Below are positions 1-64,000 of a stretch of 64,000 nucleotides of DNA, piece after piece (the first letter of the stretch is position 1; every line of letters begins with the position of its first letter). The DNA lies in IMG/VR virus record IMGVR_UViG_3300021420_000017, positions 64,001 to 128,000 of that record. One strand, 5' to 3'. The notes beneath the pieces were generated by a model. The model saw only the letters and a program-made list of their open reading frames with translations. It searched no databases and had not been told where the DNA came from. This DNA comes from a virus. Made by a program: the position numbers and the translations under genes.

Positions 1-150
1 CGTGATCAGTTCTACGGCGAAGTCACCCGGGCCTAGTGTTTTGAGCACTACGTAGACACGGTTGCTTATAGCGTTGCGAGCGTCTCCGGGAGTGGCTTTC
101 CTTGATGTCATCACTGAGGTTCGATTCCAATCGTTGGGTTTCATTCTCAT
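1..150 (-). CDS. hypothetical protein, runs off the left edge
   Basis: ATG at 150 overlaps the TGA of the upstream NrtR-like gene (ATGA). The frame stays open to base 1 (MRMKPNDWNRTS...). Confidence 0.35.
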   Translation of the reverse strand, partial: MRMKPNDWNRTSVMTSRKATPGDARNAISNRVYVVLKTLGPGDFAVELIT

Positions 151-794
151 GGCGTGAAACGCCACCATGCTTGAGGGCGCCCAGGCTGGCCTGAGACCCG
201 GATAGATGATGGCTCGATCCTCTCTAGGAACGGCGTTCTCGTGAGCAGGCGATGGATGGTGGAGCGGCGCTGCTTCTCTCCATAGACAGCATCCACCAGG
301 CGGGTCATCTGCCCGGTGCTGAACTCGGCTCCCAGTAGCGCTTCCAGCGCGTACCGATCGGCCCAGACCAGCTCGCGGAGCTTGAGTAGCGCACTGGCGA
401 TGATGGCGTTGTGGTCGAAGGGCAGCTCGGGGAGCGCGTCGGCATTGAGGGCGAGCCAGGTACAGGGCCAGTGAAAGAAGTGCCCTCGCTGATGAATAAT
501 GGCGATGCAAGAGATAGCGACCGTTGGGCCTCTCACATCGCGCTTGGGAGTGTCATGCACCTGATTGACGATCAGGTAGTCGGTTTCATGCAGGGTGACT
601 CTCAGTTTGATATCTAGGGCTCTCGTAGCAGCTTCTAGAACGGTCTCGTCCTGGAACATTAGGACTCCGGGCAGCGCTAGTTCGCCCCAGTGCGGCTCGT
701 TGGCCCTGAGGTTAAGCCCGATGCTTAGCCCCCGGTCGGCGTGGTAGCGCAGGGCCACCACGTCGACCGAGAGCATGGGGTTGGATTCAGTCAC
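147..794 (-). CDS. nrtR: NrtR-like NUDIX-fold plus winged-HTH regulator
   Basis: N-terminal SVDVVAL...GELALPGVLM..ETVLEAATRAL is a NUDIX fold lacking the REUxEE glutamates. C-terminal FSTGQMTRLVDAVYG...GRPQAWWRF is an NrtR-type wHTH. Lies directly downstream of NAD salvage genes. Confidence 0.75.
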   Translation of the reverse strand: MTESNPMLSVDVVALRYHADRGLSIGLNLRANEPHWGELALPGVLMFQDETVLEAATRALDIKLRVTLHETDYLIVNQVHDTPKRDVRGPTVAISCIAIIHQRGHFFHWPCTWLALNADALPELPFDHNAIIASALLKLRELVWADRYALEALLGAEFSTGQMTRLVDAVYGEKQRRSTIHRLLTRTPFLERIEPSSIRVSGQPGRPQAWWRFTP

Positions 795-2321
795 TTAGTT
801 GCGCCAGGCTTCGTAGTCGGCTGTCCCTGCGCGCAGGGTGGCCCTCACGCTGGCGAAGCTCTGTGACCAGATGAACTGCCCGTCCTCCCAAACCGGTCGC
901 AGCAGGCTCTGGGATTCTTGAGCTGGGCTCGCGCACTCATCGAGGTAGTAGCCAGCCTTGTCGTAGCCCGCGCGGACCGCCAGACGCCCCGTGGCGGACT
1001 TCTTGATGCCGTCGTCGGTGATCGGGTCCTTGAACAGGTTGTGGCCCTCTCCGTCGATCTCAGCCCAGGTCGCCTTCATCGCGAAGCCGAAGGTGTCGCG
1101 GGTCACGTGCTGGTAGGAGAAGGAGCCCACGCCCAGGACGATGTTGGTCGAGGCGAAGCCCTTGGCAGCCAGCCGCTCGGTCATCTGCTGCGCCCGGTCG
1201 TAGTTGATCGAGTCGCCGTAGATCATGCCGATGTGGGGGTCCAGCTCTTTGTAGCCCGCCTCGTTGACCGGGCCGCCGAAGGTCTCCCACAGCAGCTCGG
1301 CGACGCCCTTCTCGGCGGGGGTGCGATCATCGGTGACGATCTGGTTGGGGCTGCCCCACGGATCTTCTTGGGGTGCAAATTTGGTCCCACAGATGATGTC
1401 GACCGGGTTCCCACTGTCGGGCCTGATGACGAGCTTGCCGTCGCGGGCCATGATGCGGTCCTTGAGCTTGGGCAGGATCTCGGTTAATACTTTCCAGAGA
1501 TCCCAGGTATCTGAAACAACCGAGACGATACCGCTTGGGTAGAGGTCGAGCAGGCGCTCGAAGGTGGCAAGCTCGTCTTCCTTGCTTCCGGCACACATGA
1601 CCGAATGCTCCGTTGCAGCCACACTTCCACCTACGAGTCCGTTATCGCCGGGGTAGAAGTTCTCGACGTACTCCAGCGCGGGGATGGAGTCAGTGCCCGT
1701 GAAGCTGAGCAGGTGGCCCGCGCCTGAGGCAGCAGCGGCCTCTATGCTGGCCATCCCGCGCAGGCTGAAGTCGTGGCCCTGCCAATCCACTGCGGCAGCC
1801 GGAGCACCCGTCTCCCGGGCGCGCCAGTCGAGCAGACGACGCAGGTGCCAAGCCGTGGTGGCCGAGGTGCAGGGCATCCAGATCTGGGCTGATAGGACGG
1901 ACTCGATGTAGTTGACCAGCCAGAAGAAGTCCGGGTGGGTGTTCTCGACCGTGAACATCGGCACCCGCAGTGGGGTGAGCGTGCCCTCGGGCAGGGCGCA
2001 GAAGCGCAGTGGCAGGTAACCCAACCGGTGCAGCGCGCGGATGTGCTCGGTGCCGATGTCGTTGGGCCCGAGCACTGCTGTGGTCATGGCCTCGTACTCG
2101 CGCGCCACGTCGGCCTCCTCGCGGCTGAACCACCGCTCGAACTGGTCGATGCAGTAGTCCTGCAGGAAGGCCTGTAGGCCGAAGAAGACGACCCGATCCA
2201 CGCCCTCGACCCGGCTGGAACGAGGGGTGAAGTTGGAGTAGACCCGTGTAGTCTTGTCCGGGTATTGGCGCCTATGATCGAGCTTGTACGCATCTATCGC
2301 TTGCATCGGGTTGAACTGCAT
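795..2321 (-). CDS. nadV: nicotinamide phosphoribosyltransferase family (NAMPT/NadV- or Namat-like)
   Basis: Motifs DAYKLDHRRQYP, GHDFSLRG, HLLSFTGTDS, ATEHSVM, SVVSDTWD, VIRPDSG, YGDSI, RDTFGFAMKAT, KKSATG. Confidence 0.92.
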   Translation of the reverse strand: MQFNPMQAIDAYKLDHRRQYPDKTTRVYSNFTPRSSRVEGVDRVVFFGLQAFLQDYCIDQFERWFSREEADVAREYEAMTTAVLGPNDIGTEHIRALHRLGYLPLRFCALPEGTLTPLRVPMFTVENTHPDFFWLVNYIESVLSAQIWMPCTSATTAWHLRRLLDWRARETGAPAAAVDWQGHDFSLRGMASIEAAAASGAGHLLSFTGTDSIPALEYVENFYPGDNGLVGGSVAATEHSVMCAGSKEDELATFERLLDLYPSGIVSVVSDTWDLWKVLTEILPKLKDRIMARDGKLVIRPDSGNPVDIICGTKFAPQEDPWGSPNQIVTDDRTPAEKGVAELLWETFGGPVNEAGYKELDPHIGMIYGDSINYDRAQQMTERLAAKGFASTNIVLGVGSFSYQHVTRDTFGFAMKATWAEIDGEGHNLFKDPITDDGIKKSATGRLAVRAGYDKAGYYLDECASPAQESQSLLRPVWEDGQFIWSQSFASVRATLRAGTADYEAWRN

Positions 2322-3193
2322 CAGGACTCCTGGAGAGTGATGTGGTTGATGAGGGTGCCGAAGAGCGACTTGACTAGTGCCGGGTAGGTATGCGAATCGG
2401 AGCCAGGATGGGAGTCGGTGGTGTGGATCGCGCCGTAGTTGGCACTGAGCTTCTCGAAGCCAGCGGAGAAGATCCCGTGGCTGACCCAGAGTGCTAGTTG
2501 CTCGCGCGGAACGTTGATGGCTTCGGCGAGGCCCAGGAAGGTTCCCCCGCCATCGCAGATGTCATCCACGACGAGGAACGACACGCCTTCGGGTAGGGGT
2601 TCACAGGTGAAGCCCGAGAGCTTGCCGGTGACGAAGTCGCGGTGCTTCATGGCCTGGTAGACGGGAACGTCGAGCTGATTTGCGACCAGTTCTGCGCGCT
2701 TGCGTGCGCCTACGTCCGGGCAGATCACTCCAGCGAACGGCTCATCGTAGGGATCCAGGGAGTACGCCAGACTGTGCCAGAACTCGCTGCTGAGATTGTT
2801 AAGCCCCACCACGGTCAGGTTGTTGATCAGAGCGGGCATGACATCGGAGTGGGGATCGAAGCAGATGATCTGCTCCAGCCCTAGTGAGTTGAGGAAGTCC
2901 GCGTAGACCTTGGCTCCGAGTGGGATCCCACGGTCCTGACGCGCGCCGGGCAGGTAGGGGATCAGTGCGATCCGCTTGTGTCCGACCCGCCTCATTGCAT
3001 CGGCCCACATGGCGAGCTTCATCAGGTCGTCGCCTGAGGCTCCGCGCAGGTAGGCGACCTGGATGGGCCAATCACTGGCTCCTGCCGCTGGAAGGTGGGC
3101 TTCTCCGCCCGGGAATTGGATAAAGCGATGATGTGCTTCGCGGATCGGCCTCCCGGCTTGGTCGTGGGGGGTCTCGTACAGGTCGATTGACAT
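2321..3193 (-). CDS. prs: ribose-phosphate pyrophosphokinase family (Prs- or Adps-like)
   Basis: Motifs FPGGE, PYLPGARQDR, DPHS, PDVGARKRA, VVDDICDGGGTF, VSHGIFS. Confidence 0.88.
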   Translation of the reverse strand: MSIDLYETPHDQAGRPIREAHHRFIQFPGGEAHLPAAGASDWPIQVAYLRGASGDDLMKLAMWADAMRRVGHKRIALIPYLPGARQDRGIPLGAKVYADFLNSLGLEQIICFDPHSDVMPALINNLTVVGLNNLSSEFWHSLAYSLDPYDEPFAGVICPDVGARKRAELVANQLDVPVYQAMKHRDFVTGKLSGFTCEPLPEGVSFLVVDDICDGGGTFLGLAEAINVPREQLALWVSHGIFSAGFEKLSANYGAIHTTDSHPGSDSHTYPALVKSLFGTLINHITLQES

Positions 3194-3339
3194 GGGCCGA
3201 ACCGTAGCAGATAAAACTCACGGTGAGTCAAACTGCGTGGTAGGACACATAGTTGCGTTCCGCTTTGTACTCAGCGCAAGTCACGATATGTTCTCATGCA
3301 AATCGTCGCCAATCCAGACTTCACATAGGAGTGAGCGCA

Positions 3340-3531
3340 GTGGTCTCTACCGGCGTGCTGCCCGATTATCTGATCTGGGCCGGGGTCGCGGGTCTCATGT
3401 TCGTGATCGGAGGCGGGCTGGTCGCTGCTCTATCTGATCACGATCACGCAGACCCTCTTCATGTTGAAGAGGGTGCTCAGGCGCAGTCGAGGGTACAAGG
3501 TTTGATACTCATGATCGAACCGCTAGGCTGA
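3340..3531 (+). CDS. small membrane protein
   Basis: AGGAG 8 nt upstream of the GTG. One hydrophobic helix (LIWAGVAGLMFVIGGGLVAAL). Confidence 0.5.
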   Translation: MVSTGVLPDYLIWAGVAGLMFVIGGGLVAALSDHDHADPLHVEEGAQAQSRVQGLILMIEPLG

Positions 3532-3563
3532 TCGCATCGCCAACCGAGGAATGAGACGAACTG

Positions 3564-4367
3564 ATGAGTAAGCCAAACCCCAACGCTCGACCGGTAGTCG
3601 AGCCCGTGGTCGAGGGTCGCTACGAGACGCATCCTGCCTTCGGTCACATCTACGTCAATCGGGTGTCCTCCAACCCCGGTGCGGTGCTGTTCGACTCCGA
3701 CATCAAGCACCAGCACTACATGACCCTCCGGCTCTCCACCGCTGAACGGAAGCGGGACCTCAGCCAGGACTGGATCAACCCGCGAGAGCGCCTGTTTGAG
3801 GTGGCGATGAGCGAGGCGCAGTGGGCCAGTTTCGTCAGCTCTGTTGGCTCCTCCGGCGTGCCGTGCACGATCGTGTCCACGCCGGATCAACACCGCGTGC
3901 CGGGGCTGCCATTCGCGCCTCGGACGGCTGAGTCGATGGCCGAGGTGCGGGGAGCGGCGGACAAGGCATACGGGAAGATCAAGGCTGCGCTGACGCAGTA
4001 CGAGAACACGCCGAGCGTGCCCAAGAAGGCCAAGGACGCTGCGTTGAGCAATCTGCACTTAGCGATCCACCACGCCACGGCTGACGTCGCCTTTGTGGGC
4101 AAAAGCCTGGTCGAGCACACCGAGAACGTGGTCCAGTGCGCCCGCGCGGACATCGAGGCGATGGTCGTCCAGCACGCTCAGCAGATCGGGATCGACCCGG
4201 CGAATGTCACCGCGCCGCTGATCTTGGAGTCGGGCAATGATGCCAACCTGGCAGAGCGCACACAGCACACGCCATGGCGTGTCGATTCCCGTCTGGTCGA
4301 CCGAGATGGTCTGGTGTTGCCGGACGTCAATACTGTTCGGGTCGACTTCCCGGATTCGATTGTCTGA
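3564..4367 (+). CDS. conserved phage hypothetical protein
   Basis: 267-aa ORF with GC-rich codon usage. HPAFG...LFDSDIKH...EVAMSEAQWASFVSS..GVPCT pattern recurs in phage proteins; function unknown. Confidence 0.75.
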   Translation: MSKPNPNARPVVEPVVEGRYETHPAFGHIYVNRVSSNPGAVLFDSDIKHQHYMTLRLSTAERKRDLSQDWINPRERLFEVAMSEAQWASFVSSVGSSGVPCTIVSTPDQHRVPGLPFAPRTAESMAEVRGAADKAYGKIKAALTQYENTPSVPKKAKDAALSNLHLAIHHATADVAFVGKSLVEHTENVVQCARADIEAMVVQHAQQIGIDPANVTAPLILESGNDANLAERTQHTPWRVDSRLVDRDGLVLPDVNTVRVDFPDSIV

Positions 4368-4576
4368 TGGAGATTACTTTCGAGCTGCCGGATAGATCGT
4401 GTCGAACTATGGAGATGCCGCTTGGTTTGCGTACTCCCTGCATAGGGGAGTATGTGGCTGGTATCCCCCGCACGGCACCCGGGACGAACTTCATCGTCGT
4501 TGATGTAGTTCAGGATTTCGGCCGAATGTATGAGGGCAGAGATGAAGAGCCTTTCGTTTATGTGAAGTTGCATTGA
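4367..4576 (+). CDS. hypothetical protein
   Basis: ATG overlaps the upstream TGA. 69 aa. Confidence 0.5.
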   Translation: MEITFELPDRSCRTMEMPLGLRTPCIGEYVAGIPRTAPGTNFIVVDVVQDFGRMYEGRDEEPFVYVKLH

Positions 4577-4650
4577 TCCGTGCTACTTTTTACTCGCTGA
4601 CTGATCCGATACCCTTAGTCTGAGTCGCCAAACGATACAAAGGAGAACTG

Positions 4651-5346
4651 ATGACCCTGAACACCCGCATCGCGGTCCTGCAGCCTGTCCCAGTCAAAGA
4701 ACTGTTCGATTGGGTCAACACCAATCTGCTCAAGGCCGAGAACCCGATGACCTATGACGAGCAGGAACACGCACATGACTACGCCGCGTGGAAGGCGGCC
4801 GGTGGCGGGAAGGCAGATCTCCGGCAGTTCCAGATCCCGATCGAGGGCGCCCACTGGACCATGGGAAATCAGATGGGCCAAGGTTTCGCTGCGATCTTCG
4901 AGATCGAGTACCGCCCGGATGGTCCGCTCTACGCCGAAGATGAGTATTACTACGACGAGGATCGTTTCCCCGACCTGGCCGAGGCCAAGGGCTGGGATGC
5001 TTACCCGGCCTCGCAGATCCCCGAGGGTCAGCGAGGTCGGCTCGCTCACCCGGCCATGGCCATGCAGATCGTCTTCGACACTGGTTACAGCTACCAGCAC
5101 GAGACCATGGGTTTCGGTTGCGGCACGCTGCATGCGATCTACATCAACCTGATCGGGAGCTGGCTCGCTGAGCGCGGGGTGGGTTATCGCTGGTACAACG
5201 AGTTCAATGGAACCTGGAATGATGCTGGGACCGAGCAGAACCTGATCGGCGGCGGTGATGAGGCAAAAGCCTGGTTCGAGCGCGTGGTCAAGCCCGCGAT
5301 CATTGCCCGGGCTGTTCAGGACGGCGCGATGGCGAAGTTCCTCTGA
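4651..5346 (+). CDS. hypothetical protein
   Basis: RBS AAGGAG, 231 aa, GC-rich codon usage. Confidence 0.75.
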   Translation: MTLNTRIAVLQPVPVKELFDWVNTNLLKAENPMTYDEQEHAHDYAAWKAAGGGKADLRQFQIPIEGAHWTMGNQMGQGFAAIFEIEYRPDGPLYAEDEYYYDEDRFPDLAEAKGWDAYPASQIPEGQRGRLAHPAMAMQIVFDTGYSYQHETMGFGCGTLHAIYINLIGSWLAERGVGYRWYNEFNGTWNDAGTEQNLIGGGDEAKAWFERVVKPAIIARAVQDGAMAKFL

Positions 5347-6071
5347 TGGGTACCGATATCACTCTCTTCGTTGAGGTGCGCAAGAGCAAGGATGAGCCGT
5401 GGCAGAAGTTAGGGAAGCAGTTCCCGTATCCCTACTACAAACCCGAGCAAGAGTCTCTTACTGATCCCGATGGCTATGAATGGAATCCGCAGTTTAGCGA
5501 TCAGCCGTATCACGGGCACAACTATGATTTGTTCGCGGTGCTGGCTGATGTGCGTAACGGCCGTGGATTCGCCGGGGCGGTGACCGGCGAGCGAATCAAG
5601 CCGATCTCTGAGCCGCGCGGCATGCCGGACGACCTCTCGCCAGAGATGCGGAAGATCGCGGAGGAAGAGTTTTATCACAGCAGCTCATGGCTGATGCTGC
5701 GGGAGGTCTTGGATTACAACTGGGATGTGCCCAAGGTCAATACTGGCGTGCTACGAGCTGGTCAGTACGAAGCACTCAAGCGAGGCGTGAATCCTCAGTA
5801 TTGGTCTAGTGCAGTGAGCGGCCCAGGCAGCACGACCTACAGCGCAGTGGAGTACGAGGCCGGTCTTGCTGATGGCTCGATCGTCGTGGTCGAGGAGAAG
5901 TCGAAGGGTGACGTGCTGTTCGTGCGGTCCAACACCTACGTGCATACCAATTGGCTCCAAGAGGGCGGCCTGCGGGCGAGCATCGATGATGAGTGGTTCC
6001 GGATGACCTCGGGGCTCGCTGATGCCTATGGGCCGGACAACTGCCGTCTCGTGTTCGGGTTCGACTCCTGA
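5346..6071 (+). CDS. conserved phage hypothetical protein
   Basis: TGATG coupling. MGTDI...HNYDLFAVLADVRNG...RLVFGFDS pattern is typical of a widespread phage family. Confidence 0.75.
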   Translation: MGTDITLFVEVRKSKDEPWQKLGKQFPYPYYKPEQESLTDPDGYEWNPQFSDQPYHGHNYDLFAVLADVRNGRGFAGAVTGERIKPISEPRGMPDDLSPEMRKIAEEEFYHSSSWLMLREVLDYNWDVPKVNTGVLRAGQYEALKRGVNPQYWSSAVSGPGSTTYSAVEYEAGLADGSIVVVEEKSKGDVLFVRSNTYVHTNWLQEGGLRASIDDEWFRMTSGLADAYGPDNCRLVFGFDS

Positions 6072-6466
6072 TGGCCCGGGATGAGCCGGGCGGTATCACT
6101 GTCGAGGACATCCGGGCGATTGCTGCGCGCCTGAACGACTGGTGCGATGAGCAGAGTCCCGATCCGGGCGCGGTGACTGCGCTGGGTTCGATCGCAGGTG
6201 AGCTGACTGCGATGGTTCGCGCCTCGGCTGCGCGCGGTGAGTTCCGCAAGTCAGGACCTCCTGCGGTGCCTGAGTATTTCGATCCCGAGAGAGACATGCC
6301 GCCTGATGGAGCGGAGCTGCGTCGAGGGCGTTCGGTGATTCGTTACGAAGAATCACATTCGTGGTGGCAGGTTAGTCTGGGCGGCTTTATAGCGGGGCCT
6401 GTTGCGAGAACTTTCTCTCCCGAAGGTATCGAGATCGCCAAGCGCTGGGCGGCGCAACATGACTAG
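6071..6466 (+). CDS. hypothetical protein
   Basis: Coupled start, 131 aa. Confidence 0.6.
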   Translation: MARDEPGGITVEDIRAIAARLNDWCDEQSPDPGAVTALGSIAGELTAMVRASAARGEFRKSGPPAVPEYFDPERDMPPDGAELRRGRSVIRYEESHSWWQVSLGGFIAGPVARTFSPEGIEIAKRWAAQHD

Positions 6467-6914
6467 ACAGCCTCTTCGGCCCATGCAGGATCTGATGATG
6501 GAGGTGCTGGCAGCCCGGCATAGGTTGGGTGAGCCCTTCTGGCCGATTGCCCAGTCCCCGGCCCACACGCTGACACTCAAGCAGCTCAAGAGCCTTGGGC
6601 TCGTGGAGTATGAGCATGGGCGCGCCTCGGGCTTCTGGGAGGCTCAGTTAACGCCCAGGGGACGCAGGGAGTACATGACTGGCTCCTACCGGTCGCCTGC
6701 TGCGACGATGATCTACGCGGTGAGTCGTCACACTCGCATCGGATCTCGCGAGCTTGAGGGGGTCTATTCCAACGTGGAGGCGGCGCAGGCAGCCTTTCCC
6801 AATGCAGTGTGGAATCACCACATTGGATATAAGCAGAGACAGGAGTGGACATGGGAGGTCGGCGACATGATCGATTCCGTTGTCCACATCAGAGAAGGAG
6901 TACTGCGGGGATGA
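6459..6914 (+). CDS. hypothetical protein
   Basis: ATG at 6459 overlaps the upstream gene end. Contains MEVLAARHRLGE. Confidence 0.6.
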   Translation: MTRQPLRPMQDLMMEVLAARHRLGEPFWPIAQSPAHTLTLKQLKSLGLVEYEHGRASGFWEAQLTPRGRREYMTGSYRSPAATMIYAVSRHTRIGSRELEGVYSNVEAAQAAFPNAVWNHHIGYKQRQEWTWEVGDMIDSVVHIREGVLRG

Positions 6915-7201
6915 CCAAACCGACATGGGGCGATATGCGAGCCCAGAGAGATCCCGAATGGGACGCTGAGCAAGTAGCGAGGGTCGATCCCGAGGAGCCG
7001 GTAGAGGGGACGGTACTGCGCTTCACCAAGGCTCGCTGGGGCAAGCCCTATAGCTACGCGGCGATCAGGGCGGTGGATGTGTGGTATCTGACCAACGGTC
7101 AGCATTACCTCTGGCGCGAGCTGCTCGACTTCATCCAGAAGGGTGAGGATGTCGAGGTTGTGGTGGAGAAGTTCTTGCCTCATGCCCCGTCCGGAGATTG
7201 A
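6911..7201 (+). CDS. hypothetical protein
   Basis: ATGA overlap. Contains YSYAAIR..WYLT. Confidence 0.6.
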   Translation: MTKPTWGDMRAQRDPEWDAEQVARVDPEEPVEGTVLRFTKARWGKPYSYAAIRAVDVWYLTNGQHYLWRELLDFIQKGEDVEVVVEKFLPHAPSGD

Positions 7202-7367
7202 GCGAAGTAAGGCTCAGATCGTCTTCTCCGGCGGCCCGTTGGATGGCTGCGAGGGAAAGGTGATGGGCTGGATGGAACATGCCGGGGTGATCGACTGCCA
7301 CCGGGCGGGACGCTACGTGCGCGACGGTTCTTATTGGGAATGGTTTTCAGATAGGAGCGATGAGTGA
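7182..7367 (+). CDS. small hypothetical protein
   Basis: FSGGPLDG motif, common in small actinophage proteins. Confidence 0.5.
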   Translation: MPRPEIERSKAQIVFSGGPLDGCEGKVMGWMEHAGVIDCHRAGRYVRDGSYWEWFSDRSDE

Positions 7368-7789
7368 CGGAACCTCGCTGCGGTTCGGTGATTGATCACG
7401 CACCGCACATGTTCATGATGATGCCTGGGCGCAAGTTCTCAACGTGTCCGGGCTCGGGGGAGGTCGCTCTCAGTCAGGTTGAGACGCCCCAGATCGCTCC
7501 TCTGGCCCAGTTGGAAGAGGCAGTGCGCTCAGTGCACATCGAGCATGCTCAGATGGCTCGCCTGCTGGTGACCTGTACCTGCCCGGAGCAGGCGGCCAAC
7601 GTGGAAGATTGTCCGGTCCACGGGGCCGTGAGGGCCTTCGATTCGCTGGCCGGGATTCTCAACGCCGCTCCCCGGCAACTGCGGGAGATCTTGGAGGACT
7701 ACGACCCCGATGAGGGATCGGTCGAGCTAGTGATCGAGCGTTTCGCTCAGTGGTTGGAGATAGCTGTGTCGCAAGCCCTGATCTACTAA
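7364..7789 (+). CDS. hypothetical protein
   Basis: GTGA overlap, RBS AGGAG, CxC...CPVH motif. Confidence 0.6.
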   Translation: MTEPRCGSVIDHAPHMFMMMPGRKFSTCPGSGEVALSQVETPQIAPLAQLEEAVRSVHIEHAQMARLLVTCTCPEQAANVEDCPVHGAVRAFDSLAGILNAAPRQLREILEDYDPDEGSVELVIERFAQWLEIAVSQALIY

Positions 7790-7809
7790 CGGATAGGTAA
7801 GATACGAGG

Positions 7810-8049
7810 ATGGGTGAAGTCAAGATCATGGCAGAAGGAGACTCAGCACTTCTGGCGAAGCTCAAGGACACCTTCGAGCCCGCCAATGTTGAGTGGTTAA
7901 AGACAGAGTGCTGTCGTCGGTGTCGGCATACGACGCTCAAGGTGCCGAAGTTCAGCACTGACGGCAAGCTCATGATGATGGGCTGTCCTGAGTGCCAGTA
8001 CGTCAACATCGAAGACGTGCCTCGTGCGATTGTGAGAAAGACGACATGA
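7810..8049 (+). CDS. small Zn-ribbon protein
   Basis: CRRC...CPEC. TAAGAT lies 6 nt upstream of the ATG (probably leaderless). Confidence 0.6.
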   Translation: MGEVKIMAEGDSALLAKLKDTFEPANVEWLKTECCRRCRHTTLKVPKFSTDGKLMMMGCPECQYVNIEDVPRAIVRKTT

Positions 8050-8408
8050 CCGAAGCGGGATTGGATGCGGCGGCTTGGATTCAGTTGGCTGTAGGCGAGC
8101 TGGACTACCAGATCGATAACAAATGGCCTCCCCTCCGGAGAATGGCTTTCACGCAGAGCAACGCCAGAATGCGGAACTATCTCTCTAGCGCGAAAAGCGC
8201 CATCGAGGCCGAACAGGTGCAGGACGCAGGCGCGAAGTCTTCTCAGCAAGTCGCAGATACTGCGCTGCTCACCCGCGTGGCTGAATGCGTCGATCTGCTG
8301 GAACAGGCGATACAGCAAGGGGTCTATGCCAGCGGTGGTATCGAGAAGATGGTCGGAGAGGATACACTCCGACCGATCATTGAGAAGCTGCGCAGCAACC
8401 CGGAATGA
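8046..8408 (+). CDS. hypothetical protein
   Basis: ATGA overlap with the upstream gene. Confidence 0.55.
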   Translation: MTEAGLDAAAWIQLAVGELDYQIDNKWPPLRRMAFTQSNARMRNYLSSAKSAIEAEQVQDAGAKSSQQVADTALLTRVAECVDLLEQAIQQGVYASGGIEKMVGEDTLRPIIEKLRSNPE

Positions 8409-8620
8409 GCGTCGAGCACCTGCTGGACCAGGCCCAGAACGCAAGTAGGGCGATCGAGTTCTATGAGCAGATGATGCGCAACGCTGCTGAGGATCGGCGC
8501 GTGGCGATCCGCTCTCTGTGCACGCAACTGGGCATACGAGAGTCGTCTGAGTTACTGGGAGTATCAGTCGCCAGAGTGCGCAAGCTCATGGGCGAAGCGA
8601 GGATCGATCAGCTAATCTGA
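8405..8620 (+). CDS. small HTH-like DNA-binding protein
   Basis: LGIRESSELLGVSVARVRKL resembles a helix-turn-helix. Confidence 0.55.
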   Translation: MSVEHLLDQAQNASRAIEFYEQMMRNAAEDRRVAIRSLCTQLGIRESSELLGVSVARVRKLMGEARIDQLI

Positions 8621-8673
8621 CAATGATCATTTGAAGTGATACGGTACGACCACCTACCCGAAGGAGAACAGAA

Positions 8674-9012
8674 GTGGCTTCAGTCAAGGTTCATGAACTC
8701 AAGTTCGGCGAGCTTCCTCGGATGCGAGACACAGCCGACAAGTGGGGCGGTCATGAGGACATCGCCGCCGCGCTCAAGGCCAACAAGGATGTCTGGACCT
8801 TGGTGGAACTCAAGGTCAAGACCGGGAAGGCAGTCCGGATCGCCACCCTGATCAAGACGGGTGTTGCTCCGGGATTTGCCGCTGACGAGATGGGTGAGTT
8901 TCAGGCATCTACTCGTCGGAGCAAGATCGAACCAGGCGCTGAAGGCACTGAAGAGGGGAAGTACTACGACGTCTACGCCCGGTATCACTTCACTGGGCCG
9001 ATCGTCAAGTAG
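8674..9012 (+). CDS. hypothetical protein
   Basis: RBS GAAGGAG, 112 aa. Confidence 0.65.
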   Translation: MASVKVHELKFGELPRMRDTADKWGGHEDIAAALKANKDVWTLVELKVKTGKAVRIATLIKTGVAPGFAADEMGEFQASTRRSKIEPGAEGTEEGKYYDVYARYHFTGPIVK

Positions 9013-9177
9013 GTAGGTACTGCTTCTCTTAGTCGGATCAGCCCGCAGAGGTATGGGCCAGCCGCTGAGAGAATAAAGGCGCGTTCCGTCCGGGTGCAGG
9101 ATGGTCGGGGGATCCCCGCCCCCGGGCGGAACGCGCGTTGTGTTTCCGTCGCCAAAACCCTTAAGGAGATACTCATC

Positions 9178-9627
9178 ATGACCGTGAGCCACCGTAGAGC
9201 GCGGCATTCCGCGATGCGCAAGATGCCGCTGGAGTTCCTATACTGCCGGGATCGCAGCATCGGCCACGACTGGGATGTGGGCCACCCCGAGACGACGTTC
9301 CAGTTCGGCGTGGTGACCAACCGCAAGGGCATGCAGGAGATCCTGCGCAAGTCCCGGTGCGAGCGCTGCCAGATGCTCCGAGAGGAGCACTTCAGCCACA
9401 TCGGGCCCAATGGCCGGGCCGTGAAGACGCACACCGTCTACACCGCCCCAGAGGGCTACAGCCTGCCCCAGGATCCGGATCTCGGGCCCGTGCGCTCAGC
9501 TGACGTCTGGGCCGAGCAGATGCGCCGGGCCAAGGTCAAGTTCGACCCGGCGAAGGTGACGGTCGCCCTAGGGGAAGAGACCGCCGCGCCGGTGCGCAAG
9601 ATTCGGCTCAAGAGTGTGAGCGCATGA
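9178..9627 (+). CDS. hypothetical protein (Cys/His motif)
   Basis: RBS AAGGAG. CRDRSIGHDW...CERC. Confidence 0.7.
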   Translation: MTVSHRRARHSAMRKMPLEFLYCRDRSIGHDWDVGHPETTFQFGVVTNRKGMQEILRKSRCERCQMLREEHFSHIGPNGRAVKTHTVYTAPEGYSLPQDPDLGPVRSADVWAEQMRRAKVKFDPAKVTVALGEETAAPVRKIRLKSVSA

Positions 9628-9761
9628 GCGCCAGGATCACCCTTCTTGCTGCCACCAAGTTCTATGAGCCCCCGGCGCACATACCGTGGTCGCCGGACTC
9701 CTCGGCCACTGGCGGGGAGGCATTGGCGGAGTTTGCCGGAAGAGCCTGTTCAACGAAATGA
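9624..9761 (+). pseudogene. thyX: stranded 5' fragment of thyX (45 aa)
   Basis: My translation: MSARITLLAATKFYEPPAHIPWSPDSSATGGEALAEFAGRACSTK*. Matches the actinobacterial ThyX N-terminus (PPxxPW...GGxALxEFAGRAC) and stops just before YQSW. Confidence 0.85.
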
Positions 9762-10330
9762 GTTTGGGAACAGTAGTCTCGCCCATCCCCAATAAAACCT
9801 TGGCCGAACGTCTCAAGCGACGTTTGATCCGACAGCCGAACGGGTGCCTGGAGTGGGCCGGATACATCTGCTCCCAGACGGGGTATGGAAAGATAGCGAA
9901 TACTCCAGGGGCACCTATTTCAGTTCATGTAGCCGTATGGATCGTGCAGGTTGGCCCTGTACCTGCGGGGCTCGTAGTCAGGCACAAGTGCGACAACAGA
10001 GCGTGTGGTGATATAGACCACCTCCTGGTCGGTACTCAGGCAGATAATGTTCGAGACATGGTTAGTAGAGGACGTACTAATAACTATGTAGAAAACAAGG
10101 TGTGCCCTGCTGGTCATAAATATGATGAGCAAGACAGCGAAGGTTTCAGAGGTTGTTCGGTATGTAGATTACGGAGAGCCAGGAAAGCTTCATTACAGCG
10201 GAGGATCGCTAGAGGTAAGGTGCCGCTTGGTTCTTACTGTCATGGCTGTTGGTTTCTCTCTACGAGGTGTCAGTGCAGGACTCTGTTGTTAGGCAATCAT
10301 CTATTAGGGATAGAGAGTCACACCACATGA
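9758..10330 (+). CDS. HNH homing endonuclease
   Basis: GCLEWAG...GYGKI...SVHVAVW...VVRHKCDNRACGDIDHLLVGTQADNVRDM, then CPAGH..CSVC. AT-richer than its neighbours; ATGA overlaps at both ends. Confidence 0.9.
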   Translation: MSLGTVVSPIPNKTLAERLKRRLIRQPNGCLEWAGYICSQTGYGKIANTPGAPISVHVAVWIVQVGPVPAGLVVRHKCDNRACGDIDHLLVGTQADNVRDMVSRGRTNNYVENKVCPAGHKYDEQDSEGFRGCSVCRLRRARKASLQRRIARGKVPLGSYCHGCWFLSTRCQCRTLLLGNHLLGIESHTT

Positions 10331-11079
10331 AAGTAACTTTGATAGCGAAGACAGAACTACTGCTAGATGCGGTAGCGGATTCAATGCAGGGTTTTCGGCC
10401 GGATCGTGGAGGGGGCGAAGGATTAGCTGAGGCCGCAGGAAGGTCCTGCTACCAGTCCTGGGATAGGCCCAACCCAGCCACCGCGACCAATGCGGGCTAC
10501 CTGGCTCACATCCTCGACGTGGCTCACCTCAGCGTGCTGGAGCACGGGAGCGCGAGCTACTACATCGAGGGCATCAGTCGGTCATTGAGCCACGAACTGG
10601 TACGACACAGACATTTTAGTTACAGCCAGCTTTCGCAGAGATATGTCGATAGTAACGACGTTCAGTTTGTAATGCCTCCCGAGGTAGTAGGGAACCAGGA
10701 GATAGAGAACATTTTTCAGGCCAGCTTCGCGGGTCAGATGGACGATTACAGCGATCTCATGGAATACCTGGCGGACATGCTCATAGACGAGCCGGGCAGC
10801 AAGACCGAGAAGCGCAAGCGGGCCCGTCAGACTGCCCGCGCGGTGCTGGGCAACTTCACCGAGACCAAGATCGTGGTCACCGGCAACTACCGGGCCTGGC
10901 GGCACTTCGTGCACATGCGGGCCACCGCTGGGGCGGATACCGAGATCCGCGCGCTGGCCATTCAGATCCTGCGCTCACTGCAGACCGTGGTTGCGCCGAA
11001 CGTGTTCAGCGACTTCGTGATCGAGCCTTACCTGGACACTGAGATCGCCACGTCGAGCAAGGGCGCCGAGTTCGAGTGA
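10327..11079 (+). CDS. thyX: flavin-dependent thymidylate synthase ThyX
   Basis: AGRSCYQSW, HLSVLEH, SRSLSHELVRHRHFSYSQLSQRY, TGNYRAWRHF, EIRALA. Confidence 0.95.
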   Translation: MKVTLIAKTELLLDAVADSMQGFRPDRGGGEGLAEAAGRSCYQSWDRPNPATATNAGYLAHILDVAHLSVLEHGSASYYIEGISRSLSHELVRHRHFSYSQLSQRYVDSNDVQFVMPPEVVGNQEIENIFQASFAGQMDDYSDLMEYLADMLIDEPGSKTEKRKRARQTARAVLGNFTETKIVVTGNYRAWRHFVHMRATAGADTEIRALAIQILRSLQTVVAPNVFSDFVIEPYLDTEIATSSKGAEFE

Positions 11080-12116
11080 AGACTGCCATGATTGGGCACG
11101 CCCATGAGGGCAAGCCGCTGATGGTGCTCACCAAAGACACCGACCTCACACTCGATGAGGCACTGGCTGGCCGGATCTTGCAGACCGAGGTCGGCTCGAC
11201 CCTGTACGGCGTGAGTGTCGAAGGCACCGACGATCGAGACGAGATGGGTATCTGCGTCGAGCCGCCTGATTACGTGGTCGGGCTGAAGCGCTTCGAGCAC
11301 TTGATCGTGCGCACCCAGCCAGACGGTGCGCGCTCGGGACCGGGCGATCTGGATCTGACCCTTTACAGCCTGCGCAAGTGGATGAAGCTCGCACTGGCGG
11401 GCAATCCGACCGTGCTCATGCCCCTGTTCGCGCCGGAGCCGAACTCGGTGATGGTCAACTCCGATGCGGGTCGAGCCCTGCGGGCCAATGCTCACCGCTT
11501 CGTCTCGGAGAGGGCCGCAGGATCCTTCCTGGGCTACATGACCAGTCAGCGAGCACAGCTCACTGGCGAGCGCCCGAGGAAGCATACCAATAGGCCTGAA
11601 CTGATCGAAAAGTATGGGTATGACACAAAGTTTGCATACCATACCATTCGTATAGGTCTTCAGGGTATTGAGTTCCTGAAGACCGGGCATATCACTCTCC
11701 CTATCCCCGAGTCGTCTCGCGAGAGACTATTGGATCTGCGCATGGGAGCTTTCGACCTGGAAGTCGCTCTGACCTGGATGCGAGCCGTCGAGGTGGGGCT
11801 GGTGAATGCCGCTGAGGGAGTGGCTGGCCAGCGAGCCGACCACGAGTGGGCCGACGAGTTCTTGACAACGCTTGGGGCTGGTGACATGACTGATCAGAAT
11901 GGAACCTACGATCCAGACGCGATTCTGTCCGATCCGAACTCGCTCCAGGTGCATCGGATGTATGCCGAGATCAATGTCGGCATACGGGATCGAGGCGAGC
12001 AGTGGAGTAAGTGCGCGAACTGCGGTGAGCCGTATCAGTGGACTGAGGACTGGAGCGAGTCGACAGTGTGCTCCCAGCGCTGCTTCGATGAGTTCTCCGC
12101 GTCTCTGTTTGAATGA
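11076..12116 (+). CDS. Pol-beta-superfamily nucleotidyltransferase with a C-terminal Zn-ribbon extension
   Basis: GSTLYG...DDRDEMG, YSLRKW...GNPT, RPELIEKYGYDTKFAYH. CANC...CSQRC after an internal Met at 11886. Confidence 0.8.
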   Translation: MKTAMIGHAHEGKPLMVLTKDTDLTLDEALAGRILQTEVGSTLYGVSVEGTDDRDEMGICVEPPDYVVGLKRFEHLIVRTQPDGARSGPGDLDLTLYSLRKWMKLALAGNPTVLMPLFAPEPNSVMVNSDAGRALRANAHRFVSERAAGSFLGYMTSQRAQLTGERPRKHTNRPELIEKYGYDTKFAYHTIRIGLQGIEFLKTGHITLPIPESSRERLLDLRMGAFDLEVALTWMRAVEVGLVNAAEGVAGQRADHEWADEFLTTLGAGDMTDQNGTYDPDAILSDPNSLQVHRMYAEINVGIRDRGEQWSKCANCGEPYQWTEDWSESTVCSQRCFDEFSASLFE

Positions 12117-12400
12117 GCGGCATGACGGACTCTGATCTTCCGGATTGGGTGGTCTTTCGCTTCAGCGACGATATGCCCGTGTCTCATCGGCCGCCGGACC
12201 TAGATGGGCTCTGGATCGATCGAAATGACGTGCCTTCGACGCAGTCCATCGAGGCCGCGCGTCGAGCCAGCGAGCAGGGGCGCCGCTATCTTGTAGGAGA
12301 GGCGGTTGCACATCCGACCGAGCGGCTGGAAGTCAGCGAGGACGGTCGGGTCGCGCAGGTCTGGGAGATCCGACCGCTCTGGAAGAGTGACGAGCAGTAG
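12113..12400 (+). CDS. hypothetical protein
   Basis: ATGA overlap, 95 aa. Confidence 0.55.
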   Translation: MSGMTDSDLPDWVVFRFSDDMPVSHRPPDLDGLWIDRNDVPSTQSIEAARRASEQGRRYLVGEAVAHPTERLEVSEDGRVAQVWEIRPLWKSDEQ

Positions 12401-12407
12401 GAGATTT

Positions 12408-12989
12408 GTGAGCGGGCTTCAGGATGGTTTCGGTGACGGGCTCACTGTCACCGAGCGGATCGAGCAGTTGGACCGGCTCAATCGCATCAGGGCGGCCGAG
12501 CACGCTCATCCCCAGGCCGAGTCTGATGATCTGACTCAAGAGGGCCGCATTGTGGTCTGGGAGGTCGCGAGCAAGCGTCCTGAGTCGACGCGGGAGTACC
12601 TGAGCGCCGCTGCCGCGATGCGGATCCGGGAGGTCGCCAACCGCCAGACCTGGACGGGTCACACCCGGGCTCATGGCCAGCCCACCGATCCGCTGCGCAA
12701 CCGGGCGAAGGAGAGCCTGGATGATCCGGACTACACCCTGATCGAGGCCCTGCAGGCGCCTGCGTGGCTGGCGGCGGCCGAGCTGGCCTACCACCACGGG
12801 GAGATCCTGGACGCAATCAACGCTCTGCCCCCGGCTCACCGAGATTATGTCTACCTGCGCTTCTGGGGCGGCTATTCCAACCCCGAGATCGCACCCCTGA
12901 TCCAACGCGACGCGGGCAACCTAGCCCGGATGTGGACTCACTCGATCGCGCCCGCGCTGGCCGCTCAGTTGGCCCATCTCGCCGGATAA
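12408..12989 (+). CDS. ECF-like RNA polymerase sigma factor
   Basis: Region-2-like ESDDLTQEGRIVVWE and region-4-like AINALPPAHRDYVYLRFWGGYSNPEIAPLI. RBS AGGAG before the GTG. Confidence 0.8.
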   Translation: MSGLQDGFGDGLTVTERIEQLDRLNRIRAAEHAHPQAESDDLTQEGRIVVWEVASKRPESTREYLSAAAAMRIREVANRQTWTGHTRAHGQPTDPLRNRAKESLDDPDYTLIEALQAPAWLAAAELAYHHGEILDAINALPPAHRDYVYLRFWGGYSNPEIAPLIQRDAGNLARMWTHSIAPALAAQLAHLAG

Positions 12990-13067
12990 AGAGAAACTTC
13001 AACTGGTTAATATTTCATATTGGCATTACCATTCTGACTTATCAGCCTCGATCGAGATGAGATTCCC

Positions 13068-13721
13068 ATGCCGAAGAAGGTTTCCGAAGAGGGTCCCCCG
13101 AGTGCGCCCGAGCCGGATAAGCCGAGGATACGGATGCGGAGATCGGGGCAGATGGTTCCCGTGGGGATCGAAACTTTGACGATGGATGAGGTGTGGAAAA
13201 CAGTAGCAGCGGCCCCATTGATTGATCCAAAGATCAGCGAAAGAGAACGAGTCCCAATCAATGATGTGAGGATCGGATTGTTCCTTATCAACAAGAATGC
13301 GGAAGAGCATTGTCTCGCGGAGGAAAGAGCTGAAGCAAGTCGTCGTAACATAGGCAAGAACAGTAATCGCGCTACAATAAGCGTAGTCGATGATCTTGCC
13401 ATAGATGAAGACATCGCTATTGCAGCGATTGCTCAGAGCGTTCTTGATCAGATGAGCAAGATCAGTTCTCGTGAACGTATCTATCGGGCGGCGCTGGACC
13501 AGGCCCGGGATGACATTGACTCTTTTCTAACTCAGATAAAGAACAAGTCCAGCAAGAGACTCGAATCTGTGCGCATCAAGGCTATGAAGTTGTTCAAGTC
13601 GAGAAAGAAGGACCCAGGACAGGTTGGGACCGACAGGGTCTCTCAATCGGTTAATGCTTCTCTGGATGACGTGGTCTTCCTCGATCTTCTGGATGACGCG
13701 GTCTTCCTCGATCTTGAATGA
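13068..13721 (+). CDS. hypothetical protein (AT-richer)
   Basis: 217-aa ORF ending in a 27-bp tandem duplication. Confidence 0.6.
   Translation: MPKKVSEEGPPSAPEPDKPRIRMRRSGQMVPVGIETLTMDEVWKTVAAAPLIDPKISERERVPINDVRIGLFLINKNAEEHCLAEERAEASRRNIGKNSNRATISVVDDLAIDEDIAIAAIAQSVLDQMSKISSRERIYRAALDQARDDIDSFLTQIKNKSSKRLESVRIKAMKLFKSRKKDPGQVGTDRVSQSVNASLDDVVFLDLLDDAVFLDLE
13661..13714 (+). repeat. 27-bp tandem repeat, 2 copies, 1 mismatch
   Basis: tctggatgacgtggtcttcctcgatct / tctggatgacgcggtcttcctcgatct. Confidence 0.9.
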
Positions 13722-13779
13722 TGACTTGATCGGCAAGCCCGGCTACCGTTTGAGGTAGCCGATCCCCTATGCTATCCGC

Positions 13780-14568
13780 GTGACCTCCCTGTCCTACCAA
13801 GAGCGGCTACTGATCGATAAGATCGCTGAGGGAATCTCCTCGCTCCTGAACTCCCCGCACGCCGAGCGTGAGTCTCTACGTGTACTTCACCGAAAAGTAG
13901 ATCGACTACTCCACCCCATCATCATTCGTATTCGGGTCGGCCTTGTCCGGGGTCAAGATGGCTCCCTGCCGACCACTCAGCCAGAAGGGCCCACAATGCA
14001 GCTCACCGACACCCAGCAGGTCGACTACACCATCGAGGTCGATGACACCAAGGGGTATGCGGTTCCCGGCGCCGCGCTCGCAGCCTCGGTGGACAACCCC
14101 GCCGTGGCGACTGTCACCCAGACTGGTTCGACCTTCACCGTCGTCGCTGGTCAGCCTGGCAGTGCGGTCGTCACTTTCACCGTCGGGGGACTGACCGCCA
14201 CCGAGGCGATCGACGTCGTCGCCGGTGGAGTGGCCACCATCAAGGTGACTGCTGGCACTCCGGTGGATCAGCCCGTTGCCGTTCCGGTCGTTCCCGCCGC
14301 GACCGCCGTGGTTGCCTCACCCGTCACTCCGCCCGAGCCGGTCGTGTCCTCGGATCTCACAGCGACCTCGCCGGTTCCGACGCCTTCCATTGCCACTCCG
14401 GTAGATCCCACTGTGACCTCGCCGACGGCAGTCCCGGCTACGGATGCCACTCCCCCGGCAGCTCCGGTCGTCGCTCCCGATCCGGTAGATGTTCCTGCTC
14501 CGGTTGTTCCGGCTTCTGTTATCGCGGCCGACCCCACCGTGGCTCCGCAGACAGACACCACGGCCTAA
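13780..14568 (+). CDS. Ig-like domain protein with a Pro/Ala/Thr/Val-rich tail
   Basis: SVDNPAVATVTQ...VVAGQPGSAVVTFT resembles a Big_2-type Ig domain. A second in-frame ATG at 13996 has its own RBS (GAAGGG). Confidence 0.65.
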   Translation: MTSLSYQERLLIDKIAEGISSLLNSPHAERESLRVLHRKVDRLLHPIIIRIRVGLVRGQDGSLPTTQPEGPTMQLTDTQQVDYTIEVDDTKGYAVPGAALAASVDNPAVATVTQTGSTFTVVAGQPGSAVVTFTVGGLTATEAIDVVAGGVATIKVTAGTPVDQPVAVPVVPAATAVVASPVTPPEPVVSSDLTATSPVPTPSIATPVDPTVTSPTAVPATDATPPAAPVVAPDPVDVPAPVVPASVIAADPTVAPQTDTTA

Positions 14569-14617
14569 CCCCTGGACCCCCGGCGGGTGCTGGCCCCCGC
14601 TTCGCCAGTCGGGTTAG

Positions 14618-14659
14618 CGAAGCCCCACTCGATTTCGGTCGGGTGGGGCTTCGTGTTTT
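14618..14659 (+). terminator. intrinsic terminator
   Basis: cgaagccccactcga-tttcgg-tcgggtggggcttcg followed by tgtttt. Confidence 0.7.
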
Positions 14660-14818
14660 AAGCGAATGGTGTAAGGTCATCCACGCCTGCTCGTCTCCTC
14701 GTAGCAGCCGCGCCTGTTGTGTTCGGACCCGCGCCTCGTGCAAGACGCCGTCGAAGGTAGAGACACCTCGGCGAATGTCTGGGTCCGAACACTGCAGAAG
14801 TCGCTCAGTTCATGAATG

Positions 14819-14868
14819 GCAGAAGCCGATCCGAGGACCAGTTACCGGGTCCTCGGATCGGCTTCTGC
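14819..14868. terminator. perfect 21-bp hairpin between convergent gene blocks
   Basis: gcagaagccgatccgaggacc-agttaccg-ggtcctcggatcggcttctgc. Confidence 0.7.
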
Positions 14869-14898
14869 GTAGGGCACCAGTTCGCAGCCTCGTATCCG

Positions 14899-15276
14899 TC
14901 ACCAATAGTGCCACATGGCGGCTCCTCGTGGGCGGTAGGGTGCGATATCTTCCTCCCCCGTGCGGAGAGCCATCCGAACTCGCTGGCGCTCGGCGCGGTG
15001 CATCCTGTTGGCTTCCCAACGGACCCCCTTGGGCCGCCAGTACCAGTTGCTGTCGTAATAGGCCCGATAGGGCTGCTCATCATCACAGCGGGGCTTGATG
15101 GCCCAGGTGAAGGTATGGCGGAACCGGGGTGAGTACGCGCGTTCCCGGGGCCACCAGGAGCGGTGGTGATTGTTCCGGGGCCGGTAGTCGCACTCGCCAT
15201 GGGTGTGGTCGTGGGACTCGTGACCGTAGCGGTTGAGTTTGACCCACTCGGGGTCGGTCTTGTCGGTGCGGGACAT
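14899..15276 (-). CDS. basic hypothetical protein
   Basis: MSRTDKTDPEWV...HDHTHGEC. RBS GGAAGG. Confidence 0.7.
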   Translation of the reverse strand: MSRTDKTDPEWVKLNRYGHESHDHTHGECDYRPRNNHHRSWWPRERAYSPRFRHTFTWAIKPRCDDEQPYRAYYDSNWYWRPKGVRWEANRMHRAERQRVRMALRTGEEDIAPYRPRGAAMWHYW

Positions 15277-15331
15277 CGATGCCTTCCCGCTGACACGGTG
15301 TCAGCTCTATAACGACATCGCGCACCTCCTA

Positions 15332-15583
15332 CTACCAGTCATCGTTGATCTCGCATTGATCCCAGGCCAGGTCGGCCACGTGCTTCTCGCCGTAGGTTTT
15401 GCGCACCAAGTCCTTGGCGAACTCGATCCACTCTTCTTGGTCATCGGTGTAGGGGTGAGTGAACTCGAACTTGCGCTGGGATCCCCGGTACTGCTCCTCG
15501 CCGTCCTGAAGGATCTCCACGGTGTGTCCGCAGCAGCCGGTCTCGCAGCCGTAGCTGTCGTGGTAGACGATCACCTTGGCCAC
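15332..15583 (-). CDS. hypothetical protein
   Basis: YGCETGCCGH motif; GC-rich codon usage. Confidence 0.7.
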   Translation of the reverse strand: MAKVIVYHDSYGCETGCCGHTVEILQDGEEQYRGSQRKFEFTHPYTDDQEEWIEFAKDLVRKTYGEKHVADLAWDQCEINDDW

Positions 15584-15655
15584 GTTCGGGCTCCGATCAT
15601 TTCAGGTGGGCAGCCGAGCACAATAACAGATCTTGGTTGGGAGTAGTGAAAGCTC

Positions 15656-15919
15656 TTATTCGGTGCTTGTGGGCTTAGAAACAGGAGTCTCCCCCAGCCG
15701 CTCCAAGAGCTTGATCAGTGAGTCGATCTGGTGCGGCCAGACCGCGAGGGTTCCGGTGCCCATGTTGGATCCACCGACGCGCCAGTAGTGACTCTCCCCG
15801 GCTTCGTCGTATGGGACTGCAGTCGCCCGGATGGTCTCGCTGAAGGCCGGGTCGTCTTCGTCTGGGATTGTGATCTCTACTACCGGGGTCAGATAGGTGA
15901 CGGTCTCAGTTGTAGTCAT
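15656..15919 (-). CDS. hypothetical protein
   Basis: RBS GAAGGAG before the ATG at 15919. Confidence 0.65.
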   Translation of the reverse strand: MTTTETVTYLTPVVEITIPDEDDPAFSETIRATAVPYDEAGESHYWRVGGSNMGTGTLAVWPHQIDSLIKLLERLGETPVSKPTSTE

Positions 15920-15976
15920 AGCGCTCCTTCGATCGGGCAACTGATCAGAATAGCAGAGCTGCGAGGCGAGAGAGTT

Positions 15977-16219
15977 CTAGCCTATGACTTGGTAGAGCCC
16001 ATGCTGAGCTGCAACGAGTTGGATCGCATCGTGAGACGCAGGGTCACGCAGCGCAAGAGACTCAAGGTCAGATTGAGCATTGCGGTAAGACTTGATGTTG
16101 AGGCCGAACCCAATGATGACTTTGTGCGGTCGCTGGGTGAGCATGATGCCAAACTCGTTGATCCGGACATGACGGCTGTGCCGGTCTGAACGTGGGCATT
16201 CGGGAAACGATTTGCACAT
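15977..16219 (-). CDS. hypothetical protein
   Basis: 80-aa ORF from MCKSF. Start uncertain. Confidence 0.4.
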   Translation of the reverse strand: MCKSFPECPRSDRHSRHVRINEFGIMLTQRPHKVIIGFGLNIKSYRNAQSDLESLALRDPASHDAIQLVAAQHGLYQVIG

Positions 16220-16407
16220 CAGCGCTCTTCCGCTCTGTTCTGCGTTGATGATTGGTTGCGCTCCAGGAGTCCGACAGAGTTCCCCGCCCCTGGGGAAGGT
16301 TCCATAGGGGCTCGGTCCTCGCAGCAAGGACATCGGAGTTGCGCAACTCCGGAGTCATGACCGAGCTGGAGCACCTCGGTCATCCGCAGAACCCTCTGTG
16401 TTTCTCG

Positions 16408-16479
16408 TCGGGGTGACTGGATTCGAACCAGTGACTTTCCGGTTCACGCCGGATGCTCTGTCCGCTGAGCTACGCCCCA
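16408..16479 (-). tRNA. degenerate tRNA-like gene (GUG in a 6-nt anticodon loop; His-like)
   Basis: TGGGGCG TA GCTC AGCGGACA GAGC A TCCGG CGTGAA CCGGA AAGTC ACTGG TTCGAAT CCAGT CACCCCG A. Good D- and T-arms, one C-A mismatch in the acceptor stem, no encoded CCA. Confidence 0.75.
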
Positions 16480-16497
16480 GTGTTGTGATGCAGGGCG

Positions 16498-16525
16498 ATA
16501 CTAGCAGCCATCGTGATCGTTTCAA
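16498..16525 (-). promoter_or_regulatory. host sigmaA-type promoter upstream of the tRNA-like gene
   Basis: TTGAAA-N16-TAGTAT on the minus strand, about 19 nt before the tRNA 5' end. Confidence 0.6.
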
Positions 16526-16579
16526 ACGGTTGCTAGGGTGCTCGTTGCACCCCGACCGCAACTGACCCCTGGAGATCGT

Positions 16580-16861
16580 ATGTCTGAGAGCACTGTCGTG
16601 TCGCAACCGGAACGCGCTGGACGCGAGGGCGATAGTCAAGGGTTGCCCACTCCGAACAACGAGATCGATACGCAGTCTATAGCGATACGGTTGATCTCGG
16701 ATCGACGTGATATTGGAATTAAGCGATATGGAACTGCGCTGCAGCCGAACAATAATCGTGACTCTCTGTGGGATGCGATAGAAGAGTCCTTGGATATGTT
16801 CGTCTATCTGCTTAACTACTGGCGCGAACAGAATCCGGGAGCCTCGATACCAGGACTCTGA
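16580..16861 (+). CDS. small helical phage protein
   Basis: GIKRYGTALQPNNNRDSLWDAIEESLDMFVYL, a motif frequent in actinophage hypotheticals. RBS GGAG. Confidence 0.65.
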   Translation: MSESTVVSQPERAGREGDSQGLPTPNNEIDTQSIAIRLISDRRDIGIKRYGTALQPNNNRDSLWDAIEESLDMFVYLLNYWREQNPGASIPGL

Positions 16862-16903
16862 AGCCGGTATCTCTGAGGCCATCAGCGAATCCGCCGCTGT
16901 TCA

Positions 16904-16938
16904 TGCCCGAGGGTGAATCCGCCCACCTGAAGTAGTGA
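16904..16938 (+). promoter_or_regulatory. putative late promoter, copy 1
   Basis: TGCCC-N19-TGAAGTAGTGA at the start of the virion gene block. Confidence 0.75.
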
Positions 16939-16959
16939 GGGCAAGTTTTCCTACGAAAG

Positions 16960-18732
16960 GTGTGTGCGGTGGCGGGACGCGACGTGCACGAGGTCGTACG
17001 CCAGTACGAGCATGCGCCCAGTCAGGAACCGATGCATGGCCAACTAGGCCAGATCCGGCGAGCCCCCTCCACCGATCAGAAGAAGACACGGCGCGAGCTG
17101 CAACGCAAGGCCGACCTGGAGGACTCCATCGTGACCCAGCCACAGTCCCGCACGGCGGCTATCGCCGATCTGCTGGGCCGAGCCAGCGTGGCTCGCACTC
17201 AGCCCGAGCGAGAGAGCCTGATGCTGCAGGTGGAGAGCCTGCGCACTGAGGCCGCCGCCGAGCACGAGGCCGAGTACGGCTTTCAGGTCGGAGCGGCGAA
17301 GGTCCGTGACACCCTGGTGCCCGGTCATGGCTACGAGCGGATGAGCGAAGAGACAGACTGGATCATCGGTCTGACGTCGACCGCCAGCCTCACCGAGGCC
17401 AGCCAGGAGATGGTGGCTCAGGCCACGATGTGGTTCGACCGGGTGCCGGTCATGGTCAAGGAGTATCCCGAGGAGTTCGGCGAGCAGGCCCGCAACATGG
17501 GCCGCCGCCTGGCTGGTCAGTTCGGCGAGCAGGCTGAGGCCGCTGAGCAGGCCTTCCTCACCGAGGCCGGGCGCCTGCACACCCAGGCAGTGCGCAACGG
17601 GGCGTTCGCCATCGCAAAGGAGGCTGAGCTGGACGCCGCCCTCGGTGGTTTCTCCTACGACGCGAACAGCGAACAGATCACTGACCCCACGACCCCCAAG
17701 CGCAGTCATGCCGCGCTCCTGGCGGACATGATGCTGCAGGCCCAGGCCGCCAGCTCGCTGCCCCAGGTGGCCGACGGCACCAACCCGGCCCCTGGGGACA
17801 CCTTCTCCACCCTCAATGGCGGGGGCGGCGTGCCTCCTGAGGCGACCGACTCCAACCGGGCACCCGCCTTGCAGGAGATCCAGAACTACACCGGCTGGGA
17901 CGGTTCCTCGGTCGTGCCGCCCAATGACAACCACGCAGACATCGACAATCACGCTGGCGGCCCCGTCAATGCCGCTAGTCCCCAGCCCGGCTTCCCGGTC
18001 GGCGCTTCACTGCAGCACACCGTTCACAAGGAGAGTCACATGGCCCAGGTGCACGTCGCGTGCCCGACCTGCGGCGGCCACGGCAAGGTGGCTACCCGCG
18101 CGCACGATCCCAAGACGGCCTACTCGGGCCTGCCTCAGATCGATCAGATCGTCAACGCCGATGACAGCCCCGGGGAGAGCCCATTCCCGGAGCAGGTCGC
18201 TTTCCCGGTGGTCTGGAACCCGAATACAGTGCCCGGCACTATCAACCAGGCCGAGCAGCAGATCGCCCAGCGCAACCAGCAGTCCCCGATTGCCTCCGGC
18301 GGGACGGGTCGCCCCTCGTCCGCCACGTCGAGTCGGCATGAGGCCAACGGCCGGGACAACTCCGGCTGGATCGGCGACATGGGCGCCAAGGGAACCGACT
18401 ACCCGGGCTATTCGACCCCCAACTACGGTGGACCTGGCAACCTCGGCCAGCCGGACCCGGTCTATGGCGAGGGCGGCGACAACGGCAACCAGCCGCTCAA
18501 GCCCTACGGTGCGCAGGAGGCCAACGACTACACGAATAACCCGGGCCAGAACTGGCAGCCTGGCCAACCGACGGCCGATGACCAGGCCTCCTCGACCGTG
18601 ACCCCCGCCGTCAACACAGGCGCGGGCATGACGGGTACCGCGAGTCGCAATCCCTACATCGCCGCCGCGCAGCAGGAGATCTTGCGTCAGCAGTCCATCA
18701 TCCGCGCCCAGATGGCTTCGCAGGGTCGCTGA
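16960..18732 (+). CDS. large head-associated protein
   Basis: 590 aa, downstream of the late motif; CPTC motif. Alternative start GTG at 17131 with GGAGG. Confidence 0.75.
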   Translation: MCAVAGRDVHEVVRQYEHAPSQEPMHGQLGQIRRAPSTDQKKTRRELQRKADLEDSIVTQPQSRTAAIADLLGRASVARTQPERESLMLQVESLRTEAAAEHEAEYGFQVGAAKVRDTLVPGHGYERMSEETDWIIGLTSTASLTEASQEMVAQATMWFDRVPVMVKEYPEEFGEQARNMGRRLAGQFGEQAEAAEQAFLTEAGRLHTQAVRNGAFAIAKEAELDAALGGFSYDANSEQITDPTTPKRSHAALLADMMLQAQAASSLPQVADGTNPAPGDTFSTLNGGGGVPPEATDSNRAPALQEIQNYTGWDGSSVVPPNDNHADIDNHAGGPVNAASPQPGFPVGASLQHTVHKESHMAQVHVACPTCGGHGKVATRAHDPKTAYSGLPQIDQIVNADDSPGESPFPEQVAFPVVWNPNTVPGTINQAEQQIAQRNQQSPIASGGTGRPSSATSSRHEANGRDNSGWIGDMGAKGTDYPGYSTPNYGGPGNLGQPDPVYGEGGDNGNQPLKPYGAQEANDYTNNPGQNWQPGQPTADDQASSTVTPAVNTGAGMTGTASRNPYIAAAQQEILRQQSIIRAQMASQGR

Positions 18733-18737
18733 CCGTA

Positions 18738-19019
18738 GTGAACTTCCGGCTGGCAGTCAAAAGGATCGAAGCCGATCTGGACCCGGATCGTGCAACATCT
18801 GTGCCATGGCCGACAAATAGGCCAGTGGTGCATCAGCCGTTGCCCAGCACGGATGGTCTCGACCCGGCTGCTCCCGGTGGGCCCTCTCCCTTCAACTCGG
18901 GGGCGGGGCCCTACGGGGAGCCGGTGGCAACAGATCCTCTGCGAGATACCCCTATCGCCCAGGGTATGCCGATTCCTCACAAATTGGGCCCGGACCTTGA
19001 CCAAACGACACTTCAGTAG
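18738..19019 (+). CDS. small Pro-rich virion-region protein
   Basis: 93-aa ORF filling the gap in the operon. Confidence 0.6.
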   Translation: MNFRLAVKRIEADLDPDRATSVPWPTNRPVVHQPLPSTDGLDPAAPGGPSPFNSGAGPYGEPVATDPLRDTPIAQGMPIPHKLGPDLDQTTLQ

Positions 19020-19030
19020 AGGAAAACGGG

Positions 19031-21634
19031 ATGACTGACTCATTTGCCATCAATGCCCTGTGGGATGGGGTCACCCGTGACTTCGACGCTGAGCAGGCTC
19101 ACGAGCGCTTCGTGCGGGGCAAGGTCGCGGTTGCCAGTCACTGGCCCTTCCTCGCGGTCGCGCAGAGCCCCGAGGAGTTCGATCAGCGGATGGCTCTCGC
19201 TCTGCCCGCGATCGAGGCCAAGCTCGACCCGGCGGTGGCGCAGCAGGTCATCGACTCCCTGGTTGAGGACTGGCAGATCATGCGCGAGGCACACCTAGCA
19301 GCGATGCCCAGTATTGAGGTCCAGGGGCGTCACCGCGCGGTCGTGGAGGTCGGGGAGCAGTTCTTCCACGCCGCCTCCCAGAAGTGGCTCACCGTGGTCG
19401 CTGGACCCGATGGAGAGCCCATCGCGGTCGAGCCGCATGTTGCCCACCTGGCCTACATCGACCCCAGTGATGCCCAGCGTTACTCGACCTACCCCAATCT
19501 CAACCCGCCGGTGAACAACGGCGGCATGCCGGTCGACCCGGATGGCTTCGTGGCCAGTCCAGATCCCGACCAGGCGGGCAAGAGCGATGCGGTCATCCAG
19601 CAGCGCCAGCTCACCCCGGGAGCCTGGACCGTCACCCCGGGCAGTGAATACCCGCAGCACGTCATGCCCCAGTCCGAGCAGTACGGCTACCAGTCCACTG
19701 GCTCTTACAAAGATATTGACAAGAATGGTTGTCCTGACTGTGGGACTAAGTGGGTAGACGGAAAGCTTCAGCACAAGAAAGATTGCCCCACTCTCAAGGA
19801 GTTTGACCCGCATCACGAGTCTTCGCGCCACACAAGCGGAGTCGTCACCACTGGCTGGACGCAGGCTTCGCTCGATCAGTTGCTGGCGGGGATGGGTCAG
19901 TTCGACAAGCTCGCGGGCGATCGATACCACGTGATTGAGGGACGTGGCGAGGCCGAGTTCCCTTCCGATCCCGATGGTTATCAGGATGGTCTGCGCGACG
20001 CGCATTACCATCACTCGCGTGGTGGTTACGACTTCCGCAATGACCCCGAGTTCGCCGACCAGTCCGACGGCTATCAGACTGGCTATCACAAGGGCAAAGC
20101 AGAAGCTACTGATGGTTACCCTCATCGGGCCGTCCGGCACATAGCAGGCGAAGGCGTCGTGCCCACGCCAGGCCCAAACCCGAACTACTTCAGTCAGGGC
20201 ACCAATGGGCTCATGGGCGACATGGGCTACCCGACTGATCCAGGCCCGGAACCGCTAACCCACAATCAAGTAGATGACTTCTACGGCGCGGTTCCACCGC
20301 TGGTCAGCTCAGGCACGGATGGCTCCCAGAACGGCCCCTATAGTCTGCAGGACCCGCAGGCGATGGCTCCGACCGCGAGCCGCCGCCCTTTAGCTGAGCG
20401 CACGGCAGCCACTGATCGTCGGTGGGATGATTTGGCGACTTACAAGGCCGATCCGGATCGACAGGGCCCGTCGCCTAAGCATTATCATGATGGTTTTCTC
20501 GATGGCGTACTCGGGCGGGATGGTACTCACCACAAACACCCGAAAGCTGAAGAGAGCTATCAGCTCGGTCACGGGCACGGGCGATCTGTGCCAAATGATT
20601 TGCGCTCTTGGGTTGCTGATGGCGGAGATATCAAGCAGTCTGTTTTAGTGACGGCAGCCTTCAATGACAGTCACGTGAGTGATTACGTCAACTGGGCTCA
20701 AGGGGAAGGTCATGATCCGGATCATCCCAAGACGCTGAAGCGGTATGAGCAGCGCCCGGGTATCGGAAAGGCACACACCAACTTCCTGGCAGATCAGCTC
20801 TATATCGGTAGCGGTGATCAGGACTGGCGCAAGAGCGCAATGACCGACGGTCGGATCGTCGGTCATTGCGATCACTGTTCGAAGCCCGTCCGTCTGCACA
20901 CCGAGAACGGTGAGCACGAGCTGCGTCACCTGCATAGCGGCTCGAACTGGTGCGCGCCCAAGGCCACCGATTCGCTCTCGGTGGCGAAGGTGTCTTCACA
21001 GTTTTTCGATCCCACCGACCCGAGTGTGCGCACTGCGGCCATCGGCGACCCGCAGGACATGAGCGGCCAAGGTGTGGACCCGATGCCAGGTGGCCAGGGT
21101 CTCACCCAAGACTCTTCTGGGACCGCTGATGCCAATGTGCCGGTGCCTGATCCGATGAGCAGCACCGGCAGCCTCCAGGCCTGGGCGAATCAGTACATCA
21201 AGCGGCAGGGCGACTCCTGGGTCATCACTCAGAAGGGGACCGGCAAGGTTCTCTCCCACCATGACAGTCAGGAAGAGGCCGAGGCCAGCTTCCGGGCGAT
21301 GATGGAGTCCAAGCACGGGGTTTCTCTGCGCGCTCAGGCCGACGGAGTCAGCATCGAGCGTCCTACAGCAGAAAACCCGACTGGGCGAGGCTCGGATGAG
21401 TTCCAGGCCACACATTGGGACAACATAGTGCAACAGCGACCAATGCAGGCGCCTGATGGCAGCGGTGGTCGCAATATCAACTCGCCCGTCTTGCCTGCCG
21501 CTCCGATCCGCACGATTGACACGAATCGGCCTGGCGGTCGGAATCCGCAGCAGGACGAGGTCGGAGAGAACCAGAACGAGGATTCGCGTGAGGCCTCGTT
21601 GCGCACCCTGGCGCAGATCATGGAGGCCGACTAA
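19031..21634 (+). CDS. large modular head-associated protein
   Basis: 867 aa with several small Cys/His and YxxGxxxG modules. Confidence 0.8.
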   Translation: MTDSFAINALWDGVTRDFDAEQAHERFVRGKVAVASHWPFLAVAQSPEEFDQRMALALPAIEAKLDPAVAQQVIDSLVEDWQIMREAHLAAMPSIEVQGRHRAVVEVGEQFFHAASQKWLTVVAGPDGEPIAVEPHVAHLAYIDPSDAQRYSTYPNLNPPVNNGGMPVDPDGFVASPDPDQAGKSDAVIQQRQLTPGAWTVTPGSEYPQHVMPQSEQYGYQSTGSYKDIDKNGCPDCGTKWVDGKLQHKKDCPTLKEFDPHHESSRHTSGVVTTGWTQASLDQLLAGMGQFDKLAGDRYHVIEGRGEAEFPSDPDGYQDGLRDAHYHHSRGGYDFRNDPEFADQSDGYQTGYHKGKAEATDGYPHRAVRHIAGEGVVPTPGPNPNYFSQGTNGLMGDMGYPTDPGPEPLTHNQVDDFYGAVPPLVSSGTDGSQNGPYSLQDPQAMAPTASRRPLAERTAATDRRWDDLATYKADPDRQGPSPKHYHDGFLDGVLGRDGTHHKHPKAEESYQLGHGHGRSVPNDLRSWVADGGDIKQSVLVTAAFNDSHVSDYVNWAQGEGHDPDHPKTLKRYEQRPGIGKAHTNFLADQLYIGSGDQDWRKSAMTDGRIVGHCDHCSKPVRLHTENGEHELRHLHSGSNWCAPKATDSLSVAKVSSQFFDPTDPSVRTAAIGDPQDMSGQGVDPMPGGQGLTQDSSGTADANVPVPDPMSSTGSLQAWANQYIKRQGDSWVITQKGTGKVLSHHDSQEEAEASFRAMMESKHGVSLRAQADGVSIERPTAENPTGRGSDEFQATHWDNIVQQRPMQAPDGSGGRNINSPVLPAAPIRTIDTNRPGGRNPQQDEVGENQNEDSREASLRTLAQIMEAD

Positions 21635-22795
21635 ATGAGTAGCGCAGTTCAGATCTTCTGCGGCAACTGCGGAGCGCAGGGGGCGGTCAACAAGGTCACT
21701 GCGAGCTTGCAGTGTGTGTGTGGCTCGACCGACCTGGGTCTCGTCGGGGTCGATACCCCCAAGGTGGTGACCGCCAGCGACTATGGCCACGAGGAAGAAG
21801 ACTTCGATCTGGGCTTCGAGCACGGGGCGAACGGTCATCCCAAGTCCGGCGCGAGTGAGGCCTATCATTTCGGTCACGATCGCGGTGTCAGCTACGCCCA
21901 CTCCACGGGCCGCTTCCGCACCGACCACGAGAACTATGGCAAGGAAGCCGCTCAACACGTCGCCTACCCGCAAGGGCCGGGTACGGGCTGGGGTAAGCCG
22001 CAGGATCTGACTCGGGGCTGGAGCGAGTACCAGGGCCCCCTTCCCGGGGGCAACCCGCAGTCCTCGGCGCCGGTCAGTGATAACGCCGTCTGCCCGGCCT
22101 GTCATGGGGCGGGCTGGGATCCGATGGACTCCACCGTCACCTGCCGGGAGTGCAATGGCACGGGTCAGGTCAACGCGCCCACCTCCAAGCCGCCGGTGGA
22201 AAGCTATGACGCCACCACTTCAGGGCCGCCGGTGGGCGGTGCTCGTTGGGCTAGCACTCGCACGGCGGGGCGCACTTCCACCGACGTTCTGGGCAGTCCG
22301 GAGCAGCACATCCGTGCCACCACCCCGGGCTACAGCGAGCGGGGCGGCTACCGGCCTGAGGGAGAGGTCGATCCGAACAACGCAGCGACCTTCTACCCCA
22401 AGGCCGACACGTATTCGCCGTTGATCCAGAGCCGGGAGCAGCCAGCCTACGAGCATGGCAACAAGCCCTACCAGATGGACTCTTCCTCCTGCCCGAACTG
22501 CGACCACAGCCCGACCGAGCTGCGCAAGGACAAGAACGAGGACGCCTGGGCCGTCTGCCCGCACTGCGGGCCGCTGGCCAACATCGACAAGCACCCCGAG
22601 ATCAATCCCTACGCATGGCCCCATGGCTTCACCCCGGACCGCTCGATGAAGACCTCGGCCCTGCTCGGGCGCAACAAGCGCACCGGCAAGCTGTTGCGCA
22701 TCGTGGCCACCGTGGCGAGTACGAACCCGGGCCTGCATCCGGGAGAAGTCGTCCGCCTGGCGCGCATGAGCGTTGCCTCGTTCGCGGAGAAGTAG
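21635..22795 (+). CDS. multi-Zn-finger virion-region protein
   Basis: CGNC..CVCG; CPACHG..CRECNG (DnaJ-like); CPNC..CPHC. Confidence 0.75.
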   Translation: MSSAVQIFCGNCGAQGAVNKVTASLQCVCGSTDLGLVGVDTPKVVTASDYGHEEEDFDLGFEHGANGHPKSGASEAYHFGHDRGVSYAHSTGRFRTDHENYGKEAAQHVAYPQGPGTGWGKPQDLTRGWSEYQGPLPGGNPQSSAPVSDNAVCPACHGAGWDPMDSTVTCRECNGTGQVNAPTSKPPVESYDATTSGPPVGGARWASTRTAGRTSTDVLGSPEQHIRATTPGYSERGGYRPEGEVDPNNAATFYPKADTYSPLIQSREQPAYEHGNKPYQMDSSSCPNCDHSPTELRKDKNEDAWAVCPHCGPLANIDKHPEINPYAWPHGFTPDRSMKTSALLGRNKRTGKLLRIVATVASTNPGLHPGEVVRLARMSVASFAEK

Positions 22796-22808
22796 GACCG
22801 ACCCGGAG

Positions 22809-23276
22809 ATGATCTCTCTCTACGAAGGGGACGCCGTCAGCTATGTCGGCGCGGCAATGCCGCCTGCGCACGGCAAATTGCTTTTTTTCGCCTCCGAGCA
22901 GGCCGCGCATGTGAAGTGGTCTGATGGACCCTTCGAGGGCAAGATCGCGATCGTTGATATCTGGGACCTGATGCCGGTCGAGTCCGCCCAGGTCCTGGCC
23001 AGCCTCGACCCGAACAGCCCCAACGCGCTGCGCCGAGTGATGGCTTCCCAGGGCGAAAGCGGGGCGGTGAACTTCCTAGTTAGCGCGAATCAGGTGGAGG
23101 GCTGGACCGGGATCGCTCGTGAAACGCTGAACTTTGTGCAGGCCAAACTGCGCAGTGATGCCTCTATGGATATGGCTTACGAACAACTTTCGGCCGCCGA
23201 GATTGATTCACTGATCGCTTTCTCTAGCCGTGTTTTGCTTAAAGATGCCTTCGGCGAACTGAACGAGGCGGACTAA
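22809..23276 (+). CDS. hypothetical protein
   Basis: ATG at 22809 after GGAG; SH3-like N-terminus is possible. Confidence 0.65.
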   Translation: MISLYEGDAVSYVGAAMPPAHGKLLFFASEQAAHVKWSDGPFEGKIAIVDIWDLMPVESAQVLASLDPNSPNALRRVMASQGESGAVNFLVSANQVEGWTGIARETLNFVQAKLRSDASMDMAYEQLSAAEIDSLIAFSSRVLLKDAFGELNEAD

Positions 23277-23278
23277 TC

Positions 23279-23965
23279 ATGTCTGTTAGCAACGGATGGG
23301 AATCAAGCATGGAGCACGGCATCCGTTACGTTCACCACCAGGGCTACTCCGGTGCAACCGCTCAAGTCTTAGTGGAACCCCCCAAACTCACGGTGCTGGC
23401 GCACGTCTCCGGAAACAGCATCGACTGTCTGCATTGTCCGTTTTGTGGCAGTGGTGCTATAGTAGCGAGAAGTGACGGAACGATTGAATGTTCCTTTTGC
23501 ACCTCTTGCTTTACTGTTCAGGTCCAGCCGCAGTTCCCGGCTTTCCCGATGACGACCCAGGGCCAGCCCTACCCGTGGCCGGGCCAGCCTGATCCCGCCT
23601 CCGTGGTGGCTCCTGGGAGTGCTCCGATGGCTCCTGGTGACCCGCTCGGCGGAGGTATCGGGGGAGCCCCGGAAGACATCAACGCGGTTGATCCCAACGA
23701 CCCGGATGCTGATGGGGCGGATGAGAGCGGGGACGATAGCGACGCTCCTCCCTGGCTCAAGGGCAAGAGTGGCGATTCCGATGCCGGAGACGATAAGAAG
23801 GCCCAGGTGGGGGGCAAGAGCGCTCCTCCATTCGTCAAGAAGAAGTCCTATCTCACCGTCACCGGCGCGCAGTTGTCCGAGCAGGACTACATCCGCCACC
23901 TGGCCATCGCTCACGCCCAGGACAAGAGACGAGTTGCCAGCCTGGTGAAGGCGAGCCGCACGTGA
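23279..23965 (+). CDS. Zn-ribbon protein with an acidic linker
   Basis: CLHCPFCG...CSFCTSC. Confidence 0.7.
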   Translation: MSVSNGWESSMEHGIRYVHHQGYSGATAQVLVEPPKLTVLAHVSGNSIDCLHCPFCGSGAIVARSDGTIECSFCTSCFTVQVQPQFPAFPMTTQGQPYPWPGQPDPASVVAPGSAPMAPGDPLGGGIGGAPEDINAVDPNDPDADGADESGDDSDAPPWLKGKSGDSDAGDDKKAQVGGKSAPPFVKKKSYLTVTGAQLSEQDYIRHLAIAHAQDKRRVASLVKASRT

Positions 23966-24282
23966 GCGGCAGCATCACCATCAACGCAGCATTGGCGCAG
24001 GCGGGCGTCCCGGACGAGACATTTGCGATAGCCATCGGCCATCCCTGCATGGGGGCGAAGTTCCACAGCCCTCGACCGTTGGTTACTCGGCGATTCTTTG
24101 ATGTGGATTACGTATTCGTCAATGAGGTGTGGCTCTGTCCCACTTGTTACGAAAACCTCAAAGTCCTCCTTCACTTAGCGGGCAAAGTCGAAGCATTGGA
24201 GTGGACCATTCTCCGCGAGTTCGGCAATCAGCTACGCGCACTGGGCATGACCATCGCGCAGAACCGCAGGCAGGAAGACTGA
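23962..24282 (+). CDS. hypothetical protein
   Basis: GTGA overlap. HPC...WLCPTC. Confidence 0.65.
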   Translation: MSGSITINAALAQAGVPDETFAIAIGHPCMGAKFHSPRPLVTRRFFDVDYVFVNEVWLCPTCYENLKVLLHLAGKVEALEWTILREFGNQLRALGMTIAQNRRQED

Positions 24283-27023
24283 TGGCGGACTTTGCAATCA
24301 ACGACCGGCGAGGTAAGGGCACCGGTCGGAGCAATGACGACCTGTCGCACTCGCGCCTGACCCGCAATGGAATGAATGTGCGCCGGGCCGTGGATGAGCA
24401 GGCGGCCAAGTCGAACATGTTCGGCGCTCCTCGGATGAACCGCGACAAAGAGACCCTCGATCACCTGAGCCGGGCCAAGATGTCGATGAGCCGCCGCGCC
24501 AGTCAGGGCACCGGGGTGAACAACGCGCCCAGTATGCAGATGGCTTCGGGTCGCCCACGCGACCCGATGTGGTACTGGAAGCAAAACAACATTCCGTTCA
24601 ACTTCACTGAACCAGCCGAGATGCAACGGATTAGGGAGTTTTGCAATACTCCCGACGCGCCGGTGACAATGGCCGATGGCACCACCAAGCCGCTCGGGCA
24701 GATCGTAGCCGGGGACAAGGTCAAGGGCTGGGACTACCTCGTGCACGCCACCAACCCGTGGGCCGGTGGCGGCTGGAGTTACGGCGGCAACGGGGGCAAG
24801 GTTCGTGAGTACGTCAGTGCCACTGTGCTAGCCACCAGCACCCGCACGGCTCCGTCGGTGGTCCGGCTGACGATGGCCTCCGGAGCGCAGATCACCTGCA
24901 CTCCGGATCACCTGTGGGCCAATCCTTACTACGGCCAGCAGGTGCAGTACAACGGCCCCTTCCCTCCCAACATGGCCAGCTCGACTGCGCTGATGAGCAC
25001 CGAGTACGCCCCGGCTCAGGTGGGGACCGAACTGCTTAATGTCGGGGCCGCCACGATGGACAAGGTCATCTCGATCGAGGATCTGGGCCCTGGCACAGTG
25101 GTCTCGATGCAGACCACCACGGGCAACTACATCGTCTGGGGAATGGCTTCTAAAAACTGCCGTCTGCTCTATGTTACTCACCCCATCATTGCGGCATGCG
25201 TAGACATCTTCGCTAAGTTTCCGCTGCAAGGATTACACTTTGAATCGAAAGACGATCAGCTTACTGATTTCTATAGCGAACTATTCTTTGATCAGTTGCA
25301 CTATGAAGACCACCTACTTGATATAGGTACTGAATACTGGAACTGCGGCGAGACGTTCTCTTTAGGGGCATGGAACGACACACTGGGTATCTGGGAGGGC
25401 GATCAGCTCATCAATCCGGATGACGTTGAGATTGAAAACGCGCTCTTCCTCAACGAGCCCCGCTTCCTTATGCGCCTGCCAGCGAGCCTGCGCAAGATCC
25501 TTACTACTCGAACTCCGCGTTATGCCTATGAGCAGATCGTGCGTAGCTTCCCCGAGCTGCTGCAGTATGTCGGCCAGGACGACCTCATGCCGGTCTCCAG
25601 CGTCATCCTCAAGCAGTTGCGGTTCAAGGCCGACCGGTTCAGCAACCGGGGCATCCCGATCCTCATGCGTGGCTTCCGGGCCATCATGCAGGAGGAAATG
25701 CTCAACAGCGCGCTGGACTCCATCGCCGACCGTCTCTATACCCCGCTCATCCTGACCAAGTTGGGAGCCACGGCGGCTGACCTGGGCACCACGGTTCCCT
25801 GGATCCCGGACCAGGACGAGATGGAAGAGTTCAACGTCGCGTTGGATGCCGCTCTGGCGGCCGACTTCCGGGCCCTGACCTACCACTGGGCTATCGACAT
25901 GCAGCCCGTCTTTGGCCGAGAGAATGTGCCTGATCTTTCCAACGACTTCGATCGGCTCACCGAGCGGCTTCTGATGGTATTCGGACTAAGTCAGACAATG
26001 CTCACAGGAGCCTCAGCAGGGGAAACTTACGCCGCTGATGCCCTAAACAGGGATGTAGTAACACAACTCCTCAGTCATTATCAGCGCAGCCTTGGTCAGT
26101 TCTATACAGATCGAGCACTCATCGTCGCTGAGGCGCAGGAGCATTATGACTACGAAGTGCGCGGGGGCAAGCGTTATCTGATTACCGAAGAGATCTATGA
26201 GATCGATGAGGAAAGCGGAGAGGAACGCATTGTCGAACAGCCGAAGCTCCTGGTCCCCGAACTCAAGTTCAAAATCCTCAACCTCACTGATGAGGATGCG
26301 GAACGGCAATTCATGGAATCACTGGCCGAGGCGGGTGTGCCCGTCCCCTACCGTGCGCGTATCTCCACGACCGGCCTGGATTTCAACGAGATGGTCGAAC
26401 AGCGGTCGAGGGAACAGGTCGCTCTAGCCGTCGCAGAGCAGGAGACGCGCAAGAAGACCTTCCTTGCACTGCGGGCCGCCGGGTTGCCCGTGCCCAGCGA
26501 TCTGATGGATGACTTCAGCCCCAAGGCGATCCCCGCCGACGGTACCAATCCGCCACTGGGGTCCATGGGAGATGAGGTTATCCCGGGGCTCGGTCAGCAG
26601 CCACTTGGTCTTCCGGCTCTGTCGCCCACGCCGGACGATCTGGCTCAGGCTGATCCGAATGCTGATCCCAATGCGGTGCCCAGCGACCAGGACGCGAACA
26701 TGGATGGCATTCCGGACTCCGAGCAGAATCCCGACCTGCAGCAACCCGGAGATGACGTGCCGCCTGAGTCGAATGAGGAGAAGGCCGACATGCCCAAGTC
26801 GGCCCAGCTCCAGAAGACCGCAGCGCTGCCTAAGTTCGGTATCAAGCAGATCACGAAGGACTATTACGTCCCGATCGACAACTCGGAGGAAGAGTCAACC
26901 AGGGACCACCGGCCGGACGGGATGTTCGGGACACCGAAGCATGTGGGCCTGAGACGCCACCTCGCGCCCCTCATCCCGGACGACATCAAGTTGAGTCATC
27001 TAGCCCCGGACGGGGATGAGTAA
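24282..27023 (+). CDS. portal protein (intein-containing)
   Basis: Size, position among head genes, and HPIIAACVDIFAKFPL, GE.F..G, RGIPILMRGFR segments resembling large-myovirus portals. Acidic C-terminal tail. Confidence 0.7.
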   Translation: MADFAINDRRGKGTGRSNDDLSHSRLTRNGMNVRRAVDEQAAKSNMFGAPRMNRDKETLDHLSRAKMSMSRRASQGTGVNNAPSMQMASGRPRDPMWYWKQNNIPFNFTEPAEMQRIREFCNTPDAPVTMADGTTKPLGQIVAGDKVKGWDYLVHATNPWAGGGWSYGGNGGKVREYVSATVLATSTRTAPSVVRLTMASGAQITCTPDHLWANPYYGQQVQYNGPFPPNMASSTALMSTEYAPAQVGTELLNVGAATMDKVISIEDLGPGTVVSMQTTTGNYIVWGMASKNCRLLYVTHPIIAACVDIFAKFPLQGLHFESKDDQLTDFYSELFFDQLHYEDHLLDIGTEYWNCGETFSLGAWNDTLGIWEGDQLINPDDVEIENALFLNEPRFLMRLPASLRKILTTRTPRYAYEQIVRSFPELLQYVGQDDLMPVSSVILKQLRFKADRFSNRGIPILMRGFRAIMQEEMLNSALDSIADRLYTPLILTKLGATAADLGTTVPWIPDQDEMEEFNVALDAALAADFRALTYHWAIDMQPVFGRENVPDLSNDFDRLTERLLMVFGLSQTMLTGASAGETYAADALNRDVVTQLLSHYQRSLGQFYTDRALIVAEAQEHYDYEVRGGKRYLITEEIYEIDEESGEERIVEQPKLLVPELKFKILNLTDEDAERQFMESLAEAGVPVPYRARISTTGLDFNEMVEQRSREQVALAVAEQETRKKTFLALRAAGLPVPSDLMDDFSPKAIPADGTNPPLGSMGDEVIPGLGQQPLGLPALSPTPDDLAQADPNADPNAVPSDQDANMDGIPDSEQNPDLQQPGDDVPPESNEEKADMPKSAQLQKTAALPKFGIKQITKDYYVPIDNSEEESTRDHRPDGMFGTPKHVGLRRHLAPLIPDDIKLSHLAPDGDE
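24642..25157 (+). mobile_element. mini-intein (172 aa, no endonuclease) in the portal
   Basis: Begins CNTPDAPVTMADGTTKPLGQI; has ITCTPDHLW (block B); ends TTTGNYIVWGMASKN followed by Cys+1. Spliced extein reads IREF-CRLLY. Confidence 0.88.
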
Positions 27024-27042
27024 TCGGACCGTTTAAAGTGAC

Positions 27043-27078
27043 TGTCTGATTTGATCTTGGAACGGATACAAGTAGTGA
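27043..27078 (+). promoter_or_regulatory. putative late promoter, variant
   Basis: TGTCT-N20-ACAAGTAGTGA. Confidence 0.5.
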
Positions 27079-27164
27079 CAGATCAATAACTGCGCGCAGA
27101 AGGTCGAGCCTCCGATGACGTGGTTGCCCGTAACCTTCATCCATAACGACGGGATGGCTCGTGC

Positions 27165-27488
27165 GTGAGCAGCAGCAATGTACTCAGCATAATTGAGGTG
27201 CTCTCCGCGATGTCTGTTCCTCTAGGAACTGGAGCGGTTGCTTATGTCCGATGGCGTAAGAACGCGGAAGAGGCACGGCATCAGCGGGAGCAAGCTGCTA
27301 CGACAGCAGCTAATCGGGCTGCAGCAGATGCAAGAACAGAAGAAAAAGCCATGCGCGATCAGTTGCTGAAGGCGAAAGATGACGAGATCGCTCGAATCAA
27401 TCTGATGCTGCAGCAGGAGCAGGCAGAGAACTCGCGGCTACAGGGGATGTTCCTAAATAGACCGCCCAATGGAGAAGGTGGGTCATGA
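27165..27488 (+). CDS. membrane protein with coiled coil (holin-like)
   Basis: N-terminal TM helix (IIEVLSAMSVPLGTGAVAYV) followed by a helical coiled coil. Confidence 0.55.
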   Translation: MSSSNVLSIIEVLSAMSVPLGTGAVAYVRWRKNAEEARHQREQAATTAANRAAADARTEEKAMRDQLLKAKDDEIARINLMLQQEQAENSRLQGMFLNRPPNGEGGS

Positions 27489-27982
27489 ACCATGAGTTCA
27501 AAGATTCCCCTGAATCGTTAGACCCTGTAGTGGCTCCCGCTGTTAAGTCAGCGATGCTGGAGACAGACCCTCCGGCTGTTCGTCGCAGACTTACTTTCTT
27601 CGTTCTATTGATCTTGGGTCTGCTCATCGTGATTTCTACGGGGGCCGCTGTAGTGGTGGTAGTCGACACCATCAAACTAGATACTTATACCTACTGCCAG
27701 GCGCATGTGAATAATTTAAATCGGTTGGTGGCAGATGACGACCGCAAAGTGAATGATGATCTCGCGCAAGCCAACAATGCATTGAACGAAGCCGACGCCG
27801 CCTTGTTTAAGGCTATTTTGGGCGCGCAGTCTCCACTCTCTCGCGAAGACTTCATTGCAGCATACGCGAGGTATACTCAAGCATATGCTGCATACCAATC
27901 AGAGTTGAGTATCTATACAACCGAGCGAGCTAACAATGATCGCATCCGTACTGCTAATCAGCTAACCAGCGGAAAGTGCTGA
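27485..27982 (+). CDS. membrane-anchored helical protein
   Basis: TM segment LTFFVLLILGLLIVISTGAAVVVVV; single Cys in the middle and one at the C-terminus. Confidence 0.65.
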   Translation: MNHEFKDSPESLDPVVAPAVKSAMLETDPPAVRRRLTFFVLLILGLLIVISTGAAVVVVVDTIKLDTYTYCQAHVNNLNRLVADDDRKVNDDLAQANNALNEADAALFKAILGAQSPLSREDFIAAYARYTQAYAAYQSELSIYTTERANNDRIRTANQLTSGKC

Positions 27983-27983
27983 G

Positions 27984-28820
27984 ATGGGTAATCACACCCC
28001 GGGAAACGATAACCTCTTCGGATTAGACGATGAGTCGCATCAGGATCCGGTAGTGCAGCCAGCGGTTACTGAGGCGATGCAGACGTCGAGAAGCGTATCC
28101 CACCGAAACGGAGGGCTGCGCGCGGCGATCATCGTTTTTATCGCGACCGCGCTGTTGATGTTCGGGGGCTATCTGCTTCTGCATGAGCAGACAGACTCGG
28201 TCAAGAGCGATCTCGCCTCCACTGAGCTACAGCTTGCGCAAACCCAGCAACAGCAGCAGGAAGACCACAAGGTCGCCGAGCAACTGGGTACCCAGCTACA
28301 GCAGCATGGGATTGCCCCCAGCGTCACCCCGAGCCCCGCCCCCACGCAGGTGGTGACCGGCGAGCGAGGGCCGGGCCCCACGACAGACCAGGTGGCCAAC
28401 GCCGTCTCGCTCTACTGCGCGGCTAACAGCAACTGCACCCCGCCAGCGGTGACACAGGCCCAGGTGGCGGCAGCGATCAATACCTACTGCGAAGCCAACG
28501 GGAAGTGCCAGGGGCCTGCCGGGGTCGTCGGCTCGCCCGGTCCGCAAGGGACACCCGGCCCGCAAGGCAATACCGGACCTGGGCCCAGTCCTACTCAAGT
28601 CGCGACTGCGGTGAGCGCCTACTGCGCGGCCAATAACGGTTGTGTTGGCCCCGTCGGCTCGACCGGACCTACGGGACCTCCTGGCCCCAGCGGAGTGACT
28701 GGGCCGCCTCCCAAGCAGTACACCGTGCGGGTCCCGGGAGTGTTGAGCACTCCCACTGAGACATGTAACCCCAATCCGTCCCCAGCCCCCTCAAATCAGC
28801 CCGCTTATACTTGTTCATAG
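27984..28820 (+). CDS. membrane-anchored protein with collagen-like G-X-Y repeats
   Basis: TM segment, coiled coil, repeated YCxANxxC modules and GPxGxP runs. Confidence 0.75.
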   Translation: MGNHTPGNDNLFGLDDESHQDPVVQPAVTEAMQTSRSVSHRNGGLRAAIIVFIATALLMFGGYLLLHEQTDSVKSDLASTELQLAQTQQQQQEDHKVAEQLGTQLQQHGIAPSVTPSPAPTQVVTGERGPGPTTDQVANAVSLYCAANSNCTPPAVTQAQVAAAINTYCEANGKCQGPAGVVGSPGPQGTPGPQGNTGPGPSPTQVATAVSAYCAANNGCVGPVGSTGPTGPPGPSGVTGPPPKQYTVRVPGVLSTPTETCNPNPSPAPSNQPAYTCS

Positions 28821-28824
28821 CCGC

Positions 28825-28859
28825 TGCCTCGTCTGTCCTCAGAGCACCTGAAGTAGTGA
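28825..28859 (+). promoter_or_regulatory. putative late promoter, copy 2
   Basis: TGCCT-N19-TGAAGTAGTGA. Confidence 0.75.
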
Positions 28860-28884
28860 AGAGCCCATCGGAAGAGGAGACGGC

Positions 28885-31800
28885 GTGATCCGCAAGCTGT
28901 CGCATGAGACATTGGGCTATCAGCGGCTTGCCCAGATCGGTGAAGTGTATCGCGCCTTCGGCCCGGGCGATGCGGTCATGACGATCGATGGACTGCCGGG
29001 CGAGATCACCGCCGTGCTCGACGGACCATTCCCGCAGACCGAGGAGTACGAGGTCGCCCTCAATGGCGGTGCCGGTGGTGGGCGATACACCGCTGGGCAG
29101 CTCCGGGCACTCGGCAGTCTGACTGGCTTGAGTGCGCTCGCGCTCGCCGTGGACTCCGACGATGAGCAGACCGGCTCGGGCGACACCAGTGACGACCTGA
29201 ACCCCTACGAGGCTACGGTCGGGCTGCACACCGCTGACCTGGATTACGCCGAGCTGCACGACATCCTGCACGAGCGGCGCCCGAACGAGAACATCCGGAT
29301 CTTCGCCTCGCGCACGGCCGCGCTGAACGAGCCCTTCGATGAGGAGTCTGACCCCAACGAGGCAATGGGCGAGACCAATGCCGACGGGGCCGAGCTGAAC
29401 AGGCTGGATCGCGCCGAGCAGCAGGGCAGTCAGCATCCGGCGGTCGAGGACATCGGCCAGCCCGATTCCTGCAGCTACTGCGGCAGTCCGGAGTTCGATG
29501 AGTTCACCAACACCGGGCGGGGCACGCGAGCCCGGTGTGCCCAGTGCGGGGCCACCATGACGAGCTGGGGCGGCCAGTGGCAGCCCGATCCGCCTAACTC
29601 GCCGGAGAATGCTGCCAGTCGTCAGGGCGACCCTCGGGCCACGATCAATGACCTCGGCGCGGTGAGGGGAACTCTTCAGGCCGACTTCGCCGCGCAAGTG
29701 ATGGCTCGGTATGAACTCCTGAGCACGGGTGATCCGGCCTTGTGTGCCATTGCGGCCAACCCGCATGCCGATGCGGTCGCGGCACTGCTGGGTATCCAGC
29801 ATACCGGTGATGGCCAGTTCCGGACCTTCACCCCCGATGAGCGTGAGCAGTTCTTCCAGACCCGGCAGGCTAATCTTGCTGATCCGGACCTGAACTTTCA
29901 CATGACCGCATCGTGGCGCGACGTGCGCGAGAAAGCCAAGCGAATCAAGGATTCAGGTGGAGTCCGCATCTTGGCTGCGAATAACTCCACGGTCGTGGGT
30001 GAGGTGCAGGGCGATACCGCACTGTACGAAAGTTCGTTGAACTATGTCCCTGGGACAAAGAAGATCGCCTACTGGGGATGTGGTTGCAAATGGGCTTCGT
30101 ATAGTTGGGGAAGAAGTCCTGCGTATCGTAGGTTTGAGGGCAGACAATGCTTCTTGCCCGGGACTCAGGTATCTCTGGCTGATGGCACCCGTAAGCCGAT
30201 TGAGCAGATAGCACCTGGCGACCGGGTGCTAACTCATGATGGAGTCGGTACGGTCCACAATCTATGGGAAAACGATTACTCCGGCGTGATCGTTGGGATT
30301 ACCAGGGCCGGGTCTCCTGATGTTGTGTGGGCTACTGAAGACCATGGTGTGCTCGCTAATATTGCTCCTCGTTTGTACCTAAATGATCTGGCTTCAACAC
30401 GTACCTACCGAAATCGGAAGGTACTTAACGACAAGTCACAGTGGAAGCGTACTGAGGCAGGACATCTCCAGGCTGGCGATTGGTTGATGGGTACCTATAC
30501 AGCCGAGACAACCACAGATTTAAGGGACTGGTCAGCAGCCTCATTGCACTCTGATCTTCAGGTACAAGGAGACCGTGTCGTCTTTGTCAGCTCTCCCCGG
30601 GCACTTCACCAGATAGGCAGAACTTACAATCGAGGCAGTGTTCCACTGAATCTGCAGTCTTCGGCCTTTGCCACCCTGTTGGGCTGGTATTTAGCGGAAG
30701 GTAGTGTGGCCGACTTTGACCGTAATGGCATCCCAAAGATCATCGAATGGACTTTGCATGCCGATGAGACTGAGTATGCCGATGAGATTCGAGCATCGCT
30801 ACGTGATCTGGGATGCGGAGAGCCGCGTTGGTACGGTCCTACCAAGAAGATTCAGAAGCAGACAATAAAGGTCAGCAATACAGCTCTCGCGTTAGTCCTT
30901 AGTCATTTGGCGGGAGTTGCTGCTCCAATCAAGCGACTCGATCAGAAGATCATGACGACAGAAGTGGCATTCCAGCAGGATCTGATGATTGCTTATCTAA
31001 AGGGCGATGGGTGGGAGTCTAAAGCTGGGACAGCCTCGCATGCTTTAGCCAAGCAACTTGTTACGCTAGGCGCAAGAACCTCCTCGTTCATTCCCAGGAT
31101 GTCGGTTCAGATCAATAATCGTGGTCCCCAGAATCGAGCGCCGGGTAACCCGTTCTACTCCGTTGAGACATCTGGGCTGTTCATGCAGGGGCGAGAACGA
31201 CTACAGGACAACTACTATGCAACGCGCATAAGCGCGGTCGAGCGCAGACAGTACTGCGGACCCGTCTACAATCTCAATGTTGATTACCAACACACTTACG
31301 CGGTAGATGACTTGGTTGTGTTTAACTGCAGTCATGTTACTGCATTGCAGTATGAAGCACAGAGTCGTGGTATGTTCGGGCGCGCCATCGACCATGACGA
31401 GGAGCGCCTGCCCGGGCAATATCAGCGCAGTCCCGTCACGGTGGAGTACGACCGGTCCCGGGAGAAGAACCTCAACCGGCGCTCGGTGCCGCCGGGAAAC
31501 ATGCGCCGGACGTTCGGCTCGCACCTGGTCACAGCGGCGCTGAGTTTCACCCACCACGGCGACCCGGTGGATGCCGACCAGCATGGCGACCTGATGAACC
31601 GCGAGGGCACCCAGGGTCGCATCACCGCCCATGACGAGGATGGCAACGAGGTCGGCGAGATCCACTATGCGCTGCACCCGCACCACGACCAGGAGGGTGG
31701 GCTCATTCGCTCTGAGGTCACCGGTGGCCACGGCCCGCATCTGTTCTCCGCGCTGGAGGACCACCTGCGCGAGCGGGGTCTGGCGCAGGGTATCTGGAGC

Positions 31801-33792
31801 CACGACGACGAGGGCCATGATCAGGCTCATCAGATGGGCCTGACGCCGCACTACGCGATGCTGACTCCGCTGTCTCCGATCCAGGTCTTCGCTATGGTGA
31901 TGGTCGAGTCGCAGGACGAGCCCGAGGCCATCTTCAGCATGCTCGCGGGCTATGGCGTCACCGGTGAGCCTGCTCTGAGCCTGGTCTCCCAGGCTGCGGC
32001 GGTCGACACGGGCGACGATGACGGCGGCGGCGTGATGCCCGGCGATGACATCCCGCGTATTCAACTCCGCGACCAGACCGAGCAGAAGAAGAAGCCGGGC
32101 CACGAACTGCACCACACCAACGACTCGCGCATGCACGCGCCCGACTTCGGCAAGGACGTGCCCAACTTCGGTCATCTCGTGTGGTGCGACCAGTGCGCGG
32201 GCAGCGGCTGTGGTCACTGCGGCGGTACCGGCCAGGTCGTGCCCGCGCTGGCTCCGGCTGCTGGCCCGGGAGTCGGGGATATGAGCGCGACCACCAGTCC
32301 GGAGTCTGATGAGAGCCAGGATGCGGGCTCGGACATCACCAGCGGTGGCTTCGACAACACCGGCATACTGCGCCAGGCTGACTACACCGCTGATTCGTTC
32401 CTGACCGGACCTCCGGCGCAGAACTACCAAGCCGAGACTCCGCACTCGAACTCACCTAACCCCGGTTCGACTGGTTGGGGCACCTCAGCCGACCCGGTGG
32501 GCTGGGAAGCTCCGATCATCGGGAACGACTTTTCCAACTTCACCTACACCGGGAAGGCCGAGGGTCAGCCGAGCTTCGATCCGCCGACGGTCTCTGGAGT
32601 CGCACTCAAGGCAGCCGATACCGGCCGGGTCTGGATGCAACAGCGCAGTCTGGAGGACGAGAACGATCCAGCTCGCGGTACCTGGGAGATGCCAGGCGGC
32701 CATCATGAGCCGGGCGATCTCACGAGTCTTCATGCCGGTATCCGAGAGTTTGAAGAGGAGACCGGGCACCCATTCCCCGAGGGTGGCCATCTGAGCCACA
32801 CGTGGCGCTCTGGTCCCTACCTCGGTCATGTCGTCGTTGTGCCGTCCGAGTCAGCGCTGGACATGTCCAAGGGGCGTCAGACAGTAAATCCGGATGACCC
32901 AGGGGGCGATCATCACGAGCAGGGCGCCTGGTGGGATCCGGATGACGCGAAGAAGAACCCGGCACTTCGCGCGGAGTTGAAGAAGGCCAGTCCCTTCGAC
33001 GGGATCAAGAAGGCTGCTGTCTTCCTGACCCTGGATCGAGCGCGTGAGGTCGCGCGTCAGGAGGAGCTGCGCACTGGTAAAACCTTCGAGCAACTACTGC
33101 GCGAGCGCGTGGCTCAGCAAGAGGCTTATTTCGCGATCCTGCATGACGAGCCTGAGCCCGCGCTGCCTCAGACCGATGGCGCGACCGATGAGGATGCTGA
33201 TCTGTCGGCCGCCCTGGCCCAACCCGGAGAGAACGACACCGATCCCAAGGGTGACATCGGCAGCATCCCGGGCGGCATGATGCTCTCAGCTCAGCCCGAC
33301 CAGCCTTGGGGCTACTCCAGTCCAGACCCGTGGGCTGCGCCGGGCACCGGTGGGTCGGCTGATGTCGATACCCCCGAAGACTCGAACACGATGAATGCAC
33401 CGTTTCACAATGAGGCGTCCCTCATTCGAGATGACATGAGTGACGACGAGGTCATTGCGGCCTTCCAGTCCACTGCGGCGGCTCGTGCTCTTGCCGCAGA
33501 GTCCGATACAGGACCGCAGAGCGATCGAGCAGCGGCAATGGCGGGTGCGACCAGGGCACCGAAGCAGGGCGACTACTCTGACTCGCAGATTGCGGCAGCG
33601 GCCCAGACAGTCCTCCAGAAGGCCGCGATGAAGGACTTCAGCTTTGCCGAGCAGCAGGAGTTGATCAGCGAGGGAGCGAACAGCGGCGTGCGGGCTCGCA
33701 ACTTCGGCGACCTCAAGATCGCAGGCACCCACTACGAGCACCTAGATACAAATAGCGCACTCATTGACGATGATCAGTTCCTCCTCGCGTAA
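28885..33792 (+). CDS. 1635-aa multidomain head protein (SWIM-like Zn finger split by an intein; DnaJ-like Zn finger; NUDIX hydrolase)
   Basis: WGCGCKW...[intein]...CSH; CDQC..GCGHCGGTG; GGHHEPGDLTSLHAGIREFEEETG. Confidence 0.85.
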   Translation: MIRKLSHETLGYQRLAQIGEVYRAFGPGDAVMTIDGLPGEITAVLDGPFPQTEEYEVALNGGAGGGRYTAGQLRALGSLTGLSALALAVDSDDEQTGSGDTSDDLNPYEATVGLHTADLDYAELHDILHERRPNENIRIFASRTAALNEPFDEESDPNEAMGETNADGAELNRLDRAEQQGSQHPAVEDIGQPDSCSYCGSPEFDEFTNTGRGTRARCAQCGATMTSWGGQWQPDPPNSPENAASRQGDPRATINDLGAVRGTLQADFAAQVMARYELLSTGDPALCAIAANPHADAVAALLGIQHTGDGQFRTFTPDEREQFFQTRQANLADPDLNFHMTASWRDVREKAKRIKDSGGVRILAANNSTVVGEVQGDTALYESSLNYVPGTKKIAYWGCGCKWASYSWGRSPAYRRFEGRQCFLPGTQVSLADGTRKPIEQIAPGDRVLTHDGVGTVHNLWENDYSGVIVGITRAGSPDVVWATEDHGVLANIAPRLYLNDLASTRTYRNRKVLNDKSQWKRTEAGHLQAGDWLMGTYTAETTTDLRDWSAASLHSDLQVQGDRVVFVSSPRALHQIGRTYNRGSVPLNLQSSAFATLLGWYLAEGSVADFDRNGIPKIIEWTLHADETEYADEIRASLRDLGCGEPRWYGPTKKIQKQTIKVSNTALALVLSHLAGVAAPIKRLDQKIMTTEVAFQQDLMIAYLKGDGWESKAGTASHALAKQLVTLGARTSSFIPRMSVQINNRGPQNRAPGNPFYSVETSGLFMQGRERLQDNYYATRISAVERRQYCGPVYNLNVDYQHTYAVDDLVVFNCSHVTALQYEAQSRGMFGRAIDHDEERLPGQYQRSPVTVEYDRSREKNLNRRSVPPGNMRRTFGSHLVTAALSFTHHGDPVDADQHGDLMNREGTQGRITAHDEDGNEVGEIHYALHPHHDQEGGLIRSEVTGGHGPHLFSALEDHLRERGLAQGIWSHDDEGHDQAHQMGLTPHYAMLTPLSPIQVFAMVMVESQDEPEAIFSMLAGYGVTGEPALSLVSQAAAVDTGDDDGGGVMPGDDIPRIQLRDQTEQKKKPGHELHHTNDSRMHAPDFGKDVPNFGHLVWCDQCAGSGCGHCGGTGQVVPALAPAAGPGVGDMSATTSPESDESQDAGSDITSGGFDNTGILRQADYTADSFLTGPPAQNYQAETPHSNSPNPGSTGWGTSADPVGWEAPIIGNDFSNFTYTGKAEGQPSFDPPTVSGVALKAADTGRVWMQQRSLEDENDPARGTWEMPGGHHEPGDLTSLHAGIREFEEETGHPFPEGGHLSHTWRSGPYLGHVVVVPSESALDMSKGRQTVNPDDPGGDHHEQGAWWDPDDAKKNPALRAELKKASPFDGIKKAAVFLTLDRAREVARQEELRTGKTFEQLLRERVAQQEAYFAILHDEPEPALPQTDGATDEDADLSAALAQPGENDTDPKGDIGSIPGGMMLSAQPDQPWGYSSPDPWAAPGTGGSADVDTPEDSNTMNAPFHNEASLIRDDMSDDEVIAAFQSTAAARALAAESDTGPQSDRAAAMAGATRAPKQGDYSDSQIAAAAQTVLQKAAMKDFSFAEQQELISEGANSGVRARNFGDLKIAGTHYEHLDTNSALIDDDQFLLA
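30148..31326 (+). mobile_element. intein with LAGLIDADG-type endonuclease (393 aa)
   Basis: Begins CFLPGTQVSLADGTRKPIEQI; has WATEDH; LLGWYLAEGS and AYLKGDG motifs; ends VYNLNVDYQHTYAVDDLVVFN followed by Cys+1. Confidence 0.92.
32590..32990 (+). other. NUDIX hydrolase domain inside the 1635-aa protein (approximate limits)
   Basis: Intact NUDIX box Gx5Ex7REFEEETG, preceded by VALKAADTGRVWMQQRS. Confidence 0.85.
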
Positions 33793-33800
33793 GGACCCCC

Positions 33801-34193
33801 ATGACTCAGCCTGAATCGCCGCTGCTCAACGCAGCCCAGTTCCCTCTCACCTCGCCCGTGGAGCTGGTGCAGCTAGAGGCCGAGATCAATAGCGTGGTGG
33901 GCGCAGGGGTGACCGGCTTCGCTCTGACGGGTCCGGCCGATCCCAGTCAGCCGATTAGCACGACCAATCAGGCCATTCTCTGGGTCAGTCCGGCCAATCT
34001 TGATCTGGCTTCGATCGGCACCGTCGTGGACTCGCATTCGCCGAATGAGCCGACGCAGACCCCCTTCATGGACCTGCTCGTCAAGCTCGCGGCCGAGCCC
34101 GATGCCGCACTCACTGAGGACGAGAAAGACCTCCTGCTACGCGGGACCGCGCAGCTCGCGCACCGATTGATTGCCGGTCGGCCGATTCTCTAG
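33801..34193 (+). CDS. hypothetical virion-region protein
   Basis: RBS AAGGA, 130 aa. Confidence 0.7.
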   Translation: MTQPESPLLNAAQFPLTSPVELVQLEAEINSVVGAGVTGFALTGPADPSQPISTTNQAILWVSPANLDLASIGTVVDSHSPNEPTQTPFMDLLVKLAAEPDAALTEDEKDLLLRGTAQLAHRLIAGRPIL

Positions 34194-34206
34194 GAGTTGG
34201 ATTCGC

Positions 34207-34278
34207 ATGCAGGCTCTTATCATCGTTATCGCACTACTTTTCGGGATCGGTTTGCTTGCAGCGATGGTGGCGGGATGA
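34207..34278 (+). CDS. 23-aa hydrophobic micro-protein
   Basis: AGGAG 10 nt upstream; MQALIIVIALLFGIGLLAAMVAG*. Confidence 0.5.
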   Translation: MQALIIVIALLFGIGLLAAMVAG

Positions 34279-34285
34279 CGCGCTG

Positions 34286-34597
34286 ATGCGTCCCCAGGCC
34301 TGGGTGATCGAGGAGCGCGAGGACAACACCTACAGCGTCCTGCGCGCGGGCAAGCTGATCGCGACAGGTCTGCGCTCGACCGCCAACGCGGTGGCTTTCG
34401 TTCGTGCCCGCCATCGGCCGGGCGAGCGGATCTATCACGCCGAGCCCGATGGCTACCGCAACGAGATCACCGCCCAGATCGTCGGGCCCCGTGCTACCCC
34501 GGCGGTGACTCATCTGTCCACCGCCGACTACTGGCGCCTGCGCACTGCACGCTTGCGCAAAGCCCGTCATGAGCGGGAAGAGCCCGGCTCGTCCTGA
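34286..34597 (+). CDS. hypothetical protein
   Basis: MRPQAWVIEE..., GC-rich codon usage. Confidence 0.6.
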   Translation: MRPQAWVIEEREDNTYSVLRAGKLIATGLRSTANAVAFVRARHRPGERIYHAEPDGYRNEITAQIVGPRATPAVTHLSTADYWRLRTARLRKARHEREEPGSS

Positions 34598-34598
34598 C

Positions 34599-34633
34599 TG
34601 CCTGATCCCGGCCTGGAACGCCTGAAGTAGTGA
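34599..34633 (+). promoter_or_regulatory. putative late promoter, copy 3
   Basis: TGCCT-N19-TGAAGTAGTGA. Confidence 0.75.
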
Positions 34634-34712
34634 GGCGTCCGGGAAAGGGGTCGGTGTGTTTCGTGTGTTCGGTTCAGCCCAAGTGCTGTCCGTGGCGCGG
34701 GGTCAGATCCCG

Positions 34713-37178
34713 ATGTCCAAGAGTGCCCACCGAGTGTCGTTCGACTTCGTCCCCAAAGAGGGGATGGTCTATGTCCGATCTCGTGCAATTAGTTCAAGAT
34801 GTAATGATAACTTCGATTACTTCGGCCCTGACGATATTGCGAAGTCTTACCAGACTTTCATTGGTAAGCCGGTTTTCGTCAACCATGTGAACTCAGATCA
34901 CCGGCGCGCGCGAGGCCTCATTATCGATGCCGCGCTGCACCGGGACATCAACCCCGATGGTTCGCCCGACACCTGGGCCGAAGTGCTCATGGAGATCGAC
35001 GCACTCACCTACCCCAAGCTGGGTAAGGCCCTCCTGTCTGGCGCGATCGATCGCACCTCGATGGGGACAGACGTCCAGATCTCTAAGTGCTCGATCTGTC
35101 ACAACGAGGCCACCAACCCGTTGGAATACTGCCTGCATATACCCTCCAAAAAGGGTAAAAGAATACTAACTCTCGATCCAGTTACAGGACGCAGAGAAGA
35201 CAAATTGGTCTATGAGATCTGTATCGGGTTGAACTTCTTCGAGAACTCCCTGCTCGTTGAGCCCCCTGCGGATCCGACGGCTTTCCGACTTGGGCAGGTT
35301 GTGGTAGGCCCAGGGCTAGAGCACCTGGGCAGCTTCTCTCATACGGCATCGGTCGCAGACCCCACTCGTATTACCCCGGTTCAGGTCGAGTTGCTGAAGC
35401 AGGCGGCCGAGGAGCGTCCGGCGTACATCTGGGGCTCTTCGGCCAAGCCCACCCGTCCGTTGCTCGTCACTGGTGGGCTCTATGGCCATTACTCGACCCC
35501 GCTTGTCTGGGATCTGCTCAAGCAGGCCCAGCTAGAAATCAAGGCTGCGAATTGGCAAAATGAATTGGGGCTCGACATGCAGCGATCGGCTTATGGCGAG
35601 ACCAAAGCCCCGACCGACGTCGATACCCTTCGCGATGAGAGCTGCCCGGTCTGCGGGAACGACACCGCCTACGCGGGCCGAGAGTGCCAAGTCTGTGGGT
35701 ATGTGTCTCCCCCCAAGGTCTTCGGCGACCCTGACGTCGACAAGGCCAAGCAGCTCGACACCCTCAAGCAGGATATCGATGACGACCTCGACACAGTGGA
35801 TCCCTCCCGCAATGGGGCACCGATCGGGGATGCGGTCGGCGACGAGGAATCCGCGCTAGAAGGCGATGACCCGGCTAGCCCGGACCTGGAGTGCACCAAC
35901 TGTGGAACCGGGATCCGCCCGGCAGTCCCACAGACCTCCGACTCAGACCCCGGCGACGACGCGGCGGCCACTGGTCCGACCGAGGGCGATCCGTGCCCGG
36001 TCTGCGGAAAGGGCGAGCTGGCGGCCAGCTCGACATCGCCAGATTCGCAAGCCAAAGACGATGAAGAAGATCCCGACGCGGATCCGGACGACGAGGACCA
36101 GCAGCCCGGCGAGGAAGACGCCGAAGACAGCACCGCGATAGGAGACGGGAAACTCCCTGCCTCGAAGAATGCTCGGGCTCCGAAGTACCGAGAGCACCAC
36201 TCATCAATCCGCCACAGTGAAGGGGTCCCAGTAGCCATGGCGCCACGACCAGTACTCGCCGCGATGATCGAGCAGCAGAAGATCATCGACAACCAGCAGG
36301 CCTATATCGCCTCCCTCATGCAGCGCGATGCCGAACGAGAGAACGCCCTGGCTTCGCAGGCAACCAAGATTCAGCGCCTGACGGCGGGCCTGACCGTGCT
36401 GGCCAACCACCTGGGCCCGGAAGTTCTGGGACAGGTCAAGGTCGCCATGATCCGCAAGCGCGCGGATGAGCAGAACCCGGCTCAGCCGGTGCCGGAACCG
36501 GCTCCTGTGCCTCCGAGTCAGACCACCCTCGATGCCAAGACGCCGGAGGCATTCGCCGACGTCACCGCGCCGGGCATGGTGCCCGGGAGCAACCAGGATG
36601 TGGCGGCCGATGCGGTCTCCACCGCCTACACCCCGGGCACGGACATTCCCTCCCCCGGGGTCAAGCAGCTCGTGGATGTCACCGCCCCGGTGGATGGCAC
36701 TCAGGGACCGCGCCCGATCAACGAGACGCGCACCGAGGTCAATGTGCGTACCGGCAACCCGATGAACCCGCAGGTGGCCTACCCGGTCAACGGCCCGTTC
36801 GCCCAGACCCAGCGCACCAGTTCGATCGACTCCGACTCGAACCTGCGCCAGATGGCTTCCATCCGCCTCGCCCGACTCCGCATTGCGGCTGGAATCGCCC
36901 CCGAGGGAGAAGACGACCTGAGCCTGGGTGCCCGGATCGCGAGTAACAGCGATCTGAGCATGGAACTGATCAACGTCGAGACCGCCACCCTCAACAACGT
37001 CACTCAAGCCGCCAGTCGCAAGCAGGGGTCTGCGAATGCCCCTCGGGGACTGGTTCCCCGTTCGGCCGGTCTGCAGCGCACGGTGCCCGCCATGGGTTCC
37101 GCGACCCCGCTTTCCGCGTCCGCCTCGACCACCAGCAATGACGACGAAGACCTTGCTGCCGCACTGGCTTTCGGCTGA
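34713..37178 (+). CDS. capsid maturation protease fused to Zn-finger and scaffold regions
   Basis: GKPVFVNH, RGLIID, SMG, YEIC.GLNFFENSLLV.PPADPTA are features of prohead serine proteases. C-terminal coiled coil; lies upstream of the capsid genes. Start uncertain. Confidence 0.75.
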   Translation: MSKSAHRVSFDFVPKEGMVYVRSRAISSRCNDNFDYFGPDDIAKSYQTFIGKPVFVNHVNSDHRRARGLIIDAALHRDINPDGSPDTWAEVLMEIDALTYPKLGKALLSGAIDRTSMGTDVQISKCSICHNEATNPLEYCLHIPSKKGKRILTLDPVTGRREDKLVYEICIGLNFFENSLLVEPPADPTAFRLGQVVVGPGLEHLGSFSHTASVADPTRITPVQVELLKQAAEERPAYIWGSSAKPTRPLLVTGGLYGHYSTPLVWDLLKQAQLEIKAANWQNELGLDMQRSAYGETKAPTDVDTLRDESCPVCGNDTAYAGRECQVCGYVSPPKVFGDPDVDKAKQLDTLKQDIDDDLDTVDPSRNGAPIGDAVGDEESALEGDDPASPDLECTNCGTGIRPAVPQTSDSDPGDDAAATGPTEGDPCPVCGKGELAASSTSPDSQAKDDEEDPDADPDDEDQQPGEEDAEDSTAIGDGKLPASKNARAPKYREHHSSIRHSEGVPVAMAPRPVLAAMIEQQKIIDNQQAYIASLMQRDAERENALASQATKIQRLTAGLTVLANHLGPEVLGQVKVAMIRKRADEQNPAQPVPEPAPVPPSQTTLDAKTPEAFADVTAPGMVPGSNQDVAADAVSTAYTPGTDIPSPGVKQLVDVTAPVDGTQGPRPINETRTEVNVRTGNPMNPQVAYPVNGPFAQTQRTSSIDSDSNLRQMASIRLARLRIAAGIAPEGEDDLSLGARIASNSDLSMELINVETATLNNVTQAASRKQGSANAPRGLVPRSAGLQRTVPAMGSATPLSASASTTSNDDEDLAAALAFG

Positions 37179-37193
37179 TTTACCCACCATCCC

Positions 37194-37227
37194 TGTCTAG
37201 CCGCCCGGTCAGACAGATAAGCAGTGA
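37194..37227 (+). promoter_or_regulatory. putative late promoter, variant (capsid operon)
   Basis: TGTCT-N18-ATAAGCAGTGA. Confidence 0.5.
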
Positions 37228-37303
37228 AGGACCCAGAACCAAGCTCAGCGGTGCAGTCCGATGAGCAACTCCAAGGTCTTTGCATAGAGAGGACTGTATC
37301 GCC

Positions 37304-37819
37304 GTGTTGCGAGTTCCCCTAGGGCTCAATTACATCAAGCGCACCCTGCGCCCACTCCTGGCGAACACCCAGGCGACTCCCACCAGCGTCTACCTGGATC
37401 CCGCCTGGGACCGCTCGGTCGACATCGTGCCCGGGATGGCCATGATGAAGACCGCAGGACAGAACGTCACCCTGCTCAATGGCACCGGGATTCCCTACGG
37501 TCTGGCGACCTTCTACGAGGCGCCGGTCATGGGGATCACCGAGATCACCAACCAGGGCGTCAATGCCTGTGCGGTTCAGGTGCTCGGGCCGGATGCGCAG
37601 TTCGAGGTACTGGCCCCGGCCTTTGACACTTCGTTGTCCTGGGTCGATCCGGGCGACGGCACGATCGTGCTCGTCTACGCCTACACCACCGGCGCGAACC
37701 GGGGCAAGCTCTGCCTGGTTGGCAGCACCGGCGCCAGCACCACCCCGATCGCGCGCCTCATCGCGGTCAGCTCGGCTTCCAAGATCGTCATCGGCGGCCT
37801 TCAGGGACGTGTCGGTTAA
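37304..37819 (+). CDS. capsid decoration / minor capsid protein
   Basis: GTG after GAGAGGA; KRTLRPLLANTQATP; directly upstream of the major capsid gene. Confidence 0.6.
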   Translation: MLRVPLGLNYIKRTLRPLLANTQATPTSVYLDPAWDRSVDIVPGMAMMKTAGQNVTLLNGTGIPYGLATFYEAPVMGITEITNQGVNACAVQVLGPDAQFEVLAPAFDTSLSWVDPGDGTIVLVYAYTTGANRGKLCLVGSTGASTTPIARLIAVSSASKIVIGGLQGRVG

Positions 37820-37861
37820 TCCCGGCACCCACCCACGTCCACAGGAATAGGAGATAAACGG

Positions 37862-38836
37862 ATGACCACCACGATGGTCCCCCAGGGCATCAAGCCGCCG
37901 ATGTCGTCTGACGACTATGTGAGCGCGATCTTGGCCCGCCACGAGGGCAAGAAGGCCTCCTCGTCCAGCAAGCTGACCGCCATCGCGCGAGTGCTCGCTG
38001 ATGAGGTCAGCGGCTTCAAGCGCCTGGGCGTCGGCATGATCGGCCCGATCCAGCTCAAGCTGCGCTACCAGGGCATCACCCGCAACGTGCTGGTCGAGGA
38101 CCCGGTGACCCCGGGCACCCCGGTCGAGTACGACGTGTGGGACGACCTGGGCCAGGCGTACGTGCTCTCGGGCCACGACGGCGAAGTCAATATCACGATC
38201 TTCGAAGGCAAGCGTGTGCGGGTCGACTTCTTCCGGATCGCGGCTCAGGCCCAGATCCGCAAGGAAGACCTGATGTACCTGCGCATCAACGCCGTCGAGC
38301 AGGCCCAGGACGAGACCAAGCAGTCGATCCTCAAGCAGGAGGACTCCCGGCTGATGGTCGTGCTCCAGGGCGCGCTGAACGACTACAGCACCCGCCCGGA
38401 TCACACGATCACCCCCAACCACACCATCACCGAGACCTCGGGTTACTTCACCCCGACCTCGCTGTACACGGCGGTGGCCCAGACCGACATGCACGAGCTG
38501 GTCGCCAGCCGCATGCTGGTCAACCCCTATGACTACCGGGACTTCTTCCGGTGGGACATCAACACGACTGGTTGGGCCTTCAAGGACCGGGTCGTCGCGG
38601 GTGAGACCATCACCAGCTTCGGTGAGTTCCAGTTCCAGCGCTCGATCATGGTTCCGCAGAAGACCATGTACCTGCTGCCCGAGCCGAACTTCCTCGGTGT
38701 CTTCCCCGTCCTCTACAGCCTGGACGTTGAAGAGAACCACGTGGTGGATCGCTTCATGCGGGGATGGGTGTTCGATGAGATGGTTGCACAAATTGTGCTA
38801 AATCCTCGTGGAATAGCAGCAGTCGTAAAGCCCTAA
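37862..38836 (+). CDS. major capsid protein
   Basis: 324 aa with extreme G/C-ending codon bias. MIGPIQLKLRYQGITRNVLVED...GWVFDEMV..LNPRG matches my recollection of cluster-C-like capsids. Confidence 0.85.
   Translation: MTTTMVPQGIKPPMSSDDYVSAILARHEGKKASSSSKLTAIARVLADEVSGFKRLGVGMIGPIQLKLRYQGITRNVLVEDPVTPGTPVEYDVWDDLGQAYVLSGHDGEVNITIFEGKRVRVDFFRIAAQAQIRKEDLMYLRINAVEQAQDETKQSILKQEDSRLMVVLQGALNDYSTRPDHTITPNHTITETSGYFTPTSLYTAVAQTDMHELVASRMLVNPYDYRDFFRWDINTTGWAFKDRVVAGETITSFGEFQFQRSIMVPQKTMYLLPEPNFLGVFPVLYSLDVEENHVVDRFMRGWVFDEMVAQIVLNPRGIAAVVKP
38719..38784 (+). repeat. 66-bp inverted repeat, left copy (inside the capsid gene)
   Basis: Base-by-base identical to the reverse complement of 41108-41173. 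Confidence 0.97.
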
Positions 38837-38874
38837 ACTACCATCTCATGAAATCGTAGCACAGTAAGATACAG

Positions 38875-38917
38875 ACAACAAGAGCCCCACGCCATCGCGG
38901 CGTGGGGCTCTTGTTGT
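38875..38917. terminator. bidirectional terminator after the capsid gene
   Basis: acaacaagagccccacgcc-atcgc-ggcgtggggctcttgttgt. Confidence 0.8.
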
Positions 38918-38933
38918 TGCGTCGATCCATAGG

Positions 38934-39377
38934 CTATCTCGTCACGTATTCGCAGTCCTTCTCGGTGAAGTCGCTGCGCAGTCCGGCAAGATACTCGCCC
39001 AGGAAATATGTAGCGGAATCATGAGTCTTGTCTTGCTCGACTAGTTTTTCCAACTCTTCCAGGATCTGGGTGGCCGTACTGGAGGTCAGAACCAACAACC
39101 TGACCCCAGTTGAGGCGAACCACTCCCAAGACAACAAGTCGAATGTCGTTGGCTGCCGTTCTTCGTCTACGACATCGAGAGCCAATCCCGACTCTGGAAT
39201 CCAGAGTGAGGGAGAATAGGATCCGCGCACGCTAAAAGTTCGATCAATCCAACTCACAGGCGCATTTCGGTAAGTATCCACCTCATGCTGCGCGAGTGTG
39301 CATGCTTGAATCCAATCGCGAGGGTCGGTCAGCGTACTGATTACGTGAGTCGGATAATACTGTTGGTCCTTGATCAT
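38934..39377 (-). CDS. degenerate PD-(D/E)xK-like protein
   Basis: YSPSLWIPESGLALDVV aligns with the neighbour's YDPDFWLPQYEVAVETK but lacks the catalytic D and K. Confidence 0.5.
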   Translation of the reverse strand: MIKDQQYYPTHVISTLTDPRDWIQACTLAQHEVDTYRNAPVSWIDRTFSVRGSYSPSLWIPESGLALDVVDEERQPTTFDLLSWEWFASTGVRLLVLTSSTATQILEELEKLVEQDKTHDSATYFLGEYLAGLRSDFTEKDCEYVTR

Positions 39378-40066
39378 CGGTTACGCTCCTGAGCTATAAG
39401 TGATTGAATAGACTCGCTGAAGTTTTCTCCTGATAGTTTCCGTAAGTCTTCTTTGAATAAGACGACCAGTAAACGACCAGTTGCTCTATAGGCAGCCCAT
39501 TGAGCGTGCATGTTGGCTCGTGGTACTCCCTTAGTCTCTACCGCTACCTCATACTGAGGGAGCCAAAAGTCGGGATCGTAGTTAGACAGATCGTTGGATT
39601 TATCCCAGGGAATCAGGAAGCGCTCATCGAATCGCTCTATTCGAACTTTGGATATTTTGGCTAGTCCCCAAAATAGCGCCTCGTAGGAAGACTGAAGCAC
39701 GATAACATGCTCAGTCTGATCATCGATGGTCTTGATGTTTTGGTGCACTTTCAGTCCACGTCGAGCACATGCCTGATTGTGGAACTGCCGATGAGAAGAG
39801 GCTCGGTGTTCGAACTCAATGCCACACCACCCACACTTTGAGGTGGTCCATTTCGATTCGTCTCGCTGGCGCCTGACCGAGGCCGCTCTCCGGCATTCAT
39901 GACTGTGGTAGAGACGATTGGCCGCAGAGACAGGTTTGTCGCAGGCGGGGTTGGCGCATTTGGGTCGAGGTTGATCTACCCGGCGCGCGCGATTGTTTCC
40001 TCCGTGATGATTCCTAGAGATCTGGGGGACGGGTAGTGGCTTAGCTGCCCAGTTGTCGTCACTCAT
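39374..40066 (-). CDS. Zn-finger plus PD-(D/E)xK endonuclease (homing-endonuclease-like)
   Basis: CANPAC..YHSHEC; CGWCG..FHNQAC; QSSYEALF...YDPDFWLP...VETKG. Confidence 0.8.
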   Translation of the reverse strand: MSDDNWAAKPLPVPQISRNHHGGNNRARRVDQPRPKCANPACDKPVSAANRLYHSHECRRAASVRRQRDESKWTTSKCGWCGIEFEHRASSHRQFHNQACARRGLKVHQNIKTIDDQTEHVIVLQSSYEALFWGLAKISKVRIERFDERFLIPWDKSNDLSNYDPDFWLPQYEVAVETKGVPRANMHAQWAAYRATGRLLVVLFKEDLRKLSGENFSESIQSLIAQERNR

Positions 40067-40995
40067 GCTCTGGGCTTCCTTCCAGGAGAGCGAACTTGGC
40101 GTCCTTCAGCCACGAGCCACCCACGCACCGTCTGATAGGACCTCCCTAGGGTGTCGCAGACATCGGAAAGGGTCATACCCATGTCGAAATAGCGAACTGC
40201 CTCAGCAGCTTGTTCGCGGTCGCGGAGATAAATCCCTCCCTCGGTAGTGATTCCACGTTCTTCAATAATCTTGCGCACGGCATCTTGGGAGATATTAAGT
40301 TCTTTAGCAACTTCTACTATAGTATTACCTTTAAGGTACGACTCGGCGATCTCGTCCGATCTATCTGGTTTAAGACGAGCAGGGCGCTCCTTGTTGATGG
40401 GGGTCAGCCCTAGCTCTCGTAGCCATATCTCTGCGGTTCCGTAGTGGATTCCCAGTTGGGTCGCGATATCGAAGGCAGCTATCCCCGCATGATGAAGAGC
40501 GATGACGTTGGGGAGAAGGGAGGGCTTTTTCCCGATTTTGCGTCCTCCGACTTGGAACCGGAACCCCTCCTTGGCGAGCCACCGACTGACGGAGTCCGGG
40601 GTAAATCCGAATCGATCCGCGATGGACTCGCGAGATTCCCCTGCCCGAGCGGCCTTGAGCATTGTTGGAATGGCATCCTCACGACGGCGTTGATCCTCGG
40701 AGTAAGCCGTGAGGCCTTCTTGCCTGAGCCAACGACTCAGAGTCGTGTAGGGCACGTTGATCTCGTCTGCGATCTCGGGTGCAGTCCTCTTCTTCGCAAT
40801 GAGAGTTTGGATCAGCGGGAGATGCTGGCGCTTAGCGCTGCGCTTGGCCGCAGTGAGAGACAGACCCGCCTCTTTGAGGAGTATTCTGACACGATATGCC
40901 GGAATCTCTGCGGAGACTGAGATCTCTTCGGCGTTCGCCCCTTGGTGGTGCGCTCTGACGATGTAGCTCAGGAGATCAGGGCTGATAGGATCCAC
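40063..40995 (-). CDS. protein made of six tandem helix-turn-helix units
   Basis: Six units of about 50 aa of the form Gx(S/T)xxEIAxxxxxxxxTxxxWLxxxG. GTG after CAGGAAGG. Confidence 0.8.
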   Translation of the reverse strand: MDPISPDLLSYIVRAHHQGANAEEISVSAEIPAYRVRILLKEAGLSLTAAKRSAKRQHLPLIQTLIAKKRTAPEIADEINVPYTTLSRWLRQEGLTAYSEDQRRREDAIPTMLKAARAGESRESIADRFGFTPDSVSRWLAKEGFRFQVGGRKIGKKPSLLPNVIALHHAGIAAFDIATQLGIHYGTAEIWLRELGLTPINKERPARLKPDRSDEIAESYLKGNTIVEVAKELNISQDAVRKIIEERGITTEGGIYLRDREQAAEAVRYFDMGMTLSDVCDTLGRSYQTVRGWLVAEGRQVRSPGRKPRA

Positions 40996-41107
40996 AATGA
41001 AGCCTTCCTGTTGGTGCTGGTGTCTCGACAACCCCAGTCTTCAGGAAGGTTTCCCTATTTGTCAAATCGAGTAGGAACTCATCCCACTGTTAATAGCGAT
41101 TCGGAAG

Positions 41108-41173
41108 ACCATCTCATCGAACACCCATCCCCGCATGAAGCGATCCACCACGTGGTTCTCTTCAACGTCCAGG
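41108..41173 (-). repeat. 66-bp inverted repeat, right copy (intergenic)
   Basis: Exact reverse complement of capsid bases 38719-38784. Confidence 0.97.
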
Positions 41174-41199
41174 GAGCCCCAAAGGAGATGCTATGACCC

Positions 41200-41517
41200 A
41201 TGAAACCGACGTTGAGCCCCGACGGCGACTGGAAGGAGGGAGAGGAGTTCGACTACCCCGACGACAACACCTCGGCTGACTGCGGAGGCTGCGATCAGCA
41301 CTGGCAAGTGCATGATCACATGAAGTGGATCGCTGACGGCTGCGCGACACTGAAGGATGTCATCGCGCATGTGGAGGCCTTCGCGGCTCACCTATGGGCG
41401 CGCAAGGAGGCTGGCTACGAGCTTGCGGATCTGGTGGACAACGGTCACATCATCTACAAGCAGTTCGAGGATGATCCCCGGGAAGAGCAGTTTCGGGTCG
41501 AGCGCAGCGCTAGCTGA
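41200..41517 (+). CDS. hypothetical protein
   Basis: AAAGGAG upstream; CGGC..HWQVH; followed by a terminator. Confidence 0.6.
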   Translation: MKPTLSPDGDWKEGEEFDYPDDNTSADCGGCDQHWQVHDHMKWIADGCATLKDVIAHVEAFAAHLWARKEAGYELADLVDNGHIIYKQFEDDPREEQFRVERSAS

Positions 41518-41573
41518 GAAGGTCTGGCGCTGCTAGAGTCCGTCTCGGGCCTACCCAGGCTTCGACCCTTAGC

Positions 41574-41620
41574 CCAAGACCGGGACCTCTCCTTCGCGGA
41601 GGGGTCCCGGTCTTGGTTTG
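41574..41620 (+). terminator. intrinsic terminator
   Basis: ccaagaccgggacctctcc-ttcgc-ggaggggtcccggtcttgg followed by tttg. Confidence 0.75.
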
Positions 41621-41744
41621 TCTCCCCGACAGGATCCGTCCGAGACGATAGCGCTTCATCCATGGTCGGACGAGATCGTAGGCATAGCGTCTTGTGTGAC
41701 ACCTGGATGACTTTGACCCTTTAGGCGCCGGTAGGATGCGCGGT

Positions 41745-42245
41745 ATGAGCACCCCCGTCCTCACTCCAGGTCAGTACGTCACGGTGCCCGGCAGCGGCTT
41801 CGTCTGCTGGTGCATCCGAAAGATCACCCGATCCCCGGTGGCGCATGCCTTCCTCTACGTGGGCCCGCAGGCCGACGGGACCGACATGGTGGAGGCTGAG
41901 CCCGGCGGGGTGCGCTTCGGCCGCACGAGCGACTACCCGGTGCGCTATGTCTCTGGGCGAGTGCTGGATCCAGCGGTCGCGAAGGCGATTGCGGAGACCG
42001 GGATCGCGATGGCGAGCAAGGACACTGACTACAACTTCCTGGCGGACTTCTATCTCGGGCTGCGCGAGGGTGCGCGACTACCTGTTCCCCAGACTCTGTT
42101 CCGGCTCGCCTCGACCGGTAAACACGTCGAGTGCGCGCAGCTTGTCGATTACGCATACCTCGTAAATGGGGCACATCTCTTCGAGGACGGGCGCTCGCCC
42201 GGCGCTGTCTCCCCGGGCGACCTGTGGCGGTTGGACTACCACTGA
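41745..42245 (+). CDS. permuted papain-like (NlpC/P60, YiiX/YebB-type) amidase
   Basis: His precedes Cys: SPVAHAFLYVG...VEAEPGGV...YNF...ECAQLVDYAY. Confidence 0.75.
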   Translation: MSTPVLTPGQYVTVPGSGFVCWCIRKITRSPVAHAFLYVGPQADGTDMVEAEPGGVRFGRTSDYPVRYVSGRVLDPAVAKAIAETGIAMASKDTDYNFLADFYLGLREGARLPVPQTLFRLASTGKHVECAQLVDYAYLVNGAHLFEDGRSPGAVSPGDLWRLDYH

Positions 42246-42268
42246 CCTGCTCCGCGCGGGATGGATGC

Positions 42269-42303
42269 TGCCCTCCGCGCCGCTGGAGCCCCTGAAGTAG
42301 TGA
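42269..42303 (+). promoter_or_regulatory. putative late promoter, copy 4
   Basis: TGCCC-N19-TGAAGTAGTGA. Confidence 0.75.
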
Positions 42304-42373
42304 AGAGGACTCTGCCTCGTGATGCGGGTCTTCTTCGGGTCGGTGCTCAACTCAACCAGCGCGGAGCTGAACT

Positions 42374-43048
42374 GTGACGGCTGATTTCAAGCAGGGCGCC
42401 TCTCTTCTCGGAGGCGTGCTGGCCTCGGGGTGCGTGAATCCCACCTATGCCTGCGCTTTCACTGGCTCTCCGACCGGTGGCACCTTCACCGTATCCATCA
42501 CCACCGGGATCGGTGGTGTCTCAAATACTCAGTCCACCGGGGCGATCACCTACTCCGCGAGCCTGACAGCGGCCTCGATTCAGGCCACGGTGCAGGCACT
42601 GCCCGGGATGTCGAGCGTCATGGTGACGGGCCCCAACGGCGGCCCTTTCACGTTCACCATCCCGAACTCGCTGGGCGTGTCGACAGTGTCGATCTCGGCG
42701 CAGGCCCTGACCGGTGGATCCACTCCTTCGGCCGCGATCACGAGCAATGGGGTTTCGACCTTGCTCTACGCGGTCCCCGTCGCCTCAGCCGTCAAGGTCG
42801 CGACATTCTACGTCAGCGCGGCGGCCGGGCAGGCAGGCTACCTATCGATCTCCGTGATCCCCAATGGGGGCGCGCAAGACGGAACTCACGTTGCCGTTCC
42901 GGGCTACCCACTCGTGGCCTACGACTTCCTGAGTCAGGAGGACGTCCTGTCCGTCGTTAAGGGCGCGATGTGGGATGCCGGGACCCAGTTGTATCTCTAC
43001 TGCCCGGCCGCCGTCACCTATGGTCTCACCGGGGCGGTGTCGTCCTAG
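42374..43048 (+). CDS. virion structural protein
   Basis: TGGTFTVS...TGAITYSASLTAASIQATVQAL...VTGPNGGPF, a module typical of actinophage tail proteins. Confidence 0.65.
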   Translation: MTADFKQGASLLGGVLASGCVNPTYACAFTGSPTGGTFTVSITTGIGGVSNTQSTGAITYSASLTAASIQATVQALPGMSSVMVTGPNGGPFTFTIPNSLGVSTVSISAQALTGGSTPSAAITSNGVSTLLYAVPVASAVKVATFYVSAAAGQAGYLSISVIPNGGAQDGTHVAVPGYPLVAYDFLSQEDVLSVVKGAMWDAGTQLYLYCPAAVTYGLTGAVSS

Positions 43049-45120
43049 TGCCCGGCTTTTCCGCTCTGAATAAGCGCACGCCGCGCACCAACCCGGCCGA
43101 CGCTCGCTATGACGCCAACGGGGCAGCGTCCGCAGCGATTGCATCCTCTGCACAGAAGGCCAATAACGGGTCAGACTTCGCGGACCCCGGATCGACCCGA
43201 TCGAACCTACAAGTTCCGATGCTCGGTCCATGCAAAGCCGTCGCGACAGCAAATATCACCCTGTCGGGAACGCAGGTAGTCGACGGCTATGCGGCAGGGG
43301 TCGGAGACCAGATTCTCGCGAGCGCGCAGACACTGGGCGCCCAGAATGGCCCCTGGGTGGTCGCTACCGGGGCCTGGACTCGTCCCACTGATTATGCGAG
43401 CGGTTCGGTCATCAAGGGGCGCATGCTCCAGGTCAACACTGGCTCAACAGCCAACATCGGTCTCTGGACGATGTTGGCTTCTACCTCGGTGACAGTCGAT
43501 ACCACAGCCACGACGTGGGTTCCAGCAGGTCAGGCGCGCAACGATGCAAGGTACGACGTGGCTGGCGCCGCTGCCACGGCGCAGACAGCAGCGCAGGCGT
43601 ACACGGACTCTGAAACGACACGGGCGCAGACAGCAGAGCTGCTGGCAGCCAAGAAGTCCGCAAACCTTTCTGACCTGACAAGCACCTCGACGGCGAGAGC
43701 CAACATCAGCGCGGCCAAGTCGGGTGTGAACAGTGACATCACCAGTCTGACGGGGCTCACGACCCCGTTGGCGGTCTCCGAGGGCGGCACGGGCAGCGCC
43801 TCCCAGAACTTCGTTGATCTCTCGACAGCCCAGACGGTTGCGGGTGTCAAGACGTTCTCCAGCGCGCCGGTGGTTCCTGCCGCCTCGTTCCCCGAGTCGG
43901 CCGTCACCGGCTTGGTTGCCGACCTCGCGGCCAAGGCACCACTTGCCTCTCCCACTTTCACCGGGACGGTCACTACTCCTGTCCCGGTCAACGCGACCGA
44001 CGCCGCGACGAAGGCCTATGTCGACTCGGTTGCCGCCGGATTATCAACGAAGGCATCATGTCGTGTCGCTACGACCGCCTCGCTTCCGGCCAACACCTAT
44101 GCGAGCGGAGTACTGACTGCTAATGCCTTTGGAGCTTTGACGGTCGATACGGTTGCCGTTTCGGTTGGCGACAGAATTAACGTCAAGAATGAAACGGCCC
44201 AGGCTAACAACGGGCTGTATGTGGTCACTGCGACGGGGAGTGCGGGAGCGACCTATGTGCTTACCCGCACCTCGGACATGAACACCGGGGCGCAGATCCC
44301 GGGTGCCTTCGTCTTCATTGAGCAGGGATCTGCGAACAGCAGTTCTGGTTGGGTGGTCGGCGCCGCCGGTCCCTACACGCTCGGAACGACAGCCATCATT
44401 TGGACCCAGTTTTCCGGTGCCGGTGAGATCACTGTCGACTCGACCCTCACCGAGGCAGGTAACCAGATCTCTCGCTCGGCGATCACAGGTGACGTCTCAG
44501 TCCCTGCTGGATCAAACGTGGCAACGCTGGCCACAGCAAACGCCAATACGGGCTCCTTCGGCACGGCATCTCAGGTCCCGACGCTGACGCTGGATGGCAA
44601 GGGGCGGACGACGGCAGCAGCCAACACGTCGATCCAGATCGCGGAATCCCAGGTCACTGGACTGACTGCCGACTTGGCCGCGCGGAGTACCACTTTAGTT
44701 CTTAAGCCCGTGCAAACGGCCTCATTTACTGCAGTGGTAGGGAATATCTACCCGATTAATGCCAACAACGCTGTGATAGTCACGCTCCCCACCGCTCCTG
44801 CGGACAAGTCGATCGTTCAGTTCAAGGTCACTATCGGATCCACTGTCGGGTTGCCCACCGGTGGCCAACTCAATAATCCGGTTATTTACAACACCGGTGG
44901 CTCAGATGTCATCAATGTGGCTGGTGGCGTTACCACTGGGCATTTATATCTGTTAGACCAGGCCGTTACCCTTCAATATGATCAGACGACCGCCGTCTGG
45001 ATAGCTACCGGTGACGATTTACCGCTCGCTCAGCTCGATGCCCGCTATGGGCCTTCGACTCTTGATGGGGGCGCCCCGGGCGTACCAAATACTGACACCT
45101 ACGACGGAGGGGCACCATGA
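43048..45120 (+). CDS. tail fibre protein
   Basis: KANNGSDF / KSANLSDL fibre repeats; two GDRxxVK...NGxYVV...WTR modules; DAATKAYVD; C-terminal DGGAP x2. Confidence 0.8.
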   Translation: MPGFSALNKRTPRTNPADARYDANGAASAAIASSAQKANNGSDFADPGSTRSNLQVPMLGPCKAVATANITLSGTQVVDGYAAGVGDQILASAQTLGAQNGPWVVATGAWTRPTDYASGSVIKGRMLQVNTGSTANIGLWTMLASTSVTVDTTATTWVPAGQARNDARYDVAGAAATAQTAAQAYTDSETTRAQTAELLAAKKSANLSDLTSTSTARANISAAKSGVNSDITSLTGLTTPLAVSEGGTGSASQNFVDLSTAQTVAGVKTFSSAPVVPAASFPESAVTGLVADLAAKAPLASPTFTGTVTTPVPVNATDAATKAYVDSVAAGLSTKASCRVATTASLPANTYASGVLTANAFGALTVDTVAVSVGDRINVKNETAQANNGLYVVTATGSAGATYVLTRTSDMNTGAQIPGAFVFIEQGSANSSSGWVVGAAGPYTLGTTAIIWTQFSGAGEITVDSTLTEAGNQISRSAITGDVSVPAGSNVATLATANANTGSFGTASQVPTLTLDGKGRTTAAANTSIQIAESQVTGLTADLAARSTTLVLKPVQTASFTAVVGNIYPINANNAVIVTLPTAPADKSIVQFKVTIGSTVGLPTGGQLNNPVIYNTGGSDVINVAGGVTTGHLYLLDQAVTLQYDQTTAVWIATGDDLPLAQLDARYGPSTLDGGAPGVPNTDTYDGGAP

Positions 45121-45623
45121 GCACGTTGCTCGGCGACATCCTGATGAAGCGTGGAACTGCAGCACAGTGGACTGCCGCCAACGACGTTCTCCGTGCCAGC
45201 GAGCATGGATATGAGACAGATACCCACAAGCAAAAGATCGGCGATGGCACCACTGCGTGGAACTCACTGGCTTACACTTCCGGGCCAGGCCTTTGGTCGC
45301 TGCTGATCGAGAATGTCAATGCGGTCGCGACATCCGGTGCTGCGGTGACCATTCCCGACGTCACTGTCGCCACGCTCAACCGCGTGGTGTTGACCGCCAA
45401 CTGCACTCTGACGTTTCCTACTGCTGCTGCGGGTAAGACTTTTCTGATCGCTCTCGTTCAGGACGGGACCGGTTCTCGGACCGCGACCTGGCCGAGCACA
45501 GTGAAGTGGCCTTCCGGGACCACGCCGACGCTGACGGCGACGGCAAACAAGACCGACCTGTTTTCGTTCTCCTGCTTGGATGGAACGAACTGGCTATCCT
45601 TGGTTGTCGGCCAGGCGTTCTAA
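45117..45623 (+). CDS. minor tail protein with Mtd_N-like N-terminus
   Basis: ILMKRGTAAQWTAAN..L...E.GYETDTHKQKIGDGTTAWNSL; C-terminal QDGTGSRTATWP..VKWPSG..PTLT. Confidence 0.75.
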   Translation: MSTLLGDILMKRGTAAQWTAANDVLRASEHGYETDTHKQKIGDGTTAWNSLAYTSGPGLWSLLIENVNAVATSGAAVTIPDVTVATLNRVVLTANCTLTFPTAAAGKTFLIALVQDGTGSRTATWPSTVKWPSGTTPTLTATANKTDLFSFSCLDGTNWLSLVVGQAF

Positions 45624-46282
45624 TGCGAGCTTCGCATCTCGTCCTGTGTCAACCTCCTCCCAGTGGAGGTAGCGGTATTGCTGTACGCAGTTTCGCATTA
45701 GCCCACACCATTGCTATCGGTCAGGGCCCGGCTATCACGTCAGCCACATATAATGGCGGCGTTACTCCGGTGGCGGGCGATTTGCTGATTGCGTTTGTTA
45801 GTATTCGAGACGCTGGTGGTTTAGGCGAGGCTGGTCCGATTAATACGCCCACCAACTGGACTGCGCGGGGTCATATCGATACTTCGCCGGATAACTTCTC
45901 GTTAGCGATGTTCAGCAGGATAGCGACTGCGACGAGTGCCGATAACATTACACCCGCCAGTTCTACTGATGCGGACTTCGAGGATGACTACGACGTCGCG
46001 GTTATTGCAGTGAAGAACACAGCGGGAGTAAGTGGCACCCCACCCACTCCAGTGAATAGTAGCACCGCGCCATCTACGGGATCTGTAGGAGATCTTCTTA
46101 TTGGAGGCTGGTTTCAATATCCCGCAGGGTCAAACACGGGACTTCCTGGGTCCATGACTCAGATCGTGTCCGATAATACTGACGACCCACAGCTCTCAGT
46201 TGGATACGAGCTGCTTGCCAGTCCTGGGACACGAACTGGGACTGGCACATACGCGGCAGTCATCGCGGCAGCCCACCTCTGA
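45623..46282 (+). CDS. tail-fibre-associated beta protein
   Basis: AGDLLIAFV...PTNWT...SLAMFSRIAT pattern; TAATG coupling. Confidence 0.6.
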   Translation: MRASHLVLCQPPPSGGSGIAVRSFALAHTIAIGQGPAITSATYNGGVTPVAGDLLIAFVSIRDAGGLGEAGPINTPTNWTARGHIDTSPDNFSLAMFSRIATATSADNITPASSTDADFEDDYDVAVIAVKNTAGVSGTPPTPVNSSTAPSTGSVGDLLIGGWFQYPAGSNTGLPGSMTQIVSDNTDDPQLSVGYELLASPGTRTGTGTYAAVIAAAHL

Positions 46283-46297
46283 TGAGGAGCCGGTGAT

Positions 46298-47758
46298 ATG
46301 GCTACGCTAGTTGATGGAGGAGCCCCGTCGGGGGCTAGCACATCCGACACCATCAGCGGCGGCCCCGACAATGACGTCACACTGCCCATCGCGCAGACCG
46401 ACGTCACGGGGCTCGTCGCAGCGCTGGGGGCCAAGGCGGACGCGACGGCCACTACGACAGCTCTGGCCGCGAAGGCGAATGAGACCGAGCTGGCTGCCTA
46501 CGTCAAGACGATCAATCATGCCTCTCCTGATGGCTCAGGCGACGTGGAAGTGGTCATACCGTCAGCCACGGGAGTGGTCCCTTATCACAATCACAACCAC
46601 CTCGTAGAGCCTCTGGGGGTTGTTAAACACACTGCATCGATGTTGGCGGCCGAGTTCACGATCACTCAAGGCTTGAACGTCTTCATCGTGAATGCCAACT
46701 CGACATTCACCATCGAGGCCCCGCAGTTCGCCGACTCGGAATACAGTCCGACCAGTGGCGCCCGTACACCCTTCGGGTCGGCCGGACCCGAGTGGTACTC
46801 CACTGCCGCCGGTGGGAGCCAGTTCGGCGCGTTCCCGTTCGAGACGCGGCATATCATCGACGTCGCCGTGATCCAGGATGACGTCGGCGGTCATAGCGTC
46901 ACGTTCCAGAACCTTTTCGAGGGTGCGCCCGTGGCGCTGACCACCGGCGCGACCTACCCCGGTCCGGCAACCACTACTGCGAATGCTGTTTCATTTTGGC
47001 GATTCACTTGGTATGGGCTCCCTCTTGGTTGGGTGCGCGACCTCCTCGGTGATGGTGCCGCAATGACGATAAAGCCTCTGCCATCATCGACATCCACCTA
47101 TATCCGAGGCCACTACGTCAGCACGTGCAGTGCTGCTGACGCCACAGCTATCGTTACCAACCTCAAGATGATCCCGCTGAACGCCAGGAAGGTTCTCTAC
47201 GCGGCGGGCCTATACGCCGAACTTGCGCCGGGCAACCAGTCCCCGAGTTTGATCTGCATCCATAGCGGCGATCTGCCGGGAAGTCGATCTCAAACAGGTT
47301 CCCGACCTCTGACCAGCTTCACCCGGCTCGTGTCTCCAAATGGCAGCGGTGTCGGTGCGGCCTCTTGGACAAACAACGTCAATCCCGTGCTACATGAGTC
47401 TGGCCACGCACTGGACTTCATCCTCTATCGCAATGGCGTACCGGTCAGCGGGACGACGTACTACCGTGTGGGCGATGATCCGAGATTCATCTCTTTGTAC
47501 AATACCTGTGTTCCTCGTTCTTGGACTGGACGCAACGACTACTACCTCGTTGACAATGCCTTCTCAGCCGGGGGGATCGGCAAGAATGAGTGGATGGCCC
47601 AGATGCTGGGCTGTTACACGTACTATTTGTATCTGACGAACAACTCGTTATCGGACGCGACTCTCCTCGAAACCGAGTGGAGTGGCGCAGCGCCGGACGA
47701 CATCATCGCCACCTTCAAAACGACCGCAGCCTCAGCGTTATCAGCATGGTTGTCGTAG
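46298..47758 (+). CDS. tail-region protein with a C-terminal zinc metallopeptidase motif
   Basis: N-terminal LVDGGAP; VLHESGHALD (HExxH) with a downstream EWMAQ. Confidence 0.65.
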   Translation: MATLVDGGAPSGASTSDTISGGPDNDVTLPIAQTDVTGLVAALGAKADATATTTALAAKANETELAAYVKTINHASPDGSGDVEVVIPSATGVVPYHNHNHLVEPLGVVKHTASMLAAEFTITQGLNVFIVNANSTFTIEAPQFADSEYSPTSGARTPFGSAGPEWYSTAAGGSQFGAFPFETRHIIDVAVIQDDVGGHSVTFQNLFEGAPVALTTGATYPGPATTTANAVSFWRFTWYGLPLGWVRDLLGDGAAMTIKPLPSSTSTYIRGHYVSTCSAADATAIVTNLKMIPLNARKVLYAAGLYAELAPGNQSPSLICIHSGDLPGSRSQTGSRPLTSFTRLVSPNGSGVGAASWTNNVNPVLHESGHALDFILYRNGVPVSGTTYYRVGDDPRFISLYNTCVPRSWTGRNDYYLVDNAFSAGGIGKNEWMAQMLGCYTYYLYLTNNSLSDATLLETEWSGAAPDDIIATFKTTAASALSAWLS

Positions 47759-47812
47759 CTCATCCGCGATGTGGCGTCGATCGTTTGTCCCGGCATATAG
47801 AAAGAGGTTGAT

Positions 47813-49126
47813 ATGGCTACGTTGGCCGATGGAGGCGCTCCCTCGGGAGTAAGCATCTCAGATTCCATCATCACGACGGCCCTGGTCGCGAAGGCTGATC
47901 TCGTTGGCGGGATAGTGCCCGAGACGGAACTGGCGGGGTATGCGAAGAAGGCCAATAACGGGTCAGACTTCGCGGACCCCGGGTCAGTGCGGGCGAACCT
48001 GAATGAGCCGGTGCTCGGCTCATGTCAGGCCGTCGCGACAGCAAATATCACCTTGTCGGGAACGCAGACGATTGATGGTTACGCGGCTGTCGCAGGAGAT
48101 CGCATCCTTGCCACTGCGCAGACCACGGGCTCGCAAAACGGCCCCTGGCTAGTCGCTTCAGGAGCCTGGACTCGTCCTACTGACTATGCGAGCAGTGCGG
48201 TCGTGACTGGTCGCACCGTCCAGGTGCGCACGGGCTCGGCTTCGAATATCGGCCTGTGGACATTGCTCACCTCAACATCTGTGACGGTCGACACGACAGC
48301 GACCACGTGGTCGCTGGCTGGCCGAGCAGCAGGCGATGCGAGGTACGTCATAGGTCTAGCGGGGGCTGCCGTCATTACGACCTCGGCGACGCCTGTTGGC
48401 GGGAAGAAGAACTCTTACAATGCCTCGGGCGGCTCACTCACTCCAAGCCTGCCTGCCCTATCGGGATTGTCGGCTGGTCCGACCGAGTATTACGTTGAGA
48501 AAAGTATTGCAGACACCAGTGCAAATACCATTACCTTTGTGTGTGCCGGTGCGGACACTTTTGATTACAGCCCAACTGCGACCAGTCTTCAGCTCGTTGA
48601 GCCCAGTGAATGGTATGTGTTAGTGGTCGTATCGATTAGTGGCACGAAGTATTGGTCTATCAAAGGGATGGGGGCGGGCCGGTTTCTGAACGACGCGCGG
48701 TATGCATCTGGGACGCTTCTGGCCACGGCAACTGGCGCCACTGGTTCTGGGTCGCTGACATCGACGTCGACTAACTACGTTGTCGGGAGTAGCGCGGTCA
48801 CAATAGTGCTTGCGTCACAGCGGCGCCTGCGGATCGCGGTTAACGCGCTGATCATCCCGGGCTCGTCTACCCCGGGTACTTATACCGTCTTCCCGGCCTA
48901 CAACTCAGGGGGGTACAACCTCGCCGGAGCAGGTCAAGTGGGTTCTTGGGGTGCGCAGGGGAGCACGACTAACAACCAGGGAATAACCATCTCTAAGGAA
49001 GACAACATTCTGTTGTCGGCCGGTACTTATACGTTTTATCCGATAATCCAGCGGCTGTCGGGCGGGTCTACGACAGATACAGCGAACTACGGTTACGTTG
49101 CCGTCTACGATGCAGGGCCATCGTAA
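47813..49126 (+). CDS. tail fibre protein
   Basis: LADGGAP N-terminus; a module of about 135 aa paralogous to the one in 43048..45120. Confidence 0.75.
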   Translation: MATLADGGAPSGVSISDSIITTALVAKADLVGGIVPETELAGYAKKANNGSDFADPGSVRANLNEPVLGSCQAVATANITLSGTQTIDGYAAVAGDRILATAQTTGSQNGPWLVASGAWTRPTDYASSAVVTGRTVQVRTGSASNIGLWTLLTSTSVTVDTTATTWSLAGRAAGDARYVIGLAGAAVITTSATPVGGKKNSYNASGGSLTPSLPALSGLSAGPTEYYVEKSIADTSANTITFVCAGADTFDYSPTATSLQLVEPSEWYVLVVVSISGTKYWSIKGMGAGRFLNDARYASGTLLATATGATGSGSLTSTSTNYVVGSSAVTIVLASQRRLRIAVNALIIPGSSTPGTYTVFPAYNSGGYNLAGAGQVGSWGAQGSTTNNQGITISKEDNILLSAGTYTFYPIIQRLSGGSTTDTANYGYVAVYDAGPS

Positions 49127-49185
49127 CGGGATGATCCATCGATCCGACCACTTGATACTCGCCTCGATCTTGGTAGGTTCGGTTC

Positions 49186-49809
49186 ATGAGAAAAGACCCT
49201 GATACCCCGATCTACAGTCCTAATGCGGTAGAGATCCGCGATGGTGCGGTGCACTACCACTTCGCGGATAAGGATCTGCAGAGCTACATGGAGACCAACT
49301 ACGGCTTCGTGTGGGACCCGGATCACGACTGCGGGCCCAACCTCTACACCGGCGTTCATCACTATGGGGCCTACGTAGCCAAGGCGAGCTGGATGCCGGA
49401 CGGAAGTCTGCATATTGGCATCAACCAGGGCATCCGGGCCTGGCACAACACTCAGCCGGAGTTGGTTCGGCAAGACGAACTCGCCAAGGAGAAGGCCACC
49501 AACGCCAAAGTCCTCGGGATCGGCATCTGGCAGACCATCGGCTTCATCGCCTTCCTGATCGCGATGGGCACAAGCAGTCATGCGGATACGAACTTCGCCC
49601 CAATCTTCATCATCGGGTGGATCATCTGGATCTTCCTGGGCTTCCTCCCGGTGATCATCAACTACGAGCCCAAGAGTGAGCTGGGCAAGTTCATTCACGA
49701 GATCAGTCCCTATATCGGGGCCGCGATCGTGGCCAAGCACGTCTACGATCGCCACGAGAAGAGGCAGGCCGAGCAGATCGCGGACGCGGTCCGAAGGGGA
49801 CTCCTCTAA
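49186..49809 (+). CDS. membrane protein (moron-like)
   Basis: Two to three TM helices in the C-terminal half; TTGATA-N16-TAGGTT 6 nt before the ATG. Confidence 0.7.
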   Translation: MRKDPDTPIYSPNAVEIRDGAVHYHFADKDLQSYMETNYGFVWDPDHDCGPNLYTGVHHYGAYVAKASWMPDGSLHIGINQGIRAWHNTQPELVRQDELAKEKATNAKVLGIGIWQTIGFIAFLIAMGTSSHADTNFAPIFIIGWIIWIFLGFLPVIINYEPKSELGKFIHEISPYIGAAIVAKHVYDRHEKRQAEQIADAVRRGLL

Positions 49810-49823
49810 CGGGCGACCGGCCC

Positions 49824-49858
49824 TGTCTCAGGCGGTCTTGCGGGACCTGAAGTAGTGA
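49824..49858 (+). promoter_or_regulatory. putative late promoter, copy 5
   Basis: TGTCT-N19-TGAAGTAGTGA. Confidence 0.75.
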
Positions 49859-49900
49859 GGGCCACTCCAGGCGGCCATCCACACACCTGAGAGGTTCATC

Positions 49901-50485
49901 GTGGGAAAGCAAGTTACCGTTTTGAGCGGTTTCACTGATGTCGCTCTGCCGAAGATCTACACGGTCCCGGTCTCCTCGGCGGTCGCGGGCACTCCTGCCC
50001 AGACGGTCCAGGTACTCGGCGTCGGCGGCTACAACGCGGGCGACACGGTGACCCTGACCGACGCTGAGTATGCCGCGCTCTCGGCCGCCGTCACCCGGGC
50101 CCTGGGCAGCCCCACCACCGTGGCGCAGCCCTTCCGCCCCTCGGCCGATCCGACGTCCTCCAAGGCCACTGTGGCGGCCACCACGTCGGGCACCATCGCC
50201 CTGGCGCTGGGCTACAACATCGTAGGCCCGGTGACCGGAGCCACCGTGCTGACGCTGCCCGCTGCGGGTGCGGGCTGGACGGCGGGATCGCGCTCGACGG
50301 TCAGCGTCAAGATCACTCAGGACGCGACCGGCTCCCGGGCGATCACGCACCCGACCGGGGTCCGCTGGTTCGGGGGATCTGCTCCCACTGCGACCACCAC
50401 GGCCAGCAAGGCGGATTACTTCGAGTATTTCAGCGATGACGGTGGAGTGACCGTGTACGGGCGAGTGCTCGGGCAGAGTGCCTGA
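49901..50485 (+). CDS. virion structural protein
   Basis: N-terminus paralogous to 60010..61404 (MGKxVxVxxGFTDVxLP); C-terminal QDATGSR..T.P..VRW.GG.AP module. Confidence 0.7.
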   Translation: MGKQVTVLSGFTDVALPKIYTVPVSSAVAGTPAQTVQVLGVGGYNAGDTVTLTDAEYAALSAAVTRALGSPTTVAQPFRPSADPTSSKATVAATTSGTIALALGYNIVGPVTGATVLTLPAAGAGWTAGSRSTVSVKITQDATGSRAITHPTGVRWFGGSAPTATTTASKADYFEYFSDDGGVTVYGRVLGQSA

Positions 50486-50497
50486 TTGATGTGAGCT

Positions 50498-50542
50498 AAC
50501 AGCGCACCGAGGACTCCGCTCTGGTCCTCGGTGCGCTGTTTC
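50498..50542 (+). terminator. intrinsic terminator
   Basis: aacagcgcaccgaggac-N9-gtcctcggtgcgctgtt. Confidence 0.75.
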
Positions 50543-50550
50543 ATCTGTCC

Positions 50551-50585
50551 TGTCTGAGTGATACCTGGGACAAGTGAAGTATCGA
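50551..50585 (+). promoter_or_regulatory. putative late promoter, variant
   Basis: TGTCT-N19-TGAAGTATCGA, directly after a terminator. Confidence 0.55.
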
Positions 50586-50614
50586 CAGCCTCCATCGTGA
50601 AGGGAACCACCGAC

Positions 50615-51181
50615 ATGCCTGTGTCCGACCTCATCCGCGCCAGTGATTTGACCCGCATGGCCAATGAAGGCGCCACCATCGTGGTGCGTAATACTCAGCC
50701 CGGCATCACCACCCACACCGACGAGCTGCTCAAGCAGACGACCGAGTGGACTGGCGCAGGTGATACCAGCGGCGGGGATGTGCGCGAGGTCCCGGCAGCC
50801 TACCTCAAGAACCCGAGCTTCCGTGATGCGATCATGCGCGGGATCTATGTGGTCGAGGACGGTGAAGAATCGCTGATGAAGGCGGTCGAGTCCCTGCGAG
50901 CCGACTGGGACGGTCGCCAGCAGGCCAAGCTCGACTCCAACGAGACGCTGAAGCGCTCCTCCAACAAGTCGATCGGCAAGGGTGCCTCCTGCATCGCCCC
51001 CAAGGGCACGTCTCTGTGTGGCAACATCTCACTCGTGCTCGGCGACGAGGACAACCCCAAGCCGCCTCTGTGTGGCGAGCACGCGCACATGAGCACGCAG
51101 TACGCCCAGGTCCCCACCGGCCGTCTGGTCAACAACAAGGAAGAGAAGACCTGGCGGCGCGGCTCGGTCGCGGCTCACTAG
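50615..51181 (+). CDS. hypothetical virion-region protein with a Cys/His motif
   Basis: RBS GAAGGG; C..C...LCGEH. Confidence 0.7.
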   Translation: MPVSDLIRASDLTRMANEGATIVVRNTQPGITTHTDELLKQTTEWTGAGDTSGGDVREVPAAYLKNPSFRDAIMRGIYVVEDGEESLMKAVESLRADWDGRQQAKLDSNETLKRSSNKSIGKGASCIAPKGTSLCGNISLVLGDEDNPKPPLCGEHAHMSTQYAQVPTGRLVNNKEEKTWRRGSVAAH

Positions 51182-51226
51182 TAGCACCCTGCCCGGTCCC
51201 CACCTGTTGTGAAGGAGCACGAGAAC

Positions 51227-51742
51227 ATGGTTGACGAAACGGCGCCCGAGATCGCGCACAAGCCCTACTCCGAGCGCGACGACTGGATCCCGGATTCGCT
51301 GCATGTGACCGGCCATGTGGACACCACAGGGACTGGCGGAGACCTGGCCGGACGGATCGAGGAGATCTCCCCGGTCTTCGCTCAGGCACGCGCCTCCGCA
51401 TTCGCCTCAGCAGTGGCCTCGATCGACCACCAGGGTCCGGGTGCTCCCGAAGGGGTTGTGCTCCCGACAGAGGGCCGCGAGGTTGAGGATGCGGTGGACG
51501 AGCTGCGCATGGCGGCCGAGCAGGCCACCAGCAACCCCCAGTTGAGCACCGGACTGAGTCCGGCTCAGCAGGAGGCGGCTCAGTCCACTTCTCCGGTGGT
51601 CGAGCCCGAGTCTGAGCCCGAGTCGGTAGTCGAGGAAATCCAGCCGTCGGTTGAGCCCGTGATCCCGGTCGAAGAGCCCCAGCCTCAGGCTGAGCCGGTC
51701 AATCCTGAGCCCGACCACGCTGACCCGCTCGATAAGGTCTAG
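51227..51742 (+). CDS. acidic Pro/Glu-rich protein
   Basis: RBS GAAGGAG; EP-rich tail. Confidence 0.7.
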   Translation: MVDETAPEIAHKPYSERDDWIPDSLHVTGHVDTTGTGGDLAGRIEEISPVFAQARASAFASAVASIDHQGPGAPEGVVLPTEGREVEDAVDELRMAAEQATSNPQLSTGLSPAQQEAAQSTSPVVEPESEPESVVEEIQPSVEPVIPVEEPQPQAEPVNPEPDHADPLDKV

Positions 51743-51760
51743 CTCGCTCAGTCCGTCTCA

Positions 51761-51793
51761 CAGGACCCCGGTCATTCATTGATCGGGGTCCTG
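51761..51793 (+). terminator. hairpin, probable terminator
   Basis: caggaccccggtca-ttcat-tgatcggggtcctg. Confidence 0.6.
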
Positions 51794-51837
51794 TGCTGTG
51801 TGTTGTGGATCATCTGAAGGAGTGAGGAGGTTCTGCT

Positions 51838-52026
51838 ATGAGCCGTCCACTGATCGATCGCACCGCGAGGGCAATGTACCGGGATGATCCTGGCGCCAAG
51901 AACAAGGCGGACTTTGAATCCCTGCCGCTCGGTGAGCAGATGCGCTACCAGAGACTGGCAGCCTCTGCGGTCTCGGTAGTGCTGCGCGAGCCGGTCACGG
52001 AGAAGGAGCTGGCCAGTCCGGGCTGA
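51838..52026 (+). CDS. small hypothetical protein
   Basis: RBS GAGGAGG; preceded by the late-motif variant CTGAAGGAGTGA. Confidence 0.65.
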   Translation: MSRPLIDRTARAMYRDDPGAKNKADFESLPLGEQMRYQRLAASAVSVVLREPVTEKELASPG

Positions 52027-52031
52027 GGGCA

Positions 52032-52066
52032 TGCCTGCCGGGACCCGAGAGCACTTGAAGTAGTGA
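52032..52066 (+). promoter_or_regulatory. putative late promoter, copy 6
   Basis: TGCCT-N19-TGAAGTAGTGA. Confidence 0.75.
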
Positions 52067-52106
52067 GGCGATCTTCTTCGTCTTGCTCTGAGGAGGGCCA
52101 CCGTCT

Positions 52107-52766
52107 GTGACTGCGAATAACTCGCCGCGCCTGGGGCTGATGCTGCCCAACAACGCTGACCCCTTCGATCCAGACGACTTCGTGGAGACCTTCACGGTCC
52201 TTGATGGGGCTCCGGGGGTGACTCCGATCGCCAACCTGGCCGCGCTGCCGACCGGCCTCACGACAGCCCAGCACATGTCGCAATACATCCAGGCCGACAA
52301 CGGCGCGATCTGGTATTGGTACAAACCCTCCTCGGGCACCCCGGGTGCGTGGATGCGATCCAATTCGGTCGGGATGCTGAGCCAGCGTTCCAACGGCGGC
52401 CTCGTTCAGTCAACCTCAACAGCAGCCCCTGGCGCAGTCGTTCTCGGGACCTCTGTTCCCTTGACCGCTCCCGGCGTGCGGGCGTTGCGGGTCGATATCG
52501 ATATTGATCAGATCAACAGCAGCGGTTCGAGCGGGCTCTATGCAGTTCTGCTTTATCAGGGCAGCACATTGGTAAAGACCTTCGATCGAGGCGGTCTTCC
52601 GGTGAGTATCCCGGGCGACTTCAACGCCAGCTATATCTACCCAGCTCCTGCGGCTGGGGCCTCGCTGTCTTTCGGAGTCTCAATCTGCACCGGCGGCCTT
52701 CTCGCACAAAACCCGACTGGAACAGTCTCTGCCTCCGGAACCACTCTGACAGTCTCTGAGATTTAA
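52107..52766 (+). CDS. minor tail/virion protein
   Basis: SPRLGLMLP...D N-terminus typical of fibre anchors; beta-rich C-terminus. Confidence 0.6.
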   Translation: MTANNSPRLGLMLPNNADPFDPDDFVETFTVLDGAPGVTPIANLAALPTGLTTAQHMSQYIQADNGAIWYWYKPSSGTPGAWMRSNSVGMLSQRSNGGLVQSTSTAAPGAVVLGTSVPLTAPGVRALRVDIDIDQINSSGSSGLYAVLLYQGSTLVKTFDRGGLPVSIPGDFNASYIYPAPAAGASLSFGVSICTGGLLAQNPTGTVSASGTTLTVSEI

Positions 52767-52768
52767 TA

Positions 52769-53632
52769 ATGCCAGAAGCTGATCGGCAGCAGATTCCGCA
52801 GTATCAGTCTGCTCCTCAGTATATTGGCTTGGCTGTTGCTGTCACGGGTGTGCCCACCGATGTTGATAGCAATATCGTCACTGTCACAGTGGTCAATGAA
52901 GACTCTCAATCGACCTTGTTTACTCGCACTGCAGCTCATGTTGGTCTAGGCCGCTACCAGATTCTCCTCAGCCAGACCGATACTGACGTGCTGGGTAACT
53001 ATGCTGCGAGTTGGATCTATGCTATCGCAGGGCAATCTCTCCTCTATACCAGCTACTACGCTGTCGGTGGCGCCGAGCCAGCTTACGATAACTTGACCGA
53101 TGACTTGAAGGCTATCGCCGACTCGGTCTATGCCAAGCTCGCTGACATGTTCGATTCACCCTCTGGTGGCCCCAACCTCTACACCTACTTCCAGTCGAAC
53201 TGGAGCCGAGGCCGTATCGCTCAGTGTATCGACTGGGCACTCGACCGGATCAATACCGCTGCTCAGCCCTACAGCAACTACAGCACGGTAGCGGGCGGGG
53301 CGGCCTTCCCCACGGCTCAGTGGGGAGCCCTGCTTCGGCAGGCCTGCTTCGTAGAGGCGCTCAAGCACTTGCGGCGCAGCTACGTCGAACAACCAGACTT
53401 TCAGGGATCGACAATCTCACGCTTGGATCGACGCGACTACTTCGATCGATGGGGTGTCGTGCTCGCTGACGAGGAGGCACTCTTGCGCCCCCAGCTAGAC
53501 CACTTCAAGATCAAGCAGATGGGTCTGGGTCGACCCGCAATCCTGGTCTCAGGCGGCGTCTATGGCCGTTACAGCCCCGTGGCGATGCCGGGCATGGCCG
53601 GGCGCCCTCACCTGAGTTTCGTGAACTACTGA
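52769..53632 (+). CDS. head-tail connector / neck protein (putative)
   Basis: RRSYVEQP...LDRRDYFDRW; position between the fibre and lysis genes. Confidence 0.55.
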   Translation: MPEADRQQIPQYQSAPQYIGLAVAVTGVPTDVDSNIVTVTVVNEDSQSTLFTRTAAHVGLGRYQILLSQTDTDVLGNYAASWIYAIAGQSLLYTSYYAVGGAEPAYDNLTDDLKAIADSVYAKLADMFDSPSGGPNLYTYFQSNWSRGRIAQCIDWALDRINTAAQPYSNYSTVAGGAAFPTAQWGALLRQACFVEALKHLRRSYVEQPDFQGSTISRLDRRDYFDRWGVVLADEEALLRPQLDHFKIKQMGLGRPAILVSGGVYGRYSPVAMPGMAGRPHLSFVNY

Positions 53633-54726
53633 TGGCCACGTTGGATGCCGCGACTCTTCCGGCTCGCTGGTCAGACACCTCGGAGTTCCAGGGCTCGGTG
53701 TATACCGATGCCTATGGTCACCGATGGGCATCCTTCCGCTGCATGGACGGATCCAGCTACGTCGATCAAAAGTTCGCGGCTAACCTCGCCTGGTGCCTCG
53801 CTGCCTACAAGGCCGGTCGTATCGAGGGCTACTACGTCTACTTCGTCTACCGTCCGGTCGGCGCGCAGACGCTGTTCAACGCCTGGACGGCCCAGCTCGG
53901 AGCGACGATCCCGCCCGGAGCTGTCCTGATGAAAGACGTCGAGTCCTGGGGCGGAGCGATCAGCGGAGACTGCTCGGCCGATTTGAACACCCTGTACGGG
54001 ATGCTCGCGGGGTACGCAAGAAACTTCGCCCGTGTGGTCGGCTATGGCAATCAAAATGATCTGACCAACCTCTGGCGCACCCGCGATTCACGGTGCAGGG
54101 TCCTGGTGGCCTCTTACGGAGACACCTGGGTCTATCAGAATGTGCCGGGCGCATTCGGGCAGCAATACGCCGACGGAGAAGCCAGATATGGCTACCCGAC
54201 AGGCTGGCCGATCGCCTCCGATCCGTTTGGAAACTGCGATCACAACGGAACGCCCAACTACACAGCAGTTCAGTTGGCAGCCCTGCATGGTGTCCAGCGA
54301 GGCTCGACCACGAGTGAGGATGACGATATGAGTTTTCGGCTTATGAAGGACGCGCCTGACCAAACAGGTGCGGTCTATGCCTACAACAATGCTGGCATGC
54401 TCTGGCACGTGCCTGGCCCAGACTGGCTGGCCGTCGTGTGGTCTCTGCCGGGTTGCGAAAACCCCGGGGCGGTGGACGTCTTCAGCCAGGCCCAGTTCGA
54501 TGCGACCAAGGGGATGCTGGACACCATCAATGGTGGCATCTCCGGAGACATCCCGAACATCCTGAGCTTGGCCACCGGGATTCAGCAAAAGGTGAGTGGG
54601 CTCGGTGCGGCCACCATCGATCCGATTCAGTTGAACAAGGCCGTGCTCGACGCGGTCAACGCCTCCCTGTCCGGATTCGGGATGAGCGGCACCGTCACTC
54701 TTCAGAAGGCAGGAACTCCGGCATGA
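53632..54726 (+). CDS. endolysin, GH25-like muramidase
   Basis: DTSEFQ, FRCMDG..Y.D..F..N, GYYVYF, MKDVESW (DxE), QQYAD. Confidence 0.75.
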   Translation: MATLDAATLPARWSDTSEFQGSVYTDAYGHRWASFRCMDGSSYVDQKFAANLAWCLAAYKAGRIEGYYVYFVYRPVGAQTLFNAWTAQLGATIPPGAVLMKDVESWGGAISGDCSADLNTLYGMLAGYARNFARVVGYGNQNDLTNLWRTRDSRCRVLVASYGDTWVYQNVPGAFGQQYADGEARYGYPTGWPIASDPFGNCDHNGTPNYTAVQLAALHGVQRGSTTSEDDDMSFRLMKDAPDQTGAVYAYNNAGMLWHVPGPDWLAVVWSLPGCENPGAVDVFSQAQFDATKGMLDTINGGISGDIPNILSLATGIQQKVSGLGAATIDPIQLNKAVLDAVNASLSGFGMSGTVTLQKAGTPA

Positions 54727-55319
54727 CACACGCTGTTTCCGCGCACGCGGACCAGACCCCCTCGACCTCGGTCAAGACAAACTGGTTCACTCGGATCACC
54801 GGTTGGGTCCTGAAGAAGGAACCCGTCGCGGTGGCATGGTCGGTGAGCATGGTGGGCGAGATCCTGGTCGGGCACCACATCGTCGGCGCAGCGAGCTGGA
54901 CGAGCCTCACCAACGTGATCCTGCCGGTGGCCACCACCGCAGGGGCCGCACTGCTGCGTGACACAGTGTTCAGCCCCAAGTCGGCAGCCGCGCTCCAGGC
55001 CACCGCCGACAGTTGGCAGGCCAAGGCTGAAGCAGTCGGTATCTTGAGCGAGGCCGATTTCGGGCGCCTGACACAGTGGATGAACCAGCACCTGCCAGCC
55101 CTCCTGCAGGCTCACGCCACCGCAGCGAGTACGAGCACGCCGATTGCGACGGTCGTCACCCCGGTCCCGGCTGCGAGCTTGCTGGAGGCCGCTCACGCCG
55201 TCTTCGGGACTACTCCTTCGGGATCGCTGGATCTGACCCCGCTTCCTCCTCTGCCGTCTCCGGCGGTAACGACACTGGCTACTCCTGCGACTGCGACCAT
55301 CACGCCGCCCCTGTCCTAA
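54723..55319 (+). CDS. holin-like membrane protein
   Basis: ATGA overlap with the endolysin; KEPVAVAW, two hydrophobic helices, LRDTVFSP. Confidence 0.6.
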   Translation: MTHAVSAHADQTPSTSVKTNWFTRITGWVLKKEPVAVAWSVSMVGEILVGHHIVGAASWTSLTNVILPVATTAGAALLRDTVFSPKSAAALQATADSWQAKAEAVGILSEADFGRLTQWMNQHLPALLQAHATAASTSTPIATVVTPVPAASLLEAAHAVFGTTPSGSLDLTPLPPLPSPAVTTLATPATATITPPLS

Positions 55320-55345
55320 CCTCGGGCGCGGCTCTGAAGTAGTGA
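55312..55345 (+). promoter_or_regulatory. putative late promoter, copy 7
   Basis: TGTCC-N18-TGAAGTAGTGA. Confidence 0.72.
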
Positions 55346-55380
55346 CAGCCCTGCCGGGCTGAGAGAGATTGAGGCCGTCG

Positions 55381-55926
55381 ATGGCGATCAACACCGTGAC
55401 CCAGCGCAACACCTTGGCCACGGCCTACGGGACGGCTGGGGCCTACATCGGGCTCCTCTCGGCTCTGACTCTGCAGGGCGCCATCTCCATCGGGGCGGTC
55501 AGCTTCTCCTCCGACCTGTCGGTCGCGGTTGGGGATACCGTGGTGTTCGATCAGGGCCTGTCCACCCAGGAGGCGCGGGTCGTCTCGGCAGTCACGGGAA
55601 CGGGCCCCTATGCCGTCACCGTCCCGGCCACCACCTTCGCTCACTCCGCCGGAGCGTTGATCTCGCACCTGCCTGCCGCCGCTACCGGTCATGAGCTGGT
55701 CGGGGGTGCCTACGCGCGGGTTGCCTCGGGGTGGGGGTCCGTCGACAACTCGGCGATCGTCTCGACCCCGACCCCCATCAACGTCCCGATCGGGGCCAAG
55801 GTGGGCTCCGTGGCCATCTTCTCGGCCATCTCGGCAGGTGCCTATCTGGATGCCTCTGCGGTAGCGGGCCAGTTCTTCGCCACGGCCGGGACTTATACCC
55901 CGACGTATACCTATACCCAGGTCTAG
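55381..55926 (+). CDS. virion structural protein
   Basis: MAINTVTQRNTLATAYG...ELVGGAYARV..W...FxxPxG..V...AIFSA..AG.YL. Confidence 0.65.
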   Translation: MAINTVTQRNTLATAYGTAGAYIGLLSALTLQGAISIGAVSFSSDLSVAVGDTVVFDQGLSTQEARVVSAVTGTGPYAVTVPATTFAHSAGALISHLPAAATGHELVGGAYARVASGWGSVDNSAIVSTPTPINVPIGAKVGSVAIFSAISAGAYLDASAVAGQFFATAGTYTPTYTYTQV

Positions 55927-55948
55927 GCCATCGGGTGGGGGGTAGAGA

Positions 55949-57271
55949 ATGACCCTGCTGGGATACCACTACGAGACCGGCCCACAAAGCGCTGCGCTGA
56001 CTTCGGCCAACACCGGGGCGAGCCTCAGCACCATCAATGGCAGTGCGATCTTCGATTCTGCGTCCGCACTGAGTGGCAACTTCGGAGGCAAATACTCTTG
56101 TAATGCCAATGTTGTTTGTACTCAGCGTTTCTTGCCTAACGCCAGCAGTACATCGATGGCTTTTTCAGTCGGATTCGAGTTGCCATCAAGTCCGCTGAGC
56201 TTCGATGTGATGTTCTATACTCTTCGATACTCCTCTGGTGTCTCGCTGAGCCTATTCTGGTCTACAACCAATACCGTCTATATGACGGATGCGTCAGGTG
56301 CTAATCGCATCACGTTGATCACCGGAGCAAACCCGGGAACGAAATACCGAATCGCCGGTTCGGTGATCGTGGCTACGTCAACCACGGGCACTTACACGAT
56401 CAACACCTACGTGGGTCAGAGCACATCACCCATCAATAGCGCTCCGTTTCACAGCACTGCGTACAATCTTGGCACCTCGGCAATTTCTGCGGTCGACGTA
56501 GGTATTGTCAGCGCGAACTCACCTTCGGGCACCGTCGTCATGATTGACGATATCCAGTTCAATGACGGTTCGACTACTGAACCTCCCCCTTACTTTCCGC
56601 CACTCCCGCCCACGGCTGCGTTCTCTTTCAACCCGATCGGCCTGAGCGTCACCTTCGACGGGTCTGCCTCGGCAGCGGTCTCCCCCGCGACCCTGACTGG
56701 CTACAGTTGGGATTACGGCGACACCAACACCGGCACCGGAGTTACTCCGAGTCACACCTATGTCAATGCTGGGACTTACACCGTCAGGCTGACGGTGACC
56801 GACTCCAATTCGACCATGAGTTCGATCAGTCACTCAGTAGTGGTGGCTCCCCCGCGAGGGTCGGTCACGGTCGCTTCGGTGAACACCAGCACCGGATGGT
56901 CTCCTTCCCCGGGAGCGACCTCCTTGAGCGCACTGACCGATACCGACTCGACCACGTATCTCACCAGCTCGATCAACCCGAGCAATCAGGTATTGCTGCT
57001 GACGTCACAGTTTCTGACTCCGCCCCAGGCTGGCCAACCGCTCAATGTGGTGCTGGGCATCGATGTCCTCGCCTCGGTCTCGGGCGGTCTCGTTACGGCG
57101 TCCCTGATCGAGGGATCGACCACTCGCTCGACGCTGACCCCGAAGGCCATCCCGATCGGTTCGGGTGGTTCGGTGCAGGGCTCCGTCGTGTGTGCCTTCC
57201 CGGCGGCCGACATCGCTGCGGTGACCTCCTGGGCGGCGTTGAAGGTTCAGCTTCTGGTATCGGCGAGCTGA
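55949..57271 (+). CDS. virion protein with a PKD domain
   Basis: PTAAFS...VTFDGSAS...YSWDYGD..TGTG.TPSHTY..AGTYTVRLTVTD. Confidence 0.8.
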   Translation: MTLLGYHYETGPQSAALTSANTGASLSTINGSAIFDSASALSGNFGGKYSCNANVVCTQRFLPNASSTSMAFSVGFELPSSPLSFDVMFYTLRYSSGVSLSLFWSTTNTVYMTDASGANRITLITGANPGTKYRIAGSVIVATSTTGTYTINTYVGQSTSPINSAPFHSTAYNLGTSAISAVDVGIVSANSPSGTVVMIDDIQFNDGSTTEPPPYFPPLPPTAAFSFNPIGLSVTFDGSASAAVSPATLTGYSWDYGDTNTGTGVTPSHTYVNAGTYTVRLTVTDSNSTMSSISHSVVVAPPRGSVTVASVNTSTGWSPSPGATSLSALTDTDSTTYLTSSINPSNQVLLLTSQFLTPPQAGQPLNVVLGIDVLASVSGGLVTASLIEGSTTRSTLTPKAIPIGSGGSVQGSVVCAFPAADIAAVTSWAALKVQLLVSAS

Positions 57272-57274
57272 AGC

Positions 57275-57988
57275 GTGTCCGCGACAGTCCGTATTTCAGC
57301 CTTCTCGGCCTCGGTTGTCCAGAGCGCCAACACAGGCACCGGCAGCGGTGGGGCCAACACGTCGGGTCTGTCCTTGCTGGCGGCCGAGGCCAAGAACGGC
57401 ATTGGCGTCTCGACGGTCGTTGCCAGCGTGAGCAGCCCTCGCTCGATTCAGGCATCGGGACTGGGTCGGTCCTCGATCATCAGCTCTCCGGCTTCTGTAG
57501 GAATGCCCTCGGACTCCGGCGTGGGCAGTTCCTCGACCCATGGCGGCCCTCACCCTCAGGCCTCTCCCCAGGCCTCCGGGGCGGGCTCCAGCAGCGCCCT
57601 GCGCTTACCCTGGGCCCCGGCGACTGGGCAAGGGCAATCTAGTGCCGTTGGCTTGTTCAAGGCTTATTCAGTTGTGCCTCAATCTGGTAGCGGAGTGGAA
57701 ACTGGTACAGCTTCTCTCGCCGTCGCTAAATCGGTGTACGTGGTCGGATCGAACACGAAAATCTGCACTCGTACTTTCACCGGAGGCGCTCCGCTTTACT
57801 TCGCGTACGGTAGTGGCCTGGGTCTTAGTGTCGTTTCTGTGAGTAGAGCGATATTGGTCGGCTCAGTCCAGGGCTCCGGCGTCGGACAGGCGACTGTTAT
57901 ATCAGACGCCGATTTCAATCCTCCCCCTTCGCCCGTGGGCATTACCGTCAAGATCGATGGGGAATGGCAGATCTCCTATGGCACCTAG
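57275..57988 (+). CDS. Ser/Gly-rich virion protein
   Basis: Low-complexity repeats; lies within the operon. Confidence 0.55.
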   Translation: MSATVRISAFSASVVQSANTGTGSGGANTSGLSLLAAEAKNGIGVSTVVASVSSPRSIQASGLGRSSIISSPASVGMPSDSGVGSSSTHGGPHPQASPQASGAGSSSALRLPWAPATGQGQSSAVGLFKAYSVVPQSGSGVETGTASLAVAKSVYVVGSNTKICTRTFTGGAPLYFAYGSGLGLSVVSVSRAILVGSVQGSGVGQATVISDADFNPPPSPVGITVKIDGEWQISYGT

Positions 57989-58838
57989 TCAACTCCCCAA
58001 CGCGCAGCCGTTCTACGTGCGCGGAGTGCAGAACTGGGCCATCTCCCAGGAGCGCCAGCGCCATACCCAAGCGCTCTTCCAAGTAGGCGAAATGGTCATG
58101 TTCATCCTGCTCTGGAAAACGGAGGACTTCGAGGCAGGATTGGTCGATCGGTGCATTCGTTGTTCGCCCGTGAATGACTCGCTGATTGCCCGAACCAGCG
58201 CGGTCTATGAACAGCCGATCACCTACCGCTGCCCGGTGTGCTTCGGCACGACCTATGGCGAAGGGGTCCGAGCCAAGATCATTCGCCCTGCCATCATCAC
58301 CGACTCCGATGAGGATGAGCGCAAGAGCCCACGAGGGGTTCTGCATGCCGAGAGCGTGGTGGTGGAATCCACTGAGGATTTCCGCTCTCACACTGGTGAC
58401 TTCTTGCTTCGCCAGGATGGGTCCCGATGGATGCTGGGCGCGCCCGCTCGGATCATGATTCGGACCGGGATGCAACGTCCGACTCAGGCCGAGTCCTCAA
58501 TCGGTTATGCCCGCATCCCCGCCTCCCGCGAGGACGAGGCCAGCGTGGCGTTCATCATCCCTCCGGGCCCGGCCGAACTGGCACAGTTGCTTGCTCAGCC
58601 GGTGGGTTGGCCAAACATGACCGACACCGACGTCCTCAATGGGCCTCTGATTCCCTTCGAGGAGTACGTGCCTGCTGTGGTGCCCACGCCAGCGTCTGAT
58701 TTCGGATTTGACCTTGGTGAGGCCGAGCCAGTCTCAGATGCGAACCGACGCGACTTCGACTTCGACCTTGGTGGAGCTATGCCCAATCCAGATGCGCATC
58801 TACGTGATTCCGACTTCGATGATATGGGTGGTGCGTGA
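57978..58838 (+). CDS. neck/head-closure-type protein with a Zn finger (putative)
   Basis: CIRC...CPVCFGTTY..G motif. Confidence 0.55.
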   Translation: MAPSQLPNAQPFYVRGVQNWAISQERQRHTQALFQVGEMVMFILLWKTEDFEAGLVDRCIRCSPVNDSLIARTSAVYEQPITYRCPVCFGTTYGEGVRAKIIRPAIITDSDEDERKSPRGVLHAESVVVESTEDFRSHTGDFLLRQDGSRWMLGAPARIMIRTGMQRPTQAESSIGYARIPASREDEASVAFIIPPGPAELAQLLAQPVGWPNMTDTDVLNGPLIPFEEYVPAVVPTPASDFGFDLGEAEPVSDANRRDFDFDLGGAMPNPDAHLRDSDFDDMGGA

Positions 58839-59986
58839 TGTCCGGGATTCGCTTACAGCTACGGCATGACTCCAGTGCCAACTGGGCCTCCCAGAACCCG
58901 GTGCTCAAAGTGGGGGAGGCGGGCTGGGCTACTGACACCTATGAGCTGAGAATCGGCGACGGGGTCACCTCATGGATCAACCTTGACCCGGTCGGCGAGT
59001 TGAATCTGAGTGGCGTCACCACGATTACCGGGGTTTCCACCCCGGGAGCGGTCCTTACCCGGATCGATGCCACCACTGCGGGCTGGGCCGTACTGGGAAC
59101 GGCTTCGGCCCATGCCGCCACCGATTTCGATCCGGCCGGGGTCGCTTCTGCGGCTCTGGTGACGGCCAAGGCCTATACGGATACGGAAACGATCCGAGCT
59201 GAAGGAATCGAGGCCACCAAGCTCAATATTACCGATCCGTCGGTGACGAACGCGCGGACGCCTCTCCCGCATGCCGCGACCCATGCCAGCGGAGGAACCG
59301 ACCCGGTCAGTCCGGCCTCGATCGGGGCTGCAACGGCGACAGCCCTCAGCGCGGAGATCACCCGTGCGCTGGGCGCCGAGGCGACGATCTCCAACGCATT
59401 GGCGACCGCGTTGGCTGGGATGTCGCCTGCTGAGTTCCCCGCAGCTACTCAAGGCAGCGGGTTGACCCACTCCGGTGTTGGCCAGGTCGTCGGGGGCATC
59501 ACGATCACCGCAGGGATGCGGGTGTTGGATACCTTGTCCGGCGCAACCGCTGGCCTGTGGGTGGCGGCGGCGGGCGCCTGGTCTCGGCCCACCGACTTCG
59601 CCACGGGCTCCAATGCTCAGGGCAAGCTGGTCAACGTTGATTCCAGCGGGGGGCTATGGCTCTGTATCTCCTCCAGTCCCGTGACGGTGGATACGACGAC
59701 GCAGGTATGGAGCGAGATCGATGCCTCGGTGGTCATGGCCGGAGTGGGGCTCGCCAAGAGCGGCAACTCCTTCTCCGTGCTCTACGGAACTATTACGGGC
59801 ACTGCTGCGCAGGGTAATGACTCCCGGATCACCGGGGCGGCTCAGGTCGCGAACAATCTGTCCGATCTCGCCAACGAGGCAGCCGCCCGGACCAATCTCG
59901 GACTGGGAACAGCAGCGACTCATGCCGCTACCGACTTCGATCCGCGCGGGGCAGCCGCCGCACTTGCTCTTGTCTTCGCGGTATAA
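58835..59986 (+). CDS. tail fibre protein with Mtd_N-like N-terminus
   Basis: IRLQLRHDSSANWASQNPVLKVGEAGWATDT..LRIGDG; HAATHASGGTDP; ANNLSDLA..AARTNLGLG. Confidence 0.75.
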   Translation: MMSGIRLQLRHDSSANWASQNPVLKVGEAGWATDTYELRIGDGVTSWINLDPVGELNLSGVTTITGVSTPGAVLTRIDATTAGWAVLGTASAHAATDFDPAGVASAALVTAKAYTDTETIRAEGIEATKLNITDPSVTNARTPLPHAATHASGGTDPVSPASIGAATATALSAEITRALGAEATISNALATALAGMSPAEFPAATQGSGLTHSGVGQVVGGITITAGMRVLDTLSGATAGLWVAAAGAWSRPTDFATGSNAQGKLVNVDSSGGLWLCISSSPVTVDTTTQVWSEIDASVVMAGVGLAKSGNSFSVLYGTITGTAAQGNDSRITGAAQVANNLSDLANEAAARTNLGLGTAATHAATDFDPRGAAAALALVFAV

Positions 59987-60009
59987 ATAATACCTAAAGG
60001 AGAACTCTG

Positions 60010-61404
60010 ATGGGCAAGACGGTGCAAGTGAAGTTTGGATTCACTGACGTATTACTTCCAGAGAGTCCTATTTACGGCACCAGGTATCAGGCTGGCCAGT
60101 CTGCTACCATTACTGATGCTGAATATTCATCGCTTTCAGTAGCAGTGATCCGTGCGATTACTGTGACCGCGACGGGTCTCTCTGATCCCATTCGCACTTC
60201 GCCTTCCTTACCGCCCTCTCTCACCGACGCTATATCTAAGAAATACGCCGATGCCACCTATGCGACTATTTCTGGTGATGGGGCCGAGGTCACGTCATTT
60301 CTTACTCGGACGGGCGCTGTTGTTGCGATGGCGGGGGACTACACCGCATCTCAGGTGGGGGCAGATGTTGCTGGCGCAGCAGCGGCGGCGATTGCTTCCT
60401 CAGTACAACGGGCATCTAATCTCTCAGATTTAACTTCTTTTGCTGCTGCTCGCACCAATATGGGCTTAGGGTCTGCATCAGTTCAGAACAGTAGCGCCTT
60501 TGATATTTCGGGTGCAGCTACTACCGCTCAGGCCGCCGCTATCGCTGTTTCGGTTCAGCGAGCGTCCAACTTGTCTGATCTCGCTTCCGCAGCAACAGCA
60601 AGAACCAATTTGGGACTTGGCACTGCTGCAACCCAGGCAAGTGGCGCCTTCGATTCATCGGGGGCGGCTGCGTCAGCCATAGCATCTTCAGCTCAACGAG
60701 CCGCGAACCTTTCAGATCTCGCTTCGGTAACGACAGCTCGCACGAACCTCGGGCTCGGAACTGCGGCCACTCAAGCCAGCGGCGCATTTGATGCTGTTGG
60801 CGCGGCTTCTACTGCTCAAACCGCAGCCGCTGCGTATTCGGATGCGGGGTTGCTTTCGGCTGCTGGCGCCTTTAGAGCCCCATTGATTGCCTTTCAATAC
60901 TATGGGGCAGTTACGAACGCTATAACTACTTTGGCATTGGCTAATAGCACTGCCTCCGGTGGTCGATTGGTAGTTGGACGCAGTTGCACCTTGACCACTA
61001 TCGGAGTTGAGGTCGTTACGGTTGGAGTATCTGGATCACTCATTCGACTCGGCATATACAAGATCAATCCGGCTACTGGCGCATTGATTTTCCTCCTCGA
61101 TGCGGGTACTGGCGACGGGACCATCCTAGGGATGATTTCGCTCTCTATCTCTCAGCCTGTCAGCGCGGGAGACAATCTTATTCTTGTCGCTTGTCAGCAG
61201 GGCAGTCCGGTTACATTGGCAGTATTGCGAAGTAACTCGGGTCAAGATCCGTACTTCGGTTCATCCGCGCCAATGACGATTTCTCAGAATGCTCTGATCG
61301 GTGCCACTCTTGCTGGTTCTGTCCCCGGAGCATTACCGACCTCAGCACTCACCTACACGGGGGCAACAAGTGTGCCCCGGGTGCTTGTTTCCGCAGCAGC
61401 CTAA
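60010..61404 (+). CDS. tail fibre protein
   Basis: Three QRAxNLSDL..xARTNxGLG repeats followed by a beta-rich tip. Confidence 0.75.
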   Translation: MGKTVQVKFGFTDVLLPESPIYGTRYQAGQSATITDAEYSSLSVAVIRAITVTATGLSDPIRTSPSLPPSLTDAISKKYADATYATISGDGAEVTSFLTRTGAVVAMAGDYTASQVGADVAGAAAAAIASSVQRASNLSDLTSFAAARTNMGLGSASVQNSSAFDISGAATTAQAAAIAVSVQRASNLSDLASAATARTNLGLGTAATQASGAFDSSGAAASAIASSAQRAANLSDLASVTTARTNLGLGTAATQASGAFDAVGAASTAQTAAAAYSDAGLLSAAGAFRAPLIAFQYYGAVTNAITTLALANSTASGGRLVVGRSCTLTTIGVEVVTVGVSGSLIRLGIYKINPATGALIFLLDAGTGDGTILGMISLSISQPVSAGDNLILVACQQGSPVTLAVLRSNSGQDPYFGSSAPMTISQNALIGATLAGSVPGALPTSALTYTGATSVPRVLVSAAA

Positions 61405-61757
61405 TGGACATCATGCGAGGCGACGTGATCCGGATCCCCGGGGGTGACGGGACCCACTACGCGACACTGATGTATTGGCACAGTGCGGACGGCGAGATGG
61501 AAGGCGAGCCGTTCGGTCTGATGGAGCACCATGCGCATCAGGTCACGGGCATGATCCACGGCGGCTATGTGGCCTGGCGCAAGCCTCAGATGCTTCAGGA
61601 CGACTACGCGGACAACTACCCGGTGATCAAGCACCAGCTCGTCAGTATCGAGCCGCTGGAGATCTCTCCTAGCTTGCTGTGTGCCTTCACCCCCGAGGGC
61701 GGCGAGCGGTGCTCTAGCCACGGATTCATCAGGGCCGGGTGCTGGCACGATGCCTGA
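61404..61757 (+). CDS. small protein with a DUF6527-like C-terminus
   Basis: HQLVSIEPLEISPSLLC...CSSHGFIRAGCW. Confidence 0.5.
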   Translation: MDIMRGDVIRIPGGDGTHYATLMYWHSADGEMEGEPFGLMEHHAHQVTGMIHGGYVAWRKPQMLQDDYADNYPVIKHQLVSIEPLEISPSLLCAFTPEGGERCSSHGFIRAGCWHDA

Positions 61758-62448
61758 GCTGCTGCCTGAGATCAATCTGGCCGAGAGGCCGGATCGCATC
61801 GTCATGCTGGTCGATGAGGAGTCCGACACCGAGGAGCTTGCGAGCTTCGCGGTCGAGGTGGCACGCTCCCGGATGCCCAAGGTGACTGGAGCGATGGCCA
61901 AGAGCTTGCAGTCGATCTATGGAGACAACTACTTCGGCATCTACTTCCCCGACCGCAAAACGTGGTTCCTGGAGCAGGGCATCAAGCCCTTCACCATGAA
62001 TGCCCTCCAGGGCAAGACGATCCCGATGTGGATCGATGACCCGATGGGGTCCGAGCGCAAGGCGAACCCCAAAGCCGAGAGGCGCCGGACCGCAGATGGC
62101 CGGGAGCAGGTTCTCATCTTCCGTCGGGTCGGGAAGAAGGGTGAGCGCAAGAGGGTCATTCGCCGGGGCAAGGACGGTCTGCCTCGGCCCACCACCGTCC
62201 CGGTGAGTTACCCGGGCGCCCCCGGGCGCATCACTCGGCGCGAGATGGGTCCGCCCCTCGGGCGCGCGGGCAAGGTCGCAGGACAGATCGCTAAGGGTAA
62301 CGTCGGAGTGCGCTGGCGCCATCCGGGGATCGTGGCCCGGCAGTTTCTTAACTCAGCGATGGCTCAGACCGCGATCGAGTTCGGGATCGAGTCAGCGCAG
62401 GTCTACCTCACTGACAATGCGTCGTTCTTCAGTCTGATCCGGAGTTGA
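61750..62448 (+). CDS. neck/tail completion-type protein (putative)
   Basis: Basic protein, R.WRHPG...FL; lies upstream of the terminator/sheath genes. Confidence 0.5.
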   Translation: MPELLPEINLAERPDRIVMLVDEESDTEELASFAVEVARSRMPKVTGAMAKSLQSIYGDNYFGIYFPDRKTWFLEQGIKPFTMNALQGKTIPMWIDDPMGSERKANPKAERRRTADGREQVLIFRRVGKKGERKRVIRRGKDGLPRPTTVPVSYPGAPGRITRREMGPPLGRAGKVAGQIAKGNVGVRWRHPGIVARQFLNSAMAQTAIEFGIESAQVYLTDNASFFSLIRS

Positions 62449-62452
62449 GTTC

Positions 62453-63130
62453 ATGTATCTCGAACCATTGAAGAGTGCCATTGTCGAATCACTGCGACGC
62501 GCTCTCGATGTCGCCTATGTGGACGCTGACTTCACTGCTACGTGGGTCGGTATCGAGTATCCATTCGATGCTGCCAAGTATCCTGGCATCTGGGTTACCT
62601 ATGATGATCGCGATACACTAAAGATCGCTTCCATTGATCACACTGAATATATCGTTGATCATTTAGGCGCTATTCACAAGACGACTCGGTGGACCTTTTC
62701 TGGAACGGTCACGTTGACGATCGTGGCGATGTCGAGCTGGGAACGAGATCGGCTCTACGACCAGATCGTACGGGTCTTCGCCTTCAGCCGGGTCGAGGAT
62801 GCTCCCACCGCCTTCCGGGACACGATCGAGAACAACGACTTCATCGGAGTGAACGTCGACTGGGACGAGCTGCGCCCAGGAGGAGACAGCGCGGCCCCGG
62901 GCACCCCGTGGGGCACCGATGACGAGGTGATCTATGAGAAGAGTCTTAGCTTCGACGTCATCGGAGAGTTCGTCTCCAGCCCCTCCCAGACCACCCTGGT
63001 CAACTTGTCCTCGATCCAGGTCATGGGTGTGACGGAGGCTCCTGACGGGAGCGCTCCGAACGTGCGGCTGCCCGATCTCCCTGCGCCCCCTGAGCCCTCG
63101 GTGGCATTCTCGCCGCACGCTTGGCATTGA
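62453..63130 (+). CDS. tail terminator / sheath-stabiliser-type protein (putative)
   Basis: IEYP...YPGIWV...TLTI.AMSS.ERDRL.D; last gene before the sheath. Confidence 0.5.
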   Translation: MYLEPLKSAIVESLRRALDVAYVDADFTATWVGIEYPFDAAKYPGIWVTYDDRDTLKIASIDHTEYIVDHLGAIHKTTRWTFSGTVTLTIVAMSSWERDRLYDQIVRVFAFSRVEDAPTAFRDTIENNDFIGVNVDWDELRPGGDSAAPGTPWGTDDEVIYEKSLSFDVIGEFVSSPSQTTLVNLSSIQVMGVTEAPDGSAPNVRLPDLPAPPEPSVAFSPHAWH

Positions 63131-63137
63131 CCTCTCC

Positions 63138-63172
63138 TGCCTAGCCGTGACCTGGCGCGCCTGAAGTAGTGA
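63138..63172 (+). promoter_or_regulatory. putative late promoter, copy 8
   Basis: TGCCT-N19-TGAAGTAGTGA. Confidence 0.75.
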
Positions 63173-63214
63173 GGCGAGATCCCAGGCCTAACACAAGGTG
63201 AGGCGAGAAAATTG

Positions 63215-64000
63215 GTGGACTTCCGCAGCGGTTATGTGCCGCCCGGCGTCTATGTCACTGCCGACTCCTCGGGTTCGGTCGGAGTCGTCGGCGTCGGTGC
63301 AACAGTCGTCTGCCTAGTCGGGCGAGGGTTGGGTTACAACACCTTCACCGAGACGGTGAGCTTCGCCGGGGGCAATGTCGCGCCTTTGACTCAGCAGGGA
63401 ATCGACCCGGAATCGATCGTGGTTTTCGACTCATCCCAGACCTATGTCGAGGACGCCAGCCCGACTCTGCATGACTACTCGGTGGTACAGACCGGATCCG
63501 GGCCCACTCTCGTCACCACGATCAACCGCGAGCCCAGCGGGGCGCTTCCTACCTCGACCACCGTGACGGTGCATGATCACTACACCAACTCGACCTACTA
63601 CGGGCTGAACAGCTTCTCCGACTATGCCAGCTTCGTTGACGTCTATGGCCAGCCGTTCGATCCGAGCACCGGCAACCTGATCAGCCCGTTGAGCATGGCA
63701 GCCCAGGTGGCCTTCCAGAACGGCGCCAACGTGATCTTCGCGGTGTCGCTGTCGGGGACCGGCAGTACCGCCAGTCAGTTCGCCGCCGCGCTCGCGCTCA
63801 CCCTGACCAACTTCGATATCAACATCGTGGTGCCCCTCTATGAGGACGCCACGAATGGCACGACTGCCGAAAGTTACCTCGGCGCGCTGGAGAGTTACCT
63901 CGTAACGGCCGAGGCCGATGGCTATCCTCGGATCGCCCTCGTGGGCCTGCCGCAGGCCTTCACTGGAACCGGGCCGGACGTACTGGCCACCCAGGTTGCT
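63215..64000 (+). CDS. tail sheath protein, truncated by the window edge
   Basis: My translation: MDFRSGYVPPGVYV...F.DVYGQPF...SPLSMAAQVAFQNGA. Open to the end of the window. Confidence 0.8.
   Translation, partial: MDFRSGYVPPGVYVTADSSGSVGVVGVGATVVCLVGRGLGYNTFTETVSFAGGNVAPLTQQGIDPESIVVFDSSQTYVEDASPTLHDYSVVQTGSGPTLVTTINREPSGALPTSTTVTVHDHYTNSTYYGLNSFSDYASFVDVYGQPFDPSTGNLISPLSMAAQVAFQNGANVIFAVSLSGTGSTASQFAAALALTLTNFDINIVVPLYEDATNGTTAESYLGALESYLVTAEADGYPRIALVGLPQAFTGTGPDVLATQVA

Follow-up and report, generated by a model that had tools for sequence, protein, structure and literature searches.

A probable mobile HNH_3 cassette carrying a replacement 5' segment of thyX in a phage genome

Homing endonuclease genes lodged in essential genes are usually thought to survive there only by means of self-splicing introns or inteins. 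In fungal mitochondria, endonuclease genes known as mORFs have been found together with a foreign gene end, as documented for atp6 of Allomyces macrogynus and for atp6, atp9, cox2 and nad3 of Glomus sp. (PMC3630166), with further cases in Rhizopus atp9 and Mortierella cox2 (PMC3630166 and its reference 48). In T-even phages, SegF and other Seg and Mob enzymes promote intronless homing, according to the accounts in PMC2988022 and PMC12724721 that cite Belle et al. (2002). Endonuclease genes have also been described that split phage genes, namely nrdA/mobE of Aeh1 and gene 39/60 of T4 with mobA (PMC2988022). Here, we describe a thyX locus in which an HNH_3 homing nuclease gene and a replacement thyX 5' segment (an ATG and 41 type-A codons) quite probably form a mobile cassette.

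The window analysed, a stretch of 64,000 nucleotides, is part of a virus record of 146,650 bp, and all its features given with coordinates below lie on the plus strand. A gene of unknown function (9178–9627, present in the ORF list and called as a 149-aa gene in the independent assembly L097) ends with a stop codon that overlaps, as ATGA, the ATG of a 45-aa ORF (9624–9761; ATG at 9624, TGA at 9759–9761). This short ORF holds 42 thyX codons up to the GRAC motif, then STK and a stop. It is followed by an HNH gene of 190 aa (9758–10330; ATG at 9758, TGA at 10328–10330) and by a complete thyX of 250 aa (10327–11079; ATG at 10327, TGA at 11077–11079), with an ATGA stop/start overlap at each of these two junctions. 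As thyX also overlaps the next gene, positions 9178–12400 form a chain of 4-nt overlaps, and the overlap of the upstream stop with the fragment ATG indicates that translational coupling already existed at the start of the original thyX. This layout, a ThyX fragment, an HNH gene and a complete thyX joined by ATGA overlaps, had been proposed in a sequence-only reading of the same DNA and agrees with both the ORF list and the Pfam assignments (HNH_3, PF13392, E 2e-12, above the cut-off; Thy1, PF02511, E 5e-50). An assembly artefact was rejected on the basis of L097, a Logan assembly (SRR7094834) that is 100% identical to the locus over 6753 nt; with the same genes found on a 244-kb JGI contig, on which the fragment was called as a 45-aa gene, the structure can be taken as real.

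The simplest description of the locus is an insertion of about 700 nt (9750–10449) between the Cys and Tyr codons of AEFAGRAC-YQSW in a resident type-B thyX, the inserted DNA comprising a short leader, then the HNH gene and lastly a thyX start segment of foreign origin. Its left edge was placed from the alignment of the stranded fragments and new N-termini, and its right edge from the switch in GC3 at thyX codons 39–41. No part of the ThyX N-terminus is more conserved than the stretch containing the insertion site (alignment A1), and conserved coding stretches are typical homing sites.

Several lines of evidence bear on the origin of the complete gene. ThyX relatives fall into two N-terminal types: type B (...PW..D..GGxALAEFAGRAC), present in cellular actinobacteria and in many phage-like contigs, and the rare type A (..TLIAKTE(F/Y)LADAAxxVMxGFRxDxxGGxALAEAAGRxC), to which the new N-terminus of the window belongs. 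Residues 1–41 of the window ThyX share 59–68% identity with type-A proteins versus 32–39% with P0002, P0003, P0005, P0009 and P0020, which are in turn the best matches of residues 85–250, type-A proteins scoring lower there. In a tree of the core (approximately residues 64–250), the window groups with the type-B proteins P0002, P0003, P0005, P0009, P0012 and P0020 (99% SH-aLRT) and stands apart from the other proteins with a type-A N-terminus; a single clade of the latter was rejected by an AU test on the core (p = 0.00014), run after inspection of the tree on a set chosen by N-terminal signatures. GC3 rises from 15/38 in thyX codons 1–38 to 40/46 in codons 39–84 (Fisher p = 7e-6), and this switch, at codons 39–41, coincides with the Cys codon at which the thyX-like part of the stranded fragment breaks off. 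From the segment identities, the core tree, the AU test and the GC3 switch, the complete thyX is, as judged from its sequence, a chimera in which foreign type-A codons 1–41 (10327–10449, GC3 0.40), whose own ATG overlaps the HNH stop, precede a GC3-rich, type-B-related resident body (10450–11079, codons 42–250 and the stop). GC3 is 0.49 in the HNH gene versus 0.85 in the upstream gene. The chimeric protein has a full-length Thy1 domain, and the search of its translation for the ThyX signature RHRxxSxxxxSxR gave the motif RHRHFSYSQLSQRY, which lies in the resident body.

A second patch of low GC3, absent from the sequence-only reading, lies within the thyX body at codons 85–130 (10579–10716; 24/46 versus 106/120 downstream, p = 2e-6). 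The nearest proteins of this patch differ from those of codons 131–250; it possibly reflects patchy conversion.

The stranded fragment has a type-B signature (PW...GGEALAEFAGRAC) and a GC3 of 0.70; its thyX-like part ends in GGEALAEFAGRAC and its last residues are AEFAGRAC-STK before the stop. It is homologous to the new N-terminus but different from it, with 39% identity in alignment A1. Its best overall identity is to cellular-type N-termini (62–64%), and its AAT.FY and W.PD signatures are common to P0009 and P0012, both in the clade of the gene body. The sequence-only reading had held that the fragment differs from the new N-terminus and is the resident gene's own, that codon composition switches within thyX and that the cassette brings its own start segment and leaves thyX whole; the identities, core tree, AU test and GC3 values given above bear out each of these statements. 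Fragment-like short proteins found elsewhere are mostly genes truncated by contig ends, the three genuine ones being nonsense alleles that contain no insertion. No stranded thyX fragment was found in cultured phages, in which the closest ThyX is 53% identical. In the cellular-type thyX contigs L105–L107, an in-frame TAG or TAA is located exactly at the Tyr codon.

The cassette HNH is the sole HNH_3 gene detected by a scan of the whole 146.6-kb genome. His76, Asn80 and Asn97 are invariant in five cassette HNH proteins (alignment A5), from the window and from the related loci L099, L188, L108 and L189; the window protein shares 34–39% identity with the other four and differs from them in its C-terminal half. 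In the search for a separate DNA-binding module, this half proved Cys/His-rich and had no Pfam match in the window protein, whereas the different tail of the L099 group is helix-turn-helix-like, with weak matches only. Identity to the L099 and L188 proteins is 37–38% in A5 and reaches about 42% by tblastn over the 93 shared N-terminal residues.

Most informative for mobility are L099, an NCBI metagenome contig, and L188, a Logan contig, two phage contigs that we found through a look-up of contigs encoding the closest ThyX proteins. Both have the order type-B fragment, 27-nt spacer, HNH gene and type-A thyX, with the HNH/thyX ATGA overlap conserved. Their fragments end in GCC TGC TA(A/G), the stop being directly at the Tyr codon, and in all three loci (the window, L099 and L188) the alignment of fragments and new N-termini puts the junction within the Tyr codon that follows GRAC, as had been proposed for the window from its GRAC and YQSW codons. 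The flanking genomes of L099 and L188 cannot be aligned and their fragments share 72% DNA identity (third-position differences, 21/41), while the cassette, here the spacer, the HNH gene and thyX codons 1–60, is 97% identical (23 mismatches in 700 nt; third positions, 18/223) and the remaining thyX about 81% (third positions, 61/194). By Fisher's test on third positions, the cassette differs from the fragment (p = 6e-10) and from the rest of thyX (p = 1e-9). The left boundary of the cassette is sharp, between L099 positions 1692 and 1701, and identity climbs toward the junction from both sides, as expected for co-conversion.

A cassette this similar within fragments this diverged is much younger than its resident alleles and, with unrelated flanks, argues for movement between resident thyX alleles at one fixed site. 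On these comparisons, it must either have recently entered two different resident alleles or have been exchanged between them. These same data weigh on the view that the locus stems from a one-off illegitimate recombination or partial duplication, with the HNH gene as a passenger and nothing site-specific or mobile about it. The mosaic nature of phage genomes, the second low-GC3 patch and the fact that no near-identical copy of the window cassette was found in cultured phages or in viral and metagenome contigs are all compatible with such an event, which is nonetheless unlikely given that L099 and L188 agree with the window in the Cys/Tyr junction and in the type of new N-terminus and have a related HNH, and that they share a nearly identical cassette in dissimilar surroundings.

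We also consider it improbable that the arrangement is old and vertically inherited, the fragment ORF being selected as a coupling leader or as a small peptide acting on ThyX. Such a history would agree with the 4-nt overlap chain of the window, with a fragment ORF that is intact in 3/3 loci and with the differences between the L099 and L188 fragments, which are mostly at third positions (21/33, and 11/12 in the last 22 codons). This bias is, however, equally expected if the fragments come from separately evolving working thyX genes; L108 and L189 have no fragment, the flanks of L099 and L188 show no relationship, and divergence is much higher in the fragment than in the adjoining HNH gene. 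Indeed, a six-fold gap in divergence between the fragment, as a pseudogene, and neutral sites in the adjacent gene indicates that the two were not inherited together. Moreover, the fragment/HNH overlap is not conserved: it is found in the window only, a 27-nt spacer taking its place in L099 and L188, which weakens the earlier suggestion that the old fragment was kept as a translational-coupling leader.

The cassette also has the sporadic distribution of a homing element. Among type-A thyX loci, three have the HNH gene and the fragment, two the HNH gene only and three neither. L108 and L189 lack a fragment, and their HNH gene immediately precedes a type-A thyX, which it overlaps by the same 4 nt; L098, L428 and L429 carry a type-A thyX with neither element. 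In L428, a type-A-like N-terminus is joined to a core whose sister in the tree is a type-B protein (97% support), perhaps as the remnant of an earlier invasion. Such patchiness would fit the usual cycle of gain, decay and loss of homing endonuclease genes; we thus find the same insertion point across genomes, sporadic presence and, for L099 and L188, an element more similar than its surroundings. Scans of viral, metagenome and genome contigs with the HNH proteins returned many HNH_3 genes but none beside thyX except in L108, so that the cassette family looks rare. A near-identity DNA search of cultured phages gave no match to the window; the pattern TTCGCNGGNCGNGCNTGCTAR retrieved from viral contigs a single chance match, in L430, that is not thyX; and among syntenic relatives sought through the downstream RlaP-like gene none had thyX nearby. 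With no close relative of the window cassette, recent mobility is demonstrated for the L099/L188 sister lineage only, and the cassette of the window would be an old, diverged member.

Regarding the mechanism, the predicted nuclease would break or nick cassette-free thyX alleles of co-infecting phages near the Cys/Tyr site, and the break would be repaired by copying the cassette-bearing allele, whose stranded fragment and thyX body would act as left and right homology arms, respectively. The first ~42 codons of the recipient would remain as a short dead-end ORF, while the new in-frame start segment would restore a full-length ThyX, the essential gene needing no splicing. In the occupied allele, the left copy of the site lacks its downstream half and the right copy is altered in its upstream half (EAAGRSC for EFAGRAC), two changes that would together confer immunity to self-cleavage. 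The element likely originated from a free-standing HNH gene that preceded a type-A thyX, the layout of L108 and L189. Its product might have cut a type-B allele; with homology on the right only, repair would have produced an illegitimate junction on the left, at the break, and from then on the element would have carried both homology arms. From the sequences, we infer nuclease activity, cut position, immunity and expression of the three ORFs, as well as the destruction by the insertion of the nuclease's own target. Cleavage at the junction codon itself is put forward as a prediction, since the cut sites of free-standing phage endonucleases can be distant from the gene encoding the enzyme (PMC2988022). 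Nuclease-independent homologous recombination within thyX could be an alternative means of moving the cassette.

One may further imagine that the nuclease also recognises the host thyX, which has the same AEFAGRAC-YQSW site, so that the phage, itself protected by an immune copy, would damage the host gene; the stops at the Tyr codon of L105–L107 would then be repair scars copied from the left edge of the cassette (TGC TAA or TGC TAG). We regard this scenario as decidedly doubtful. Least probable of all is an intron, an intein or a gene in pieces, with the fragment being spliced to YQSW or assembling as a subunit: HNH genes often reside in group I introns, short upstream phage exons are easily missed (PMC10448857) and an endonuclease between gene halves has a precedent in nrdA/mobE (PMC2988022), but the downstream thyX is full-length and aligns with the Mycobacterium tuberculosis ThyX structures 3gwc/2af6 over residues 2–246 (E 7e-77). 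A group I intron was rejected, as no Rfam match was obtained in 9000–11800 at E up to 10 or in four related loci at E up to 1, and the HNH ORF takes up 573 of the ~700 inserted bases, the rest coding for the ThyX N-terminus, which leaves the insert no non-coding space for a ribozyme core. An intein was rejected on the different frame of the HNH gene and the stop codons at both junctions, and a split gene on the fact that the fragment and thyX codons 1–41 cover the same part of the protein, with nothing to reassemble. The empty Rfam scan, the differing frames and the intervening stops thus uphold the earlier proposal that the element is neither intron nor intein.

With regard to the usual view that introns and inteins alone allow survival in an essential gene, this locus and its relatives suggest another workable phage solution, in which a spare gene end is carried along. 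The thyX cassette mirrors the 3'-end replacement known from fungal mitochondria and requires no more than an initiation codon plus some 40 codons. Elements of this kind turn genes into chimeras, hence conflicting phylogenies inside one gene, and leave short orphan ORFs that pipelines annotate as hypothetical proteins. As the L099/L188 pair gives exact cassette boundaries, the idea is directly testable.

Among phage systems, the thyX cassette resembles Seg and Mob genes in that a nuclease gene adjoins a gene whose nuclease-free alleles are the presumed targets. Seg and Mob genes spread through break repair with co-conversion of flanking markers, and L108 and L189, with the HNH gene directly upstream of thyX, resemble their classical layout. 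However, Seg and Mob genes sit between genes and not inside a coding sequence, and they bring no substitute gene segment, unlike the thyX cassette. As in nrdA/mobE and gene 39/60 with mobA, an HNH-family gene has become lodged, with neither intron nor intein, in an essential phage gene, and at a critical region of it; yet, in those two cases both pieces are needed and reassemble, whereas in the window the downstream thyX is complete and the upstream piece redundant. The likeness to HNH genes of group I introns of the I-HmuI type lies in the HNH_3-type domain, an essential gene invaded at a conserved stretch and the use of the flanks as homology arms; in contrast to these, the thyX cassette has no ribozyme, and continuity is restored in DNA by a duplicate coding segment instead of by splicing.

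The closest parallel is found in fungal mORFs. In both cases, an endonuclease gene lies inside a protein gene together with a replacement gene end, a hybrid gene is formed and the native end is stranded, the inserted end being phylogenetically foreign and the stranded end matching the resident lineage. In contrast, mORFs replace the 3' end and the thyX cassette the 5' end, so that a start codon must be supplied; mORF nucleases are of the LAGLIDADG or GIY-YIG families, that of thyX is HNH_3; and in-frame fusion to the host gene is common among mORFs, whereas the thyX HNH is a separate ORF with ATGA overlaps in a phage host. The sequence-only reading had presented the element as a third way, besides introns and inteins, to sit inside an essential gene. 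This was overstated, fungal mORFs having preceded it (PMC3630166). Literature searches, of incomplete coverage, returned no phage case with a duplicated gene end. The thyX cassette works like the mitochondrial mORF hybrids but is not a member of that group, differing by the gene end, the phage context and the HNH nuclease. What is new here is thus the replacement of a 5' end, in a phage and with an HNH enzyme, while the principle is already known from fungal mitochondria.

The cassette, composed of an HNH_3 nuclease gene and a foreign thyX start segment, lies within a stretch of the window (9178-12400) in which 4-nt stop/start overlaps (ATGA or GTGA) connect six successive genes, and its own junctions continue this chain without break. 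The next gene after thyX (window 11076-12116) encodes a nucleotidyltransferase of the RlaP family (PF10127) whose C-terminal tail is rich in Cys; among the relatives of this gene in other viral contigs, none adjoins thyX.

Regarding the resident part of the window thyX, a second low-GC3 patch was found at codons 85-130 (window 10579-10716), with a GC3 of 0.52 versus 0.88 downstream. The closest proteins to these codons are the ThyX proteins P0009, P0096 and P0020, while those closest to codons 131-250 are P0002 and P0003. This patch may reflect patchy conversion from a different allele. In L428, another thyX-bearing contig, the thyX gene (L428:3001-3771) combines a type-A-like N-terminus with a core whose sister, at 97% support, is a type-B protein. 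Its neighbourhood is devoid of both an HNH gene and a stranded fragment, and thyX is preceded, with a 4-nt overlap, by a dNMP-kinase-like gene. The L428 gene may be a chimeric "ghost" remaining once the nuclease gene was lost. In L188, a contig carrying the fragment, an HNH gene and a type-A thyX, a second and unrelated HNH gene (NUMOD4 + HNH_3; L188:3078-3635) is located directly downstream of thyX, bringing to two the nuclease genes in this neighbourhood.

The Tyr codon of the conserved GRAC-Y-QSW stretch, at which the cassette joins the resident gene, is replaced by an in-frame TAG or TAA in three cellular-type thyX genes (nonsense codon regions L105:525-533, L106:788-796 and L107:411-419), all of which lack an insertion and are in frame over their remainder. 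These genes are borne by short contigs, each from a different metagenome, and the stops could result from sequencing error, the coverage of L107 being ~2x. That the nonsense alleles fall at one and the same codon in 3/3 cases is nevertheless odd.

Further along the window, an inverted repeat with perfectly matching 66-nt arms (38719-38784 and 41108-41173) bounds a region (38719-41173) enclosing three minus-strand genes, which closely follow a plus-strand gene for a 324-aa protein (37862-38836). No Pfam match to capsid or nuclease was obtained for any of these four proteins (window 37862-41173); one of the three minus-strand genes encodes a 322-aa protein of repeated helix-turn-helix domains.

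Follow-up and report, generated by a model that had tools for sequence, protein, structure and literature searches.

In the window, the 64,000-nt stretch of viral DNA analysed here, the major capsid gene is followed by a reverse-strand interval that, judged by its genes, appears to be a free-standing homing-endonuclease (HEG) cassette with an HTH array, a Zn-ribbon and PD-(D/E)XK nuclease and a dead paralogue of the nuclease. A perfect inverted repeat brackets the cassette: its left arm consists of capsid codons (38719..38784, plus strand), and its right arm is a perfect copy of them at the cassette head (41108..41173, minus strand). Because the cassette carries a perfect copy of the capsid site that is probably recognised, a landing pad or an insertion leftover is the most likely explanation of the repeat, not a switch. 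We favour, with a probability of about 0.5, the reading in which the right arm mimics the homing site and serves as a landing pad, much as the operator of I-TevI does, after recent homogenisation with the resident capsid gene. What the sequence shows is the anatomy of the locus, its setting in the family, the conservation of mimics among relatives and the statistics of recoding.

The presumed homing target is the major capsid protein gene (37862..38836, plus strand; 324 aa; phrog_2522 major head protein, E 1e-94). Its product is 57% identical to gp79 of Rhodococcus phage E3, and a cement-protein gene (PF23968) precedes it. The left arm, found by repeat search and translation, covers the capsid codons LDVEEN...FDEMV and encodes LDVEENHVVDRFMRGWVFDEMV; the part conserved in the family, which corresponds to the FWKGWVFDEMV codons of relatives, lies at about 38753-38784. 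The nucleotide homology of most relatives to the capsid gene of the window stops at 38784/38785. Beyond this point lies a recoded tail (AQIVLNPRGIAAVVKP and the stop codon, 38785..38836, plus strand), which is orthologous as protein and has its third positions shifted to A/T. The GC3 of these last 17 codons is 0.24 against 0.87 in the preceding 60 codons, the most extreme case of 69 loci, so the A/T recoding described in an earlier note on this DNA was borne out. The tail was compared codon by codon with those of L004, L006 and L007. As protein it is conserved across relatives, with P-R-G and K essentially invariant in more than 80 of them.

Recoding of the tail went with the presence of a cassette. 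Tail GC3 minus upstream GC3 was -0.17 in cassette-bearing capsid alleles and -0.06 in cassette-free ones (Mann-Whitney p 2e-5; 28 and 41 loci, respectively, with kinship ignored). The original tail, displaced and synonymously different, is still present at the far end of the cassette in four relatives (L010, L102, L105 and L109). At the presumed site, the target in the carrier differs from cassette-free alleles, a difference that would make the carrier immune to a homing endonuclease.

The two arms are 66 nt long and 100% complementary, with 2323 nt between them (repeat search of the window), in keeping with their first description as an exact inverted copy across 2.3 kb, and the 66-nt sequence has exactly two copies in the entire 146,650-bp virus record. 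Such a structure could arise in assembly through a chimeric join or a wrongly oriented segment, and a k = 31 graph, in which unitigs break at the repeat, cannot resolve the orientation of the island. In the Logan unitigs of run X1, the repeat forms a separate unitig with a depth of 34.3, whereas the depths of the left flank, the island and the right flank are 17.8, 17.2 and 16.1. The repeat is thus about twice as deep as its flanks and the island as deep as they are, which indicates two copies per genome and an island that is part of the phage. The repeat and its spacing are identical in an independent MEGAHIT k141 contig (L087), and a 244-kb JGI concatemer contig from a different sample has the same order of genes, present twice. 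Moreover, the conserved capsid tail arises only in the observed orientation, and the junction of the left arm with the recoded tail was found in two further contigs, one from an RNA library (X2) and one of 1.6 kb from JGI (L148, a third sample). An assembly artefact is therefore close to refuted already, and depths and contigs favour a real repeat over the misassembly that the earlier note wished to exclude.

The island has a GC content of about 50%, compared with about 64% in its flanks. The interval contains a terminator and three minus-strand genes, as the earlier note had stated. The gene nearest the right arm (P0003, 40063..40995, minus strand) codes for a tandem 6xHTH DNA-binding protein (HTH_23, E 1e-23; HTH_28, E 2e-21), which is Cbp1-like in its tandem HTH and 310 aa long according to the gene caller. 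Its likely start is the GTG at 40995, preceded by the ribosome-binding site AGGAAGG; the longest ORF begins at 41031. The second gene (P0001, 39374..40066, minus strand) encodes a 230-aa protein which, by motif and predicted fold, has two Zn ribbons and a PD-(D/E)XK core. Residues E129, P165-D166 and E177-x-K179 are invariant in the family (alignment A7; E...PD...ExK in 10 homologues). The AlphaFold model (pLDDT 77.6) had its best domain-sized Foldseek matches in the I-Bth0305I catalytic domain (PDB 3r3p), a Vsr-like endonuclease, TnsA and VRR-NUC, all of them weak (E 0.025 or worse, TM up to 0.61). The predicted restriction-endonuclease-like core is shared with I-Bth0305I and with the Vsr- and TnsA-like nucleases; P0001 differs from them in its motif E...PD...ExK, and no sequence-level relation of P0001 to any solved structure or Pfam family was found. 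The invariant motif and the PD-(D/E)XK-like predicted fold together support a nuclease. The third gene (P0002, 38934..39377, minus strand; 147 aa) appears to be a degenerate paralogue of the nuclease core with changed catalytic positions; it matches P0001 across the PD...ExK region in BLASTP (E 3e-4). It has no family in Pfam, PHROG or NCBIfam, and no homologue of it was found beside the cassettes of relatives. The architecture of two Zn ribbons plus an HTH array likewise had no matching entry in Pfam, NCBIfam or among solved structures.

At the boundary between the capsid gene and the cassette lies a bidirectional intrinsic terminator (38875..38917) with a 20-bp stem that includes 12 GC pairs. 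Contigs X2 and L148 both end at about 38886, although such an end does not prove that a transcript stops there. At the other side, the right arm lies 113 nt upstream of the probable start of the HTH gene. Between them is a promoter-like element read by eye (TTGACA, 17 nt, AAGACT; 41037..41065, minus strand), which was not called by the consensus scan. By eye it aligns with TTGCCA-17-TACTGT in L110 and TTGCAA-17-TACGAT in L022, and these elements are followed by a shared GGTTGTCGAGAC block; we take it as the putative promoter of the cassette. The right boundary is the next gene (41200..41517, plus strand; 105 aa, Zn-ribbon-like by ORF and domain search), whose ribosome-binding site begins 8 nt past the right arm and which has no homologue in the loci of relatives.

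The right copy had been called non-coding, and it is indeed not inside any plausible gene, though on the minus strand its capsid reading frame runs on through 14 further codons (41107-41065) to a stop at 41064-41062. This continuation, a pseudo-tail (FRIAINSGMSSYSI and stop, 41062..41107, minus strand), was identified by translation and by aligning it to the capsid C-terminus with tblastn. It has neither the P-R-G nor the K that are invariant in the family, and it overlaps the region upstream of the putative cassette promoter. The bases flanking the right arm are codons of the family majority (41174-41176, TCC for Ser; 41107, GTC for Val), whereas the resident gene has AGC and GTT, and the blastn matches of relatives reach 41176.

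In relatives, which are Rhodococcus-phage-E3-like phages, about 27 non-redundant loci have a nuclease homologue immediately behind the capsid gene, with or without the HTH array; where relatives have the array, it is fused to the nuclease in one ORF. The presence of such cassettes in some loci and their absence from 41 further ones is the sporadic distribution typical of HEGs, here at a single fixed position in relatives that are otherwise syntenic. The slot behind the capsid gene is filled by several unrelated N-terminal architectures. The cassette family thus appears to have colonised the slot behind the major capsid gene of E3-like soil actinophages. The cassettes of relatives are all on the capsid strand, and that of the window alone is flipped.

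Diverged versions of the layout turned out to be common in this family when related phages were searched for it, as had been suggested. At least 12 relatives have a diverged copy of the FWKGWVFDEMV codons adjoining the 5' end of the nuclease gene. In L010, L011, L022, L027, L040, L042/L094, L065, L089, L102 and L111, the copies are inverted and situated after the capsid stop codon and before the start of the HEG; L014 has a direct copy. No comparably placed copy was seen in HEG-free loci, where the only other flags were a distant match in L046 and a weak one in L051. In four cassettes of one lineage, with proteins 50-66% identical, the mean pairwise identity of the mimic was 0.74, compared with 0.25-0.56 in the adjacent spacers and 0.65 in the promoter, a comparison of four sequences. 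The mimics of relatives share derived bases that are absent from the resident capsid genes, and hence evolve along with the cassette instead of following the capsid gene.

We propose the following mechanism. The HTH array would bind the conserved capsid codons that form the left arm, and the nuclease would cut the adjoining tail codons in cassette-free rivals, while the synonymously recoded tail would let the carrier escape cutting. The right arm would be the cassette's own copy of the HTH binding site, about 45 nt upstream of the -35-like element. Most likely it serves as a landing pad that is not cleavable, through which the protein may sense or limit its own expression, as at the I-TevI operator. 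A perfect 66-nt mimic would most likely have arisen when the resident capsid gene recently converted an older mimic, for instance during repair of an occasional cut in the mimic. The family-majority TCC and GTC flanks fit an older mimic with an overwritten centre. In the window, the whole cassette with its mimic is flipped relative to every relative, so that target and mimic have become an inverted bracket around the cassette.

I-TevI binds an operator upstream of its ORF that resembles the homing site (15/20 nt) and cuts it about 100-fold less well (PMC2988022), and putative operators of both I-TevII and I-TevIII have been described (Edgell et al. 2004, reviewed in PMC2988022). The earlier statement that no system with this layout is described was therefore too strong. 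The T4 td intron and, as predicted, the window share a HEG preceded by a copy of the part of the homing site bound by the DNA-binding domain, the lack of a cleavage determinant in that copy, and separate binding and cleavage sites. The copy in the window is identical to the capsid segment at 66 of 66 positions, and its flank differs from any capsid tail, which is consistent with a site that is bound but inefficiently cut. The two systems differ in that I-TevI is an intron-encoded GIY-YIG enzyme, whereas the window has a free-standing PD-(D/E)XK nuclease and a separate 6xHTH protein. They also differ in placement: the operator of I-TevI overlaps its promoter, whereas the mimic lies upstream of the putative promoter, its end being about 25 nt from the -35-like hexamer in the L022 lineage and about 45 nt from that in the window. 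The mimic may therefore act as an operator does, but it does not belong with the occluding operators of the I-TevI type. Other points speak against a landing pad. A binding site needs fewer than 66 perfect bases; L110, with the 6xHTH array most like P0003, has at most a vestige of the mimic; and the orientation of the mimic relative to the HEG is unlike that in most relatives, L014 being the same as the window.

The main rival to the mimic reading, possible but doubtful in our judgement, is a functionless insertion scar, a by-product already among the earlier options and still a live one. A block made of the 66-nt capsid 3' end, the cassette and a 10-mer would have been captured from a sibling with the usual orientation. 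Template switching, or microhomology-mediated repair of a break made by the nuclease, would have put it back in reverse just behind the capsid stop. The right arm would be a dragged-along left homology arm, and its perfection would reflect how recent the event is. Rearrangements are known to arise from HEG-induced breaks and from co-conversion (PMC2988022). The block has, on the minus strand, the canonical order of capsid 3' end, stop, promoter, HTH gene, nuclease gene and terminator, and perfect identity with sharp ends is expected of a recent duplication. It starts 3 nt past the capsid stop, at an inverted copy of the left arm's final 10 nt (ATGAGATGGT; 38840-38849), which is part of a short minus-strand element with weaker similarity to about 38862 (38840..38862). 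This 10-mer has three copies in the window, all at the capsid/cassette locus (0.18 expected by chance), and the copy at 38840-38849 is a direct repeat of 41108-41117 and thus delimits the inserted block. However, the codons past the right arm lack LNPRG...K, while a recent capture from a viable donor should still resemble a working tail, and the arm is flanked by family-majority bases. The same segment is kept beside the HEG in the 12 or more relatives and is conserved above its surroundings in the single lineage tested, so a copy at the HEG is no accident peculiar to this genome.

Homologous recombination between the arms could also flip the 2.3-kb interval and give two functional states, exchanging the capsid C-terminus (16 residues for 14) and placing the nuclease operon behind the strong capsid gene with no terminator between. 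For homologous recombination, 66 bp suffices. The perfect inverted arms fall in the 3' portion of a structural gene, and in either orientation the capsid frame is open over a similar length, with a shared I-x-(L/I)-N...G-(I/M) pattern. In the Mu G segment (Gin) and the P1 C segment (Cin), inversion swaps the C-terminus of a phage structural protein. As there, inversion in the window would exchange C-terminal codons at inverted repeats in the 3' part of a structural gene; unlike there, the arms copy coding sequence instead of recombinase sites, and the alternative end is not conserved. The window had been said to show no invertase, and neither PF00239 (serine recombinase) nor PF00589 (tyrosine recombinase) matched anywhere in the 146.6-kb, 94%-complete genome, whereas control genomes scored. 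A single orientation was seen in all four assembled copies (three assemblies) and both short left-junction contigs, although contigs drop minority forms. A flip would replace the family-invariant LNPRG tail with one that lacks P-R-G and K and that partly overlaps promoter-upstream sequence homologous to non-coding DNA of L110. With no recombinase, one orientation and no conserved residues in the alternative tail, the invertible switch put forward earlier is quite improbable.

Still slightly less probable is a role as RNA. In plus-strand read-through, or in the 5' leader of the downstream gene, the right arm would be a 66-nt stretch antisense to capsid mRNA, and the long duplex would be processed or would tune expression of the capsid or downstream gene. 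A transcript spanning both arms would form a perfect 66-bp duplex, and the next start codon on the plus strand comes 26 nt after the end of the right arm. The capsid 3' end itself folds strongly (z = -5.8), though the fold uses the 10-mer and the terminator and not the right arm; the element at 38840..38862 pairs with 38768-38784 around the tail and stop codon in both RNA and DNA folds. On the other side, a strong terminator lies between the arms, the promoter scan found no plus-strand promoter-like site upstream of the right arm, and the orientation of the mimic with respect to the transcribed strand differs among the window, L014 and the other relatives. The mimics of relatives also speak against the antisense option: they have mismatches to the resident capsid gene, and its synonymous changes are not mirrored in them.

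The suggestion of a target-derived guide or decoy at the cassette head held in part: the copy is target-derived and does lie there, and a protein-binding mimic is supported, but an RNA guide is not. The vrRNA array of VIPR consists of alternating GGY/NN units (bioRxiv 10.64898/2026.04.26.720920). Neither a run of at least five GGYNN units nor a 7-of-8 near-run was found on either strand of the window, and the right arm is a contiguous exact copy instead of a gapped code. The earlier note had given four options in all and committed to none.

The proposed homing cassette may also be compared with SegF, SegG and MobE of intronless homing in T-even phages (PMC2988022, PMC2790892). There, too, the nuclease gene adjoins a conserved essential gene that it targets in rivals, the carrier is protected by site differences, and the distribution is sporadic among syntenic relatives; HEGs are enriched near capsid genes (PMC10448857). 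The window differs in nuclease family and in its reversed cassette, and also in that the target gene receives a recoded 3' end from the cassette, with relatives keeping the displaced original end.

Homing endonucleases shape the mosaicism of phage genomes, and, to our knowledge, their self-regulation is documented essentially for I-TevI of T4 alone. The dozens of soil actinophages studied here form a natural series, with one capsid-gene slot and several cassette architectures, in which the presumed binding site, recoded immune allele, displaced gene end and conserved target mimic can all be read from sequence. This makes the presumed target and operator of this nuclease family directly testable, and the flipped version with its perfect repeat would be the cleanest test substrate, since its 66-bp site is defined to the base.

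The arms might instead be kept identical by use, which we consider unlikely, either as a toggle flipped by recombination or as a mimic that is cut by its own nuclease and repaired from the capsid gene. As a toggle, the nuclease operon would alternate between a silent antisense state and one in which the capsid promoter drives it and the capsid has a second C-terminus. Under cutting and repair, the target copy would renew itself, and the landing pad would stay matched to the resident capsid allele. The window is, in addition, a natural case for the behaviour of a perfect inverted repeat in a replicating phage genome.

The inverted repeat reported in the earlier note was recovered by a repeat search. 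Its arms, at 38719-38784 in the capsid gene (left arm) and at 41108-41173 (right arm), each span 66 nt with 100% complementarity and are separated by 2323 nt; no further copy of this sequence occurs in the 146,650-bp IMG/VR virus record that contains the window. An assembly artefact was ruled out: in Logan unitigs of a DNA run with the phage, the repeat forms its own 66-nt unitig at a depth of 34.3, compared with 17.8 for the left flank, 17.2 for the island between the arms and 16.1 for the right flank. An identical structure was present in a MEGAHIT k141 contig, and the same gene order was seen at both copies of the region in a concatemeric 244-kb JGI contig, which comes from another sample. 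Because that contig (JGI 3300050821, 244,627 bp) carries the capsid-island region twice, it represents ~1.67 lengths of the 146.6-kb phage genome, either as a concatemer or assembled in circularly permuted form. Over window 38300-38886, two further contigs also join the left arm to the recoded capsid tail, one from an RNA-library run and the other a JGI contig of 1.6 kb from a third sample. They stop at ~38886, within the terminator stem, which would fit a capsid transcript ending at that point; contig ends are no proof of this. The RNA-library run had no contig across the island or the right arm, and this says nothing on expression.

These assemblies bear on the proposal that the repeat is an invertible switch, which we consider unlikely. 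A single orientation was seen across assemblies, and no serine or tyrosine recombinase was found in the genome. The invariant P-R-G and K are missing from the alternative capsid tail, part of which overlaps a sequence with homology to non-coding DNA in L110, one of the related capsid loci. Low-frequency flipping by general recombination may occur, as far as contig data go; the Logan contigs (k = 31) are broken at the repeat and are thus blind to island orientation and to minority forms. Searches of viral_contigs with flipped and observed junction patterns gave no match, which is uninformative because the collection omits the window's own record. A search of IMG/VR for proteins closely related to the three from the island found none, and hence no sister genome against which to compare the flipped layout.

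The phage is related to Rhodococcus phage E3, with capsids 57% identical and a shared order of cement and capsid genes. The anatomy first described for the island held up: it is ~50% GC versus ~64% outside, the interval is filled by three minus-strand genes, a terminator with a 20-bp stem lies at 38875-38917, and GC3 is 0.24 in the last 17 capsid codons versus 0.87 in the preceding 60. P0003 consists of six tandem HTH units (HTH_23, E 1e-23; Cbp1-like tandem HTH). P0001, of 230 aa, has two Zn ribbons and a C-terminal core whose E, PD and ExK residues do not vary among 10 homologues. P0002, of 147 aa, aligns weakly to the P0001 core (E 3e-4) with its catalytic positions substituted. Neither P0001 nor P0002 had a significant family in Pfam, NCBIfam or PDB sequence searches. 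With an AlphaFold model of P0001 (pLDDT 77.6), Foldseek found only weak matches in the PDB. Those of domain size are PD-(D/E)XK nucleases, namely the catalytic domain of the homing endonuclease I-Bth0305I, a Vsr-like protein, TnsA and VRR-NUC, and the "endonuclease" of the earlier note is accordingly predicted to be PD-(D/E)XK-like. The PHROG label "HNH" stems from the Zn-ribbon part. P0002 has no counterpart beside any relative's cassette and might be a partner, an inhibitor or a relic; a complex prediction with the P0001 nuclease core scored 0.00, which we counted neither for nor against pairing.

We compared 80 related capsid loci from IMG/VR, plus further ones found via nuclease homologues. 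Nuclease homologues lie directly downstream of the capsid gene in ~27 non-redundant loci, every one on the capsid strand; the window cassette is the sole reversed one found. The HTH array and nuclease are fused in one ORF of 350-520 aa in many loci, and others have a Zn-ribbon-only N-terminus. No cassette was present in 41 loci with enough downstream sequence, and alignment-based scans for further HTH-type cassettes gained just L094 and L100. Such sporadic, site-specific presence next to a gene that is essential is the hallmark of homing endonucleases of the free-standing kind. Homing-endonuclease genes (HEGs) are enriched near capsid genes (PMC10448857).

In four loci the HEG ORF extends into a displaced capsid-tail copy that differs at synonymous positions, and terminates at the stop codon of that copy (L010:7626-7691, L102:1413-1450, L105:863-988 and L109:2834-2908). 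In L102, for example, ...RGIATITKTP occurs twice, with nucleotides 76% identical and protein identical. These cassettes are therefore located within the 3′ end of the capsid gene and provide it with a replacement tail. The drop in GC3 at the tail was larger in cassette-bearing than in cassette-free alleles (-0.17 versus -0.06, p 2e-5, phylogeny not corrected for). Taken jointly with the target-site copies described below, these observations suggest that the binding site would be the conserved codons before the tail, that the cut would fall in the tail and that tail recoding would confer immunity. In L023, which has no detectable cassette, the capsid tail (~6930-6981; GC3 0.35 versus 0.95) is as strongly A/T-recoded as that of the window; this lineage may have lost its cassette or escaped another attacker.

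The most conserved part of the capsid protein, SLDVEENH.V..F.KGWVFDEMV, is encoded at the end of the left-arm segment. By sensitive nucleotide and translated searches of the related loci, inverted, diverged copies of the FWKGWVFDEMV codons (mimics of the target site) were found in the interval separating the capsid stop from the HEG start in L010, L011, L022, L027, L040, L042/L094, L065, L089, L102 and L111, and in L014 a direct copy of the capsid segment abuts the HEG start. Cassette-free loci had no comparably placed copy; the only others flagged were a distant match in L046 and a weak match in L051. In the L022/L065/L089/L100 lineage, whose proteins are just 50-66% identical, mean pairwise identity of the mimics was 0.74, compared with 0.25-0.56 for the adjoining spacers and 0.65 for the -35 to -10 region. 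The mimics have common derived bases that are absent from resident capsid genes (for example, A for C in the Phe codon and GTA for GAC), and thus evolve as part of the cassette. They are neither re-copied from nor paired with the resident capsid gene, and their evolution argues for a function at the DNA level over RNA pairing. The suggested antisense RNA to the capsid mRNA, or any duplex RNA role, accordingly has no support, as mimics in relatives do not pair with or follow the resident capsid gene. The proposal of a target-derived guide or decoy stands in part: the copy is target-derived and lies at the cassette head, but an RNA guide is disfavored. No VIPR-type guide array is present in the window. 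A DGR-like template and variable repeat was rejected as well, as the copies are identical and do not differ at adenines; the three island proteins had no Pfam match to a reverse transcriptase, which also counts against it.

On the minus strand, the capsid frame of the right arm runs on for 14 codons to a stop, followed by a -35-like TTGACA, a 17-nt spacer and AAGACT. By eye, this putative promoter aligns with TTGCCA-17-TACTGT (L110) and TTGCAA-17-TACGAT (L022); a consensus sigma-70 scan of 38600-41400 called none. Beyond it come the ribosome-binding site, HTH gene, nuclease, paralogue and terminator. This is the canonical cassette arrangement, reversed as one block. The left arm's final 10 nt reappear in inverted form 3 nt past the capsid stop, as a direct repeat of the right arm's first 10 nt; this 10-mer has three copies in the window, versus 0.18 expected, and all three are at the capsid-cassette locus. 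From this placement, the inserted block is the reverse complement of "arm, cassette, 10-mer", directly after the capsid gene. A single-step origin from the canonical layout was rejected, as neither one inversion nor one homing event yields the present layout, which needs at least a reverse-orientation insertion or two template switches.

Our preferred reading, with a probability of roughly one half, is that by analogy with the I-TevI operator the right arm serves the cassette as a mimic of its homing site, recently homogenized with the capsid gene. The HTH array would bind it as a pad adjoining the cassette's own promoter, its perfect identity would stem from recent gene conversion from the capsid gene, and the inverted bracket would be the geometric result of a flipped cassette. 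Bases flanking the right arm complete Ser TCC and Val GTC, as in most relatives, versus AGC and GTT in the resident capsid; this would fit an older mimic whose center was overwritten by resident sequence, with a chance of ~1 in 10 for the Ser codon as the alternative. The main rival, kept from the insertion by-product of the earlier note and possible though not favored, is a functionless homology arm dragged along as the cassette re-inserted backwards. Two points speak against this rival: although the arm itself is perfect, the codons past it are unlike a working capsid tail, and relatives conserve their mimics.

The nearest known counterparts are the I-TevI operator and the intronless homing of SegF, SegG and MobE; the predicted nuclease fold is nearest to PD-(D/E)XK homing endonucleases. 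The I-TevI operator matches the homing site at 15 of 20 nt; the enzyme binds both equally well and cuts the operator ~100-fold less (PMC2988022). The window mimic is not strictly an occluding operator of the I-TevI type because it does not overlap the putative promoter. New are the HTH, Zn-ribbon and PD-(D/E)XK family that occupies the E3-like capsid slot, the cassette's reversal and the perfect 66-nt mimic. Four-HTH-unit cassettes have mimics of ~30-40 nt and the six-unit array of the window a 66-nt copy (~11 bp per unit), a correlation that is anecdotal because six-unit L110 has a mere vestige of a mimic.

At L027:5335-5522, a single nested palindrome directly precedes the HTH-nuclease gene. 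It is built from the final 25 nt of the capsid gene, a 34-nt terminator stem and an inverted, diverged copy of the entire capsid 3′ end, which includes the tail and has a frameshift. In cassette-free L019 and L020, a homologue of window 50558-51181 lies within ~100 nt past the capsid gene. In the window, ~11.7 kb (38836-50558) separates the two, including a crotonase-like 169-aa ORF (41736-42245) and, further on, a 716-aa Ig/fibre-like protein (42970-45120). The capsid-connector junction is a large plasticity zone.
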